From contig CP147778.1 of NCBI GenBank assembly GCA_037305845.1, forward strand, positions 1,312,001-1,376,000: 64,000 bases of DNA, read 5' to 3'. A model generated the notes under the pieces. That model did not search any database. It was given only the letters and a program-made list of their open reading frames with translations, and was not told where the DNA came from. The position numbers and the translations under genes are program-made. This document shows positions 1-64,000 of this stretch, piece by piece. How positions within the stretch are numbered: position 1 is the stretch's first letter; the number at the start of each line of letters is the position of its first letter. The stretch comes from Candidatus Freyarchaeum deiterrae (GTDB lineage: Archaea; Asgardarchaeota; Jordiarchaeia; Jordiarchaeales; Jordiarchaeaceae).

Positions 1-1280
1 TCCCAGCTACTTCCCTGTAGAATGTCGAATATTCTGTAGCCTTCGTTCGGTATTACTACAAGGTCTGGTGCTAGCTCCAGATGTTCACCCTGATATATAT
101 CCTCCTTCCTCTTGACGTCGATTACCAGATTTTCCCCAGTTTTCGGATTTTTTATCCCGTTTATTTCTTTTATTAGTTTGGTCCTTAGCGTTTCGTAACC
201 GTTTCGGTCATGATTCAGATTTAAGAATATACCGCATTCTCCTACATTTATGGCCTTTGTTGTATTCCAGTCTGTTTGAGCTATCAAATCAGAAGCTTCT
301 GCTAAATTAATCTTCAATTGCAGTCTGATGAGGTTTTTTCGGGGTATTAGTCGAACGATTTTATCTAAACCTAGTTTACGGATTACTTGTGATGTTTTCT
401 TGTTGTATAACCGGAGGCTGGTTAATAGAATGTTTAAAGTGGATAGGTTTAGGTATCCTTTCTCCAGGAGCCACCGGTTCAGGTAGAATGTCGCTTTTAC
501 ACTAGTAAAACCATGGTCGGACATGATTAAAATGTTAGTATCCTTTCCAAGCTGGTTGAGTAGCTTTCCGATTTCTGCGTCGATTACTTTCCAAATTTTT
601 TCAATGACTCCACCGAATCTTTCATCTCGGTCCTCCATTTCTTTCCAGAAAAAGTGTTGTATGGCATCCGTGTAAAAGAGTGTTATGTGAGTAAAATCAG
701 GCGAGTAACTCTGAATTAGATATTTTGTAGCCGCAAACCTTTTTTTAATAAGGTCTTCTACCTCTGAAACGAGTTTATTTTTTCTAGGTAATTGGCGCCT
801 GGGATCAAGGGTGTATTCGCTAGGGTTTATCTTGTAGTCATACTTTTCGACCAGAGTCTTTTTCAAATCCTTTGGAAAGGTGTAATCCGCGGAATCAGAC
901 ATGGGAAATCCGGAAACTATAAAGCCTTTAATTCTTCTTGGGGGGCATGAAAGGGGAAGGTTTATGACCCCAGAAGTTAAATCCTGCTCCCCTAAGTAGT
1001 CCCAAATTTCCTTACTTTGAAAAGGATCAGAATACATTACCTTTAATTCGGGATTTTTGACATCGAATCCGCACCAACTGTACAGGCCCAACTTCCCGGG
1101 ATTCTTACCAGTAGAATAAGATTTCCAAGCTGGCGCAGTTGAAAAGGGATAGGTACTCTGCAAATTCCCCCAAACCCCTTTTTCCATTAGCCTTCTAAAA
1201 GTTGGTAACTTTCCTTGCTCAACCAAGGGTAAAAGTATGTTCCAAGTCGCACCATCCAAACCTATTACTAAGACTTTCAA
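1..1280 (-). CDS. Alkaline phosphatase / nucleotide pyrophosphatase superfamily protein, copy 2 (3' end runs off the window)
   Basis: Not in the ORF track. Manual translation from TTG at 1280 gives MKVLVIGLDGATWNILLPLVEQGKLPTF...STYPFSTAPAWKSYSTGKNPGK...MSDHGF...LAPDL, a close paralog of 1693..3279. Confidence 0.9.
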   Translation of the reverse strand, partial: MKVLVIGLDGATWNILLPLVEQGKLPTFRRLMEKGVWGNLQSTYPFSTAPAWKSYSTGKNPGKLGLYSWCGFDVKNPELKVMYSDPFQSKEIWDYLGEQDLTSGVINLPLSCPPRRIKGFIVSGFPMSDSADYTFPKDLKKTLVEKYDYKINPSEYTLDPRRQLPRKNKLVSEVEDLIKKRFAATKYLIQSYSPDFTHITLFYTDAIQHFFWKEMEDRDERFGGVIEKIWKVIDAEIGKLLNQLGKDTNILIMSDHGFTSVKATFYLNRWLLEKGYLNLSTLNILLTSLRLYNKKTSQVIRKLGLDKIVRLIPRKNLIRLQLKINLAEASDLIAQTDWNTTKAINVGECGIFLNLNHDRNGYETLRTKLIKEINGIKNPKTGENLVIDVKRKEDIYQGEHLELAPDLVVIPNEGYRIFDILQGSSW

Positions 1281-1692
1281 GTTTAGGCCTCTGTTAGTTT
1301 AAGGGCAACTATGTAATGTAGTTAACCCTATTAAAATGTTTTCTCATCGGTCTATAACAGTCAAAATTCCTTTAAAATTAAACTATATGTGCAAATGAAA
1401 ACAACATCGCATATACGATAAACTACCTAAGTATAATTAATATCTTTTACTACCTAATTTCTTTTAGAAAATTTCTAGTATTGACAACAATTTAGGAATC
1501 AGTGTACCTTTCCATGTTTGGCATCAATAAAAAAAGTTTATGATTAATCTGTCAGTAATGCTCAATGCTGCTCGCTTCAAAAATGAATGAGTATTGAAAA
1601 TTTTGAAGCGTATAATCACAAATAAAAAAAATAAATTTGGAAAAATTTTGAAACAATTCATTTATGGAGTTTGAAAGGAGAATTGTCTATCT

Positions 1693-3279
1693 TTATATCT
1701 TTTTTGTTTCCTTTAATTTTTCTATTTTTTTCTTTATAAGAACTTTTTCTGTATCCACATCTCTGTACACAGTCTCTTTTTTAGCCAACTCGGAGTTTTC
1801 CCGGAATATTTCGGCCAAGACTCTGCCATCCATATCTCTTGGAATCGGTACTTGGAACATATGAAGTACTGTGGGAGCGAGGTCGTAGATTTTCGCGTTT
1901 TCTATCTTGTTCCCCTTTCTAATATCTGGACCGTATGCTATGAATACGCCTTGAAGTTTATGAAATGCTGACCAAACTTCATTTTCATAATCCCAGTTAT
2001 TTCTGAGTATACTGTCGTATATTCTGTAGCCTTCGTTCGGTATTACTACAAGGTCTGGTGCTAGCTCCAGATACTCTCCGTGATATATTTCCTCCTTCCT
2101 TTTGACATCGGTTAATAGATTTTCCCCTGTTTGTGGGTTCTTTATCCTTTTCATTTCTGTTATTAATTGTGTCCTTAGCGTTTCGTAATCATTTCGGTCA
2201 TGATTCGGATTTAGGAAAACGCCACAATCGCCCACATTGATGGCCTTAGTTGTACTCCAGTCTGCTTGAATTATCAACCTAGGACTTGGGATTTCTGATG
2301 GGTTTAGTCTCTGTTGAAGTTCAATTAATGTTGACTTGGGTATAAGCCGCTCAACAATTTTATCAAAACCTAGTTTACGGATTACTTGTGATGTTTTCTT
2401 GTTGTATAACCGGAGGCTGGTTAATAGGATGTTTAAAGTGGATAGGTTTAGGTATCCTTTCTCCAGGAGCCACCGGTTCAGGGAGAATGTTGCTTTTAAG
2501 CCAGTGAAACCATGGTCGGACATGACTAAAATGTTAGTATCCTTTCCAAGCTGGTTGAGTAGCTTTCCGATTTCTGCGTCGATTATTTTCCATATTTTTT
2601 CAATGACTCCACCGAATCTTTCATCTCTGTCCTCCATTTCTTTCCAGAAAAAGTGTTGTATGGCATCAGTGTAAAAGAGTGTTGTGTGAGTAAAATCAGG
2701 CGAGTAATTCTGAATTAGATATTTTGTCGCTTCAAATTCATTTTTAATAAGTTCTTCTATCTCTGAAATGAGTTTATTTTTTCTGGGTAATTGGCGCTTT
2801 GGATCAAGGGTGTATTCGCTAGGGTTTATCTTGTAGTCATACTTTTCGACTAAGGTTTTTTTCAAATCCTTTGGAAAGGTGTAATCTGCGGAATCAGACA
2901 TGGGGAACCCGGAAACTATAAAGCCTTTAATTCTTCTTGGGGGGCATGATAGGGGAAGGTTTATGACCCCGGAAGTTAGACCTTGTTCCCCTAAGTAATC
3001 CCAAATTTCCTTACTTTGAAAAGGATCAGAATACATTACTCTTAATTCAAGATTTTTGGCGTTGAATTCGCACCAACTGTACAGGCCCAACTTCCCGGGA
3101 TTCTTACCCGTAGAATAAGATTTCCAAGCTGGCGCAGTTGAAGAGGGATAGGTACTCTGCAAATTCCCCCAAACACCTTTTTCCATAAGCTTTCCAAGAG
3201 TTGGTAACTTTCCTTGCTCAACCAAGGGTAAAAGTATATTCCATGTTGCGCCGTCTAAACCAATTACCAAGACCTTCAA
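1693..3279 (-). CDS. Alkaline phosphatase / nucleotide pyrophosphatase (type I phosphodiesterase) family protein
   Basis: IGLDGA metal motif, STxPxST nucleophile region, TGKNPGK, SDHGF, and C-terminal H...G.FIAYGP...DLAPT...MDGR. Confidence 0.85.
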   Translation of the reverse strand: MKVLVIGLDGATWNILLPLVEQGKLPTLGKLMEKGVWGNLQSTYPSSTAPAWKSYSTGKNPGKLGLYSWCEFNAKNLELRVMYSDPFQSKEIWDYLGEQGLTSGVINLPLSCPPRRIKGFIVSGFPMSDSADYTFPKDLKKTLVEKYDYKINPSEYTLDPKRQLPRKNKLISEIEELIKNEFEATKYLIQNYSPDFTHTTLFYTDAIQHFFWKEMEDRDERFGGVIEKIWKIIDAEIGKLLNQLGKDTNILVMSDHGFTGLKATFSLNRWLLEKGYLNLSTLNILLTSLRLYNKKTSQVIRKLGFDKIVERLIPKSTLIELQQRLNPSEIPSPRLIIQADWSTTKAINVGDCGVFLNPNHDRNDYETLRTQLITEMKRIKNPQTGENLLTDVKRKEEIYHGEYLELAPDLVVIPNEGYRIYDSILRNNWDYENEVWSAFHKLQGVFIAYGPDIRKGNKIENAKIYDLAPTVLHMFQVPIPRDMDGRVLAEIFRENSELAKKETVYRDVDTEKVLIKKKIEKLKETKKI

Positions 3280-3629
3280 GTTCTTACACCACCGTTACAA
3301 GTTACACCTTACATGGCGATTAAACCTTTTTTTGTCTTCTTTCCGGTAACCAACATAAAAGAATTGAATAAAACACATTTTGGAGCCAAATCATATTATC
3401 ATATTAGTTGATATTTTTGAAGAGATAAACGGGTAATATCTTAAAATAAATATCATAGTTGTTTTGTTCTATTTTCAAACTAAGAAATCGTTAACGAAGA
3501 GGCTTAAAAAGAATCCGAATAGAGCATATTACTTTCCCAACTAATGTAATGCAAAGACTTTTACTAGTACAATTCGATTAATATTATTAAGGAAGGTAGG
3601 ATACTAAGTAGTTTTGAGGAGATAAAGAA

Positions 3630-4433
3630 GTGGATATCTCAGTGATAATTCCTGCAAAAAATTCTGAAAGAACTATGGGCAAATGTTTACGTTCGGTGTT
3701 TACTCAAACATTCAAACCCTTCGATGTGATCGTGGTAGATGGAGGTTCAACAGATAGAACTCAAAACATAGCTAAAGAGTTGGGAGCTAAAGTTTTTCTA
3801 GAACCTGAACATATTGGTTCTGTGCCGGGTATTGGTCGAAATTATGGGGCAAAGCACACTAAGGGGGATGTACTTGCCTTTTTAGATTCGGACTGTTATC
3901 CAGAAAAAACATGGTTAAGTAAAGTCTCAAAAATTTTAAGCAATCCAAAGGTTGGCATCTATGGAATAATTGTGGATGTTACAAGAGAGGAACCTATTGC
4001 AAGCCAAGCATTCCATTATCTTCATAAGCAAATAAACTATGACTTCGTTCCCTCTCGTTGTATGGCAATTCGAAAAGAGTTATTCTGGAAAGTCGGAGGA
4101 TTTGATGAGAAATTACCCACGGGAGAGGACAACGATTTATCATATAGAATAAAAGAACAAGGATATGAACTTGTTATCGATAAGAAATCTGAAGTTTATC
4201 ACGATGACGAGCATATGAAAACATTATTAGGAATATGGCATTTACAGAAATGGTATGCTTCAACAGAAAGAGAGATGAGGGATAAATATCCTGAAAGGTT
4301 CAGAAGGTTAAAAACGACAAGACCTCTAAATGAACACCTACTACCAGTCATCAAATCTATAAAATACGGGTTAAAGTTTAGTGTGACCTGCATTATAATT
4401 AAAGGTTTATCCGCGTGGAGGCATCTCATTTAA
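3630..4433 (+). CDS. Glycosyltransferase family 2
   Basis: SVIIPAKN, VVDGGSTD, FLDSD (DxD), GGFDE...GED motifs. Confidence 0.9.
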   Translation: MDISVIIPAKNSERTMGKCLRSVFTQTFKPFDVIVVDGGSTDRTQNIAKELGAKVFLEPEHIGSVPGIGRNYGAKHTKGDVLAFLDSDCYPEKTWLSKVSKILSNPKVGIYGIIVDVTREEPIASQAFHYLHKQINYDFVPSRCMAIRKELFWKVGGFDEKLPTGEDNDLSYRIKEQGYELVIDKKSEVYHDDEHMKTLLGIWHLQKWYASTEREMRDKYPERFRRLKTTRPLNEHLLPVIKSIKYGLKFSVTCIIIKGLSAWRHLI

Positions 4434-4592
4434 TAAGAATAATAGGGACTTGAGAAAAGAACCCAGATTCTATGCGTTTCAGTTGTTCTAGATTTCTAAA
4501 GTATATTTTTAGAGTTTCCAATAAAAGAAATTTGAATGCTACAAGAATGAGTAAAGATAGTACGCTTGAAAGAATTAAAAATGCTTACCCCT

Positions 4593-5642
4593 CTACAATT
4601 TATATTTTTGAAAAGGGTATAATGGTCTTGTTTTTATGATTACTTTAAATATATTTTTGTCCGGAACTCTTCGGAAATTATGTTGTACTTCTCTTCTTTT
4701 AAAAAGTGTACTTTTGAGATTTAACAAATTCCAAATCATGGCTTTAAAAATGGCTTTAGCCAGTTTGAGTCTTTCGGAATGTTCAAGTTTTTTTATAAAG
4801 ATGTAATAAAACATATGTAAAAACTCTAGAAAAATGAGGAAGCCCAGGTATTTTATTAGATTGTAGCAGTTATAATTTTTAATTAGCGTACAAATTCTGT
4901 TTTTATCATGGTGGAATTTTGAAAGACTAGGAACCTTCTTAGCTGAAGCCCCTCCCATATGATATATCACCGAGTTTGGCACAAAGACAACCCTGTAACC
5001 CACCAGCATTATTTTCCATGAAAAGTCAACTTCCTCGTAGTAAAAGAAGTAGTTCGGGTCTAAGCCCCCAAGATAATGGAATAAGTCTTTCCTAAAAACA
5101 GCCGCAGCTCCCTTGGCATAAAATATGTCCTCAATTTTATTATACTGCCCCCTATCTTCATCCATAAAACCCCTCTCGATAGCAAAACCGTAAGGATTTA
5201 TGAATCCCCCCGCACAGTCTATTTGTGTGCTAAGGTGGTTGCTATTCTGCATTGAAAGTATCTTGCTCTGTGCAGCCCCTACCTCGGTGTCGTTATCCAA
5301 AATTTTTACCAATTCGTTTAACCAGTGCTTATCCACTAGCGTATCATTGTTCAGAAGGTAAATATAATCTCCCTTTGCAAACCTCGCTCCCACATTGTTG
5401 CCTTCTGCGAATCCTAAATTCTTAGAATTCTTGACAATTACAAAGGGAATATTCTTCGCTTCAAAAAAAGGTTTAACCCCATTTATAATTTCGATGCTTC
5501 GATCTTTCGAATTGTTATCGACCACAATAACCTCAAAATTGGGATAATCGGTATCCAGAACAGATTTTAAGCAGTTTTCCAAAAACTTCTCACCATTATA
5601 ATTCAAAATAATTACTGAGATGGAAGAATATTTCTTTTTCAT
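4593..5642 (-). CDS. Glycosyltransferase family 2 (rhamnosyltransferase-like)
   Basis: VIILNYNG, VVDNNSKD, NLGFAEGNN, LLNND, YYEEVD, H.GGAS motifs. Confidence 0.9.
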   Translation of the reverse strand: MKKKYSSISVIILNYNGEKFLENCLKSVLDTDYPNFEVIVVDNNSKDRSIEIINGVKPFFEAKNIPFVIVKNSKNLGFAEGNNVGARFAKGDYIYLLNNDTLVDKHWLNELVKILDNDTEVGAAQSKILSMQNSNHLSTQIDCAGGFINPYGFAIERGFMDEDRGQYNKIEDIFYAKGAAAVFRKDLFHYLGGLDPNYFFYYEEVDFSWKIMLVGYRVVFVPNSVIYHMGGASAKKVPSLSKFHHDKNRICTLIKNYNCYNLIKYLGFLIFLEFLHMFYYIFIKKLEHSERLKLAKAIFKAMIWNLLNLKSTLFKRREVQHNFRRVPDKNIFKVIIKTRPLYPFQKYKL

Positions 5643-6148
5643 GTGCTCTTTGTCCTCCCATACTTCTAAAATTTCGGAGTAAGAGTAAAAATACGAATAC
5701 CGTTTGTCTTTTGCATTTATCTGAAGCTGCTATATATGTTAGAAGTTATGTATTTATTCATTCTATTTTTTAACATTATTTAACATTAAAAACTCTTAAC
5801 ATTAACCGATATAAATAGTTTAATTAGATTTGCTTTTTCGAAGCCCCGTTGCTCTCAAATATAGAAATGATTCTATGCGTTCATAAATTAACAAGTCTAT
5901 CAAAGATGAGTATTCTAACCTTTCTTGTTACTGGACTCAATCGTTTAATTCTTTTTCTCTTCATCATATATCGCTACAAATATATTTGGAAATTGTTGGT
6001 TAATGCCGATTTTTCAATTTCTAGATTAGAGGATTTATATCGAAGTGTTATATATTAACAAAAGTATACACCTTTGAATAAGCTAGCTTAGTGGAATGCT
6101 AGAGTAGGTTAAATTCGAAAAAGGTAAATGATAAAATGATGGCAAAAT

Positions 6149-7165
6149 TTATAGTATAGCTCCGTCGATTTCAATGTTTTTGATAAGGGTTTGCATTTCT
6201 AGGAGATGTTTGTACCATTGGACTGTTATGGTTCTTGGGTCATCGCCGTTTACTTTTCCATTTTTGAGGTTTTCATATATTTCTTTTGCTCCTTCTTTAG
6301 GTGTTTGAGATGGTTTAAAGTTTAGCGTTTCATTGATTTTGTTGAAGTCTACTTTATAGCTTCTCTTATCAGGTGAACCGTACCATTCATAGGTAAATGG
6401 CAGATCAATGGATTCTGCTATGAGTTCTGCTAGGTTATAAATCTGAAAGTTTTGCTCGTTGCTGCCTGCGTTAAATATTTGTCCTTTGACAAGTTCGGAA
6501 TCAGCTTCTAATACTTTAATGAAGGCGTTTGATGTATCTTTCACGTGTATAAAGGGGCGCCATTGTTTTCCATCCCTCATAATAGATATCTTGCCTTTTT
6601 TGAAGAAATCTAAAACCATTCCGTTAATTGCTAGGTCAAATCTCATCCTTTGAGATAAGCCGTAGACAGTGGCTTGTCTAAGCACAGTTACAGAGAATGA
6701 ATCATCGTTTAGTGGTAGGATTTCTTCTTCAGCTAATGCATTTGCCTTAGCATAGGTTGTTAATGGCTCAAGATTGGACTCCTCTGTTATGTTACCCTCT
6801 TGGAATCCATATACACTACAACTACTGGCTAAAACATATTTAGGGATTCTGTATTTTTTAGAGAGTTTGGCTACTCTTACTCTTCCTCTATAATTTATGT
6901 CTAGCGTTTTTTGAGGGTCTAGCTCGCCGCTAGGGTCGTTTGATAGAGAGGCTAAGTCGAGGACGGCGTCCAAGCCTCTCAGAATATTTGGTTTGAACCA
7001 TCTGATGTCATCTTTGACTAAGCGTATTCTGTCAGCGATATTCTTTATAGGATCGATTCCGAAGAATAATCTATCTAGACACGTTACCTCGTAGCCATTT
7101 TCTGAAAGTATTCTGGATAGGACGGATCCTATGTAGCCTGCGCCTCCTGTTACTAATACTTTCAT
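6149..7165 (-). CDS. NAD-dependent nucleotide-sugar epimerase/dehydratase (extended SDR)
   Basis: TGGAGYIG, SSCSVYG, YAKAN at the YxxxK position, RMRFDL, GKQWRPFIHVKD. Confidence 0.85.
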   Translation of the reverse strand: MKVLVTGGAGYIGSVLSRILSENGYEVTCLDRLFFGIDPIKNIADRIRLVKDDIRWFKPNILRGLDAVLDLASLSNDPSGELDPQKTLDINYRGRVRVAKLSKKYRIPKYVLASSCSVYGFQEGNITEESNLEPLTTYAKANALAEEEILPLNDDSFSVTVLRQATVYGLSQRMRFDLAINGMVLDFFKKGKISIMRDGKQWRPFIHVKDTSNAFIKVLEADSELVKGQIFNAGSNEQNFQIYNLAELIAESIDLPFTYEWYGSPDKRSYKVDFNKINETLNFKPSQTPKEGAKEIYENLKNGKVNGDDPRTITVQWYKHLLEMQTLIKNIEIDGAIL

Positions 7166-7276
7166 TTATTGTCACTTCTTATTTTTGTAGGTAGCTGAAT
7201 TAGTTCCATGTTTTTGAGTGGCATTTTACTAAGGGCACAATCTTTATCTCCATTATTTTTTATTTTAATTTTTGCT

Positions 7277-8248
7277 CTAATTCTCGGTTGTATTGCTAGA
7301 TGTTTTTAATTTGCTTTCCATTTCTTGATAGTATTCTAATGTTTTTTTAAGTCCTTCTTTAACTGATACTTTCCAGTTCCACCCCAGTTGTTTGATTTTG
7401 CCGTTATCAATTACGATGTTTCCAACATCTACACGTTTGTGATAGTCTGGAGATTTAACATAAACCAATTTTCCCGATGTTAATTCTTCAATCCACTTTC
7501 CAATTTCATAAAACCATGTTGCCTTGTTTGTTCCGACGAAGTAAAGCTCCCCACTTTTGCCTCTTTCCATGATGACCTCTGCCGCGGATACAATATCAGA
7601 GACGTAGATGTAATCTCTGAAGAATTTCCCCTCATCGTATATGGTTACGTCTTCACCTTTGAAGCCTTTATAGAGTAAGTAGTTCAAGCCGGCTTTCCTT
7701 GGATTATCGTGTTGCTCCCTAGGGCCGAAAGTATTAGTAAGCCGCATCACAATCGCGTCTAAATCATAGACTTTGTTGTAAATCTTGCAATAATGTTCGC
7801 TTGCCAGGCGGTTGGCTGCATAAATATTTAACGGGTTGCATGGTGTTTCCTCGTTTATCGGTAAGGACTCCGGTCTTCCAACAACCCAAAATGTGCTGCC
7901 TAAAATAAAGCGGCAGGGTCTTCTCAGCTTCCTAATGGTTTCCAATGCAACTATTGTGGTCTTCACATTTACGTCGACATCATATAGTGGATTTTCAAAT
8001 GATTCATAGTGAGTTAACTGCCCCGCGAGATGAAAGATTACATCTGGTTGATACCTTAAGATGGTTGATTCTAGCCACTCAAAATTGGTAATGTCTCCAC
8101 ATTCAATCTTCACTTTATCTAAAATGTTGGTGATGTTTTGTAACTTTTGCTTACTTCTGGATATAATGACGACTTCATGGTCAGAGTTGACTAATTTCTC
8201 GGAAAGATGGCTACCGACGAACCCCATTCCACCTAAAATTAATATTAT
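7277..8248 (-). CDS. NAD-dependent nucleotide-sugar epimerase/dehydratase/reductase (extended SDR), probable non-canonical ATA start
   Basis: The track start (8227) falls inside the GGMGFVG dinucleotide-binding motif. In-frame upstream codons give IILILGG, and GGAGG lies 7 nt before ATA at 8248. Confidence 0.8.
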   Translation of the reverse strand: MILILGGMGFVGSHLSEKLVNSDHEVVIISRSKQKLQNITNILDKVKIECGDITNFEWLESTILRYQPDVIFHLAGQLTHYESFENPLYDVDVNVKTTIVALETIRKLRRPCRFILGSTFWVVGRPESLPINEETPCNPLNIYAANRLASEHYCKIYNKVYDLDAIVMRLTNTFGPREQHDNPRKAGLNYLLYKGFKGEDVTIYDEGKFFRDYIYVSDIVSAAEVIMERGKSGELYFVGTNKATWFYEIGKWIEELTSGKLVYVKSPDYHKRVDVGNIVIDNGKIKQLGWNWKVSVKEGLKKTLEYYQEMESKLKTSSNTTEN

Positions 8249-8269
8249 AAAAAACCCTCCTATTAGGAA

Positions 8270-9568
8270 TTATTTCCCCACTTTCCTTAAGAACTCTTCA
8301 AAGGTGTTGACCATATAATTTAGCATATCTTCGGTAAGACCTGGATGCACCCCGACAAAAAAGGATGAAGTCATTACACGGTCTGCATTCTTCAATTCTC
8401 CCACTACTCTGCAATCAATGCCTTGGTAAGCAGGTTGTTTTAAAATATTACCTGAAAAGATTGGTCTTGTGTCGATGTGGTATTTCTCGAGAAAGTTAAC
8501 TATATCTTTCCTCACAAAGGGTGCGTCATCCTTAACCGTAATAGGGAATGTAAACCAACATGGATCTGACTTTGGTAGGGCTTCTGGAAGAATCAGGTAA
8601 TCTTCAAATTCCAATAGCTCATTGTATAATTTGTGAAAATTTTCTTTTCTTTTCTGAATAAAGCTGGGAAGTCTCTGTAGCTGTTGTAGCCCTATAGCTG
8701 CTTGAAGATCTAACGGTTTTAGATTATAGCCTATGTTAATGTAGGTAAATCGTTTGTCATAATCCGGAAGCGGAGATTTAGAAAATCTTAGGGGGCAGTT
8801 AGCGTTTGGGTCTAAAGAAATTTTGCAGACGGGACAAACGCAAGCTCTACCCCAGTCTCTAAGTGATCTAACGGTTAGGGAGATTTCTTCATTATTTGTC
8901 ACTATGGCTCCGCCTTCTCCCATGGTTATATGGTGAGCTGGATAAAAACTAAAAGTGCCTACATCTCCAAAAGTTGAGACGTATTTTCCGTTGTACCTTG
9001 AACCTAAAGCGTCACAAGCATCTTCAATGACATATAAGTCGTGTTCCTCTGCAAAGTCCATTATATAGTCCATTTCATTTGGATTGCCTAGGGTATGAGG
9101 AAGCATGATAAGTTTAACCTCTTTCGAAAAGGCATTTTTCAATTCTGAAGCATTAATATTGTACGTTGTAGGATTTATATCCATTAAAACAGGCCTGATA
9201 CCTTTTTGAATTAATGGATTTAGTGTTGTCGGAAAGGTTGTAGCTGGCGTGATTGCTTCTGCTCCTTTGGGAATATCAAGAGATTCAACAGCCAATAAGT
9301 TAGCTGAGGAACCGCTGTTTACTAGCACGCAGTATTTTGTTCCTAGAAATTTTAAAAACTGTTTTTCAAATTCAGCCGCGTATTTTCCGATTCCAAACCA
9401 TCCTGAAAGCAGTGATTTTAATGCTGCAAAAATTTCATGATGGTCATAAACAGCCCAAGCGTAATGAATAGTGGTTTCACCTGGAACAAACTCTTCTTTC
9501 CTCTCTTCAAATATTAGCTCTAAAAGTTTGAAAAGTTCTTTATCGTAAGCTTCTGATATTACTTTCAA
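8270..9568 (-). CDS. rfbH: RfbH/DdhC-type NDP-4-keto-6-deoxyglucose 3-dehydratase (DegT/DnrJ family, E1-like)
   Basis: NSGSSANL, FPTTLNP, EDACDALGS, SFYPAHHITMGEGG (His at the usual Schiff-base Lys), RDWGRAC.C Cys-rich Fe-S segment. Confidence 0.85.
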   Translation of the reverse strand: MKVISEAYDKELFKLLELIFEERKEEFVPGETTIHYAWAVYDHHEIFAALKSLLSGWFGIGKYAAEFEKQFLKFLGTKYCVLVNSGSSANLLAVESLDIPKGAEAITPATTFPTTLNPLIQKGIRPVLMDINPTTYNINASELKNAFSKEVKLIMLPHTLGNPNEMDYIMDFAEEHDLYVIEDACDALGSRYNGKYVSTFGDVGTFSFYPAHHITMGEGGAIVTNNEEISLTVRSLRDWGRACVCPVCKISLDPNANCPLRFSKSPLPDYDKRFTYINIGYNLKPLDLQAAIGLQQLQRLPSFIQKRKENFHKLYNELLEFEDYLILPEALPKSDPCWFTFPITVKDDAPFVRKDIVNFLEKYHIDTRPIFSGNILKQPAYQGIDCRVVGELKNADRVMTSSFFVGVHPGLTEDMLNYMVNTFEEFLRKVGK

Positions 9569-10206
9569 CTCTCCTATTTTTTATTGGAATCCATCCAAAA
9601 TATTGTAGATTTAAGACAATAAACTCCCTTAATAATTTTATTTTTGGAATTTTTAGATTTTTTGTCCTATATGCTTGCTTTTTTAAGTTATTGCAAGCCT
9701 TCTACAAAAATGAAATCTTGCAAATATTAGGACAGTAAAAGATGTTGAATAGTGGATTGGCTTTGGACAACGTAGTGTTTGACTTTTCAGCATATCAGAA
9801 AGGAAAGGTAAAATTTGCAACTTATTTCCAAGAATCTAACATATTTCGGGATTTGCTAAAGAAGAAGAACAGGCTAACAAAATTTGAAAGTATGAAACCG
9901 ATACTATATTACCCGTTAGTGGAGTCATTTAATTGTAAACGAAAGTGCTTTTAGAGTGTAAAAAATGATGAATCCGAAAACTAAATATAAATTAGAATCC
10001 TTGGAAGTATTATACAGGTAATAATAAAACCATTTGGGGAGTAAACCAATTAAATTTTAGTAATATAACTTTCTTTATAACTCATGTAAAGATTCTTTAT
10101 CTGTTTTGTATCAAATTTTAAAACGGCTATAAAGCCGATAAGGTAAAATAGATATTTAATAAGGAGTTTGCTAAGGGGTTATAACAGATAGCAAAAATGC
10201 CAGGTA

Positions 10207-11280
10207 ATGCATATGAAGGGTTTACTATTAGCTGGTGGGCATGGGACCCGTTTGAGGCCCCTCACACACACTGGAAATAAGCATATGTTACCCGTAGCGA
10301 ATAAGCCAATCATTATTTACGGGTTAGAACATTTGAGAAACACGGGTATACGGGATATCGGAATAGTTCTGGGACCTATAAAAGAAGGAGTGAAAGAGTT
10401 GATTGGGGATGGTTCCAAGTTTGGTGTTAGAGTTTCCTATATTGAGCAGGATGAACCAAGGGGTTTGGCTCACGCGGTTAAGGTTTCTCAAGATTTCCTT
10501 GGTGAGGATCCTTTTGTAATGTATTTGGGGGATAACCTTCTTAAAAGCGGGATAGAGTCTCTCCTAGACGATTTTAAAAAGACTAATCCAGAGGCGGTTA
10601 TCGCGGTTGCTAAGGTGAGGGATCCTCAAAGGTTTGGAATAGTGGAGATGGAGGGTAATAAGATTGTCCGACTTGTTGAAAAGCCCAAATTTCCAAAAAG
10701 TGACTTGGCTCTCGTCGGCGTGTATCTCTTTCATTCCTCGATTTTTGATGCCATTGAAAAAATTAAGCCGTCTTGGAGGAATGAGCTTGAGATTACCGAC
10801 GCTATACAAGAGCTGATAAACTCCAATTATGATATTCATGTTCATTTTGTTTCCGGCTGGTGGAAAGATACAGGAAAGCCGGAAGATCTTTTAGAAGCTA
10901 ACCAACTTGTTCTAAGTGATATTGAACCAAGAAACGAGGGGGAAATTCACGAAAATGTCATAATACAAGGGAACGTGCAAATTGGTGCAGGTACAATTAT
11001 TCATAAGGGATGCTGTTTGAGAGGGCCAATAATTATCGGAGAAAGATGCGAGATAGGACCTAACACCTACATCGGCCCTTATACCTCCATCGACAATAAT
11101 GTAATCATATGTGGAGGAGAAGTAGAATACTCCATAGTTATGCCCGAGACAAAAATTGTTTGCGAAAAAAGAATTGTTAACAGCATAATAGGAAGAAACG
11201 TGTCCATTATTTCTTCAAATAAGGACATTCCCAGCGGTCACAGGTTAGTTATAGGCGACAACTCTTTTGTGAGCTTGTAA
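10207..11280 (+). CDS. Glucose-1-phosphate thymidylyltransferase, long form with C-terminal left-handed beta-helix
   Basis: LLAGGHGTRLRPLT, YLGDN, VEKP, ELEITDAIQ, WWKDTG, hexapeptide repeats. Confidence 0.9.
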   Translation: MHMKGLLLAGGHGTRLRPLTHTGNKHMLPVANKPIIIYGLEHLRNTGIRDIGIVLGPIKEGVKELIGDGSKFGVRVSYIEQDEPRGLAHAVKVSQDFLGEDPFVMYLGDNLLKSGIESLLDDFKKTNPEAVIAVAKVRDPQRFGIVEMEGNKIVRLVEKPKFPKSDLALVGVYLFHSSIFDAIEKIKPSWRNELEITDAIQELINSNYDIHVHFVSGWWKDTGKPEDLLEANQLVLSDIEPRNEGEIHENVIIQGNVQIGAGTIIHKGCCLRGPIIIGERCEIGPNTYIGPYTSIDNNVIICGGEVEYSIVMPETKIVCEKRIVNSIIGRNVSIISSNKDIPSGHRLVIGDNSFVSL

Positions 11281-11352
11281 AAAATTAGATGTCTCCTTAT
11301 CCGCTATAGAAAGCTTATTTAGGGGAAAGTCCCGTACTTTAGAAAGTAATAT

Positions 11353-13002
11353 ATGGCGCACGGTGTAACTAAATTGTCCAAAGAGCGGGCTAGAGTTTTT
11401 TCAGGAACTCTATATAATTATCTTACTCTACTACTTTTGGTTTTACTAACTGCTATCAATACTATTGTTATCGCAAATAATATTGGTAACGGTCTTTATG
11501 GAAGTTTTAGTATTGGGACAACTTTGCTTGATTTACTTACGGGTATTAGTTATGTTGGTATGAGCGCTTCGTTGATACGTTTTGTTCCCGATTTTCTTGT
11601 TAGGAAAAAATTTGGCTATGTTAAGACCGCTGTTAGTACTGCAAGTATTGTAATTCTTTTGGCCACTGGGGTACTGTCGGTTATTAGTTTTTTTGCAGCA
11701 CCATATATTGCTAACAATGTTTTTCACAATTATTGGTTAACGCCCGTTCTTCAATTGTTGGTTTTAACTTTTCCTTTGTTAAGTGTTAACATTATTTTTG
11801 GTGCTATTCTGGCTGCTTTTCAGCGATTCGGTATATCTATGGTTATGAGAGTCGTAGATATTTCAGTTTATTTTCTTTTTGCTTTTATTTTTCTTGGACT
11901 TGGGCTTAGTATTGTAGGCGTGATATACGCGTTTGCTATTGGATATGCTTTTTCTGGATTGTTTGGTTTTGCTTTTTCTTTGAAGGAAATAAGGAAGAGG
12001 GCTAAAATAGATAAGGGATTTAAGATTTTCGATTCCCACCTTTTTAGGGAGATGTTTAGTTTTGGTAAGTGGGATTATGGTATGTCTTTTATTAATCTTG
12101 GGTTCACGCGTTTTAATGAGCTTCTTATAGGTGTATTTCTTACAATAGCAACTTTAGGTGTATATGCAATTGGTCAAACATTCGCTTCAATCCTAGGCTA
12201 TATAGGATCTGCTCTTGCGACTACTTTGAATCCCTATCTTTCGGAGTTAACAGCTATTAATATGAAAAAAAGGGTTGTAAATTTGATGAAGACGTCGACA
12301 GGATACTCGTTAATTTTGTCATTATTATTTTCAGCTCCATTAATAGTGTTTTCGTATCAAATATTTGATGCATTCTTTTCCCAGGATTTCCTTTTGGCTG
12401 TGGACCCAGCGAAAATTCTTATTATTGGTTTTGTTGTGTCTAATATTTCTGGACCAGTGGGATCGTATTTCTTTGCTAGAAAGAAACTTTGGGTAAACTT
12501 TTCAATTCTCCTTGTTTCTTTGCTCACGGGAGTTGGGTTGAGCGTTTTACTTATTCCAATTTTTAGTATGTATGGATTAAATCAAGCTATGGGAATGATT
12601 GGAGCTGCGATTGGTCTTGTTTATAGTGGGATGCAAGCTATGGGAATGATTGGAGCTGCGATTGGTCTTGTTTATAGTGGGATGCAAGCTATGGGAATGA
12701 TTGGAGCTGCGATTGGTCTTGTTTTTGGTTGGATAGTTAATGCAGTATTATACGCATTTTTCACCAAGAGGTACTTTAAGATTAATATTTTGGAAAAAAA
12801 ATCTGCGATTTCGGCGGCTTTATTCGTGGGAGGACTTTTGGTTCTTGGTCTTCTCACTAATATTTATTTTGGATTATCTGTTTTGGGTTTAGTTATATTT
12901 GAAGTTGCTGTAGTGTTTGTATATAGGCGTGAGTTGCGGAGCATTGCCAAAACTGCTGAGGCCTATTTGTTACCCTCGCAGAAAAAAGTAACCAGTAAAT
13001 AG
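11353..13002 (+). CDS. Oligosaccharide flippase (Wzx/RfbX, MOP superfamily)
   Basis: Multi-pass hydrophobic protein with G.Y..G/A patterns typical of MOP flippases, inside a glycan locus. Confidence 0.8.
   Translation: MAHGVTKLSKERARVFSGTLYNYLTLLLLVLLTAINTIVIANNIGNGLYGSFSIGTTLLDLLTGISYVGMSASLIRFVPDFLVRKKFGYVKTAVSTASIVILLATGVLSVISFFAAPYIANNVFHNYWLTPVLQLLVLTFPLLSVNIIFGAILAAFQRFGISMVMRVVDISVYFLFAFIFLGLGLSIVGVIYAFAIGYAFSGLFGFAFSLKEIRKRAKIDKGFKIFDSHLFREMFSFGKWDYGMSFINLGFTRFNELLIGVFLTIATLGVYAIGQTFASILGYIGSALATTLNPYLSELTAINMKKRVVNLMKTSTGYSLILSLLFSAPLIVFSYQIFDAFFSQDFLLAVDPAKILIIGFVVSNISGPVGSYFFARKKLWVNFSILLVSLLTGVGLSVLLIPIFSMYGLNQAMGMIGAAIGLVYSGMQAMGMIGAAIGLVYSGMQAMGMIGAAIGLVFGWIVNAVLYAFFTKRYFKINILEKKSAISAALFVGGLLVLGLLTNIYFGLSVLGLVIFEVAVVFVYRRELRSIAKTAEAYLLPSQKKVTSK
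12583..12724 (+). repeat. In-frame perfect 51-nt tandem repeat (2 full copies plus a 40-nt partial copy)
   Basis: The unit caagctatgggaatgattggagctgcgattggtcttgtttatagtgggatg starts at 12583, 12634 and 12685 and encodes QAMGMIGAAIGLVYSGM. Confidence 0.95.
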
Positions 13003-13159
13003 GGAAGTATGAAGGTAGTCACTTTTTATGGGTTTTCTAATTCCATTATTAATGTCTTCTAGAGGAGCTATTTAAAAAATTCTAAAAAGTAATATATGCA
13101 ACTCGATAATTCACAGTCAGTGATAAATCGGAAACTGAGCATTACATGGAGAGATTTTA

Positions 13160-14305
13160 ATGAATGTTTCCATTGTAGTTCCACACTTTGAATTGTTTGT
13201 GGCGAGCAATGAATACGGGCTTGCTAAGAGCCTAGCGGAGTTGGGGCATAAGGTTAACATTATTACCACGAGCCAAAAATCCGCCCGTGAGCCAATGGAT
13301 ATAAAAAAATTTCAAGAATCTGTTCACCTTAACTTTAAAGTAAATTATGTTCCAAGTTTAATAGATTTCTTCTGGCGAGAAAACCCTATTGTTTACGGAA
13401 TATCTGAGTACATTGGAGAAAGTGATGTGGTATTATTGCAAGAGGACTACAACTTCATTTGCCACAAGGCTTTTCATGAATGCAAGAATAAAAAGATTCC
13501 TACTACTCTTTCGATTGAACGCATCAACTTACCTAAAAATTTTTTAAGACGAAAATTTTACAAGCTGTTTGATTTGGCTACAAACAAGAAACTGCGAGAA
13601 GGTGTTGCTGCTATTACTGCTCATAGCACAGCCACTAAAAAATTCTGGATCAATGAGTTGAGGGTTAAAAGGAACATTGAAGTGATACAAGTGGGGGTTG
13701 ATACACGAATATTCCAACCCAAAAAAGTAGAGAAATTAGACCTCAATGAGGGAAAGTTCAAGATACTAACTGTGGCTCGCGTGAAGCCGTTTAAGGGGTT
13801 GAGGTACCTAATAGGAGCGATGGTGTACGTTTCCAAGAGAGTTTCTGGTGTCAGATGCTATATTCTGGGTAAGGGTCCGGAGAGAGGAAAGCTTGAAAAA
13901 CTTGTTAATGAGCTGCAGTTGAACCGTGTTGTCAGCTTTATCGATAAATCGATTCCAAACCTGCAGATGCCAGAGTTCTACTCGCAGTGTGATCTCTATG
14001 TTCAGCCGAGTATTATTGAACCCTTTGGTATAGCCGTGCTGGAGGCTATGGCGTGTGGAAAACCTGTGGTCGGAACCAATGTTGGTGGTATGCTGGACAC
14101 TATCGATGATGGTACAAGTGGGTATCGTGTGGAACCAATGAATTCCAGAGAATTAGGGGAAAAAATTACCAAGCTGCTTCTTGACCCAGAAAAAATGGAG
14201 GAAATGGGTAAAAACGCCAGAGAGCGTGCTAAAAAATTTGATTGGAAGATAATCGGGCAAAGGTATAACAAATTGATAGAAAGGGTAGTTCAGAAAGAGG
14301 TATAA
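13160..14305 (+). CDS. Glycosyltransferase family 4 (GT-B)
   Basis: KG..YLI.A and EPFGIAVLEAMACGKPVV motifs. Confidence 0.92.
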   Translation: MNVSIVVPHFELFVASNEYGLAKSLAELGHKVNIITTSQKSAREPMDIKKFQESVHLNFKVNYVPSLIDFFWRENPIVYGISEYIGESDVVLLQEDYNFICHKAFHECKNKKIPTTLSIERINLPKNFLRRKFYKLFDLATNKKLREGVAAITAHSTATKKFWINELRVKRNIEVIQVGVDTRIFQPKKVEKLDLNEGKFKILTVARVKPFKGLRYLIGAMVYVSKRVSGVRCYILGKGPERGKLEKLVNELQLNRVVSFIDKSIPNLQMPEFYSQCDLYVQPSIIEPFGIAVLEAMACGKPVVGTNVGGMLDTIDDGTSGYRVEPMNSRELGEKITKLLLDPEKMEEMGKNARERAKKFDWKIIGQRYNKLIERVVQKEV

Positions 14306-14638
14306 AAGGTCCTAGTGGAGAGGGAAATGCAGCGATTTTTTTACAAGCTCACAAAAGAACCGCTGCCTATAAAAAAGGTAGCTTGAATTCACTTATTATT
14401 TAATTATTGATAAAAACAGTTTACTGCTTTCAGGTTAGAATATATCAATTAGAAGGGAAACCGATTTGTGCCTCATTTAGAGGCGCACGAAACGAAGATA
14501 AAAAAATTACATGATATGACTTTTTATCCCATAATGCTTAAAAATAGAAAAGTTAGTATAAATAAAACAGCAAAAGTGGAAAACCGTATCCGAGAAAACA
14601 AGCGTTAAATGTTTTATTGCGAAGCATGACAAGCTAGA

Positions 14639-14821
14639 GCCGGGGTAGTCTAGGATCACGTAGCCGTAGAATCGCGTGGTGGATAGCGGCGAGGCGCCGG
14701 ACAGTTTTTGCCCGGAATGCAGATTCGGTATTTCCGGCTTGGATTTAAGCTTGGGCCGAAACCAGGGTTCAAAATCTTTGGAGCTTTGCCTCCAGTGAGG
14801 AATTTCCCTGCCCCGGCTCCA
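14639..14821 (+). tRNA. tRNA-Cys (GCA) with four introns; exons 14639-14653, 14687-14702, 14718-14731, 14761-14773, 14805-14821; CCA encoded
   Basis: The spliced exons give a 75-nt cloverleaf: GCCGGGG TA GTCT AGCGGCG AGGC G CCGGA CT GCA GA TTCGG TATAC CAGGG TTCAAAT CCCTG CCCCGGC T CCA. Each insertion has a 4-bp helix with 3-nt bulge geometry. The gene is adjacent to SepCysE/SepCysS. Confidence 0.9.
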
Positions 14822-14993
14822 AATAAACCATCAAAAAATTTGAAGTGGAATCCAAAAATTTTAATTGTGTTAATAGGATTTAGAAACAAAATCTAATTGG
14901 AACCGGAATGGGGAAGCGATAGGTAATTATGATTATTAATAGAGATTACTTTAGATGTTATAGCGTAACTAGCTTTTGGCATAATCTGAACTA

Positions 14994-15641
14994 TTGAAGG
15001 ATAGGTTGGTGAGTGGACTGGTGAATTTTGGAAGAGAGGATATCGTTAGAATTAACAGTGCTCTTGACGCCTTAGTTGCTATTTTATGTGAAGTTAGAGC
15101 CTTCGTGCCGAGTTATAATTTCGATTCTGCGGCCGAAGAGGACATCAGAAAACTTCTAAAAACGGTACAGGACGCCCTAAACGTGACAATGGGGAAATTA
15201 GGCTTGGAACAGCCGCAAGAGAGGGAGAGGATTGAATTTAAAACAATTGATTTCACAGGTATTCTTTTCATTACTGTTTCCTCATCTACGAGGAGAAAGC
15301 TTTTGGATTTGGGAGTTGATCCTAAATTCGTTGTGGTAACTGGTGGACCTTTGAATGCGATGGATGTTAAGAGTTTGAATCCTAGCATTCCTGAAGAGGC
15401 TCTTGAGACAGTTAGAAGGAAGGTGGAGGGAGTTTGGCGGGACATAGAGAAGAGGGCGCCTGAGGCGAATAAGATTCTGGTTCTTGCTGAGAGGGATAAT
15501 AAAGGTGATTTAATGGTCTCTGAAAGATCGGGGGAGATTCAGAAAAGAACAGGTTTGAAGACTTTTGTTAAGGCCTTTTCTAGCCTTCAGGATTTGTCAG
15601 GAGAATTTTTTGAAGAATTTTTGGGTGATGTTAATGTTTGA
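14994..15641 (+). CDS. SepCysE-like transsulfursome scaffold (DUF2100 family)
   Basis: APSY-like (VPSYNFD) N-terminal helical domain, TGGPL...D.K.LNP.IP motif, and overlap with the SepCysS start. Confidence 0.75.
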   Translation: MKDRLVSGLVNFGREDIVRINSALDALVAILCEVRAFVPSYNFDSAAEEDIRKLLKTVQDALNVTMGKLGLEQPQERERIEFKTIDFTGILFITVSSSTRRKLLDLGVDPKFVVVTGGPLNAMDVKSLNPSIPEEALETVRRKVEGVWRDIEKRAPEANKILVLAERDNKGDLMVSERSGEIQKRTGLKTFVKAFSSLQDLSGEFFEEFLGDVNV

Positions 15642-16833
15642 TGAAAGGGTATTAGAGAAATATAAGAACTTGACTCGAGGTGTCGAGGAGAATCTGATAA
15701 ATCTTCATCCTATTCAATCCGGAGGAAGAGCTGGTGATTACCCAGGTGTTGTTCAGGCTGTTTTGAGGTTTGTTGATGGTTATAGTGTCTGTGATTTTTG
15801 CATGAAAGGAAGATTAGACCTTGTGGAGTCTCCTCCGCTCTGCGATTTTCATAATGACATCGCCGCGTTTTTGGATATGGATAAAGCTAGACTTTTCCCG
15901 GGTTGCCGCCAGGCTCAATACGCCACATTCCACGCATTGGTTAAACCTGAGGATACCATTATTATAGATTCCTTAGCGCATTACAGCACCTATCTGAGTG
16001 CTGAGCGGGTTGGGGCAAATATTGTTGAGGTTCCTCATTCGGGACCTCCAGAGTTTGATCTTTTTTTGGATGCTTACACTGAGAAGATTGAGGAGATTAA
16101 GAAAGAAACCGGTAAATGGCCGGCTTTGGCATTTTTGACACATGTTGATTATAACTATGGGAATGTTTTTGATGCAAAAAATGTGGGAAAGATTTTACAT
16201 GATTACGGTATTCCTTTTGTTTTGAACGGTGCCTATACTATTGGGCGAATGCCAGTCTCTGGTAAAGACTTGGGCGCTGATGTTTTGACAGCCTCACTAC
16301 ACAAATCTTTTGCTTCCCCAGCACCCTCTGGGCTTCTACTAGCTAATGAGGGCTATACTGACGTGGTTTTCAAAAACTCATCAATCAGGGGGCCTTGGAG
16401 CGGTAGGAATTTTGGGAATAAAGAAGTTGAAACTCTGGGATGCACTTTGCCAGGTTGTGTAGCCGTTGGAGTCATGGCAGCTTTTCCGTATGTTGCAGAG
16501 CGTATTAAGCATTGGGATGAGGAGGTTAAGAAGGCAAGATACTTCATAGAACAGTTAGAGAGAATAAAGGGTATCAAGCAGCTTGGACAGCGCCCGCACA
16601 ACCATGATCTGATACACTTTGAAAGTGAATCATTCTTTGAGATATCAAAGAACCATCCTCGAAAAGGCTTCTTTCTTTACGAAGAACTGAGGGAAAGAGG
16701 TGTAACAGGAGTACAACCAGGCTTATCAACGGCCTTCAAAGTGTCAACTTATGGAAAAACATGGGATCAGATTAAACTAGCAACGGAAGCCTTCTTGAAC
16801 ATCGCTCAAAAACATAATATTCCAACATATTGA
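15634..16833 (+). CDS. pscS: O-phospho-L-seryl-tRNA:Cys-tRNA synthase (SepCysS)
   Basis: INLHPIQSGG, DGYSVCDFC, AHYST, THVDYNYGN, SLHKS (PLP Lys), LGCT. Start reassigned to ATG 15634 after GGTGA. Confidence 0.93.
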   Translation: MFDERVLEKYKNLTRGVEENLINLHPIQSGGRAGDYPGVVQAVLRFVDGYSVCDFCMKGRLDLVESPPLCDFHNDIAAFLDMDKARLFPGCRQAQYATFHALVKPEDTIIIDSLAHYSTYLSAERVGANIVEVPHSGPPEFDLFLDAYTEKIEEIKKETGKWPALAFLTHVDYNYGNVFDAKNVGKILHDYGIPFVLNGAYTIGRMPVSGKDLGADVLTASLHKSFASPAPSGLLLANEGYTDVVFKNSSIRGPWSGRNFGNKEVETLGCTLPGCVAVGVMAAFPYVAERIKHWDEEVKKARYFIEQLERIKGIKQLGQRPHNHDLIHFESESFFEISKNHPRKGFFLYEELRERGVTGVQPGLSTAFKVSTYGKTWDQIKLATEAFLNIAQKHNIPTY

Positions 16834-16928
16834 AAATGCGAAATTATTGAATAAGTAAAAGGTGTAAAAAGCCTACCATCTACGAAACTAGGGAATTTAC
16901 TAAATAGTTATTTTTCGTGGTTGAGGGT

Positions 16929-17342
16929 TTAGATTTTGTATTTTTCTCGGTATTGGGATAACATGTTTTGGATTTCGTTGTTTTGTTGAACGCTTCCTCG
17001 GAGAATGTCAAACACCTTATCTATTTTAACTCCTCCGATATTATGTCTAATTTTTAGATTTGATTTCATGTCTTGGAAGGAAGCTTTCCCTTGCAAGAGG
17101 TCGAGATATGAGCTAAGAGGTGCTACGTATTCAGCCTGATAGTCCGGTATTTTGCAAGGTGTTATAGAAATCTTTCCTTTTCCGAGAATTAGGGTAAATT
17201 CCATTTCACTATTTTGTTCTGGAATCGCTGTGATTTTCTCGTAAATCTTGATTTTTGGTATGACCTCAAGAAATTCTGAATTTTTCTTTTCACAGGGTAT
17301 TGTTCTTTCGAATATGTGTTTGAAGATGTTTAATAAATCCAT
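16929..17342 (-). CDS. Hypothetical protein, possible SCP2 sterol-carrier-like domain
   Basis: FTLILGKGKISI...YLDLLQGKASFQ...LKI resembles the SCP2 fold pattern; weak. Confidence 0.4.
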   Translation of the reverse strand: MDLLNIFKHIFERTIPCEKKNSEFLEVIPKIKIYEKITAIPEQNSEMEFTLILGKGKISITPCKIPDYQAEYVAPLSSYLDLLQGKASFQDMKSNLKIRHNIGGVKIDKVFDILRGSVQQNNEIQNMLSQYREKYKI

Positions 17343-17474
17343 AGGCTCAACCCGTATTTAATTCTCTATTTAGGGGAATGTCGTATTTTTAGTATTTAAA
17401 TTTGTTCTTTAAGATTTCCAAATTACTTTTAAAAAATTTATTTTAATAATAAATTCTTATTTAAAAAGATGAGG

Positions 17475-18752
17475 TTATGTTGCTTTTTCAGTTACCTTTC
17501 TAACTATATCCAAGAATTCACTCTTGTAAATTCCTGTGTGAAGCGTTCTCATTTTTTGTTTTACATCCATAAAACGGGCACGAACAATCTCTTTACTTTG
17601 CATCTCCTGTCTTTTCTTTAATTCATTAACTATCTCCCTCAGCTGGTCATCCGTAACTTCTATTCCATCTGACTGAAGTAAATAGCTTACAGAATGTTTA
17701 CCTGATTTTTTTCCGAGGAACACTTCGGTTTGCCGCCCTATGAGTTCTGGTGAGAACGGTTCGTAGGTTTGCTTATTTCTCATAAGTGCGTAAACGTGAA
17801 TTCCACTCTCATGTCTGAAACTGTTATCCCCTACAAGAGGCTTATGCGCGGAGAGTGGCAGTCCAAATGTTCTTTCGAATTTTTGAGAGACTTCGTAAAT
17901 TCGATCTAACTTTATGCCTGTATCAACTTTATACAGTAATTCTAGTGATACAACAACCTCTTCAAAGGCCGCGTTTCCACCCCGTTCTCCATATCCATTT
18001 ACACAGGTGTGAGGATAGACGACGCCTTCTTCAACGCCAGCAAGGGTGTTTGCCGTTGCCAATCCAAAATCATTATGGCAGTGAACAGAAAGGGGGATTT
18101 CCCTGTTGAATCTGACTTTTAATTCGTCTCTAATTCTGGACACAAGGTATTTCATAGATGCCGGACGCATAATGCCCAAGGTATCAGCTAATGCAATCTT
18201 GTCGGAGCCTACACTTACAGCAGCTTCACAAATTTTCATCAGCTCATCAAAATAAGCTCGAGTAGCATCCTCTGCGATGAAGTCCACAACCACACCATGA
18301 TCCTTTGCATAGGTTATGGCGTCAACCAGCATTTCGGTAGCTTCATCTACAGTTTTTCTTATTGAGTATTCTAGCAGAATCCTGCTGGTAGACATGAAAA
18401 TTGGGATTTCTTCAACATCACAATCCAGACACGCATCTATATCAGATCTCACCGGTCTCGCGGCAGCAGCAATCTTTGCGTTTACAAGGTTTTCTCTAGA
18501 AAGAGCCCTAACAACACTCTTTTCAGATTCGGATACTGCAGGATAACTCGGAACAATTACCTTAACGCCAATCTCATCTAATAGTTTGGAGAGTTCAACC
18601 TTCTCATCCACTGTTAGGAAAGTGCCTGGAGTTTGTTCACCGTCTCGCATGGTTTCGTCCCAAATAGCTACCTTTTTTGGCAAGTGTTTAGGTACTGTTT
18701 CTTGAACCTTATTGTAATCCATTATCAAATTTTCAGACGGTTCTAAAACCAT
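17475..18752 (-). CDS. Homocitrate synthase / isopropylmalate / citramalate synthase family (DRE-TIM), no LeuA regulatory domain
   Basis: DETMRDGEQTPG, HCHNDFGLATAN, NGYGERGGN, HESGIH, GKKSG. Confidence 0.85.
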   Translation of the reverse strand: MVLEPSENLIMDYNKVQETVPKHLPKKVAIWDETMRDGEQTPGTFLTVDEKVELSKLLDEIGVKVIVPSYPAVSESEKSVVRALSRENLVNAKIAAAARPVRSDIDACLDCDVEEIPIFMSTSRILLEYSIRKTVDEATEMLVDAITYAKDHGVVVDFIAEDATRAYFDELMKICEAAVSVGSDKIALADTLGIMRPASMKYLVSRIRDELKVRFNREIPLSVHCHNDFGLATANTLAGVEEGVVYPHTCVNGYGERGGNAAFEEVVVSLELLYKVDTGIKLDRIYEVSQKFERTFGLPLSAHKPLVGDNSFRHESGIHVYALMRNKQTYEPFSPELIGRQTEVFLGKKSGKHSVSYLLQSDGIEVTDDQLREIVNELKKRQEMQSKEIVRARFMDVKQKMRTLHTGIYKSEFLDIVRKVTEKAT

Positions 18753-19036
18753 TTTTTGAAACCACCAGAAGTTATAGAACAGAAAAACAATTGACTAAGA
18801 GTTTAAAAATTTTTTATTATGATTTCATCCAAAAGAACAAGTTTGCTTTCCTATTTTATGTTTTTGCTTCTTTTTTCATAATAATTTCTACTGCAAATTA
18901 TAAATAGGAGAATCTGTGCTAACCGAAAGCTATAAGCCTATAAATATATATAAAGATGTAAAAAGTTTTTCATAAAAAGGGTTTTATAAAGGAAATCTGG
19001 TAATCAGGAAATCTAGAGACGATTGGGACAAGGAGT

Positions 19037-20089
19037 ATGGTGATTATGAAAGCAGCTTTGTTTCAAGGGCCCGATGCTAAACCCATGTTCACAGTTGAAG
19101 AGGTGGAAGAGCCTAAGCCTAAACCCAATGAAGTTGTGGTTGAAGTTGAAGCCTCAGCGTTGTGTGGAACCGATCTTCATATTCTGGATGGATCTCTTCT
19201 AAACAAGGCGTATAAACAACCACCATTAATTGTGGGTCACGAATGGGCAGGAACCGTGGTTGAGATTGGGGGCTCTGCGAAGAAATTTGAGATTGACGAT
19301 CGAGTTTTTAGTGCTCCTAGCTTTTCTTGTGGGGTTTGTAAATTCTGTTTGGAAGGAAAATCTAACCTGTGTGATAACAGAGGAGTTTTTGGTTTACACG
19401 CCCCGGGAAGCAACGCGGAGTACATTGCGGCGCCTCAGGAATCGCTTTATCATCTTTCAGAGGGAATAAGCTTCAGGGTGGGATGCCTGATAGGTGACAC
19501 TCTTGGAACCGCTTACCACGCTATTAGACGCGTACAGGTACAACCAGGAGATACAGTAGCACTTTGGGGTTTGGGACCTGTAGGTATGACTATCGCTCAA
19601 ATGGCTAAGGTTGCGGGCGCCGCGAAAGTGATAGTGGTCGATGTGGTTTCTTCACGGTTGGAACAGATTATTGAGTTAGGAATGGCTGATTTTGCAGTAA
19701 ATGGTAAAGAAAAAGATGCAGTTAGGGAAGTAAAAGAGCTGACCGGCGGAGTGGGTGCGGATATCACCATTGAGGCGACCGGTGTTGATTCAGCTCTAGG
19801 ACAAGCCTTTGACGCACTGCGTAAGGGAGGAAAGTTATTGTTGGTGGGCACGCACTCTAAGAATTACAATCTATGGTCTCTTGCAGTAATGTATAGGGAA
19901 ATTTCGATTATTGGAACATTCGCTCATGTTCCAGTCGAGGCTGAACGGTTCATAAATCTCGTTGAATCAGGAAGAATTAAACTGGAGCCGCTAATTACCC
20001 ACGAATTTGGCTTAGATAAGGTGAATACCGCGTTTGAGCTTTTCATGGCTAGGAAAACTAACAAGGTTATTCTTTATCCAAAGAAGTAG
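19037..20089 (+). CDS. Zn-dependent alcohol dehydrogenase (threonine/sorbitol dehydrogenase-like MDR)
   Basis: CGTDLH, GHEWAG, structural-Zn CGVCKFC...C, GLGPVG. Confidence 0.9.
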   Translation: MVIMKAALFQGPDAKPMFTVEEVEEPKPKPNEVVVEVEASALCGTDLHILDGSLLNKAYKQPPLIVGHEWAGTVVEIGGSAKKFEIDDRVFSAPSFSCGVCKFCLEGKSNLCDNRGVFGLHAPGSNAEYIAAPQESLYHLSEGISFRVGCLIGDTLGTAYHAIRRVQVQPGDTVALWGLGPVGMTIAQMAKVAGAAKVIVVDVVSSRLEQIIELGMADFAVNGKEKDAVREVKELTGGVGADITIEATGVDSALGQAFDALRKGGKLLLVGTHSKNYNLWSLAVMYREISIIGTFAHVPVEAERFINLVESGRIKLEPLITHEFGLDKVNTAFELFMARKTNKVILYPKK

Positions 20090-20181
20090 TAACCAAATTA
20101 ACCGAAAAAATCAGGATTCCCAAAGCCTATTTTTATTGTGAGTTAAAAAAAAGATTTCACCGCAAAGTATTTAGTTCAAAG

Positions 20182-20760
20182 TCATTTTGAGAGTTTAAAT
20201 CCTAAAAAGCCGGATAAGGTACCTAAAGCTAACAGGACTAGGATGCCTACCCAGTTGAAGGCGTAGCCTATCTGAATAAATTCGATTTGGAATGGGATGT
20301 AGAATGGGACGTAATATTTTATATAGACGAATTCGTATGGAGTGTAATTCGTTAAGCGAATGAATACGCTAAAAATTGAGACGGATAAACCGATTAGTAA
20401 ACTGTCTGGAAATAGTTTTTTCTCACCACTCCATGAAAAATACAGTACTACCGCTACTAAAACAGCTACGCAAGTAGTAGCTATCCCATATATGAGATCA
20501 AGGATATAGTAATACCCGTAGGGTATAAATTGGGAGTAAGATCCTGTAATTATTGGAATGAGGTAAGGTGCCAAAGCAGCAAGCGCTGCCAATAGAAAAA
20601 GGCTAAAACCAGCAGCCACAAAAATAAAAGTTAGACCCCTTTTAGGTGAATAATCCTCATCATACTCGACAACTTCTTCATCTTTTTCCTCAGATTTACC
20701 ATTCTCAGAGGTTGAATCCTTTGGGGTTTTAGGCATATTTTCATCTTCTTTCAATCTCAA
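20182..20760 (-). CDS. Hypothetical membrane protein (about 4 TM helices)
   Basis: Acidic N-terminus followed by four hydrophobic segments. Confidence 0.6.
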   Translation of the reverse strand: MRLKEDENMPKTPKDSTSENGKSEEKDEEVVEYDEDYSPKRGLTFIFVAAGFSLFLLAALAALAPYLIPIITGSYSQFIPYGYYYILDLIYGIATTCVAVLVAVVLYFSWSGEKKLFPDSLLIGLSVSIFSVFIRLTNYTPYEFVYIKYYVPFYIPFQIEFIQIGYAFNWVGILVLLALGTLSGFLGFKLSK

Positions 20761-20948
20761 TCTAATAGGTAATTGGGAAATTGATTAGGATTTAGTAATT
20801 TTAGACGCGTTAAAAAGCTTATCTAGCCATTTACAAGAATTGGGAGTAAAAGCCAAAAACCACCCACCTATTAAAAAACGAGTGCTTCCATCGATTGAGT
20901 AAAAAATGAGCTGACTTAAAAAACATGAATGCAGTTATTGGTATATTT

Positions 20949-20984
20949 AAAAAAATATCTGTACCCAAGTAATCGGGTACAGAT
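20949..20984 (-). terminator. Hairpin plus T-run, terminator-like
   Basis: Perfect 10-bp stem ATCTGTACCC/GGGTACAGAT (20957-20984) followed on the minus strand by T7. Confidence 0.45.
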
Positions 20985-21180
20985 TCAGACGTTGATGATC
21001 TATCTTTGATTTATCGCCTATCTTATGTTCGAATGTTTCTCAAACCGCTAGGTCTTAACCGCTTTCCCCAAAGTTAAGTAAACAGAGCACCTAAATTAGG
21101 ATTTTTTAGTACTCGGTCATTGTAATTGATAAAGTGGTATCTGAGCCCACTTTAGTTCAAGAACCGATATTAACCAGTTT

Positions 21181-21447
21181 TTATGTTTCGCCTTCTTCTG
21201 CGTAGAATTCAAGTGCCTGCCTTTTTAGTTCTTCTCGTTCGTCTTCGTCTATTTCAAGTTTTTTCTCGTTATCTCCTTCGACTACTATAGTTTTGTCCTT
21301 TGGGGTGTGGGGTATTTTGACCACTAGGCGGTATGCTTTGGAGTCTGTGGGTTCTTTTTTGTAGCCGCACTTCCTGCATATGAGTTGACTTTTTCCGTCT
21401 TCCTTTTTAGGCATCAAGAGTGTTCCATCATTTGGACAGAATGACAA
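21181..21447 (-). CDS. TFS/RpoM (RPB9/RPA12-like) protein with only the N-terminal zinc ribbon
   Basis: (M)SFCPNDGTLLMPK...CRKCGY. Likely TTG start after GGTGA. No C-terminal RSADE zinc ribbon. Confidence 0.7.
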   Translation of the reverse strand: MSFCPNDGTLLMPKKEDGKSQLICRKCGYKKEPTDSKAYRLVVKIPHTPKDKTIVVEGDNEKKLEIDEDEREELKRQALEFYAEEGET

Positions 21448-21985
21448 TTTTTTCACCTTTTTTTGGTAGCTCTTTTCACCTTCAATTTTTATACTCGCGT
21501 AATTACGATACTTGCCCATATATGAGTTTTTCTAACGCATCAATGAAGAAAAAAAACGAGGTTCGACCAGTTAATTTACACATAGTTATATAAAAAAACA
21601 CAAGCTGGCAGATATAATTTTAAAATTTTGAATATACAATTAACAATAGTTAAGTTAAAAGGTCTACTCCTAATGTAATTCCTACTTCTGGGTTAAGAAC
21701 AGTCCATCTTATAATTATTGCCCGTACCGTGGTGGCTATTATTCCTTTCAGTAAGAGGCCGAGGTTCTTATGATATAATGATGCTCGTAATTGCAACAAA
21801 TACAGATTTAACTGATAATGGTTCTGTTCTAGCGTTTTCCCCAATTCCTTCGACCTAGCTTAACTTGAAATTTGCGCTGCCTTTTCATTCAGTTTATAGT
21901 AAGGTTTTGGATGTGGTTAATCACTATTGCCCGAAAAGATTAATAAATTACATACTGACAAAATTGTTATTGGATGGTGTAACAG

Positions 21986-22921
21986 ATGTCAGGGGAAGAA
22001 AGAACTGATTACTGCTGGATTGATGGCGAATTCGTCGAATGGGATAATGCAAAAGTTCACATTAAGACCCATGCTCTTCATTATGGTAGTGGAGTTTTTG
22101 AGGGAATACGAGGGTATGCAACCAAAGACAAAAATGTTTACATATTCAGGTTGAAGGACCACGTAGATCGATTGTTCTACTCGGCAAAAATTTACAAGAT
22201 GGAAATTCCGTACACTAAAGAAGAAATGTCTAACGCCATAATTGAACTGGTAAAAAAGAATAACATAAAAGAAACAATTTACATTCGCCCGATTGTTTTC
22301 AGGGGATATGGTCCCCTTGGACTCAATCCATTCAATTGCCCGGTGAGTGCAGCGATTTATATTGTGCCTTTTGGGAGGTATTTAGGCCCAGAAGCTCTGG
22401 AAAAGGGTGTTAAATGCTGCTTTACTTCATGGGAGAGAATTTCACCCAGAGCTCTACCACCAGAGGCCAAGGCTTGCGGTCAATACATCAACAGTATTCT
22501 TGCAAAGATGGAGGCTATCGAGAACGGATATGATGAAGCATTATTTTTAGACCATAGAGGATTCGTAAGTGAGGGGAGTGGAGAAAATATTTTTATGATT
22601 AAGGATCAAACTGCGATAACCCCTCCAGTAACCGCATCAATTCTTATTGGAATTACACGTGATTCGGTAATAAAACTCATGGGCAGTGATTTAAAAGTTC
22701 CTCTATTTGAGCAGGATGTAACAAGAGCCGCTATGTACAATATGGATGAAGTTTTTATAACTGGGACTGCAGGAGAAGTAACACCCGTGGTCGAAATAGA
22801 TAAACGTGTAATTGGTGATGGGAAGCCTGGGCCGATAACTAGAAAAGTTCAGAAGGCTTTCTCAGATGTCACGCTAGGAAAGAACCCCCGGTACGAGGGC
22901 TGGGTGACCCCTGTTTATTAA
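21986..22921 (+). CDS. ilvE: Branched-chain amino acid aminotransferase
   Basis: LHYGSGVFEGIRGY, AKACGQY, EGSGENIF, ILIGITR, DEVFITGTAGEVTPV. Confidence 0.95.
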   Translation: MSGEERTDYCWIDGEFVEWDNAKVHIKTHALHYGSGVFEGIRGYATKDKNVYIFRLKDHVDRLFYSAKIYKMEIPYTKEEMSNAIIELVKKNNIKETIYIRPIVFRGYGPLGLNPFNCPVSAAIYIVPFGRYLGPEALEKGVKCCFTSWERISPRALPPEAKACGQYINSILAKMEAIENGYDEALFLDHRGFVSEGSGENIFMIKDQTAITPPVTASILIGITRDSVIKLMGSDLKVPLFEQDVTRAAMYNMDEVFITGTAGEVTPVVEIDKRVIGDGKPGPITRKVQKAFSDVTLGKNPRYEGWVTPVY

Positions 22922-23151
22922 CAGTTATTGTGTAAGTTTTCCTTAATCTAATCTATTTTTATTTGTCTGTTTTTGGGTTTCAACTTTTCGGCAAAATTAA
23001 TATACCAACATTTCTTCTTTTTTAAGGAATGCCAACTATAAGCATAGCGCAAGGAGACAACATAAGTTTCCTTAGAAATGTGTAAGCAACAATTCGCCCA
23101 GGTTAGTTGTATTGACATGAGGCATTTGATAATAGCTTTGGGAGTATAGTA

Positions 23152-23775
23152 ATGATTAAGAGTATTGTATTTGATTTAGACGGAGTTCTAGTGGCTTTAA
23201 ACCTGGAAATGAACATTTTACAAGAAAGGCTGAAAGAAGTATTAGATGCTAGAGTAGAAGCTGAAAAAATGTTTAGTGTCTGTGAAAAGTTGGCAATAGA
23301 GGATTTTGAACGGTATAAAAAGGCCCTAAATTCTCTGGATAGCGTGGAATTAGAGGCTATAGATAAAACCATGGAGATTTATCCAGAAGCAAAGAGCGTT
23401 CTTGAGAGCTTAAGAAAAGACTACGAAATTGCTCTAGTCACACTTCAAGGAAAGAAACCAGCGTACAAGATACTTGACATATTGGGTATAAGGGACTTCT
23501 TTAAAGCCATTTTTACCAGAGAGAATTCATTTTCTCGCCAAGAACAGATAAAACTTGCAGGTGAGGCTTTAGATTTCCCGTTTGAAGAGATTTTGGTGGT
23601 TGGAGATAGAAAGAATGATGTCCACTGCGCTAGAAATCTTGGATGCAAGGCGTTAATAATTAAGAGACCGTACACAGAGATACCGGGAATGACTGTTATA
23701 AGTTCTCTTGAGGAAATCCCCAATGAAATAGAAAATATTAACAAAGAGTATAATAAAATGCAAACCTCCGAATAA
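23152..23775 (+). CDS. HAD family hydrolase
   Basis: FDLDGVL motif I, VT motif II, VGDRKND motif IV. Confidence 0.85.
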   Translation: MIKSIVFDLDGVLVALNLEMNILQERLKEVLDARVEAEKMFSVCEKLAIEDFERYKKALNSLDSVELEAIDKTMEIYPEAKSVLESLRKDYEIALVTLQGKKPAYKILDILGIRDFFKAIFTRENSFSRQEQIKLAGEALDFPFEEILVVGDRKNDVHCARNLGCKALIIKRPYTEIPGMTVISSLEEIPNEIENINKEYNKMQTSE

Positions 23776-23787
23776 GCCACCTTTATA

Positions 23788-24486
23788 CTATTCTTTAGCG
23801 GTTTTTTCTTTGTGTCTGGATTCAAGTTCTGCGAATATTTTATCTATGTTAATGTTTTGGTATGCGAGCAGAACCATCATGTGGAATAGTAGATCTGTGG
23901 ATTCGTGAACTATTTCCTTTTCTTCATTGTTTTCTGAGGCTTGTATGAGTTCACTGGACTCCTCGTCTATTTTTTCTAGTATCTTGTTTTTTCCCTCTTT
24001 CACGAGCTGGGCTACATAGGAATTAACGGTTGGCCTCTCTATTCGATTTTTTATGACGCTGAATACTTCTTCAAGTATCTTTGCCTTTCCGTAAACTTCC
24101 TCTGGCTCGAAGATTTTTTCTTCTAAAAATTCTTCGCCCTCGATCTTATTGTGAAAACAAGTGAAGTAGCCTTCATGGCAGCATGCCGTAACTTGCTCGA
24201 CCTTAAAGAGAAGCGTATCGGCATCGCAATCGTAATAGGCTTCTCGGACCACTTGATAGTGTTTTGATTCTTCTCCCTTCATCCATATTTTATTTCGTGT
24301 TCGACTGAAATAGTGCATGTAACCAGTTGATAGAGTTTTTATTAGGGATTCTCGGTTCATAAAGCCTACCATAAGTACTGTGTTAGTAGCGATGTCTTGG
24401 GTTACCGCTGGTATCAAACCATTCATTTTGCCAAAGTCAAGCTTGGATAGGAGAGTATCCATGTTTTCTTTACTTGTTTGGTTCAA
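23788..24486 (-). CDS. hisIE: Bifunctional phosphoribosyl-AMP cyclohydrolase / phosphoribosyl-ATP pyrophosphatase
   Basis: GLIPAVTQD, W.KGEES, DCDADTLL, CHEG..TCF, then the HisE segment SY...EK..EE..E...DLLFH. Confidence 0.93.
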   Translation of the reverse strand: MNQTSKENMDTLLSKLDFGKMNGLIPAVTQDIATNTVLMVGFMNRESLIKTLSTGYMHYFSRTRNKIWMKGEESKHYQVVREAYYDCDADTLLFKVEQVTACCHEGYFTCFHNKIEGEEFLEEKIFEPEEVYGKAKILEEVFSVIKNRIERPTVNSYVAQLVKEGKNKILEKIDEESSELIQASENNEEKEIVHESTDLLFHMMVLLAYQNINIDKIFAELESRHKEKTAKE

Positions 24487-24495
24487 CTTTTTCCC

Positions 24496-25302
24496 TCACA
24501 ACCTTACTGGAATGTTTCTTTCTTCGAGATATTTTTTTACCTCTTCAATAGAGTAAGCCCCGTAGTGGAAAATGGAAGCCGCTAACGCCGCGTCAGCCTT
24601 TCCTTTGGATAAAACTTCGTAGATGTGCTCTAGGTCTCCAGCTCCACCCGACGCAATAAGGGGAATATTAACTTTTTCGCAAATAGTTCTTGTTAGAATT
24701 AAATCGTATCCATTTTTTGTGCCGTCGTAGTCCATGCTTGTGAGAAGAATCTCACCGGCACCTTCCTGTTCCACTTGGATCGCCCATTTAATGGCGTCCT
24801 TTCCCGTGGGTTTTCTACCGCCGTAGGTGTATACTTCCCACCAGCATTTTCCCTCTGGTGTATCCACTACAATCTTATCAGAAGCAGCTTCTTCATCGTA
24901 CACTCTTTTCGCATCTATAGCACAGACTATACACTGGCTACCGAACCTTCGAGAGGCTTCATAGATAATTTTGGGTTTTTCCACTGCGGAAGTGTTAATA
25001 GCTATTTTATCCGCCCCTGCGCGGAGAATTTGCCTGATATCATCCAGGCCTCTGATTCCGCCGCCTACAGTGAAAGGAATGAACACTCGATCCGCGGTTC
25101 TCTTAACCACATCTATTAAAATTTCACGTTTATCGCTTGACGCGGTTACATCCAGAAATACGAGTTCATCCGCACCCTGCTGGCTGTATAGTTCTCCGAG
25201 TTCGGGAGGATCTCCCGCATCTCTCAAGTTTTTGAATTTTATACCCTTAACAACTCTTCCCCCAGTCATATCCAGGCAGGGAATTATTCTTTTCGCAAGC
25301 AT
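24496..25302 (-). CDS. hisF: Imidazole glycerol phosphate synthase cyclase subunit
   Basis: [40 protein letters not shown]. Confidence 0.97.
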
Positions 25303-25303
25303 T

Positions 25304-26020
25304 TTACGTAGCTCCCATTTTAATTGCTTCTTTCAAATCTAGGGTTCCTTCAAAGAAGGCTTTACCTATAACTACTCCACTTACTCCGATTTTTTTCAGA
25401 TTCGAAATATCTTCAAGGTTTCGAACGCCACCAGAAGCCACCACGTCAATCTCTACGGATTGAACCAGTTTCTCGATTGTTGGTAGATCAACTCCTTTGA
25501 AGGTTCCGTCTCGTGAGATGGATGTTGATAGGATCCAACCAGCACCCAGTTTTTCCATCTTCGCAGCCATTTGAAACAAGTCGTGCTGAGTGACTCTCTT
25601 CCAACCTTCAATGGCAACCTTCTCATTTTTGTAATCCAGAGAAACCATCACATGCCTTGAACCAATTTTTTGAGCTAAATCACTAACGATTTTAGAATTT
25701 TTAATTGCTTCTGAACCCAAAATTATTCTCTCTGCTCCTTGTGAATAAAGATTCTGTGCTTTCTCTACGCTCCTTATGCCTCCTCCTATCTCCACTTTTG
25801 TAGTAACAGTTTTCATTATGTTAATTATTATATTGAGATTATCTCCAAGACCAAGCGCAGCATCCAGGTCTACAACATGGATTGCTTCCGCTCCTTCATT
25901 TTCCCATCGCAGAGCAGCGTCTATGGGATTTTGGTAGTACACTTTTGCGGTTTCAGGGGTACCTTTAGTTAGTCGAACGCATTTTCCCGCTAGGATATCA
26001 ACAGAAGGAATTACTAACAT
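25304..26020 (-). CDS. hisA: ProFAR isomerase
   Basis: IPSVDI..GKCVRL, HVVDLD, GGGIR, DGT..G, ASGGV. Confidence 0.95.
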
Positions 26021-26022
26021 TT

Positions 26023-26631
26023 TTACTCCCTACAAAGTCTAACAAAGTTTTCCAGTATTTTGATCCCTACTCTTCCAGATTTTTCCGGGTGAAACTGTGT
26101 CGCATAAACATTCTTGTTATTTATAATCGATGAAAATCTAACTCCGTATTCAGTCCAGGCTAAGGTAACGGTAGGATTTTCTGGAACAGGGTAATAAGAG
26201 TGAACGAAGTACACGTATGAGTTATCGGGGATACCTTCAAGAAGAAGGTTTTTACTTTTGTCTAGAATTAATGTGTTCCAGCCGATGTGGGGAATTTTAA
26301 CACTGGGAGGTAGTTTAATTACTCTTCCTTTAATGATGTCTAGTCCCTTAAATAAGCCGTCTTCGGTGCTTTCGCTGAACAGAAGTTGCATTCCAAGACA
26401 TATTCCTAGTAAAGGTTTGCCATCATCAATGTAGTCTAAAACGAATTTAGATAGTGGTTTCAGGTTTTTTATCGCGTCTCGAAAAGCTCCCACTCCAGGA
26501 AGGGCTAAAGCATCCGACTTGGATAATTCTTTCTCTTTATTTGAGATAATACAGTCAGCTCCTACTTTCCGGAGCGCGTTTTCCAGGCTCCTTAAATTAC
26601 CCATTCCGTAGTCAACTATGCCGACGAGCAT
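26023..26631 (-). CDS. hisH: Imidazole glycerol phosphate synthase glutaminase subunit
   Basis: DYGMGNL, LPGVGAF, GICLGMQ, YFVHSY, QFHPEKSG. Confidence 0.97.
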   Translation of the reverse strand: MLVGIVDYGMGNLRSLENALRKVGADCIISNKEKELSKSDALALPGVGAFRDAIKNLKPLSKFVLDYIDDGKPLLGICLGMQLLFSESTEDGLFKGLDIIKGRVIKLPPSVKIPHIGWNTLILDKSKNLLLEGIPDNSYVYFVHSYYPVPENPTVTLAWTEYGVRFSSIINNKNVYATQFHPEKSGRVGIKILENFVRLCRE

Positions 26632-27212
26632 TAGATAGACCCCTTTACACTAGGTACTTCTCCTTCTCCTCTCCTAGAATCAATACTAACAGCTTGTCTC
26701 AGAGATATCGCTAGAGCTTTGAATAGAGCTTCGACTTTGTGGTGATTGTTATCGCCGTATAGTATTTTGGTGTGTAGATTCATGTTAGCACTCTGGGCAA
26801 AAGAAAATAGAAAGTGCTTTATGTCTTCAGCTTCCATGTCTTCTATAGTGGCCTCTTTAAAATCTAGGTCTAGATTCACGTAACTTCGACCGCCAATGTC
26901 TATTGAGACTAGTACCAGAGAGTCGTCCATTGGTGTAATCGCCCAGCCGAAGCGGAAGATTCCCTTCTTTTTCCCTAGAGCCTTTGTCAGAGCTTCTCCT
27001 AGCGTCAAAGCGACGTCTTCAATAATATGGTGACTTAGATCTCCCTCGGCTTTGATATCAAGATCTATAAGGGAGTGTTTTGAGAGAGTCCGCAGTTGAT
27101 GGTCTAGAAAGTTTATACCTGTTTGAATATTTCCTTTTCCAGTTCCATCTAGATCTATTTCAACTTCTACTTTAGTTTCTAGAGTTTCCCTTTTTACTTT
27201 AGCATTTCTCAT
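26631..27212 (-). CDS. hisB: Imidazoleglycerol-phosphate dehydratase
   Basis: RET.ET, FLDHQL, HHIIED, PMDD, NNHHKVEALFKA. Confidence 0.96.
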   Translation of the reverse strand: MRNAKVKRETLETKVEVEIDLDGTGKGNIQTGINFLDHQLRTLSKHSLIDLDIKAEGDLSHHIIEDVALTLGEALTKALGKKKGIFRFGWAITPMDDSLVLVSIDIGGRSYVNLDLDFKEATIEDMEAEDIKHFLFSFAQSANMNLHTKILYGDNNHHKVEALFKALAISLRQAVSIDSRRGEGEVPSVKGSI

Positions 27213-28446
27213 TTTTCATCATCTCAAAGTTGGTAAAGAGTGGTGATAAATCATTCGGAGTGGTTAATATAACATCTGTGTCTAGTGAAAGATACTTTTT
27301 AACCAGCATTTCACGGTCAGTTGCGGAGCATAAGACACCTATACTCAGAACAGAATATTTGCTTTGCTCCTGCGCTCTTTTTGCCGCTATTATGTCAGCG
27401 ACCGTGTCTCCCACGTAGCCAAAAATTTGGCTGGGAGGATTTATTTTATCAGCCACGGTTAACAGTGAGTAGGGATCTGGTTTTTCTAAATTTTTGTTTA
27501 CGCCCTTATTTCGAAGATTATTCTCAGCTGACATTATTTCCTCTAAGAAAATTGATGAATCCAAGTCAAAGTATCTCTCTAGATTCTCATACTTCTGAAG
27601 CACGGGGATTGTTTGGCTGCGCTGGCGACCGGAGGCGATACCGAATCTTGAGAAACCCAAATCTAGAATCATGTTGTCAAGAACCTCCTTTTTTATTATA
27701 GGCTTTTCGTTCTCGATCAGGCCGGATTCCTTATAGAAAAGGGGGTCGACATTGTAAATATCCTTGAACAATTCACTGCCATTGTACATTTCTTCGAAGT
27801 ATCTTTTGATAATGTTAAAATCAAAAATGGTTCCATGGTAAAGACAAAGCTTCTCCAAAATGCTAGACGCTTGGTCCATGGTTAAGCCGAGACTTTGAAC
27901 TAGTTTGTTTTTCGTTACCTCTTCGGATGAGGGTAAACCTCTCACATCCATTGAATCAGCGTATTCTTCAAGACTCCAATTGCCAAAGCGACTAGAAGCC
28001 AATCTCACAGAATCGAAACCAATTGATTTACACAAGGCTCCAAATTCTTCAAGTCTTCTAATTTTTGATTTTAAGTTACCATTTCCTTTCATTAATGAAA
28101 AAAGTTCTTTCTTGCGGTTTTTTAGGTTAATTATGAGAAGGGTTACATAGTATAAAATAACTCCGTACGTTAAGTGCCAGTCATTGTTGAAGCCCCCCGA
28201 ATTTTTGAATAAATTGATTTCCTCAGGGGTGATAATGTCCTCCGTGATTTCTCCAAGTCCAATGATTTCTGTAATGTACCATTTTGAGGTTTTCATTATC
28301 GCTTCTATAAAAGAACCTGAAGCATCTATAAGAACTCCATCGCAGTCGAATATGAGAAATTTTAGTTGTTCGAGGAGTTCCACTGAAGATTTTTTTACGT
28401 ATGCCTTTTCCCCGCTGGGTAATTTGAGTTCGAGATAATTTTTCAT
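27199..28446 (-). CDS. Large HAD family phosphatase, candidate histidinol-phosphate phosphatase
   Basis: FDCDGVL, GGFNNDW, EKPDP, YVGDTVAD motifs; lies between hisC and hisB with overlapping stop/start. Confidence 0.7.
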   Translation of the reverse strand: MKNYLELKLPSGEKAYVKKSSVELLEQLKFLIFDCDGVLIDASGSFIEAIMKTSKWYITEIIGLGEITEDIITPEEINLFKNSGGFNNDWHLTYGVILYYVTLLIINLKNRKKELFSLMKGNGNLKSKIRRLEEFGALCKSIGFDSVRLASSRFGNWSLEEYADSMDVRGLPSSEEVTKNKLVQSLGLTMDQASSILEKLCLYHGTIFDFNIIKRYFEEMYNGSELFKDIYNVDPLFYKESGLIENEKPIIKKEVLDNMILDLGFSRFGIASGRQRSQTIPVLQKYENLERYFDLDSSIFLEEIMSAENNLRNKGVNKNLEKPDPYSLLTVADKINPPSQIFGYVGDTVADIIAAKRAQEQSKYSVLSIGVLCSATDREMLVKKYLSLDTDVILTTPNDLSPLFTNFEMMKNEKC

Positions 28447-29567
28447 TTTTGATCCTCACTAAAGATCTCTTTGATGCATTGTAGTAGCCTTTGATTTAAC
28501 GGTCTTGGGCCGAGTGTTATTCTCAGGCAATTGTTGAGAAGAGGTAGCTCGCTGCGGTCTCTAACTAAAATTTTTTTATCCAAAAGTCTGCTCTGCAAAG
28601 TTTTGGCGGTATAGTTTGGTTTCACAACCCTTACGAGCAGGAAATTGGTTTGTGACGGATATGGTTTCAGGTTTTCGTTTTTGTTTAGCTGGCCGTAGAG
28701 AAATTCTCGTTCTTTTTTTATCTCAGATATTTTTTCGGATAAATAGTCCCAGTTCTTTATTAGTATTGGAACCATTTTTTGAGCAAGCTTGTTAACGTTA
28801 TAGGGAACCACTGTTTTTCTTAGGGTGTCTGCCAGGGTCGAGTTAGTTGCAGCGAAGCCTATTCTTAACCCAGCAATTCCGAACGACTTGGAAAAGGATC
28901 TAAGAACTATTAAGTTGTCGTACTCGTTAATCCACTTGATTAAAGTGTAATCAGCAAAATCAACATAGGCTTCATCCACCGCAACGATACAACCACTTTC
29001 CTCTACTATGCGTTTAACATCTTCCTTAGGATACTGGTTTCCGGTTGGATTATTTGGAGAGCAAAGAATTATGATTCGCGTCTTTTTTGTTACGGCTTTT
29101 AGCACCGCGTCGACGTTTGGTGTAAAGTCCTTATTTAGTAGTACACTTCGAGGTTTTCCATTTAGGAGTACAGTGTAGAAGCGGTATACACTAAAGGTTG
29201 GCTCCAGAATTATGGTTTCGCAGCCAGGGTCAATAAAAACCTTTGTTAGAATATCTAAAGATTCATCCGAACCATTTCCTAGTACAGTTTCAGAGGCTTG
29301 TATTCCGAAATGTTCAGCTATAGCTTCTCTGGCTTCAAGGGTTTCTGGATCAGGGTATAAACGGAAATCCAGAGTTGAAAGAGCTTCTCTAGCTCTTTCT
29401 ATAATCCAGTCCTTTTCTATAAACAGGTTTTCGTTGGCGTGAAGTGGCAAAATGTCTTCCGTGGGCACTCCAAGTTTTTTAGCCAATTCGTCGGGGCTAA
29501 GCTCTCCCTGATATGGTTGGAAACCGGATACTATTTTGCGTACGAGTTCTTCATTTTTCATTTGCAA
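28443..29567 (-). CDS. hisC: Histidinol-phosphate aminotransferase
   Basis: ANEN, GNGSDE, SPNNPTG, DEAY, RSFSKSFGIAGLRIG. Confidence 0.95.
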   Translation of the reverse strand: MQMKNEELVRKIVSGFQPYQGELSPDELAKKLGVPTEDILPLHANENLFIEKDWIIERAREALSTLDFRLYPDPETLEAREAIAEHFGIQASETVLGNGSDESLDILTKVFIDPGCETIILEPTFSVYRFYTVLLNGKPRSVLLNKDFTPNVDAVLKAVTKKTRIIILCSPNNPTGNQYPKEDVKRIVEESGCIVAVDEAYVDFADYTLIKWINEYDNLIVLRSFSKSFGIAGLRIGFAATNSTLADTLRKTVVPYNVNKLAQKMVPILIKNWDYLSEKISEIKKEREFLYGQLNKNENLKPYPSQTNFLLVRVVKPNYTAKTLQSRLLDKKILVRDRSELPLLNNCLRITLGPRPLNQRLLQCIKEIFSEDQK

Positions 29568-30843
29568 TCCTCACTTTAATCGATTCTGCGTGGGCAGGTA
29601 AACCCTCAAAGTCAGCCATAGTAATTACGGTTTCGGCCAATCCCTTGAGACCGGAATAGGAGCATTCAACCACGCTAATAGTTTTGATGAAGCTTTGAGA
29701 GGATAAGCCTGAGTATGATTTGGCGAACCCTCCAGTGGGTAGAACGTGGTTGGAGCCGGCGGAGTAATCACCCACAGCAACTGGAGAAAATGGGCCTAGA
29801 AATATGGCTCCAGCATTTTTAATTTTTGGTAACAGAGATTTAGGAGACGTTACCTGAATTTCTAGATGCTCAGGAGCATAGGCGTTTGAGAATTCGACTG
29901 CTTTATCCAAATTATCTGCAATCAGAATCCATAGATTTTCTAAAGATTTCGAAAGTATATCTTTACGTGGAAGATTCTCCGAGAGCTGTTTGATGTATTC
30001 CTCAACTTGGAGGGCGAGGTTCTTTGAGGTGGTGATAAGTATTACTTTGGCTTGGGGGTCGTGTTCAGCCTGTGAGAGTAGATCCGCTGCTATAAACTTG
30101 GGGTCTTCCTCATCGTCTGATATTATTAGCAGTTCGCTTGGACCCGCGGGAAGATCTATCTTTACGTCTCTACTAACTAAAATTTTTGCAGCCGTAACGT
30201 ATATGTTTCCTGGACCGAATATTGCTTCCACTTTTGGAATCGTATCTGATCCGTAAGCCATGGATGCTATTGCTTGGGCGCCTCCCACTCGGTAGATATC
30301 TGAAACCCCTGCCTCGTGGCATGCCATGAGAATCGCAGGATTGACTGTTCCGTTTTCTTGAGGGGGTGTGCAGACTATTATCTGTTCTACACCAACCAGT
30401 CTAGCTGGGACGACGGTCATTAAAACCGTTGAAGGGTAGGCTGCCCTGCCGCCGGGTACATAAATTCCGACTCTTTCCAATGGTCTAGTTATCTGAGAAA
30501 CAGTAACTCCTGATTGTGTCTTACAGGAGAATTCGTTTATCTGCTTCTCGTGGAATTTTTTAATATTATTTATGGATTTCTTGATGGCTTTGAGCAATTT
30601 TTCTGATACTTTTTGGTAAGCAGAATTAATCTCTTCTTCGGAAACTCTGAGCTTTTCTTTTGAAAGAGTTACGCCATCAAATTTTGAGGTGTAATCGATA
30701 ACCGCTTCTTCTTTTCTTCGCTTTACATCTTCCACTATACCTTGTACAGTTGGAAATATTTTCTCTAGGTCTAAATCATAGCGGCGGATTATTGTTTCCT
30801 TTTCATTACTAGTAAGCGAATCCAAATCTCTTATTTTCATCAT
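29551..30843 (-). CDS. hisD: Histidinol dehydrogenase
   Basis: YVPGG.A.YPSTVLM, GGAQA, GPGN.YV, AGPSE, QAEHD, APEHL, GSNHVLPT. Confidence 0.97.
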   Translation of the reverse strand: MMKIRDLDSLTSNEKETIIRRYDLDLEKIFPTVQGIVEDVKRRKEEAVIDYTSKFDGVTLSKEKLRVSEEEINSAYQKVSEKLLKAIKKSINNIKKFHEKQINEFSCKTQSGVTVSQITRPLERVGIYVPGGRAAYPSTVLMTVVPARLVGVEQIIVCTPPQENGTVNPAILMACHEAGVSDIYRVGGAQAIASMAYGSDTIPKVEAIFGPGNIYVTAAKILVSRDVKIDLPAGPSELLIISDDEEDPKFIAADLLSQAEHDPQAKVILITTSKNLALQVEEYIKQLSENLPRKDILSKSLENLWILIADNLDKAVEFSNAYAPEHLEIQVTSPKSLLPKIKNAGAIFLGPFSPVAVGDYSAGSNHVLPTGGFAKSYSGLSSQSFIKTISVVECSYSGLKGLAETVITMADFEGLPAHAESIKVRIANEK

Positions 30844-30951
30844 TTAAAGCACCAACCGTTCAATTCTCCCTCTAACTTATTGACTCGGAAATAATTTAAC
30901 ACATAAACTCAAAAAACGTTCCCAATTCAAAAAGAAGAAAAGATTAACCTT

Positions 30952-32268
30952 TCAAACTAAATATCGCTTTCGCCTCTCGAAATATTTTACTAGATCTATA
31001 CGGTTTAGCAGTTTTTGTGTAGAGTTCCTCATATCTTTAACTAACACTCCTTCCTGTTTGTATTCTGTTTCTCCAGCAATAATCACGTAGCGTATTCCCT
31101 TCTTATTTGCATAATCCAATCCTTTTTGTAGCTTCCTTTCCATGATGTCTGTTTCTACGGGCAAGTCTATTTCTCTTAAATCCATTGCTATGTTTATTGC
31201 TTCTTTTTTGCTTTCTCGGTCTGTGTATGATACAAATATTTGAGGCCTCTTTTTTAAACCGAAGTCGAATTTTCGTTTTTCTAACGCTAGATGACAGCGA
31301 TCCACACCTATAGCAAACCCAGTCGCCGGAATGGCTCCCCCGCCAAACTGTTCCACTAATTCATCATAACGTCCACCGCCTCCAAGCGCTATTCCCAGAT
31401 CTGGAATAAAACCCTCAAAAACTGCCCCAGTATAATAGTCAATTCCACGAACTATACCCAAGTCCAATGTAACGTGGTCAAAATATAGACCGTACAGGTC
31501 GAGAATTTTAATTATATCGGATATATTATCTATACAGTTCTTAACCTTCTCGCTTTGAACCATATTACGAATCTTATTTATGTCTTCAAGATATCCATGA
31601 AGTTTTGGAAGTGTCCGGAAAACTTCCTTCATACTAGCACTCAGCTCAACCTCACTTAATGCTGCTTCTAATCCCGTTTCGTCTTTCTTGTCGATACTCC
31701 GTCGAATAGCAGCTGCTTCTGTTAGAGAAATGCCTGCCTCTTCAACGATAGCTTTGAAGAGACCCACATGACCTAGCCTCACTCTAACCTCGTTTAGTCC
31801 AATGCGTTTAAGAGTGTTGATAAACATAGCTATCACCTCCGCATCGGCATCGGGTAGACTACTCCCATACAACTCGACGCCAGCTTGCCAAAATTCTCTC
31901 TGACGACCAGATTGAGGTTCTTCATACCGAAACATTGGGGATAAATAATACATTTTCATTGGAAGAAGATGATTCTTAAGCTGAGTGGCTACCATACGAG
32001 CAACGGGACTAGTCATTTCAGCTCTTAACGCTAACTCACGCCCACTCTTATCCTCAAAACGAAACATACTCTCCCGCAGCTCTGAACCAGTACCCGTGGA
32101 AAGAGAATCAAAGTACTCGAAGGTGGGAGTTCGGATCTCTTTAAAGCCCCAAAGCTCAAAATTCCTTCGTATTTCATTCTCTATAAAGCTCCTTTTTTCC
32201 AAATATTCGAAGTAATAGTCTCGAGTTCCTTTAGGAGTTTGAGTCTCTTTAGGAGTTTTAGTCTTGAT
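30952..32268 (-). CDS. hisS: Histidyl-tRNA synthetase (start uncertain, see findings)
   Basis: TP.FE, LRAEMT, FRYEEPQSGRQREFWQ, RGIDYYTG, GGGRYD, GFAIGVDR, plus a C-terminal anticodon-binding domain (hence HisRS rather than HisZ). The frame stays open upstream through QTPKGTRDY. Confidence 0.85.
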   Translation of the reverse strand: MKTKTPKETQTPKGTRDYYFEYLEKRSFIENEIRRNFELWGFKEIRTPTFEYFDSLSTGTGSELRESMFRFEDKSGRELALRAEMTSPVARMVATQLKNHLLPMKMYYLSPMFRYEEPQSGRQREFWQAGVELYGSSLPDADAEVIAMFINTLKRIGLNEVRVRLGHVGLFKAIVEEAGISLTEAAAIRRSIDKKDETGLEAALSEVELSASMKEVFRTLPKLHGYLEDINKIRNMVQSEKVKNCIDNISDIIKILDLYGLYFDHVTLDLGIVRGIDYYTGAVFEGFIPDLGIALGGGGRYDELVEQFGGGAIPATGFAIGVDRCHLALEKRKFDFGLKKRPQIFVSYTDRESKKEAINIAMDLREIDLPVETDIMERKLQKGLDYANKKGIRYVIIAGETEYKQEGVLVKDMRNSTQKLLNRIDLVKYFERRKRYLV

Positions 32269-32477
32269 GAACTGAGTCCCTTCTCATATTTTTGTCCTCC
32301 AAAAAACTATTTTTTACATCGTTGGCTGGAAGAGATAAAATCCAAAATCAAGTAGCAAAAAGTCTTAGCGAATGTGGAAACAGTCAGCTCCAGCCACCGT
32401 ATTACACCTTAGATAGATTTATTGCTTTAATCCAACGACCGAAGTCGTTTGGTTCTAGAGTTCCTCTAAAACGAGAC

Positions 32478-32497
32478 ATGATATAAAGGTTTTGGGA
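32478..32497 (-). promoter_or_regulatory. Probable BRE-TATA promoter of the his operon
   Basis: The minus strand reads CCCAAAACC-TTTATAT about 195 nt upstream of the first ATG. Confidence 0.5.
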
Positions 32498-33029
32498 CAA
32501 AATTCATGTCCTTTTTTATTTGGGATTTTTCGCCGCTGGGAGTTAGGATGCCTTCTGGCAGAGCCTGCTTGCAGTGCTCTTGCCGCTGCCTGGTGTCGAA
32601 GGACGGTGAGTTTTAACCCTCACACACGGGATTAGAGGATGCACGTACAAGGGAGCATTTAAACCCATCGACCAAACCATGCACTCACAAGGGTGACCGG
32701 GCGTTAGCTTGTAACGTAGATGAGGTTTTCAAAGCTCTTCTTCCGTTTTTCGGGGTATTTTTCCATTTTTGAAAGCAATAATTGTTTAAATTATGAGGCA
32801 GAACCGGGCTTCTCGAGATTAACGTTACAAGCTGGCGTGGAGAACAAGAACCAGAAATTCAAACCGGCTGGCGGAGCATCTGTAAAAGGGGCGAGTCAAA
32901 AGTACGTCCCAAGGACAGATTTTTACGTTTAAACGGCAGTTTCATCCCAATCAGGCTTAAAATAGGTTAACGCCGAAAAAGAGTTAGTGAGCAAAGTAAA
33001 ACGGAAAAGAAAAACTTGGTGCATGAGCA

Positions 33030-34235
33030 GTGTTAGGGACAACGGTGATCAGAACGGAGCGGATCCACCTCAAGCCCAGCGGCACCCTAAGTAGGCTCTG
33101 CCGTCACTCCAAGAACCTGTACAATGAGGCAAACTACATCGTCAGACAAAACCTACTCAAGACTGGAAAATGGGTCCGGTACAACGAACTCGCGGGGATG
33201 CTTAAGGATTCCGAGAACTACAAAGCTCTCCCTGCGCAAACCGCGCAGCAGACCCTAAGGGTTTTGGATAGGAGTTGGAAATCCTTCTTCCGTGCCGTAA
33301 AGGAGTGGAAAAGGCACCCCGAAAAATACTTCAACCGACCCAAAATTCCTGGGTATAAAGAAAAGAATGGAGAGTTTCTTCTGGTTTTCACCAACCAGCA
33401 GTGCCGAATAATAGACCGGGAGATTCGGTTCCCTGAAAGGGTGGGTCTTAGGGTTGTAACGAGGCTGGGTGAAGAAAAAGTAGATCTGAGGGAAGTCCGG
33501 ATTGTGCCTATTGGTGTGGGCTATGCTCTGGAAGTGGTTTACCACAAAATTGTGGAAACAGTAAGATTGGACGAAAGCCGGATTGCTGGTATTGATTTAG
33601 GGTTGAGGAACATCGCAACCATTGTAAACAACATCGGGGAGAAGCCGATTGCTGTTAAGGGCGGTGTGGTGAAATCCATAAATCAGTACTACAACCGGGA
33701 GAGAGCCAGGCTGCAGAGCATCTACGACCGGCAGGGGATTAGAGCAGACTCCAAGCTACGAAGGCTAACGGAGAAGAGAAACCGGAAGATAAACGACATG
33801 TTCCACAAGTTGAGCCGTGAAATTGTAGACTGGTGTGTTAAACATTATGTTGGCGTGATAGTGCTTGGCCATAACCGTAACTGGAAGCAGAACTCTAATC
33901 TTGGAAGGAGGAACAATCAGAACTTCGTTCAGATACCCTTCAACAAGCTGATAAGTCAGATCCAGTACAAGGCGGGAGAAGTCGGAATAACGGTGATAGA
34001 GCAGGAGGAGGACCACACCTCAAAATGCAGCTTCTTGGATGGCGAACCGGTGCAGCACTTCGACAAATACGCTGGCAATAGGACGAGTAGGGGGTTGTTC
34101 CGGAGTTCAAAGGGGATAATTATTAATGCGGATGTGAACGCCGCATACAACATTGTGAGGAAGGCATTCCCGGACGCTTTTGCAGACGGGATAGAGGGTG
34201 TTGGGCTTCACCCAGTTAGAATGGATTTATTCTAA
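33030..34235 (+). CDS. tnpB: TnpB RNA-guided endonuclease (IS200/IS605 family OrfB), no tnpA alongside
   Basis: KNLYNEANY, AGIDLGLRN (RuvC-I), SINQYYN, EEDHTSKCS, RGLFRSS, INADVNAAYNI (RuvC-III), GVGLHPVR tail. Confidence 0.92.
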   Translation: MLGTTVIRTERIHLKPSGTLSRLCRHSKNLYNEANYIVRQNLLKTGKWVRYNELAGMLKDSENYKALPAQTAQQTLRVLDRSWKSFFRAVKEWKRHPEKYFNRPKIPGYKEKNGEFLLVFTNQQCRIIDREIRFPERVGLRVVTRLGEEKVDLREVRIVPIGVGYALEVVYHKIVETVRLDESRIAGIDLGLRNIATIVNNIGEKPIAVKGGVVKSINQYYNRERARLQSIYDRQGIRADSKLRRLTEKRNRKINDMFHKLSREIVDWCVKHYVGVIVLGHNRNWKQNSNLGRRNNQNFVQIPFNKLISQIQYKAGEVGITVIEQEEDHTSKCSFLDGEPVQHFDKYAGNRTSRGLFRSSKGIIINADVNAAYNIVRKAFPDAFADGIEGVGLHPVRMDLF

Positions 34236-34260
34236 CAAAGGACTTCCAAGAAGGAGTAAC
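34150..34260 (+). ncRNA. Probable omegaRNA/reRNA scaffold overlapping the tnpB 3' end (5' limit approximate)
   Basis: Hairpins GTTAGAAT-N6-ATTCTAAC (34215-34236) and ACTTC-N6-GGAGT end at TAAC 34260. The position matches known TnpB guide-RNA loci. Confidence 0.5.
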
Positions 34261-34419
34261 TAGTTTTGTCCCAAGCCTAAACTTTCTGGTACGTGTTTTA
34301 AGGATTGTATTGAAATTTAAGCGCTTAGAAAGTTTAAAAGCATAGAATTGGATAAAAGTTACTTGGACAAGGCAAAATCCAAGTATTATTTAATATTTAT
34401 ATGGGTGCGCGTATTATAT

Positions 34420-34791
34420 ATGGAAGAGTACACTCGGCTCGCGGAATTTTATGGTACTAAGTTTAGTGATAGATTCAGGGAAGTCTACTGTAAGATAATT
34501 GAGCAAAAATTGAAAAAAAGGCTAGAAGATTTTCATAGAGATTTTGAGCATGGTATTAGAGTGAAATTTCCTACCCTCATTTACATAGTAAACTACCTGC
34601 TAGACCATAATAACTGCGATAAATTTGAGATGCGAGACTGGGTCGCGAGCAAAATGATAGAGGAAATCGAATTTGTAACAGACACCTCACTAGGTTTGAT
34701 TAAAAGCTACACAACTACTATAAACGCTCTCAAAAGGTATAAAATAATTAAAATGAGGGGAAAGGAAGTAAAACTTTTAGTTGATCACTAG
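34420..34791 (+). CDS. Hypothetical protein, possible C-terminal winged helix
   Basis: Open frame with a likely ATG at 34420. The ending TTINALKRYKIIKMRGKEVKL resembles a wHTH wing. Confidence 0.5.
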   Translation: MEEYTRLAEFYGTKFSDRFREVYCKIIEQKLKKRLEDFHRDFEHGIRVKFPTLIYIVNYLLDHNNCDKFEMRDWVASKMIEEIEFVTDTSLGLIKSYTTTINALKRYKIIKMRGKEVKLLVDH

Positions 34792-34957
34792 CTCACTTCC
34801 CAAAAATTTCTATAAAAACAAAAATCACAAATATTCTCTTATAACAAATTGAGTAGATTTAATAGTACTCCGGACTTTTCTAACCCGCCCAATAATGCAT
34901 ACTTTTGTTAGCCGAGTTTAGATTTCAAAAAGGAGAATAAGTTTTTAATAAAAAAAT

Positions 34958-35440
<483 letters not shown>

Positions 35441-35786
35441 TTATACTCTGAGCGAGGAAACCAAATCGAAAAAATTCCATCTGTCAGAGCTATAATAAAA
35501 ATGGCGTAGACGGAATATTTAAAATTATTCAACAATGCAACCCACATTTTTTATTAAAACTCAGTTTTTCTGCATATTAACATAAATAATAAAAAATATC
35601 ATTCATTTTAAAGAAAGCATCGAATAATACAATAACCCAAAAAAAGGCAACTGAACGAATCTGCACTCAGCATCAAAACATTCATTTCGAGAAATAGCGA
35701 AAATGGAAGATGTAAAGTTTAAATAGACTAGCGCTTAAAGGAATTGTTTAATCCAAACTCACTTGACTAAAACAGGGTGATAAAAA

Positions 35787-36353
35787 TTGCCGGGTGCACT
35801 AAGCGTAAAGTACGATTTCATCGAAATAGGAATAAAACTAGAGCTATGGGGAACATTAGCAACTTGTCTAGGAATCGTAGGCATCACCACCGAAATTCTA
35901 ACCAGAATGATTTTCACACCCATGCCCCCCACCTACCCCGACTATATAAGAATATTCATCATCCTCGGCGCAAGCCTGATAATAACAGGAATTATAATAA
36001 ACTACCTTACTTCCAGATGGATGAAAAAAGAAACCCAAAAAGAACAAAAACAGAACAAAAAACCCCAAAAATTGGAAGAACTTCAAAAAAACCTTAAGGA
36101 CCACACGGAACACTTCGGATACCGGCTACAAAAAGGTGCAATATCATTCTTCAGCGTAGGAATACTAACATTCGCCTATGCCTTGATAGCAGTTAACAAC
36201 ATACTCAGAAGATACATCAGCTATAACGTATACGGCGATTACGACATATTCATGTCACTAATAATAGCAACAGCCTGCTTCGCCACAGCAGCAGTCCTGC
36301 TAGTATACGGAGAATACTGGATAAACAGAGCCAAAAAAACCCAAACAACCTAA
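35787..36353 (+). CDS. Hypothetical membrane protein (about 4 TM helices)
   Basis: Two hydrophobic hairpins separated by a charged loop. Confidence 0.55.
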   Translation: MPGALSVKYDFIEIGIKLELWGTLATCLGIVGITTEILTRMIFTPMPPTYPDYIRIFIILGASLIITGIIINYLTSRWMKKETQKEQKQNKKPQKLEELQKNLKDHTEHFGYRLQKGAISFFSVGILTFAYALIAVNNILRRYISYNVYGDYDIFMSLIIATACFATAAVLLVYGEYWINRAKKTQTT

Positions 36354-36444
36354 AAACAACACATTAAAAAACAACTACTTTTTTGCATTACTCTTTATTC
36401 CAAAAAAAAGTTAAAAAAGATGAGGGGGCTAGTGAGAGATTGTC

Positions 36445-38691
<2,247 letters not shown>

Positions 38692-38719
38692 TTAGATCCT
38701 CCAAATATAATAACTATTA

Positions 38720-39130
38720 TTACCTTTCATTCATTTCTTTTATTAGTGTTTGCAGGCGTTTTAATAATCCGAATTCTTCGTCCATGAAGGATAGTAGGTT
38801 GGATATGGATTCTGTAAAGTATCCTAGCATTTCTTGGAATAGTTTGTCGCCAGAGTTTGTTAAGTAGTAGACATGTCTTTCTGGTCCTCTCTCTCCTTCG
38901 GGATGGAAAGATTCGCTTCTTATCCATCCGTCCACCTGTAAGCGTTTAAGAAGTGGATATATGGTTCCGGGTTTGAGTTCAATTTTTCCGTCGCTTATTG
39001 TATGCATTCTTTTTGAGATTTCTGCTCCGTGCATTGATTCGGTCTTTAGTAATGCGAGCACAATTAGCTCCAGTGTTCCTCGGTTAAGTTCTCTTGTCCA
39101 GAATTGTAATTTCTTTTGAAGTTCATCCAT
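38720..39130 (-). CDS. PadR family transcriptional regulator
   Basis: RGTLELIVL, HGAEI, GTIYPLLKRL..DG.I, R..Y.LT..G. Confidence 0.9.
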   Translation of the reverse strand: MDELQKKLQFWTRELNRGTLELIVLALLKTESMHGAEISKRMHTISDGKIELKPGTIYPLLKRLQVDGWIRSESFHPEGERGPERHVYYLTNSGDKLFQEMLGYFTESISNLLSFMDEEFGLLKRLQTLIKEMNER

Positions 39131-39177
39131 ATTTTAGCCTGCCAAGATTTTTGTTAGTAGATTATTGTTATGTGCTG

Positions 39178-39217
39178 CAATATATAGCATGACTATGCAT
39201 TGAGCGGCGTTATATAA
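39178..39217 (-). promoter_or_regulatory. TATA box with a downstream imperfect palindrome, candidate PadR operator
   Basis: CAATATATAG-N5-CTATGCATTG at 39178-39202 lies next to TTATATAA at 39210-39217, upstream of padR-cdc48. Confidence 0.55.
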
Positions 39218-39368
39218 GTTTTGTGGAAAAACTGTCAGGTTATAATCGTAATTGTTATACGCAAAAACTATTTAGCATTGCGAGAGAATAATTATGGTTA
39301 TATGTAGATAGAAAAACAGATAGCAACAAGCCAGTTAACTAACTAAAACTTTTTATTATTTTAAATAT

Positions 39369-40358
39369 TTGAGCCAGAGCGAGAGATCTTCCGGTGGTTT
39401 GATGGCCAAGGGTAAGAATTTGGAAACTGCTATTAGGGATGCAGAGAAAAATTATTCTGTGGGTAGAATTCTTGATGCGGCCAGGGACTTTCAAACAATT
39501 TCTATTGTTTTTGGGGGGATGAAGGATTATTCATCCGCAGCTAGATTTGCTGCCAAGTCTGGTGATTGTTGGGTTGAGAACAGTGATCCATTAAAAGCGG
39601 CTGGTTTATACGAAAGTACTGCGCAGTACTTTGAACTTCTTAATGATAATGAGAAACATCAACTTTATTATAGGAAAGCTTTGGTTCAGTGTATTCTCGC
39701 GGATAGAAAGGGGGAGAAAACAGGAAAGGTGGCTCTGGCGCGTAATTTGAGAAGAGCCGCGATTTGCCAGTGTAAAATTGATGAGAATATTACGGTTTCG
39801 CAGTATTACCGTAGAGCTGCGGAGCTCTTCATGTCTGCAGCAAAGGACAATCAGGAGAAGGGACTATTTGATGAGGGATTTGACCTTTACAGGTCAGCCG
39901 CAGAGTGTTATTCCCAAATTAGAGATTATTCATCAGAGACTCTTAGCCTGATAGAGGCGTTAATATGTTTGAATAAAATTTTTGAAAACTATTTGCCCAA
40001 TCGTGAGGAGGAAGATTACAAGGAAATTATAAATAGAGAATTGAATAGATTCAATAACACTATTGAGGATTTGTTGAAAGATCTGGAGTTAGTTGATCGG
40101 TTGGATGGTGAGATTCTGGAACGTTTAATGCTTTCACTAGTAATGAGTTTAAATGTCACTATTACACTGGGGAATGGAAATGTGGAGATAGCACGATTGT
40201 TAGAAGGAATTGGAAGAGTAGTTAGAGAGAAGGGTGAAAGCAAGAGGGGGATAAAAATTTTAGAAGAGATTATTCCAAGTTGCAATTTTAGCAGCAGTCG
40301 GGTGAGAAAAGAAGTTATCAAGAGAATAGAAGAGTTGAAGGAGCAATCTGAGGGCTAA
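39369..40358 (+). CDS. Helical-repeat protein, alpha-SNAP/TPR-like
   Basis: Repeated AA..Y..AA..F/Y helices (SAARFAAKSGDCW, KAAGLYESTAQYF, YYRRAAELF, LYRSAAECY). Confidence 0.6.
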   Translation: MSQSERSSGGLMAKGKNLETAIRDAEKNYSVGRILDAARDFQTISIVFGGMKDYSSAARFAAKSGDCWVENSDPLKAAGLYESTAQYFELLNDNEKHQLYYRKALVQCILADRKGEKTGKVALARNLRRAAICQCKIDENITVSQYYRRAAELFMSAAKDNQEKGLFDEGFDLYRSAAECYSQIRDYSSETLSLIEALICLNKIFENYLPNREEEDYKEIINRELNRFNNTIEDLLKDLELVDRLDGEILERLMLSLVMSLNVTITLGNGNVEIARLLEGIGRVVREKGESKRGIKILEEIIPSCNFSSSRVRKEVIKRIEELKEQSEG

Positions 40359-40581
40359 AATTAGCGAGAATTATTGATTTGTGCGGATATTGATTCGTTT
40401 TTAAAGTGAACTATTATTCTTGGTTATTTTGCTTGGTTTTTGGGGTTTATGTTTTTTTGTATAATGTTGGTTTTCTATTTTTTTATTGTGTGGTTAGATA
40501 GAGTTTAAAAATGTGAGAATAAATGTATTAGTTAAGATTTAGTTTAGTTAGGAATCGATTTTAATTTTATGGTGAATCATA

Positions 40582-41283
40582 ATGCCTCGTAATGGGAAAC
40601 AAGAAAGCATTTCGATTGCCGAGGCTGCGAGACTGATTGTGAGTAGTAAGCCGTCTATAATCGATGGTTTGCGTCAGGGAGTGATTAATTTTTCGGCACT
40701 AGCGGACATGATTAAGGAGCAAGTGAGGGAAATGGTGGGTAAGGAATCGGTGAATGTTGATTCTATTAAAATGGCTTTAATGCGCTATGCTGAGGAATTA
40801 GAATCGAAGAAGCAGCTATTGGAAAAACAGATTGTGGAAGTTGTTGCCAACAGTATTCTGGAGCTTAAAAACGATGTGGCTGTTTTGACCATTAATCAGA
40901 AGGGATTCATTGTCCGCATCGATCAAATTTTCAAATCTCTTAACTCTTTTCGCTTCCTTCAGTTGACCCAGGGAACAGAAACCTTTACAGTAGTATCGGA
41001 TCTGCAGAGTAAAGCAAAAATTGTAGAAGTTGTGGGTGAATCGAACATAGTTTTGAGGATCGAAGATCAGTCTGCAATTGTGATTATAAGCCCCAAACAG
41101 ATTTTTGAGGTCCCTGGAGTTATTGCTTACATTACAGACTTGCTATCTACTAATGGTATAAATATTACACAAATCATTTCCTGTTACACTGATACCTTGT
41201 TGATAGTTGATAGGAAGGATGCTTTGAAGGCTTACCAAATGCTTGAAAACAAGATACTTTCCCTGCGTAAAATTTTGAAATAG
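40582..41283 (+). CDS. ACT domain-containing protein (archaeal family with INFSALA N-terminal domain)
   Basis: GVINFSALA, IKMALMRY, and C-terminal PGVIAYITDLLSTNGINI.QIISCYTD. Confidence 0.8.
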   Translation: MPRNGKQESISIAEAARLIVSSKPSIIDGLRQGVINFSALADMIKEQVREMVGKESVNVDSIKMALMRYAEELESKKQLLEKQIVEVVANSILELKNDVAVLTINQKGFIVRIDQIFKSLNSFRFLQLTQGTETFTVVSDLQSKAKIVEVVGESNIVLRIEDQSAIVIISPKQIFEVPGVIAYITDLLSTNGINITQIISCYTDTLLIVDRKDALKAYQMLENKILSLRKILK

Positions 41284-41370
41284 GGTGTCATGAGATAAAA
41301 ATTATTTGTATGAAGAAAAATTTTTAGAGGCTTTTGCGGTCAAGTTTTTTGAAGATTCATGGCGATAGCT

Positions 41371-42636
41371 TTACTGTTTTGCTCCGCACTTAGGGCAAAT
41401 TTTCGTCCATTCTGGAAGCTCTGTTCCGCAAACGCCACAACGTTTGTAACCTTCTCTAGTTTTAGCGGAAACATCGGCCTCAGAGGTTTTGAAGAACTGG
41501 CTGGGCGGCTCAGCACAAGGAGCAGGACTGCCTCGAGTTGAGAGTTTTATTAATGGTCCACCTGGAGTCTGAATGTATTCATCTCCCTGAATATAGCCAG
41601 GGATTTTCCCCTGATTTATTAGATTCGAGATAGCATCGGTTAGCTCGTTATCCGCCTTACATACTCTCCAAGCCATATCGCTTAACTTTATTCTACTATA
41701 GAGATTCTTCCCAACAATTTGAGTCTGCTGAATTGGTTTAGCTGGTGCGCTTACTTTTGGTGTCAAAGCCGGCTCGGTGTACGTGGGTATGGGTCTAGGG
41801 GGAATTGCGGCAGCGGGTGTGGATACGCGTAGTTCTTTTTGTGGGCGTGGCGGGGGGGCTAATTGAGGTGTTTGTGGTTTTAGGGGTGGTTGAGGTGGAA
41901 TTGAGATTTTTAAGGCGGGTTGTGCGGTTTTAGGTTTGGCAACTAGTGGTTCTGGTTTTTCTTCCAATTTTGGTTTTGTTTTGGGCGGCGTTATTAGTGG
42001 TGATTCTAATGGTTGGGTAACCAGTTGCCATTCATCACTCGGTTCTTGAATTGTTGTTTCTGGCTGTGGGGTCACTTTTCTTTCTTTCAGCGGTTGAGGT
42101 TCTGATGCAGCCCAATGGGGTGAGACTGTTTCCTGAGAGTTTTCCTTGCTTGTCTGTGGTTCTGGTCCAGCTGTTTCAAGAGCTATTTTTTCAAACATAT
42201 CCATTGAGTTCTTATCCTCAGTATTCTGAGTCTCCTCCAAGAAAGTGTCTAGAGTTTCTTCTTCTGTATTTTTTTGAGGAAGTAGTTCTTTGTAAGAGCT
42301 TAGTACTTGTTCCACGAGTTGAATTTCATCTTCGGTGTACTTGTTTTTTGTACTATTCCAGTATTCAACGGCCTTGTCAAAGTTGCCGGAGGTTAGCTCT
42401 TTGAGTGATAAGGCGAAAAGATAATGGTGATCTTTTATTTTGCCTTTTTTACATGATTCTAGTGCTTTCTCAGTGAAACCTGCAACTGAAGCGGAATCTC
42501 CATTAGATATACTGTAGTAGCCTGCCAATACGAAAAAATCTGATGCAATATCATATGCTTCCTCTCCAAGGAGCAGGTTGGCTGTCTCTGAATAGTATTC
42601 AATCTTTCTTTTTACTTCGCCCTGCTTATTAGCCAA
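41371..42636 (-). CDS. Multidomain protein: helical repeat, Pro-rich linker, PCI-like winged helix, C-terminal zinc ribbon
   Basis: LYSRIKLSDMA...ELTDAISNLINQGKIPGYI (PCI-like) and CGVCG...CPKCG. Confidence 0.6.
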   Translation of the reverse strand: MANKQGEVKRKIEYYSETANLLLGEEAYDIASDFFVLAGYYSISNGDSASVAGFTEKALESCKKGKIKDHHYLFALSLKELTSGNFDKAVEYWNSTKNKYTEDEIQLVEQVLSSYKELLPQKNTEEETLDTFLEETQNTEDKNSMDMFEKIALETAGPEPQTSKENSQETVSPHWAASEPQPLKERKVTPQPETTIQEPSDEWQLVTQPLESPLITPPKTKPKLEEKPEPLVAKPKTAQPALKISIPPQPPLKPQTPQLAPPPRPQKELRVSTPAAAIPPRPIPTYTEPALTPKVSAPAKPIQQTQIVGKNLYSRIKLSDMAWRVCKADNELTDAISNLINQGKIPGYIQGDEYIQTPGGPLIKLSTRGSPAPCAEPPSQFFKTSEADVSAKTREGYKRCGVCGTELPEWTKICPKCGAKQ

Positions 42637-42712
42637 TACTAATCACCAAATTATTATTCTTAATGAATTCATACCTTGCAGTATTTATTAACCTTCGTGG
42701 ATTAAGAAATGG

Positions 42713-43471
42713 TTATTCAGCGCTTTGAAGGCATTGTTTTATAATTTTTAACTCTGATTCACTCAGGTTGTCTTTAATTTTGTTAAGGGATTGTTTAGCT
42801 GCTTTGAGGGAGCCATCACAAATGGCTTTGCTCAGAGTGGCTAGTTCACGATTTTCATCTAGAATATTATTTTTTTCGCATATTTTTAAAGCTCTATCCG
42901 AATTTTTAATGGCATCTTCTCTATTAGAAATAGCAAAGTTACACATCGATGCCCATGCCAGATTAGCTGCTACATAACCATAATCTTTTTCTTCTAGCAA
43001 CATTTCAGCGTATTCTAGATAATTTTGAGCCGCTAATGTAAAAAAATTCTTACAAGCATTCGAGTTGTGAAGAGCCTTGTTGGTTATTGCTGCTTCGCTG
43101 TAAAGGAGCGCCGCGGATGCGAGATTGCCTGCAGTAGTCATTTTTTCTCCTTGAGCGGCGTAGATTTCTGCGGCTTCTCTCATGAATTTTTTAAACGCCT
43201 CGTCATTTCCAAGATTCTTATGACATTGAGCGATGCCTTCGGAATCCATAGCTACTGAGACGGCATAGTTTAGCTTTTTATGATGTTTGCTGGCTTCCGA
43301 ATAACATGTTATGGCTGTTTTATAGTCTTTAAATTTAGAGTAGCAGTCGCCCGCTTCTTTCAATTTATCTGCAGCCTTCTCGATAAATTCTTGACCAGCA
43401 ACAGTGCCAGTGGCTTGTGATTCATAATTCCTTGCTTTGTTAAGCATCGCTTCACAATCTTTTTCGTTCAC
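42713..43471 (-). CDS. alpha-SNAP/TPR-like helical-repeat protein
   Basis: EKAADKLKEAGDCYSKFKDYKTAITCYSEAS, REAAEIYAAQG, SAALLYSEAA. Confidence 0.6.
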   Translation of the reverse strand: MNEKDCEAMLNKARNYESQATGTVAGQEFIEKAADKLKEAGDCYSKFKDYKTAITCYSEASKHHKKLNYAVSVAMDSEGIAQCHKNLGNDEAFKKFMREAAEIYAAQGEKMTTAGNLASAALLYSEAAITNKALHNSNACKNFFTLAAQNYLEYAEMLLEEKDYGYVAANLAWASMCNFAISNREDAIKNSDRALKICEKNNILDENRELATLSKAICDGSLKAAKQSLNKIKDNLSESELKIIKQCLQSAE

Positions 43472-43662
43472 AGCTTTCCCACCGAGAACGCTCTACAATC
43501 TAAATACAACTTTGCTAACTTATATGTTTTGAGGAATCAACAATTATCATCATCATCATCATCTTTAAGAAGAATGTTTTCTAATAATAATTTTCCATTT
43601 TATTTCTAAGCTTGCGGAGGCATCATAATTTAAAGTATCATCTTGGTAGCGTTATGATTATT

Positions 43663-44337
43663 TTATTTTGTGTTACTTTTCGCAATAGTGAAGCAATTTT
43701 CAACAAGTCGTGTGTATTCATAGTATTGTGTTTCTCCAAAATAATCTTTGGAGAGTTTTTCTTGAAATTTTACCCATTGAATTTTTGCTTTTTCCAATGT
43801 TCCCTGAAGAAGCGCCCCACAGGACTTTGCCAACTCCCGCCTCCATATTCTTATTCTTTTTGTTTGGGCTAAATCTACGGCTTTCATGGCGAGGTTTTCA
43901 GCAAATTTTCTGTCTCCTAGGAGGAAACTGCAAAAAGAAGCCCAGCTGTACTCAGAAATTGAGGATTCGATTAATGAAAGCCTTCGCTTTTTACCACTCT
44001 GGTTTACTGCCAGATTCTCCTCAGCCGCATTCACGTGCATCTTTACAGATTCCGAGAGATTTTCTACGAATTTTTCATTATTGCCAACTCCACGGTAGTA
44101 AGAAGCGAAGCCACTATACACCAGAGCGATATACTCCTTCTTATTCAAGTGTTCGGTTAGTACCTGAAGGGCCTTTTTATAGCAATCAAAAGAGCTCACC
44201 AAATCACTGGATTCTCTAAAAAAACATCCTGCCCGAATGTATCTCAGAAAAGCCCCACTGTAATCATTACTCTTTACATGCTCTCTGGCATCATTCATGT
44301 ATTCTAATGCGGTTTTCTCTGCGATCATTGAAAACAC
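43663..44337 (-). CDS. alpha-SNAP/TPR-like helical-repeat protein
   Basis: GAFLRYIRAGCFF...SFDCYKKA; the C-terminal module is visibly paralogous to 42713..43471. Confidence 0.55.
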   Translation of the reverse strand: MFSMIAEKTALEYMNDAREHVKSNDYSGAFLRYIRAGCFFRESSDLVSSFDCYKKALQVLTEHLNKKEYIALVYSGFASYYRGVGNNEKFVENLSESVKMHVNAAEENLAVNQSGKKRRLSLIESSISEYSWASFCSFLLGDRKFAENLAMKAVDLAQTKRIRIWRRELAKSCGALLQGTLEKAKIQWVKFQEKLSKDYFGETQYYEYTRLVENCFTIAKSNTK

Positions 44338-44624
44338 CTATTTTTAAAATATAATAATAAAACCCAAATTAAAATTTACCGCATGATATTCGGGGTAAAC
44401 ATTTAGGAGCAAAAGTAATGCTTTTTAGCTATTGCCTGTAATCAAGGACTTGTTAATTAGTTCATAGTTGAGAAAACTAAGTGTTGCTTACTTGTTTTAG
44501 GTGAACTGTAGGGATGTGACTTTTAGAACGTTTTATAGCACAATTTGTTTTGAGTATTACGTTAGATTGAAATTAAAATTCAGCTTACTTTTGCCCACTC
44601 ACTCTTTTCTTTGGAGGTTTAAGC

Positions 44625-45905
44625 TTGTTAAAAGACAGAATCGCTACCTTTTCAGCACGTCCTGATGAAGTAGATCTCTGCGTGCTACTCTACTCCGGGG
44701 GTCTAGACACTTCCTGTATGCTTAAATGGTTACAGGAAAACTATAACACCGAAGTTATCACGGTAACTCTTAATGTGGGGCAAGCAAAAGAGTTTGAAGA
44801 GATAGAGAACAAGGCCAAAAAACTCGGCGTTAAAAAGCACTACACAATCGACGCCAGGGAAGAGTTTGTACATGAATACGTATTCAAAGCCATTAAGGCA
44901 AACGCACTCTATCAGGATGCTTACCCTATAAGTTCATCACTATCAAGGCCCCTGATTGCAAAGTGGGGAGTAGAAATCGCTAAGAGAGAAGGTGCTAAAG
45001 CAATCGCACATGGTTGTACAGGTAAGGGTAATGATCAAGTGCGTTTTGCTATTACGATTAATACTCTTGCTCCAGATATGAAGATAATTGCGCCAGTGGT
45101 TGAGTGGGGTATGACCCGTGAGGATGAGATTGCTTATGCTCAAGAACATGACATTCCGATTCCGGTTACAGTAAATTCGCCCTACAGTATTGATGAGAAT
45201 TTGTGGGGTAGAAGTATTGAATGCGGAGTTTTGGAACACCCGGAAGTTGAGCCACCCCCCGATGCGTATCTTTGGACAACTCCACCCGAGAAGGCTCCCG
45301 ATGATCCAGCTTATGTTGAGATAGGTTTCGAAGAGGGTATTCCAGTTTCTGTTGACGGTGTCAGAATGAATGGCGTGGATTTAATTCTGAAGGTTCACGA
45401 GTTGGGATGTGTCCACGGGGTTGGAAGGGTAGACCACATGGAGGACCGGATTGTTGGTTTAAAATCGAGAGAGGTTTATGAGTGCCCGGCGGCGACCATA
45501 ATTCTGAAAGCACACCGGGATCTTGAAAAGTTTGTTTGTACAAGGCATGAAAACACGTTCAAGAAGCTTGTTGATGAACAATGGACGAGTTTGGTTTATA
45601 CGGGTCTCTGGGTTGAGCCACTTAGGGAAGATTTGGAAGAGTTCATTGATAGGGTAAACAAGAAAGTTACTGGTATGGTGCGTCTTAAGCTCTTCAAGGG
45701 AAACGCTGCTGTCGTGGGTCGTAGTTCCGAGTATGCTCTTTATGATGAGAATTTGGCAACCTATGATAGGAAGTCTACTTTTAACCAGTTGGCTTCATTC
45801 GGGTTTATTGAGTTATGGGGATTACAGTCTAGAATGGCTCAGGCGCTCAAACCAGAGGATAAGAATGTTCATAGTAAAAATGTAAAAGTAGTAAAGTCCA
45901 AATAA
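44625..45905 (+). CDS. argG: Argininosuccinate synthase
   Basis: YSGGLDTS, HGCTGKGNDQVRF, YSIDENLWGRSIE, GLKSREVYE. Confidence 0.97.
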   Translation: MLKDRIATFSARPDEVDLCVLLYSGGLDTSCMLKWLQENYNTEVITVTLNVGQAKEFEEIENKAKKLGVKKHYTIDAREEFVHEYVFKAIKANALYQDAYPISSSLSRPLIAKWGVEIAKREGAKAIAHGCTGKGNDQVRFAITINTLAPDMKIIAPVVEWGMTREDEIAYAQEHDIPIPVTVNSPYSIDENLWGRSIECGVLEHPEVEPPPDAYLWTTPPEKAPDDPAYVEIGFEEGIPVSVDGVRMNGVDLILKVHELGCVHGVGRVDHMEDRIVGLKSREVYECPAATIILKAHRDLEKFVCTRHENTFKKLVDEQWTSLVYTGLWVEPLREDLEEFIDRVNKKVTGMVRLKLFKGNAAVVGRSSEYALYDENLATYDRKSTFNQLASFGFIELWGLQSRMAQALKPEDKNVHSKNVKVVKSK

Positions 45906-45926
45906 ACGTTTTAAAAGAAGGAAAAC

Positions 45927-47426
45927 TTGATGAGCGATAAGCTTTGGGGGGGAGGTTTTAGTAAAAAGACCAAAGAAGAAGTGGAAAAATTCACTTCAGG
46001 TGAGGATATACAACTCGATGAAAGGCTAGCCATTTATGACGTAATCGGTACTATTGCACATGATTATATGTTGTACGAGATAGGTGCTCTTAACAAGGAA
46101 ACTCTTCAGAGAATTTTTATTTCGCTTGAGGGTATAAAAGACCGAATTGAGAAGAGGGAATATCAGCTCCGCCCTGAGTTGGAAGATGTACATATGAACA
46201 TTGAAAAAACAGTGATTGAGGAAATCGGTGAGGAACAGGGTGGGATGATGCATTTAGCGCGTTCTAGGAACGACCAAGTATTAGTGGATATGCGAATGTA
46301 CCTTAGGGACCAGATAAACGAAGTTCAGGAATTGGTTTTTAATTTAATTTCCACATTCATTGACGTGGGTGAGAAAAATTTAGAGATGCTTATAGTAGGC
46401 TATACTCATACACGCCAGGCGCAGCCAACTACAGTTGCACATTGGTGTGTAGCTTATGTTGACTCTCTTCTGCGAATTGTTGACAGGTTGGAGGAGGTCT
46501 ATGTTAGAGTTAACCAGTGTCCACTTGGTTCAGGGGCAATCAGCGGCGTTAGCTGGCCAATTGATCGAAAATTAACAGCGAGTTTGCTGGGTTTTGATGG
46601 TATTCAGGAAAACACCATAGACGCTATATCTTCAAGGGGTGAAGTTGAATCTGAGATAATATTTGTTCTTTGTCTTTTAATGGCTGTTCTTAGTAGGTTA
46701 TCCGAAGAAATAATTTGGTGGTCCACTAGCGAGTTCGGTGTAATCGAGTTGGACGAGGTTTACACAACGGGAAGTAGTTTAATGCCTCAGAAAAAGAACC
46801 CCGACGTGGCGGAACTTATTAGGGGGAAGGTTGGCAGAATTTACGGGTACCTAGTACAGGTTCTTACGATTCTTAAGGGACTTCCTTCTGGGTACAACAG
46901 AGATCAACAAGAGATCAAAGGGCCAATTTTTTACGGTTTGGATACCGTTAAATCTGTGATTCAAGTAGTGCCGGGTTTAATCAGTACAATCAAGTTCAAT
47001 CAGGAGAGAATGTTAAACCTGATGTTGGACAGTTATTCGACAGTCACGGAACTTGTGGATTTACTAATTAAGAAGGCGCAAATATCTTTTCGTTCTGCTC
47101 ACAGGATAGTAGGGATGTATGTTACACAGACGCTTAATAGTGGTACAAAGGTGGATCCAGATTTGTTGGCTGGTCTAGTGAAGGGAGAAACTGGTAAAGA
47201 AATTAGGATAGACGCGGATATGATAGAGGAGGCGATAGATCCAGCATCAACTATAGAGAGGAGGAGCCACATTGGCGGACCTGCCCCCGTTGAGGTGGGA
47301 AGAATGCTGGTAAATAGGAGAGAAATCCTGAATGTAAAAAAGGAAAATCTTGTTCAAAAAAATGAAAAAATTAAAGCCGCGTATAAAAAGCTAGATAATC
47401 TTGTTCAAAATTTCGCTGATGAGTGA
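45927..47426 (+). CDS. argH: Argininosuccinate lyase
   Basis: KLWGG, EDVHMNIE, RSRNDQ, GYTH.RQAQP, GSSLMPQKKNPD. Confidence 0.97.
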   Translation: MMSDKLWGGGFSKKTKEEVEKFTSGEDIQLDERLAIYDVIGTIAHDYMLYEIGALNKETLQRIFISLEGIKDRIEKREYQLRPELEDVHMNIEKTVIEEIGEEQGGMMHLARSRNDQVLVDMRMYLRDQINEVQELVFNLISTFIDVGEKNLEMLIVGYTHTRQAQPTTVAHWCVAYVDSLLRIVDRLEEVYVRVNQCPLGSGAISGVSWPIDRKLTASLLGFDGIQENTIDAISSRGEVESEIIFVLCLLMAVLSRLSEEIIWWSTSEFGVIELDEVYTTGSSLMPQKKNPDVAELIRGKVGRIYGYLVQVLTILKGLPSGYNRDQQEIKGPIFYGLDTVKSVIQVVPGLISTIKFNQERMLNLMLDSYSTVTELVDLLIKKAQISFRSAHRIVGMYVTQTLNSGTKVDPDLLAGLVKGETGKEIRIDADMIEEAIDPASTIERRSHIGGPAPVEVGRMLVNRREILNVKKENLVQKNEKIKAAYKKLDNLVQNFADE

Positions 47427-47555
47427 GGCGTGTTCTGTTCGGAACTAGTTATTTGGGATACAGTTGCTTTTAGCACGTTACGTTTTTATATTATTTTTCT
47501 TTTGTTTGTCTTATTCACATATAATACTTTTTTACAGATATTGGAGGTTACAATA

Positions 47556-47729
47556 GTGAAAGGCAAATGTCCAGAGTGTTACTTTGAATTCGAGGTAACA
47601 GATAATGTTATGATTGGTGAAATAATTGAGTGCCCCGATTGCGCAGTTCAATTAGAAGTGATTGAAAAGAACAATGGTGGCATTGTTTTCGAAGTCGCGC
47701 AGCTAGAGGAAGAAGATTGGGGTGAATAA
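47556..47729 (+). CDS. lysW: LysW amino-group carrier protein
   Basis: GTG start after GGAGG; CPEC...CPDC zinc finger and the C-terminal EDWGE signature. Confidence 0.95.
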   Translation: MKGKCPECYFEFEVTDNVMIGEIIECPDCAVQLEVIEKNNGGIVFEVAQLEEEDWGE

Positions 47730-47818
47730 ATAGATAATTATATTTTAATATATTTTCATATTTTATTAAATTTTCATGGAGAGTAGAGATTAGGAAGAAA
47801 ACCAAGGGGAGTACATCG

Positions 47819-48661
47819 ATGAACATTGGGCTGATTTACAACCAGATATCTTGGGAAGAAAAATCAATCACTGAAGAGGCTAAAAAACAGGGAGTGAACG
47901 TAAAACCTTTAGACATTAGAAAAATTTATCTCAAAATACAGGATGGACAAGAATTTTCAGAAGTTGATCTTTTTCTCGAAAGATCTTTGAGTTATACTAA
48001 GGGACTCTTTTCTACAATGGTTCTTGAAAATCAGGGGTTCCGAGTCATAAACTCTACAGAGTGTCAAGAAATCTGCGGAAATAAATTAAAAACATCAGTC
48101 GCGTTAAATGGATTGGGGATATTACAACCGAAAACCTACGTTGCTTTTTCATTAGAATCAGCCCTTGAAGCCCTCGAAAAGTTGGGATACCCTGCAATTG
48201 TTAAACCGTTAATTGGAAGTTGGGGAAGACTAGTAGCGATTTTAAAGGACGAACAGTCAGCAAAAGCTGTACTTGAATCACGAGAGGTTTTGGGTTCAGT
48301 CTTTCACAAAGTTTACTATTTGCAAGAATTCATAGACAGTGGAAGGGACATCAGAGTTTTTGTAATAGGCGACTCGGTTGTCGCTGCGATGTATCGCTAT
48401 TTGATTCCAGGGGATTGGAGGAGCAATGCCACTATCGGTGGCAAAGCAGAAGCTTGTGAGGTTACCCCTGAAATAGAAGATTTGGCCTTGAAAGCGGCGG
48501 GGGCGACTAAGGGCGAAATTGTAGGGGTGGACTTATTCGAAAAGGATAACCAGCTTCTCGTAAACGAAGTTAACCACGCACCCGGATTCAGACACATCGT
48601 ATCAGCTACAGGAGTTAACATTGCAGAGAAAATGATAGAGTATTTACAGACATTAGAATAA
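47819..48661 (+). CDS. lysX: LysX/ArgX ATP-grasp ligase ([LysW]-aminoadipate/glutamate ligase)
   Basis: WEEK, KP..GSWGRLV, YYLQEFI, RDIRVFVIG, WRSNA, NEVNH. Confidence 0.9.
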   Translation: MNIGLIYNQISWEEKSITEEAKKQGVNVKPLDIRKIYLKIQDGQEFSEVDLFLERSLSYTKGLFSTMVLENQGFRVINSTECQEICGNKLKTSVALNGLGILQPKTYVAFSLESALEALEKLGYPAIVKPLIGSWGRLVAILKDEQSAKAVLESREVLGSVFHKVYYLQEFIDSGRDIRVFVIGDSVVAAMYRYLIPGDWRSNATIGGKAEACEVTPEIEDLALKAAGATKGEIVGVDLFEKDNQLLVNEVNHAPGFRHIVSATGVNIAEKMIEYLQTLE

Positions 48662-48763
48662 AAATAACTCTATTCAAAACTTGAGAAAATTTCTTAAACC
48701 TTTAAAAACGAATTTTTAATAAATTATAAAAAAAGTTAAGAGACATTCAGGTGGGAAATCGAG

Positions 48764-49561
48764 TTGATTATCACGATTAAAATTGGCGGAGCTATGGTGG
48801 ATAAGGAAACAGGAAATCTAATTGCAGACATAGGCAAAGTAAGCAAAGAACACAAGATAGTTATTGTTCATGGAGGGGGCCCTCAGATAAGTGAGATTTC
48901 GAAGAAACTGGGCAAAGAGCCGGTGTTTGTGATGTCACCTAGCGGCTTTAGAAGCAGATTTACCGATAGGGAAACCTTGGATATATCCATCATGGCTATG
49001 GCAGGAAAAGTGAACAAAAGTATAGTTGCCTTGCTTAGGAAAAACCAGATTCCAGCTATCGGATTAACTGGATTAGATGGAAGGACGTTAATCGCGGAGA
49101 GAAAGGATAAAATAATTGCTGTTGAGAATGGAAAAAAGAGGGTAATAAGAGGGGATTACAGCGGAAAAGTTACGGAAGTAAATGGTAATCTTCTTAAATT
49201 AGTCATTGATAACGGATATGTTCCAGTTGTAGCGCCCATCGGAATCAGTCACGAGAGCGAACCAGTAAACCTCGATGGTGATAGGGCGGCCGCGCATATT
49301 GCTAAGGCGATAAATGCGGACATTTTTATCTCGCTTACTGATGTTCCGGGAGTGATAATCGACGGAAAATTGGTTAATGGTCTTTATAAGTATGAAGCTG
49401 AAGAAATTCTAAAAAAAGTTAATGGAGGAATGCGTAAGAAGATATTCGCCGCTCTGGAAGCATTAGATCTCGGCATAAAACCCATAGTTATTTGCTCTGG
49501 GCTTGAAAAAAATCCTATATCTTCGGCGCTCACACTTAAAACAGGGACTGTGATAAAATGA
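48764..49561 (+). CDS. lysZ: [LysW]-aminoadipate/glutamate kinase
   Basis: IKIGG, VHGGG, SPSG..SR.TD, RGDYSGK, NLDGDRAA, GGMRKK. Confidence 0.92.
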   Translation: MIITIKIGGAMVDKETGNLIADIGKVSKEHKIVIVHGGGPQISEISKKLGKEPVFVMSPSGFRSRFTDRETLDISIMAMAGKVNKSIVALLRKNQIPAIGLTGLDGRTLIAERKDKIIAVENGKKRVIRGDYSGKVTEVNGNLLKLVIDNGYVPVVAPIGISHESEPVNLDGDRAAAHIAKAINADIFISLTDVPGVIIDGKLVNGLYKYEAEEILKKVNGGMRKKIFAALEALDLGIKPIVICSGLEKNPISSALTLKTGTVIK

Positions 49562-50670
49562 TGAACCCCATAGAATACTTTTTAGAGATGCTTGAAATTC
49601 CCAGTGCCTCAGGGAAGGAACACCGGTTCTCGATTTTCTTAATGGAGAGTATGAAAAATCTGGGTTACGAGGTTAAACAAGACGAGGCGGGAAACGTAAT
49701 AGGTAAAATAGGTAAGGGAGAACCCATGCTTCTTTTTTCATCTCACATTGACACCGTGCCCGGAGAGATTCCAATAAGAGAAGAGAACGGAAGAATTTAT
49801 GGTCGTGGGGCTGTGGATGCGAAGGCCTCCATTGCGTCCATGATACTGGCAGGCTCTTTTCTTCCAGAGATGAATGTTAATGGCACAGTAATATTTGCTG
49901 GCCTCGTGGAGGAGGAATCCAGCCTAAGAGGAATTCAAACTTTGCTAGAGGGAGATCTCGGAGCGGACTGGGCGATATTTGGAGAACCAACCAAATGTGA
50001 TAGAATATGCTTGGCATCCAAAGGTAGACTGCTGTTTAAAATAAATTTAAAAACTGAAGGTGGACATGTCGCCTGCTCTTGGGCTTATAAAAATTCAATA
50101 GAACTCGCATACAAGCTTTGGAAAAAATTCAAGGAAAACGTCGAGGCTCATGAAAAGACACCTTTCTTTTCCACAGTCACTAATCTCACCCAGATATCGG
50201 GGGGATCTGCTCCCAATGTTGTTCCCGGTGATTGCCAATTATTTATAGATGTCCGCTTTCCACACTTGGTTAAATCCACAAAGCTACTGGGAATAATCGA
50301 GAAAACCTTCAACGAATTTAAAGAAATGAATGAAGTTCAAATAAGTTACGAGGTACTGAGCCAGATAGAAGGATTTAGAGCTCCAAAAGATTCCATATTA
50401 GTAAAAGAATTAGCTAAAGCGATCAGGGAAGTTAGAAACATAGACCCACGTTACATCAGAAAAACTGGAACCTGCTTCATGAATCTAATTGGTCCATGGC
50501 GTAACATTCCTACAATTAGTTATGGGCCAGGAGACCCCGCGCTAGAACACACTAACGATGAACATATTGAGAAACAAGAATATTTAGATTCGCTAGAGAT
50601 TCTTAAAAAAACAATAAAAAACATTCTTAGCAAAAAAAATACTGAACATGAAGTACCAAATACTCTTTGA
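49558..50670 (+). CDS. lysK: [LysW]-lysine/ornithine hydrolase (M20 peptidase)
   Basis: HIDTVPG, GRGAVDAK, VEEE, GEP, RKTGT..MN, YGPGD..LEHT. Confidence 0.88.
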   Translation: MMNPIEYFLEMLEIPSASGKEHRFSIFLMESMKNLGYEVKQDEAGNVIGKIGKGEPMLLFSSHIDTVPGEIPIREENGRIYGRGAVDAKASIASMILAGSFLPEMNVNGTVIFAGLVEEESSLRGIQTLLEGDLGADWAIFGEPTKCDRICLASKGRLLFKINLKTEGGHVACSWAYKNSIELAYKLWKKFKENVEAHEKTPFFSTVTNLTQISGGSAPNVVPGDCQLFIDVRFPHLVKSTKLLGIIEKTFNEFKEMNEVQISYEVLSQIEGFRAPKDSILVKELAKAIREVRNIDPRYIRKTGTCFMNLIGPWRNIPTISYGPGDPALEHTNDEHIEKQEYLDSLEILKKTIKNILSKKNTEHEVPNTL

Positions 50671-50795
50671 AATTTGGTATGCCTTAATTTGTCTGCTGGC
50701 TGTTTAGAAATAGAGTTGTTTAAACCACACTATTATTTCAGCACTATACTATGTTTCCATTTTTCGGGTTTTACTCTTTCAACACCTGACTTGAA

Positions 50796-51791
50796 TTAGT
50801 CTCGCATTATTAGTGAGAGGATAGCTTTCTGTACGTGTAACCTGTTTTCCGCTTCATCATAAACTACTGAGTGTTGGCCGTCTATTACTCCATCGGTGGC
50901 TTCGATGTTTCTTCTTATTGGTAGGCAGTGCATAAAAATCGAATCTTTGTTTGTAAGTTCCATTAACTCCTCGTTGCAAATCCAATCCCGATAGTTCACT
51001 CTCAGCTTCTTTTCTTCTTCAAATTTTCCGTAAGATTTGAGGGAGCCCCAAGCCTTTACATATATTATGTCAGCATCCCTATACGCCTCTTCCCTACTGT
51101 GTGAGACATCTAAAGTGCAACCGTTAGTCTCACAGTTGCTTCTCGCCCACTCCATTATCTTTTCATCTAACTCAAAGCCCTCAGGATGAAGTAGAGTTAC
51201 ATCCAACCCGAACCGTGTAGCTATAAGAAGTGCAGAGTTGGGAACGCTGACCGGCAGCGGCCGCGGGTGGTAAACCCAGCTCAGAACAAACTTTTTACCC
51301 CTCAGATTTCCTTTTTTCTCCTTAATAGTCAGTATATCTGCAAGCTCCTGACACGGGTGGAAGAGATCGCACTCCATGTTTATTACTGGTTTATCAGACC
51401 ACTTCGCGAATTCACGCACCACTTCATTACTCTTACCGTACTGCCAGTCTGTGATGTTCGGGAAAATGCGAATGGATATCCCATCCCCATACCTTGCCAT
51501 TACCGACGCGGTGTCCTTTATGGATTCGGAGCTCTTACCTATCCACGACTTCTCCGAATCCATGTAAACGGAATGCCCACCAAGCTGAGTCATACCGATT
51601 TCAAATGATAGGCGAGTACGCGTACTAGGATTAAAGAAGAGCGTGATAAGCGACTTCCCCTGCAGTTCGGAAGAGAATTTCTTAGGGTTTTTCTTCATTT
51701 CTTTAGCGAGTTCTAACACGGATTCCAGTTCATCGAAGCTCAATTCTTGAGTGGTTATTAGATCCTTACCTCTTAAATCGTCCTGAGACAT
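50796..51791 (-). CDS. N-acyl-ornithine carbamoyltransferase-like (ArgF'/AOTCase-SOTCase type)
   Basis: FNPSTRTR, NME...HPCQELA, W.YHPRPLP proline-rich loop, YVKAWGS, HCLPIRRN. It lacks the DxxxSMG motif of canonical OTCase. Confidence 0.85.
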   Translation of the reverse strand: MSQDDLRGKDLITTQELSFDELESVLELAKEMKKNPKKFSSELQGKSLITLFFNPSTRTRLSFEIGMTQLGGHSVYMDSEKSWIGKSSESIKDTASVMARYGDGISIRIFPNITDWQYGKSNEVVREFAKWSDKPVINMECDLFHPCQELADILTIKEKKGNLRGKKFVLSWVYHPRPLPVSVPNSALLIATRFGLDVTLLHPEGFELDEKIMEWARSNCETNGCTLDVSHSREEAYRDADIIYVKAWGSLKSYGKFEEEKKLRVNYRDWICNEELMELTNKDSIFMHCLPIRRNIEATDGVIDGQHSVVYDEAENRLHVQKAILSLIMRD

Positions 51792-51983
51792 AAGATAACC
51801 TCAAGAGTTAGTATTGACCCTTAACATTTCTTCTAGTGGTTTAAAAAAATTTGCAATAGCATCATTAAAAGTAAAACCTAAAACAAAAAAAAGAATCTTC
51901 ACACCCTTACCTAAAAAGGTGCATAAAGATAAATTAATTGTATTAAACAAGCTTAATTTTTAATTCTCGGTAATGTTAGTGCT

Positions 51984-52322
51984 CTAGCACATGCCTGCGT
52001 CTTCAAGGCGTTTAACTACTTGATCATATTTTGCTTTGCTGTTTATGATGTCGTTAACCATCTCTTCGTTCATATGGGTTCCCGGCCGAACCTTAACCTC
52101 GGCATCTACCCCTAACTTGTCTTTCAGTTTCTTTTTGATTAATACGCCTATAATTGATCCCATAGGGCACATTTCTGATGTTGGCTTGAATGTTACCTGT
52201 ACTTTCTTGTCTGACACGATTGTTATATCGTTTTCATTCACCATATCCAGATCCAGTATTGATTCTGGCATTTCTGGATCTTGTACATCTTTTAATACAT
52301 CAAGAACTTGTTGCTTGTTCAA
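51984..52322 (-). CDS. DUF59 / SufT-like Fe-S cluster assembly protein
   Basis: V.DPE...SILDL.MV and PTSEMCPMG motif. Confidence 0.85.
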   Translation of the reverse strand: MNKQQVLDVLKDVQDPEMPESILDLDMVNENDITIVSDKKVQVTFKPTSEMCPMGSIIGVLIKKKLKDKLGVDAEVKVRPGTHMNEEMVNDIINSKAKYDQVVKRLEDAGMC

Positions 52323-52468
52323 CGTGTTAGTCTCCTTAAATCTCTTTTCGGGTTTTTATAATGGTTTGTTTCTTATAAAGGTTTTTGTCAGGTTGTGGAA
52401 AAATCTTCAACAAACGTGTAGAGGTTTTCCACTTATCCAAGGGTATTAAGAAACAGTATTTTTTGGAA

Positions 52469-53719
52469 TTAGGTTTCATCAAGTTTTTTCAAGACTTTTG
52501 CCATGAGGTATCTTAAGGGTATATTTGTTTCTTGTGATATTCTTTTAAGGTCTTCAAATTCTGGTTTCATGTTAATAATCTTTCCACTGTTATCTCTAGC
52601 GATTTTGATCCTCAAATCGTAGGATTTATTTCCAACGTTAATAATAGTTGTGTTAATTTCGCGTTTCAAAATCAGTCGTGGAGTGGAGGTTAAACGAACT
52701 CCTAGGCTTCCAGTTTCATCTATTAATGTTCTTGCAAGTTTTTGTGCATCCTCGGGATTTGAAATTACTTTAATAATTTGTCCGGGGCGGCCCTTCTTCG
52801 TAATAACAGGGATTATACTAACGTCTTTAGCACCCTTTTCGAAAAGCGTGTCAATGGTTTGTCCTATTATTTCCCCCGAGATGTCATCTATATTAGTTTC
52901 TAAAACTACAACCGAATCCTCAATGAGATTATAACGTTCCTCGTTTTGAAGGTGACTTTCACCTATGACTATTCTTAAAATATTCGGCAGGTTTGGGAAA
53001 TCTTTCATTCCTGCACCGAATCCTACCCCAGCGATCTTGGTGTTTGGAAGAAAGTTCGAAAATACGGCTCCCAAGCTGGAAATAATTGAAGCTCCTGTCG
53101 GTGTAGTCAGTTCAGATTCAATAGGCCCGCCTAGTACCGGAAAATTGCTCTTTTTAGCTATTTCTAATACAGCTGGAGGGGGAACAGATACAGTTCCGTG
53201 TGAAAACGTTACTAGGCCTCCCCCGAGGGCAATGGGTGTACAAAACCATTGGCAGTTTTTCATCAAGCCAAGGTCCTCGCAAGCTACCGCGGAGCCTATA
53301 GCATCTGCAAGAGTGTCGGCTGAACCAGCCTCATGCAAAAGTGCGCAATCCAAATTTTCCCCATGAACTTTGGATTCGGCTTCTACTATAGTTCTCACAA
53401 TTTTGACTGCAAAGTCTTTAGCTTCTTCCGATATTTCGAGTTCCTTCGTACAAGCAGTGACTGCATCCAGAATATCCTTTCCCGTTCTTTCTTCCTCTGT
53501 TTCATCTAGTAATATGCGAACCTCGGTTGCGGTCAACCCACACCTAGTGGTTTTGTTAATAATCAGTTCTATTCCTTTGCAGCCGCTAAGAAATTTTGGA
53601 ATAAATTCCATAGCATTAGTCACTTTATCTCGATTTGCACCCAAATCCAATAATGCCCCAAGAAACATATCTCCTGAAATTCCAGCCGCTTGGCAGTCTA
53701 AGAAAGCGATTTTGCTCAT
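52469..53719 (-). CDS. larC: Nickel-pincer cofactor nickel insertase
   Basis: GISGDMFLGAL, AE.KVHG, HEAG..D, HG..SVP.PA, ELTTPTGA, ETNIDD, KKGRPG, KPEFED. Confidence 0.93.
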   Translation of the reverse strand: MSKIAFLDCQAAGISGDMFLGALLDLGANRDKVTNAMEFIPKFLSGCKGIELIINKTTRCGLTATEVRILLDETEEERTGKDILDAVTACTKELEISEEAKDFAVKIVRTIVEAESKVHGENLDCALLHEAGSADTLADAIGSAVACEDLGLMKNCQWFCTPIALGGGLVTFSHGTVSVPPPAVLEIAKKSNFPVLGGPIESELTTPTGASIISSLGAVFSNFLPNTKIAGVGFGAGMKDFPNLPNILRIVIGESHLQNEERYNLIEDSVVVLETNIDDISGEIIGQTIDTLFEKGAKDVSIIPVITKKGRPGQIIKVISNPEDAQKLARTLIDETGSLGVRLTSTPRLILKREINTTIINVGNKSYDLRIKIARDNSGKIINMKPEFEDLKRISQETNIPLRYLMAKVLKKLDET

Positions 53720-53720
53720 C

Positions 53721-54530
53721 TTAGTTACTTCCTTTATTGTTTTCTGATTTCGTTCGGTATTCTGCTACTCTGTTTGCTATTAAGGCTGCTGTGGCTCCTG
53801 CACCAAACCCGTTGTCAATATTTACCACGCAAAGTCCCGCTGCACATGATTGCAACATAGTAATGAGCGCGCCGAGCCCTTTTCCTCCAAATCCATAACC
53901 AGTGCTTGTTGGAACTCCTATGACTGGAACGTTAACCAGGCTAGCGACTATTGAAGGGAGTGTCCCTTCCATACCCGCGGCTACAACTATGCAGTCAACT
54001 TCCGCCTCTATCATTTTACCTAAGGGAGGAAAAACTCTATGTAATCCCGCAATACCAACATCGTAGGAAGTAAAAATCTCGCAACCCATCGATTCAGCAA
54101 TTATTTTTGCCTCATCAGCTACCGGGATGTCCGAAGTGCCTGCGGTTATGATTCCCACTTTTCCACCAGTTTTTTTGAAAAGTTCTTCTTGATGACTTAC
54201 TCTAATAGTTCCAGATTTTTCAAATATTTCGAGTTTAAAAATCTCAGGAACTTGCTTTTTTAGAAGTGTAATTTGTTCCTCACTCGCTCGAGTAATTAAA
54301 ACGTACGTTTTTTGTGAAATTACGTTATTGACAATCTTAACTAGGTCTTCGGGTCTCTTCCCTCTCCCATAAATTACTTCGGGGACCCCTTTCCGTAGCT
54401 CACGACCTATGTCAAATTTCACCAAGTCATCAATTTCTAAAACGCAATTAGTTCTCAGTAAATTCTCCGCCTCTTCGATAGAAATTTCTCCAGAGTAAAA
54501 TTTCTCTAGAATATTTCGTAGCTGACTCAT
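53721..54530 (-). CDS. larB: NaAD carboxylase/hydrolase
   Basis: R.GVPEVI, AGTSDIPVA.EA, DVGIAGLHR, AGMEG.LPS, PTSTGYG, VVNIDNGFGA. Confidence 0.95.
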   Translation of the reverse strand: MSQLRNILEKFYSGEISIEEAENLLRTNCVLEIDDLVKFDIGRELRKGVPEVIYGRGKRPEDLVKIVNNVISQKTYVLITRASEEQITLLKKQVPEIFKLEIFEKSGTIRVSHQEELFKKTGGKVGIITAGTSDIPVADEAKIIAESMGCEIFTSYDVGIAGLHRVFPPLGKMIEAEVDCIVVAAGMEGTLPSIVASLVNVPVIGVPTSTGYGFGGKGLGALITMLQSCAAGLCVVNIDNGFGAGATAALIANRVAEYRTKSENNKGSN

Positions 54531-54574
54531 TTCGGTTCAATCCTTATCTAACTATTATTCGAGTCATTTGGAAA

Positions 54575-55417
54575 TTAAGTTTGGAGAGTAATCTTCTCTT
54601 TTAAAACCTCGTCCATAGCTCCTGTCCGATACCCCTCTAGGTCTAAGGTGCAATACTTGAATCCCAATTCCTTCAACTTTTCTGCTATCCTATCCAGAAT
54701 CACTGTTGAGAATAGCTTTTCTCGTTCATCTTTTCCGACTTCGACTCTTGCCATATCTCCATGACTTCTAACCCTGAGTATCTTTACACCGATTAATTGT
54801 TTGATGAATTTCTCAGCCTCAGCGATGCGGTGGAGCTTCTCCTCAGTGATAGTTTCGCCATAAGGTATTCTTGAGGATAAACAGGCCATAGAAGGCTGAT
54901 TGTAAACACTCAATCCTCTTTCTTGAGCAATAAGCCTTATTTCTTCTTTGGTAATCCCTGCCATCAGATAGGGAGACAAGATTCCCTCTTCTCTCAGAGC
55001 CAAAGCTCCCGGACGGTGGCCGACTATTTCAGAAGCATTAGTTCCCTCAACGATCAATTCGAAGCCTTTCTCCTCAGCAATTTTTTTCAAATTTCTTGAC
55101 AACTCCTTTTTACAATAATAGCATCTATTATCTGGATTCGCCACAAATCGAGGATTGCTCAACCTGTCAATCAAAATTACTTTGTGATCTACTCCAAGCT
55201 CTCTGGCTACTTTTTTTGCCCTCTCCACTTCTTCTGAAGGGATAATCTGTGAGCTTACGGTTATTGCTAAAACTTTTTTAGCTACATCTTTAGCCAAGCT
55301 TACCATGAGGCTGCTATCAACTCCGCCAGAGAACGCTACAAGCACGCTTTTGCCTCTGAGGGCATTATGGACGCTATCTATTTTTGATTGTATTTCGTGG
55401 TTACCCAATTTCCGCAA
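54575..55417 (-). CDS. larE: ATP-dependent sulfur transferase LarE
   Basis: AFSGGVDS PP-loop, RCYYCK, HRPG, ACLSSRIPYG, GYRTG.M. Confidence 0.93.
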   Translation of the reverse strand: MRKLGNHEIQSKIDSVHNALRGKSVLVAFSGGVDSSLMVSLAKDVAKKVLAITVSSQIIPSEEVERAKKVARELGVDHKVILIDRLSNPRFVANPDNRCYYCKKELSRNLKKIAEEKGFELIVEGTNASEIVGHRPGALALREEGILSPYLMAGITKEEIRLIAQERGLSVYNQPSMACLSSRIPYGETITEEKLHRIAEAEKFIKQLIGVKILRVRSHGDMARVEVGKDEREKLFSTVILDRIAEKLKELGFKYCTLDLEGYRTGAMDEVLKEKITLQT

Positions 55418-55803
55418 CCCTTTTGCAATTCAGTTTCAGATAAATCTTCGTTAAATGACTACCAATTTAGTAATATTTAATGATTTTGCGATATTTGTCG
55501 AAGTATCATAAACTCTATTTTGATTATACGCCCCTAAACCTCTGATGAAGAAGCTTTTACAGCGGAAAGGGACTTCCCTTCAGTGATATTTTCCTGATTT
55601 TTCTGAAAATTGCTAGTACTGCAAAAGCGCTCTGTAATAGAGGTTAATACTTAAGAAAAGGGGAATAATCTGGTACCGTTTCACAGAAAAAGAGTTTTAA
55701 ATGGATAAAGCTTTTAATCAAGCGGATAAATCTGTATTCCCAAAAACTCATAATTCTTGAGTAAGTATCGGTTTTATTTGAGTTATTAGACTTTCTCGAG
55801 GAG

Positions 55804-56745
55804 ATGTTTATGAAAAAGCGGGTGTTAATAGCTGATGACGTCCATCCCGACGCTGTGACAACGATGAGAGATGCTGGTCTGGATGTGGTTGTGAATGATA
55901 AAATTTCACACGAGGAGCTTAAAGCTCAAATACCCGAATTCGACGCACTTGTTGTTCGTAGTAGAACCAAAGTGAGCCAAGATATTATCGATGCGGGAAA
56001 GAAACTAACTCTTATTGCCCGTAGCGGTGTAGGCTTGGATAACATTGATGTGAAAGCAGCGGAAAAGAGAGGAATCAAAGTTGTTAATTCACCAGAAGCA
56101 GCCAGCGTATCCGTGGCGGAGTTAACAATAGGCGTTATTATATCTCTAATGAGAAATATTCACACAGCCGACAAATCTATGAAGGAAGGAAAGTGGCTCA
56201 AAAAGGAATTAGAGGGGCAGGAGCTTAGAGGAAAAAAACTGGGTATAATAGGCTTTGGAAGAATAGGACAAGAGGTCGCTCGACGAGCCGCTGCATTCCA
56301 GATGATAATTTTAGCCTACGACGTTTTAAGGGAAAGAAAAAAGGACGCCGAGAAGTTGGGAATTAATTTTGTTGGGACTGGAAGAGAGGCTTTGGAAAAA
56401 CTACTGAAAGAGTCCGATATAATAACACTGCATGTTCCTCATTCACCTGGCACGGCGTACATGATTGGTGCCAAAGAAATATCCTTAATTAAAAATAAGG
56501 CTTATGTTCTGAACATCGCGCGTGGAGGACTAATAGACGAAAAGGCTCTCTATGAAGCGCTGAAAAGTGGCAAAATCGCAGGAGCAGCGCTTGATTGTTT
56601 CGAACAGGAACCGCCTAGTAATATTTCTTTCGAGGATTTACCAAATGTACTTTGTACACCGCACATAGGTTCCTCAACTCAGGAAGCCTTAATAGCAAAC
56701 AGTACAATAATAGCCCAAAAAGTTATCGACTTCTTTAAAAAGTGA
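55804..56745 (+). CDS. serA: D-3-phosphoglycerate dehydrogenase-like D-2-hydroxyacid dehydrogenase (short form, no ACT domain)
   Basis: VRSRTKV, RSGVGLDNID, GFGRIG, N.ARGG, EPP, TPHIGSST.EA. Confidence 0.75.
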   Translation: MFMKKRVLIADDVHPDAVTTMRDAGLDVVVNDKISHEELKAQIPEFDALVVRSRTKVSQDIIDAGKKLTLIARSGVGLDNIDVKAAEKRGIKVVNSPEAASVSVAELTIGVIISLMRNIHTADKSMKEGKWLKKELEGQELRGKKLGIIGFGRIGQEVARRAAAFQMIILAYDVLRERKKDAEKLGINFVGTGREALEKLLKESDIITLHVPHSPGTAYMIGAKEISLIKNKAYVLNIARGGLIDEKALYEALKSGKIAGAALDCFEQEPPSNISFEDLPNVLCTPHIGSSTQEALIANSTIIAQKVIDFFKK

Positions 56746-56793
56746 ATACAAAAAATTAATTAGTAACCGTTTCTTCATCATCGATTATAATTC

Positions 56794-56861
56794 GCTATAG
56801 TGTTGAGCTTACCCGTTGGAATGTTGCCTTACGGCTGAACCATAAATAGGGAGGCTATAGT
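56794..56861 (+). promoter_or_regulatory. Structured rpl15e 5' leader, eL15 leader-like
   Basis: GCTATAG/CTATAGT closing stem around CTTACCCGTTGGAATGTTGCC-TTAC-GGCTGAACC and the GGGAGG RBS. It resembles archaeal eL15 leaders as I remember them. Confidence 0.5.
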
Positions 56862-56863
56862 TA

Positions 56864-57448
56864 ATGGTTAAGAGTATGTATCGTTATATATCTGAAACTT
56901 GGAGAGAATCTGATAAAGACGAAATGCGAGTTATGTGGCGTGAAAGACTCGTGCAGTGGCGCAAACAACCAGCTTCTACACGTGTAGAACATCCTACGCG
57001 TTTAGACCGCGCACGAAGCTTAGGCTATAAAGCCAAGCAAGGTTATGTCGTTGTAAGAACGCGTGTAAGACGCGGTGCTATGCGTAGAACGCGACCCAAG
57101 TCTGGTAGAAAACCCCGAAAAATGGGGTTTACTAGATTAACTCCTATCAAGAATTTGCAGTGGATCGCGGAGGAACGCGCCGCTAGAAAATTCCCTAACC
57201 TTGAGGTTTTGAACTCGTACTACGTCGCAGAGGATGGAATGTTGAAATGGTTTGAGATTATAATGGTTGATCCAAATCATCCCGCCATCAAGAATGACTC
57301 GAACATAAACTGGATTTGTAATAAGTCTAATCGGAGACGTGTTTTCCGGGGCTTAACCTCAAGTGGGAAGAAGGCAAGAGGCCTCCGCCATAAGGGAATA
57401 GGCGCGGAGAAAATTCGGCCAAGTGTTAATAAGGGAAGAAATAGGTAA
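56864..57448 (+). CDS. rpl15e: 50S ribosomal protein eL15
   Basis: [47 protein letters not shown]. Confidence 0.98.
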
Positions 57449-57475
57449 GAAACCCTTTTTAAGGAGGGCCAGTGT

Positions 57476-57928
57476 TTGTCTTCGGCCCGTGTGATTTGGA
57501 CAGATCTGGAAACCTTTGCTCATGCAACAGAGGATCCAGAAAAAGTGCTTAAAGCACTCTCCCTTCTTTTACCAGAAGTTTTAGAAAAGCAAGTCAATAA
57601 AGAAACTGTTCTTGGGCATTATCACAACGAGATAATTATCTACAAGGTTAAGATAACTAATAAAAAAGGCATACAGAATTTTTTGTGTTTACTCTCGGAG
57701 AGGATCGATGAAAAGGATAAGAAACAGCTTTTCGACCTATTTGACAAGCGACTTGACGATTCTGGAATACTTTATCTTCGCTTCGACAAGCAGGAAGCGT
57801 TTAAAGGAATCCTCAAAATGAGTGAAGGTGAAGACGTTATCCGGGTTCGAATCAAGTTCTCTTCTTATCCACTTAGCAGAGAGCTTATTCAAGAAAGTTG
57901 TTTGAGTTATGGACTGATGAAAAAATGA
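57476..57928 (+). CDS. Predicted RNA-binding protein of the exosome/RNase P superoperon (COG1325-like)
   Basis: HATED.EKV, GHYHN.I, LYLRFDKQ, and conserved position after rpl15e. Confidence 0.88.
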   Translation: MSSARVIWTDLETFAHATEDPEKVLKALSLLLPEVLEKQVNKETVLGHYHNEIIIYKVKITNKKGIQNFLCLLSERIDEKDKKQLFDLFDKRLDDSGILYLRFDKQEAFKGILKMSEGEDVIRVRIKFSSYPLSRELIQESCLSYGLMKK

Positions 57929-58602
57929 CAGTTTATTTAGATTTTAACGTTAGTTCAAATCAAGGTGAAGGCGAGTCGCCTCCTGAAGAGATGGCAACAA
58001 TTTCGCGAATTTTGGGCTTTTCAGGACTAGGATTCGCAGACTTCTCTCAGACACAAACAGGAAACTACCAAAAAATCAAAGAAAAGCTTTCCAATCTACC
58101 TTTGAAAGCCTATTCTCGTGTAAATTTAAATTTTGATAGCGTAACGAAGAATAACAAAATATTAAATCGGATGAGAAAATCAGTCGACATAATAGCGGTG
58201 GCATGTTTGAATAGAAGGATAGCGGTTTGGGCGGCGAGAAATACGGATGTGGATTTATTATATTTCCCAGAAATTAAGATGTACAAACAGGTCGACAAGT
58301 CACTTGTTGGCCTAATATACGGTAGCGAAAATGCGGTTGAGATTTCCATAAGACCTATATTGTTAACCAAGGGCCTCACAAGGGCTAATACTCTCGGCAT
58401 ACTTAGAAAGACAGCGGAAACCATTCAGAAAGAACGTACTGCGCTAGTTTTAACAAGTGATGCGCATAATAAATTTGAGTTAAGATCGCCCAGAGGTCTG
58501 GCTGCCTTGGGAACTTTGTTGGAAATACCTTATGAGAAGGCTATTGAGGCAGTATCTAAAAGTCCATTAAAAATTCTGGAGCGTAGATCAAATTCAAACT
58601 AA
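57925..58602 (+). CDS. rnp3: Ribonuclease P protein component 3 (Rpp30)
   Basis: VDLL, VEI, SDA...ELRSPR motif and conserved synteny; start at ATG 57925. Confidence 0.85.
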   Translation: MTVYLDFNVSSNQGEGESPPEEMATISRILGFSGLGFADFSQTQTGNYQKIKEKLSNLPLKAYSRVNLNFDSVTKNNKILNRMRKSVDIIAVACLNRRIAVWAARNTDVDLLYFPEIKMYKQVDKSLVGLIYGSENAVEISIRPILLTKGLTRANTLGILRKTAETIQKERTALVLTSDAHNKFELRSPRGLAALGTLLEIPYEKAIEAVSKSPLKILERRSNSN

Positions 58603-58638
58603 AAAAGAAAAGTAAATACGGTTAAAGGGGAGCTGCTT

Positions 58639-58986
58639 TTGAAGTTATACAGAAACCGTTACATAGCTTTCAAGATTTTTAGTGAAGCGATTTTCTCATC
58701 AGATGATATTGTTCACTGTGTTTGGAGGACGCTTCTCAGCCTTTTCGGAGAAGTTGGGGGAAGCAGAACAAATTTCTGGTTAATAGATTACTCTGAAAAC
58801 GGATACGGAATTTTGCGTTGTACACATACCAGCGTTGATATGATGAAATCCGTACTTGCAACGGTAATCGATTTAAAGGGATTTTCTCTAATAATAGACG
58901 TTTTAGGTGTTTCTGGAACAATTAAGGGTGTCAGAAGATTTTTCCAAGAAACAGAAAATCCAAACAGAGAAATTAATAAGAACTGA
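58639..58986 (+). CDS. rnp2: Ribonuclease P protein component 2 (Pop5/Rpp14)
   Basis: RNRYIAF, LFGEVG, GILRC, LGVSGTIK. Confidence 0.9.
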   Translation: MKLYRNRYIAFKIFSEAIFSSDDIVHCVWRTLLSLFGEVGGSRTNFWLIDYSENGYGILRCTHTSVDMMKSVLATVIDLKGFSLIIDVLGVSGTIKGVRRFFQETENPNREINKN

Positions 58987-59002
58987 AAAGCAGTTCTATC
59001 TT

Positions 59003-59064
59003 TGGGAATGATGTTACCGTCCCAGACGGATATAAGATGAAGAACCCGTGACAATACTGACCCA
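59003..59064 (+). ncRNA. Box C/D sRNA, predicted guide for 23S rRNA Gm2251
   Basis: TGGG/CCCA terminal stem; C box ATGATGT 59008-59014; guide TACCGTCCCAGA; D' CGGA 59027-59030; C' ATGAAGA 59037-59043; guide ACCCGTGACAATA; D CTGA 59057-59060. Confidence 0.8.
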
Positions 59065-59086
59065 CTAATAAATAGTTACAGGGGAG

Positions 59087-59764
59087 ATGAGACTGAGTAT
59101 GTACGAAAAGAGAGAAGACTTAGCTGCATCTCAAAAGGAGGCTTTTAGCAAGCTTGAGAGAAAGGTATTGGAACAGGGAGAAGTTCTGCGTCAGCAGAGT
59201 ATTCGAATCAATGAGCTTGAAAGCCTTGTTAAACAGCGGGAGAATGAATTAGCTCATTTGAAAAAAAGCTATGACTTAGAGATACAAGGACTTGGCGATA
59301 CCACAGCCAAGCTTCAGAGACAGTCTGATGACCAAACCAGTAAAATAAAGAATGCGGAGAACAAAATCAGAGAAGACACGGATAGCCATAGATACAGGGA
59401 AGAGGACTCACAGTTAATGATACGTGGTCTTGAGAAAAAGGTCAACGATTTGGAAAACGAAGCTAAGAAAAAGGAGGAAAACCTAAAAGCATTAAATCAG
59501 GAATTGGAAATCAGCGGGGCGAAATGTACCGATCTTGAAAAAAGACTCCAGGATAAGGAGGCAAAAATGGCTTCGATAGAATCCATGATTATGGAGGATG
59601 TTAATTACAAGCCTTATTTCATAGTAAAAAAGTTAGGTTCCATGAGCATTCAGGATATTAAGAAAACACTAGGACTCCAAGAAGGAGTAGTAAGACATGT
59701 CATACTTGAACTTGCGAAAAAGGGATTACTCAGAGTGGATGGCGAACAAGTCCACTTAGCGTAA
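59087..59764 (+). CDS. Coiled-coil protein with C-terminal winged-helix domain
   Basis: Long heptad E/K/Q/L region followed by SMSIQDIKKTLG...ELAKKGLLRVDGEQV. Confidence 0.65.
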   Translation: MRLSMYEKREDLAASQKEAFSKLERKVLEQGEVLRQQSIRINELESLVKQRENELAHLKKSYDLEIQGLGDTTAKLQRQSDDQTSKIKNAENKIREDTDSHRYREEDSQLMIRGLEKKVNDLENEAKKKEENLKALNQELEISGAKCTDLEKRLQDKEAKMASIESMIMEDVNYKPYFIVKKLGSMSIQDIKKTLGLQEGVVRHVILELAKKGLLRVDGEQVHLA

Positions 59765-59831
59765 ATCTATAATAAGCCAAGCATAAGAAAGAATTAGAAT
59801 AAAAATCATTTCTAATAATTTTAGAAAAAAC

Positions 59832-60287
59832 CTATTTCTTTTTAGATCCTTTGAGATTTTTTACTGCTATTTCCACTGGATTTATAGTGTTCATAAACCA
59901 TTGATAAGCGGCTATATCGGTTCTGTCTCCCAGAGTTCCCACTATAACCCAGACCACTGGGTTTATCTCCATGAATGGTTTATCTATACCAGAAGGTTTA
60001 GCAGCTGTAGGGTGAGAGTGAAAAATCCCCACCAGTTTCTTATTCTCTTCCTCAGCGTGCACTAGTATCTTATATTGCTCCTCTGGATCCATCACAAAAC
60101 GTACCGAAGACTCATCTGCTATATTTTTAGTAAACACCAATTCTTGGACTCTTGCGATACCGGCCCTTAATTGTCCCAAGATAACACCGCACGCCTCTTT
60201 CGGATATTCTTTTTTGACCTCTTCAAGCATCATTTCTACATGCTCGTTTTGTAAAACAATTTTCCGAATTCTTGGAATTGTCAGCAA
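59832..60287 (-). CDS. JAMM/MPN+ (M67) metallopeptidase
   Basis: PKEACG and FHSHP...PS..D JAMM motif. Confidence 0.9.
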   Translation of the reverse strand: MLTIPRIRKIVLQNEHVEMMLEEVKKEYPKEACGVILGQLRAGIARVQELVFTKNIADESSVRFVMDPEEQYKILVHAEEENKKLVGIFHSHPTAAKPSGIDKPFMEINPVVWVIVGTLGDRTDIAAYQWFMNTINPVEIAVKNLKGSKKK

Positions 60288-60558
60288 GACTACCCCCGAA
60301 ATTTAATTATTAAAAAATAAGTATAGAACCTATATTAGTACTTTTTCAAGGGTATAAGAACTGTGTAGCATAAAGGCAAATCTATAACGAAAGTGAAGCA
60401 TAACTAAATTTGAACATTAAAAAAGGTGGAAATTGGTAGACGGCAAGAAAGTATTGTACACATTACATTTGCTTGAAGGCAGCGGAGTCTGTCTGTATCA
60501 ACCTGTAAAATTGCCCTTTACAAATAAACTACAGCATATTGGTTCTTTGAGTCTAGAC

Positions 60559-60993
60559 CTATTCAGAGCCCGCGGTGGAAATAAGATCATCTATTATTTT
60601 TTTGAGAAGCTCTTCACTCTGAACTCCGACTAATTTCGAGCATTCCATTGAGAGTTCATCCGTTTCTTCTTCAGATGCTTCTCCGGTTTTTTCTCCCGAT
60701 TCCTCGTCAAAAACTACCCGTTTTCCTTTAACGAAAAAGACTAGTGAAGGAACTGCATATACATTAAATGTCCGAGCAATATTTGGGTTTTCGTCGACAT
60801 CCACCTTCGCTACTGCAATCTTATCCCCGTATTCAGCTTCTATACCCTCCAAGATCTTTCCTTGCATTTTACAGGGGCCGCACCATGTTGCTGAGAAGTC
60901 TACAAGTACTACGCTATTCGATGATACAAAATCTGAAAATTTTTCTTCTTTTACTTCTACTACCACATTAAATTCCTTCTTTATAATGGTCAT
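60559..60993 (-). CDS. Thioredoxin with an acidic insertion
   Basis: DFSATWCGPCK, KVDVDENP, VP.L.FF; start probably ATG 60993. Confidence 0.88.
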   Translation of the reverse strand: MTIIKKEFNVVVEVKEEKFSDFVSSNSVVLVDFSATWCGPCKMQGKILEGIEAEYGDKIAVAKVDVDENPNIARTFNVYAVPSLVFFVKGKRVVFDEESGEKTGEASEEETDELSMECSKLVGVQSEELLKKIIDDLISTAGSE

Positions 60994-61223
60994 TAATTCT
61001 AAATAGTTAGAAATAAGCTGTACTATTTTTATCTTTTGTATGAGTATGATTTGGATCAAGATATTCGTTATATTTTTTAATAAAGTTTAGATACATATTT
61101 TAATTTTTTTAATGATTCCCTTAGGTACCGCCAATTCGAGAGTTTAGCGGGAAAAATTATATAGGTTTATTCATCCTTATTTTTGCTGCCGAAAATTTCG
61201 TTGACAAAAAGCCGGGAGAACCA

Positions 61224-62318
61224 TTGAATCTTTTCAATTTAAAAACAGAACTCTTATGCAAAGGAGTTAAAGCAGAAAACAGTATCGAGAAGGGAAGAGC
61301 AGCAGGAGCTGGGCCGGCCGGGGGCAGATATCTAGTTTTACCCAATAAGACGGTAGTTAATGTTCCTTTAAGGCCTACCTTTGTTGAAAGATCGGATATT
61401 GCCCTAAGAGGGTTTGATTCTGTCTGGTCTCTTTTTAAAAATGGTGATAAGATTACCGATGTCAAGTTAATTGCTTCCCCCAAGTTTTACTCTCGGAAAA
61501 CCCAAAGTGGGCAAGCGATGAACAAGATTGCGCTTGTTCACGGTAAAGATTGTTTGGCAACCACTCTTCTTCAGAAGTGTATTCACTGGTCAAATGGTGA
61601 AGGTTGTAAGTTTTGTGGAATTGAACTCTCACTTAGGGATAGCTCCACAGTTCCAAGAAAAAACCCACAGGATCTGGTTGAGGTAGTGGGAACCGCGGTT
61701 GAGGAAGATGTTTGTGGGCACATCACATTAACCACAGGTACTCCCAGTACACTGGATAAGGGAGCAAAACTATTAGCCAAAGTAACTAGAGAAATAAAAG
61801 AACAATATGAAATTCCCGTTCATGTGCAGCTAGAGCCCCCTGAGGTGAAATATTTGGAGTTACTAGCGGATTCTGGGGTTGACACGGTGGGTATCCACAT
61901 TGAAAACTTTGACAGGATAGTTTTGAAGCGGGTATGTCCCGGCAAAGCGAAGGTTAGTTTTGAGGAGTATTTAAACTCTTGGAGAGAAGCTGTAGAGCTC
62001 TTTGGGGAGACGCAGGTTAGTACCTATGTTATTGCGGGTTTAGGTGAGAAGGATGAGAGTATACTTGAGGGAGTGGAAACGGTGGCCAGGTTGGGAGTGA
62101 TTCCTTTTCTGGTTCCATTTAGACCGATTGTGGGAACCGAGTTTGAGAACCGAAGTCCACCAAGTGCCAGCAGAATGATATCCCTTTATGAAAGGGTTGC
62201 TGGGATTTTGCATGATTATAATCTTAATCCTTCGAAGAATCTTGCTGGGTGTGTGCGTTGTGGAGCATGCTCCAGCATTTTAGAAGCGTTTATGTGTAGT
62301 GGTGAAGATGAGTCTTGA
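61224..62318 (+). CDS. Radical SAM protein, MSMEG_0568-like family
   Basis: GAGPAGG, IALVHGKDCLATT..Q.C, C.FC.I, LTTGT, GLGE, AGCVRCGACS. Confidence 0.8.
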   Translation: MNLFNLKTELLCKGVKAENSIEKGRAAGAGPAGGRYLVLPNKTVVNVPLRPTFVERSDIALRGFDSVWSLFKNGDKITDVKLIASPKFYSRKTQSGQAMNKIALVHGKDCLATTLLQKCIHWSNGEGCKFCGIELSLRDSSTVPRKNPQDLVEVVGTAVEEDVCGHITLTTGTPSTLDKGAKLLAKVTREIKEQYEIPVHVQLEPPEVKYLELLADSGVDTVGIHIENFDRIVLKRVCPGKAKVSFEEYLNSWREAVELFGETQVSTYVIAGLGEKDESILEGVETVARLGVIPFLVPFRPIVGTEFENRSPPSASRMISLYERVAGILHDYNLNPSKNLAGCVRCGACSSILEAFMCSGEDES

Positions 62319-63630
62319 ATCTTTCTTTAACCCGAAAAGCATTGTTATTGTAGGAGCTTCTGGACAACCAGGAAAGTTTGGAAACCAAGTTTTAAAAAAC
62401 ATAATCGAACTCGGTTATGGCGGCGAGGTCTTCCTAGTTCATCCCACTAAGGACAGTATCTTAGGCTTTCCCGCCTTTAGGAGCATTATGGATATTCCAA
62501 GGGTTCCAGAAACTGCTGTTGTTGTTCTATCCTCGGACCTAGTAGTCGATGCTGTTGAAGAGTTGGCAAGAAAAGGGGTTAAGAGCATTATTTTGCAGTC
62601 ATCTGGTTTCTCAGAATATGATGATGAGGGAAAAGAGAGAGAGGATACACTCATCCGAATAGCTAAGGAAAATAATCTGAGGATTATCGGGCCTAATACC
62701 ATAGGTTTAATCAATTACGGTGGGCGTTTCGCTACTGCCCTGACTCCAGTTAGAAGTTTTAAAGTGGGAAGAGTAAGCTTTATTGGACAAAGCGGCGGCC
62801 TATCTGGAGGACTTGGATGGTGGCAGCCGAATGAGTTGAGGTTCAACAAAATAGTTCATTTGGGAAACACTTGTGATGTTAGCGATGCAGAGCTTCTCAG
62901 ATTTTTTGCTCAGGATTCTTCAACTGAGGTTATCGCGGCTTATTTTAGAAAGGTAACCGGTGAGATTGTAGAAGCAGTAAGAGAGGTTTCAAAAAAGAAG
63001 CCCGTAATCATGCACTGCCCAGAAGAGAGAAGAGAGGAACTTGTCAAAGCGGGGGCTATTTGCGCATCTTTGTATTCCGAAATATTCGAACTAGCCAAGA
63101 TTTTCGTCCACTCTCCCAAACCCAATGGTAACCGGGTCGCAATAATTGGGCCCTCCTCTGGAGCCATTGAATTAGCTTTACACGTATTAGAAAAAAATGG
63201 ATTGAAACTCGCCGATCTCAATCCAAACACCGTCAAAACTTTGAAAGAAAAAGTGTTAAATGAACGGGCAAAAACGGTAAATCCTGTTGACTACTGGCCT
63301 CCGAATCATCTTGATGGAGTAGAGGTTGGAAATAAACATAAAACTGCTGTAGAAGCTCTTCTTAAGGACGATAATGTGGACATTATAATTCTGGTACTTG
63401 AGCTCATGAAAGAAATCGAGTTTGACGTGAAGAAAGCCTTTCAGAAAGCCGCTCAGGAGATGTCGAAACCAATTGTGGCAGCGTGTATTCAAATTGAAAA
63501 CGAGTCTTATGAGCGGGTGGTTAATGGCTTGTACGAACTTGAGATTCCTGTCTTCACGGAGGTAGAAAGAGCAGTAAAAGCCACAGGAGCATTGGTCCGC
63601 TATCACACACGGCTGCAAAAGCATATTTGA
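62299..63630 (+). CDS. CoA-binding protein, ADP-forming acyl-CoA synthetase alpha-subunit-like, lacking the phospho-His loop
   Basis: FFNPKSI..VGAS..PGK.G, SSGFSE, IIGPN.IG, QSGG, LGN..DV, NPVD. The KxGR...SHTG segment is absent. Confidence 0.75.
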   Translation: MVKMSLESFFNPKSIVIVGASGQPGKFGNQVLKNIIELGYGGEVFLVHPTKDSILGFPAFRSIMDIPRVPETAVVVLSSDLVVDAVEELARKGVKSIILQSSGFSEYDDEGKEREDTLIRIAKENNLRIIGPNTIGLINYGGRFATALTPVRSFKVGRVSFIGQSGGLSGGLGWWQPNELRFNKIVHLGNTCDVSDAELLRFFAQDSSTEVIAAYFRKVTGEIVEAVREVSKKKPVIMHCPEERREELVKAGAICASLYSEIFELAKIFVHSPKPNGNRVAIIGPSSGAIELALHVLEKNGLKLADLNPNTVKTLKEKVLNERAKTVNPVDYWPPNHLDGVEVGNKHKTAVEALLKDDNVDIIILVLELMKEIEFDVKKAFQKAAQEMSKPIVAACIQIENESYERVVNGLYELEIPVFTEVERAVKATGALVRYHTRLQKHI

Positions 63631-63675
63631 GGAGCAGGTATCTCTGTAAAGAGGGAATTGGCAGTGTTACAATTA

Positions 63676-64000
63676 TTACATTTGCAATAGATTATGGCTC
63701 ACTCTTTCAAGAGCCTGGCTTAGGGCCTGCCAATCTGGATTTAAGTTTACTGCTTCTTCATATTTTTCTTTAGCCTTGATTAGAAATTCTTTAGCTTCTT
63801 TCTTCTTACGCTTTTTAAGGTACTCAAGACCCATACACTCGAAGTATAATCCTTCGCACTTTATCTTGTCAACTTTGGCGAGTTTTTCTTCGTAGGGATT
63901 TTCAAGGGCTGCTTGGAGTTTTTCTTTACTTGAATATTTCTCGCGGGCTTCTTTGAAGTATTCCGCAGCCTTTTCTAGGTTTTTATTCTGAATCTCAATT
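63676..64000 (-). CDS. TPR-like protein, C-terminal part (5' end outside the window)
   Basis: Manual translation: ...NLEKAAEYFKEAREKY...AKEKYEEAVNLNPDWQALSQALERVSHNLLQM*. Confidence 0.65.
   Translation of the reverse strand, partial: IEIQNKNLEKAAEYFKEAREKYSSKEKLQAALENPYEEKLAKVDKIKCEGLYFECMGLEYLKKRKKKEAKEFLIKAKEKYEEAVNLNPDWQALSQALERVSHNLLQM

Follow-up and report, generated by a model that had tools for sequence, protein, structure and literature searches.

In a complete Freyarchaeia-like Asgard genome, argG, argH, lysW, lysX, lysZ and lysK converge on a transcarbamylase of the AOTCase family (TC in the following), and we consider it probable that this enzyme carbamoylates LysW-bound ornithine and that a variant LysK then releases citrulline. 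If true, this would be a further way of making arginine, and no other transcarbamylase that uses a substrate bound to a carrier protein is known to us. It would combine two strategies so far known separately, the synthesis of ornithine under the protection of a carrier and carbamoylation prior to deprotection, and a cell could separate its biosynthetic ornithine from the free pool on which the ordinary ArgF draws. Moreover, the annotation 'N-acetylornithine carbamoyltransferase' would be corrected in several Asgard groups and the ArgF gap in ten genomes would be filled. No description of a carrier-bound citrulline route was found in the literature covered, mainly open-access papers, on LysW with transcarbamylase, citrulline or Asgard and on Freyarchaeia.

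A LysW cluster facing a transcarbamylase

The window, i.e. the whole 64,000-nucleotide stretch that was analysed, carries the gene order argG-argH-lysW-lysX-lysZ-lysK facing a transcarbamylase that an earlier note on this DNA had described, and family-model scores confirmed it. The forward strand encodes argininosuccinate synthase (argG, 44625..45905; NF001770, 568 bits, cut-off 334), a single copy in the genome, argininosuccinate lyase (argH, 45927..47426; TIGR00838, 500 bits, cut-off 279.5), the A-type carrier protein LysW (47556..47729), an ATP-grasp ligase (lysX/argX, 47819..48661; TIGR02144, 298 bits, cut-off 275.6), a LysW-aminoadipate/glutamate kinase (lysZ, 48764..49561; NF010662, 268 bits, cut-off 194) and an M20 hydrolase (lysK, 49558..50670) whose best PDB match is the LysK 5XOY. 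NCBIfam cut-offs were exceeded by argG, argH, LysX and LysZ, the latter as a LysW-type kinase, and by LysK for the LysK/ArgE subfamily model. LysW stayed under the NCBIfam cut-offs, yet exceeded that of Pfam PF21344 (46 bits vs 27). Its start site, GTG 47556, lies downstream of a GGAGG site, and the alignment identifies the product as a 57-residue amino-group carrier protein with two CxxC motifs and the C-terminus EEEDWGE. The TC gene (50796..51791) is located on the reverse strand, 125 nt from lysK, as the terminal gene of a larE-larB-larC run. A scan for promoters and terminators yielded matches at chance level only.

The LysW/ArgW route to ornithine known from Sulfolobus, Thermococcus kodakarensis and haloarchaea has a full set of homologues in this genome. 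The carrier with CxxC and EDWGE, LysX, LysZ and LysK are encoded in the window together with argG and argH; lysY and lysJ are missing from this cluster and lie in the second LysW cluster of the genome. However, the known pathways end in free ornithine, which a canonical ArgF then uses, whereas the transcarbamylase linked to the Asgard genes is of the acyl-ornithine type, and the Asgard LysK and LysX carry variant motifs.

Active site and loops of the transcarbamylase

TC scored above the cut-off of the N-acetylornithine carbamoyltransferase model (NF003384, 381 bits vs 288) and contains the motifs HPCQELA, YHPRPLP, KAWG and HCLPIRRN. DxxxSMG, Asn167 and the Lys of FxKxSxRT are absent from it and were found in the canonical ArgF of the same genome. 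TC failed both main OTCase models, and an OTCase identity was rejected. Assignments as PTCase and as YgeW-type enzyme (169 vs a cut-off of 453) were rejected as well; YgeW (YTCase) resembles TC in belonging to the knotted group and in its short 80s loop, but TC keeps the 80s-loop Trp, has no extra helices and is not located beside a carbamate kinase. The carbamoyl-phosphate motifs SxRT, HPxQ and HxLP and the conserved Arg are present (S56-T59, R108, H145-Q148, H288-P291, R317). Besides, TC shares with AOTCase the proline-rich loop YHPRPLP and an extended 120s loop, with a 108-122 segment of 15 residues vs 5 in OTCase, and the ornithine-carboxylate Glu and Lys and the 80s-loop Trp (E140, K246 and W83; E144, K252 and W77 in AOTCase) are invariant in 99 alignment rows. 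With about 49% identity to AOTCase, TC is predicted to adopt the same fold, as its AlphaFold model (pLDDT 95) matched AOTCase 3KZK best (Z 46.3, rmsd 1.3 over 318 residues).

The residue roles at the AOTCase and SOTCase positions were taken from a review (PMC4581275). Glu92, Asn185 and Lys302 of AOTCase are replaced in TC by S88, P180 and E297, which agrees with the SOTCase signature of A/S/P/V/Q, P and V/I/E at these positions, and the SOTCase anchors H176, R178 and R278 have their equivalents in H175, R177 and R293 (PMC4581275). Across the Asgard enzymes H175 and R293 are conserved and position 177 is mostly K or R. By the published residue tables the active site is of the N-acyl-ornithine type, which speaks for a LysW-bound substrate, and judged by sequence alone TC is classed as succinyl-type, at about 35% identity to SOTCase. 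This rule and the three succinyl anchors would also suit an archaeal SOTCase that uses a small N-acyl-ornithine, succinyl- or free gamma-glutamyl-ornithine, from an unrecognised acyltransferase, with the A-type LysK of the window as deacylase; GNAT proteins that stayed under the cut-off and were not recognised occur in the genome. We regard this as quite unlikely, as all 77 bacterial AOTCase/SOTCase sequences are long-looped and none of their loci contains lysW or lysX. Unlike AOTCase, TC is partnered with LysW genes and not with an acetyl pathway.

The 80s loop sets the two groups apart. Its span from Trp to Glu comprises 7 residues in 43/43 Asgard rows vs 17 in 77/77 bacterial AOTCase/SOTCase rows, which are a control set among the matches listed and not a census. 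TC, ten residues shorter, does not have the long 80s loop of AOTCase and SOTCase, and this is better read as a bacterial insertion that is not present than as a deletion. The earlier note had described AOTCase/SOTCase signatures without DxxxSMG, a Ser at the position that admits the succinyl group and a much shorter 80s loop; the motifs and model scores, the alignment of Ser88 to Glu92 of the Xanthomonas AOTCase and the loop lengths bore out all three. It is conceivable, although we doubt it, that TC acts on a protein-bound amino acid by an Asgard-inherited, ancestral route and that the bacterial acetyl- and succinyl-ornithine transcarbamylases arose from this form, gaining the ten-residue lid after the carrier had given way to small acyl groups. 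A quick tree did not show the short-loop enzymes as one clade.

The net charge of the 80s, 120s and 240s loops sums to about +5.5 in the Asgard enzymes vs -3.5 in the bacterial ones, in favour of LysW as a partner, and position 261 is K or R in 100% vs 23%. The sum for the TC of the window itself is just +3, which counts against such a partner. In a complex prediction, two TC copies with LysW scored 0.47 and the control with an unrelated protein 0.38, a result that carries no weight for or against LysW as a partner.

Co-occurrence with LysW and other sources of ornithine

The short-loop TC was found in 41/332 Asgard genomes. The co-occurrence with lysW that the earlier note had proposed to examine was observed: 39 of the 41 TC genomes (38 and G139 with its divergent LysW) have a LysW-like gene vs 21/291 others, and 38/41 have argG vs 25/291, although these genomes are related by descent and the counts are not independent events. 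Among argG-positive genomes TC was present in 36 of 50 with LysW, before the divergent LysW of G139 was counted, and in 2 of the 13 first scored without LysW, one of them being G139. The remaining 11 have neither a LysW-like gene nor TC, which also argues against a SOTCase that works independently of the carrier. TC lies tail-to-tail with lysK at 15 loci from five families, and at eight of these loci the two genes overlap at their ends. Families f1, f15 and f16 include argG and argH in the cluster. On the other side, TC is unlinked to lys and arg genes in families f18-f20, and G139 (99% complete) and G143 (98%) keep TC and argG with just a divergent LysW cluster, without LysK or a normal LysX. 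Both observations weigh against a carrier-bound substrate, and the latter fits the archaeal SOTCase.

The genome of the window encodes a canonical ArgF elsewhere (C1:1533373; TIGR00658, 454 bits) and its second LysW cluster is complete, with an Asp-type LysK. Therefore, TC would not be needed for arginine synthesis by the standard route, which argues against the carrier-bound route. Canonical ArgF is present in 31/41 TC genomes and was not found in ten; of the latter, G131, G132 and G134 (98-100% complete) have TC and argG, which supports a role of TC on LysW-ornithine. That TC is the sole ornithine-type transcarbamylase found in these ten would also fit a knotted enzyme that does the job of ArgF on free ornithine already released by LysK, as would its 80s loop of OTCase length and the described LysW/ArgW routes, in which ornithine is released first (PMC10433800). 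Nevertheless, this is unlikely: TC has no Asp/SMG motif for a free alpha-amino group, with K246 in that place, the acyl-carboxylate anchors are conserved across the Asgard enzymes, and TC is retained alongside ArgF in the 31 genomes.

Neither ArgJ nor arginine deiminase was found in the genome carrying the window, where the two LysZ are the only ArgB-like kinases. ArgJ occurs in 1/41 TC genomes. A predicted succinyl-type ArgA (10.1101/2024.10.14.618325) was present in 50 of the bacterial AOTCase/SOTCase loci and in 0/41 TC genomes, in a search that had no positive control and did not directly cover the Bacteroides BT3761 family. No alternative source of N-blocked ornithine was found, which favours LysW-ornithine as the substrate and goes against a small acyl group. 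Of the genes that the earlier note had named for a genome check, argJ and argA, the latter searched for as the predicted succinyl type, thus agreed with its LysW-ornithine reading by not being found, as did the co-occurrence, the basic loops and the variant LysK motif; the canonical ArgF did not, and it is one half of what that note had named as refuting it.

Proposed route and variant motifs of LysX and LysK

We infer the substrates and the order of TC before LysK as follows. LysX would load glutamate onto the C-terminal Glu of LysW, a preference suggested by its place beside argG and argH, and LysZ with LysY and LysJ from the second cluster would convert LysW-glutamate to LysW-gamma-ornithine, by analogy with known LysW chemistry. 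TC would then transfer the carbamoyl group to the delta-amino nitrogen, with the alpha-amino group still tied up in its gamma-glutamyl amide with LysW. The ornithine carboxylate would be bound by E140 and K246, and the free alpha-carboxylate of the terminal Glu of the carrier by H175, R177 and R293, the counterparts of the succinyl-carboxylate anchors. The absent ten-residue loop may leave space for the LysW tail as an open channel, and a putative basic patch on the rim loops may meet the acidic LysW, both features being predicted from sequence. Finally, the variant LysK would free citrulline, and ArgG and ArgH would complete arginine.

The specificity motif of LysX/ArgX comprises five residues, I-Y-V-GF in ArgX, F-I-T-NS in LysX and Y-I-T-NA in bifunctional enzymes (PMC12998189). 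The LysX of the window, aligned to 3VPD and 3VPB, has F-M-A-HI, which fits none of these types and speaks against the proposed route. This atypical motif, the carbamate kinase of the genome and the divergent carrier clusters of some TC genomes would agree with a LysW-bound substrate that serves another end, either LysW-lysine giving homocitrulline or the reverse reaction recovering carbamoyl phosphate. Such a use is very unlikely, as argG is concentrated in TC genomes and shares the cluster with argH in three families, and carbamate kinase is never beside TC among the recurrent neighbours.

For LysK the proposed substrate is LysW-citrulline. The protein scored 257 in the equivalog model NF003367, below the cut-off of 363, and its motif KTGTCFMN carries a Phe where KTGTxDMN has Asp; the latter was observed as the conserved LysK motif in this analysis (5XOY, 4Q7A) and is not a published criterion. 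Several bacterial acyl-citrulline hydrolase candidates retain a nearby Asp, against a link of the change with citrulline release. The change of Asp to Phe or Met was found in 36/36 A-type LysK proteins, the partners of TC, which supports the LysW-citrulline route, and the Asp is retained by 8/8 LysK that belong to second clusters or to genomes without TC, as well as by 5XOY, 4Q7A and each of the 11 named Bathyarchaeia/Nitrososphaerota matches.

Pocket and rim of the short-loop transcarbamylase

The genes argG, argH, lysW, lysX, lysZ and lysK occupy 44625-50670 (+), and the gene of a transcarbamylase (51791 to 50796, -) converges on them; this association of cluster and enzyme is real and conserved. 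In profile searches the enzyme passed the AOTCase model and failed the main OTCase models. Its best solved relatives by sequence and by fold are Xanthomonas AOTCase structures (for the predicted fold, Z 46.3 with an rmsd of 1.3 over 318 residues), followed in the fold comparison by the P. furiosus OTCase (Z 41.1) and SOTCase (Z 38.6). The nearest named homologues belong to Freyarchaeota/Jordarchaeum and further Asgard lineages, which identifies the host as a Freyarchaeia-like Asgard archaeon. The SMG loop of OTCases is absent, and action on free ornithine appears unlikely to us. Residue roles were assigned from the tables of Shi, Allewell and Tuchman (PMC4581275). According to these, all carbamoyl-phosphate residues are present, as are the Glu/Lys pair and the Trp of acyl-ornithine enzymes; the triad S88/P180/E297 is succinyl-type, and H175, R177 and R293 are equivalents of the three succinyl-carboxylate anchors. 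The earlier note had aligned the Ser of the 80s loop (S88), an active-site loop, by eye, and did so correctly. It had also judged the loop to be much shorter, and from Trp to Glu we counted 7 residues in 43 of 43 Asgard rows against 17 in 77 of 77 bacterial rows.

Among 150 distant representatives the acyl-ornithine signature goes with long loops, and OTCases and other knotted types are mostly short. Judged from these lengths, the short form is probably ancestral and the long one would have arisen by insertion. In a quick tree the long-loop enzymes form a well-supported group that excludes the Asgard enzymes; the latter branch approximately by Asgard family, and a single clade is not proven. 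Because the gamma-glutamyl amide of LysW-ornithine would resemble an N-succinyl group lengthened by one carbon and bearing the carrier chain, a lidless succinyl-type pocket would on chemical grounds fit LysW-ornithine. Basic patches are known from LysW-using enzymes. The net charge of three rim loops averages about +5.5 in Asgard enzymes versus -3.5 in bacteria (+3 in the window enzyme), and the extra basic charge is confined to these loops, the remainder being no more basic than in bacterial enzymes.

Distribution among Asgard genomes and bacterial loci

The short-loop clade, defined by E below 1e-109 and checked by sequence in 40 of 41 cases, was present in 41 of the 332 Asgard genomes surveyed. 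The co-occurrence with lysW to be expected from the earlier note was borne out, since LysW was found in 38 of these 41 genomes compared with 21 of the 291 others; G139, not among the 38, has a divergent LysW. Moreover, 38 of the 41 encode argG, 38 LysK and 39 an ArgC/LysY match. Among arginine makers the transcarbamylase occurred in 36 of 50 with LysW but in none of the 11 without, which serve as the control and nine of which belong to two related genera. Canonical ArgF was not found in 10 transcarbamylase genomes, including every transcarbamylase-bearing member of two genera. At 15 loci from five families with differing upstream neighbours the gene lies tail-to-tail with lysK, the ends overlapping in eight; this linkage is missing in families f18-f20. 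In Lokiarchaeia-type genomes (L048-L066; f18, f19) lysW is separate from lysX-lysZ-lysK and the transcarbamylase sits amid unrelated genes, e.g. ubiquitin-system and deacetylase-like ones, with the full set still in the same genome.

At the bacterial AOTCase/SOTCase loci compared, neither lysW nor lysX was found. GapMind 2026 predicts an alternative N-succinylglutamate synthase, whose gene occurs at 50 of the bacterial loci and was found in none of the 41 transcarbamylase genomes; ArgJ occurs in one of the latter (G112). Action on a small N-acyl-ornithine is, in our estimate, slightly less likely still than action on free ornithine. The enzyme resembles AOTCase and SOTCase in its way of working but belongs under neither name, because it has neither the residues typical of AOTCase nor the long loop, and a succinyl pathway was not found. 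Between argG and argC, about 50 bacterial succinyl-type clusters among L092-L169 contain an unannotated gene that encodes about 360 aa (L153:5716-6795; L159:4387-5535; +). It has no Pfam match, is DUF1611-like in the ESM Atlas and fits the description of the GapMind 2026 synthase.

Several genomes depart from the pattern. G120, G128, G144 and G236 (80-92% complete) have LysW of the window type and a LysK match, and no transcarbamylase was found in them. The nearly complete G139 and G143 have an unchanged-looking transcarbamylase, argG, argH, LysY and canonical ArgF; LysK and a normal LysX were not found there. Both encode a divergent LysW-like carrier (ending in DEEDWRE in G143's locus), accompanied by a LysZ kinase and by a remote ATP-grasp protein of 382 aa (L062:9856-12136, -, in G143; L088 in G139). 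G140 has this divergent cluster (L085) in addition to a normal LysW set. In G141 (82% complete) the transcarbamylase is present and LysW was not found. G139, G143 and G141 are not explained by our reading. Some other carrier-bound use of the enzyme seems to us improbable. Carbamoylation on the carrier is probably the mechanism, ahead of all three alternatives; no published description of such a route was found in the literature searched.

LysK and arginine genes elsewhere in the genome

The earlier note proposed that LysK frees citrulline from the carbamoylated carrier. The window LysK reads KTGTCFMN, versus KTGTSDMN in the solved LysK 5XOY and 4Q7A. Phe or Met replaces this Asp in 36 of 36 LysK of the window type (34 from transcarbamylase genomes, two from G128 and G236), whereas Asp is kept in 8 of 8 from second clusters or transcarbamylase-free genomes. 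Asp is also present in 79 of 120 homologues from database searches, 11 of 11 named from Bathyarchaeia and Nitrososphaerota among them; the named Asgard homologues among those readable have Phe. The pattern is a correlation; loss of the acidic residue would accommodate the neutral side chain of citrulline rather than a charged amine.

The window genome is a single contig (C1) of 3,576,204 bases. ArgJ, an ArgB-like kinase other than two LysZ and arginine deiminase were not found in it, nor was a short NAGS above cut-off. It encodes carbamoyl-phosphate synthetase, carbamate kinase, an arginase-family protein and a canonical ArgF, which adjoins ftsY within a ribosomal gene run. With this ArgF among other genes the standard route is possible, and the transcarbamylase is therefore not needed there; for the earlier note, the absence of ArgJ is favourable and the presence of ArgF is not. 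The protein at C1:2770870-2772225 (L220:2870-4225, +) is a probable ArcE arginine synthetase, judged from a motif that we take to be that of ArcE and from a weak resemblance to cyclic 2,3-diphosphoglycerate synthetase. Such a similarity has been reported for ArcE (PMC11032458). Carbamate kinase, canonical ArgF and this probable ArcE could together make up an ATP-yielding pathway of arginine degradation, and a catabolic or salvage role of this ArgF is plausible.

The window cluster lacks lysY and lysJ. A second, complete lysW-X-Y-Z-J-K cluster including both lies at C1:1,071,699-1,076,880, and its LysX motif F-I-T-TT is near the lysine-type motif of PMC12998189. The motif of the window LysX (47819-48661, +), F-M-A-HI, matches none of three published types, and the usual Glu of the xEF motif is Gly in it and Gln or Gly in its relatives; this variant may be an independent solution to glutamate specificity. 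Upstream of the transcarbamylase on the same strand (51984-55417, -) lie larE-, larB- and larC-like genes for the nickel-pincer cofactor, together with the gene of a small SUF/PaaD-type protein (families f1, f2). Several helical-repeat proteins are encoded at 39369-44337, that at 39369-40358 with a weak SNAP Pfam match, and an ACT-domain protein at 40582-41283 could be an amino-acid-binding regulator.
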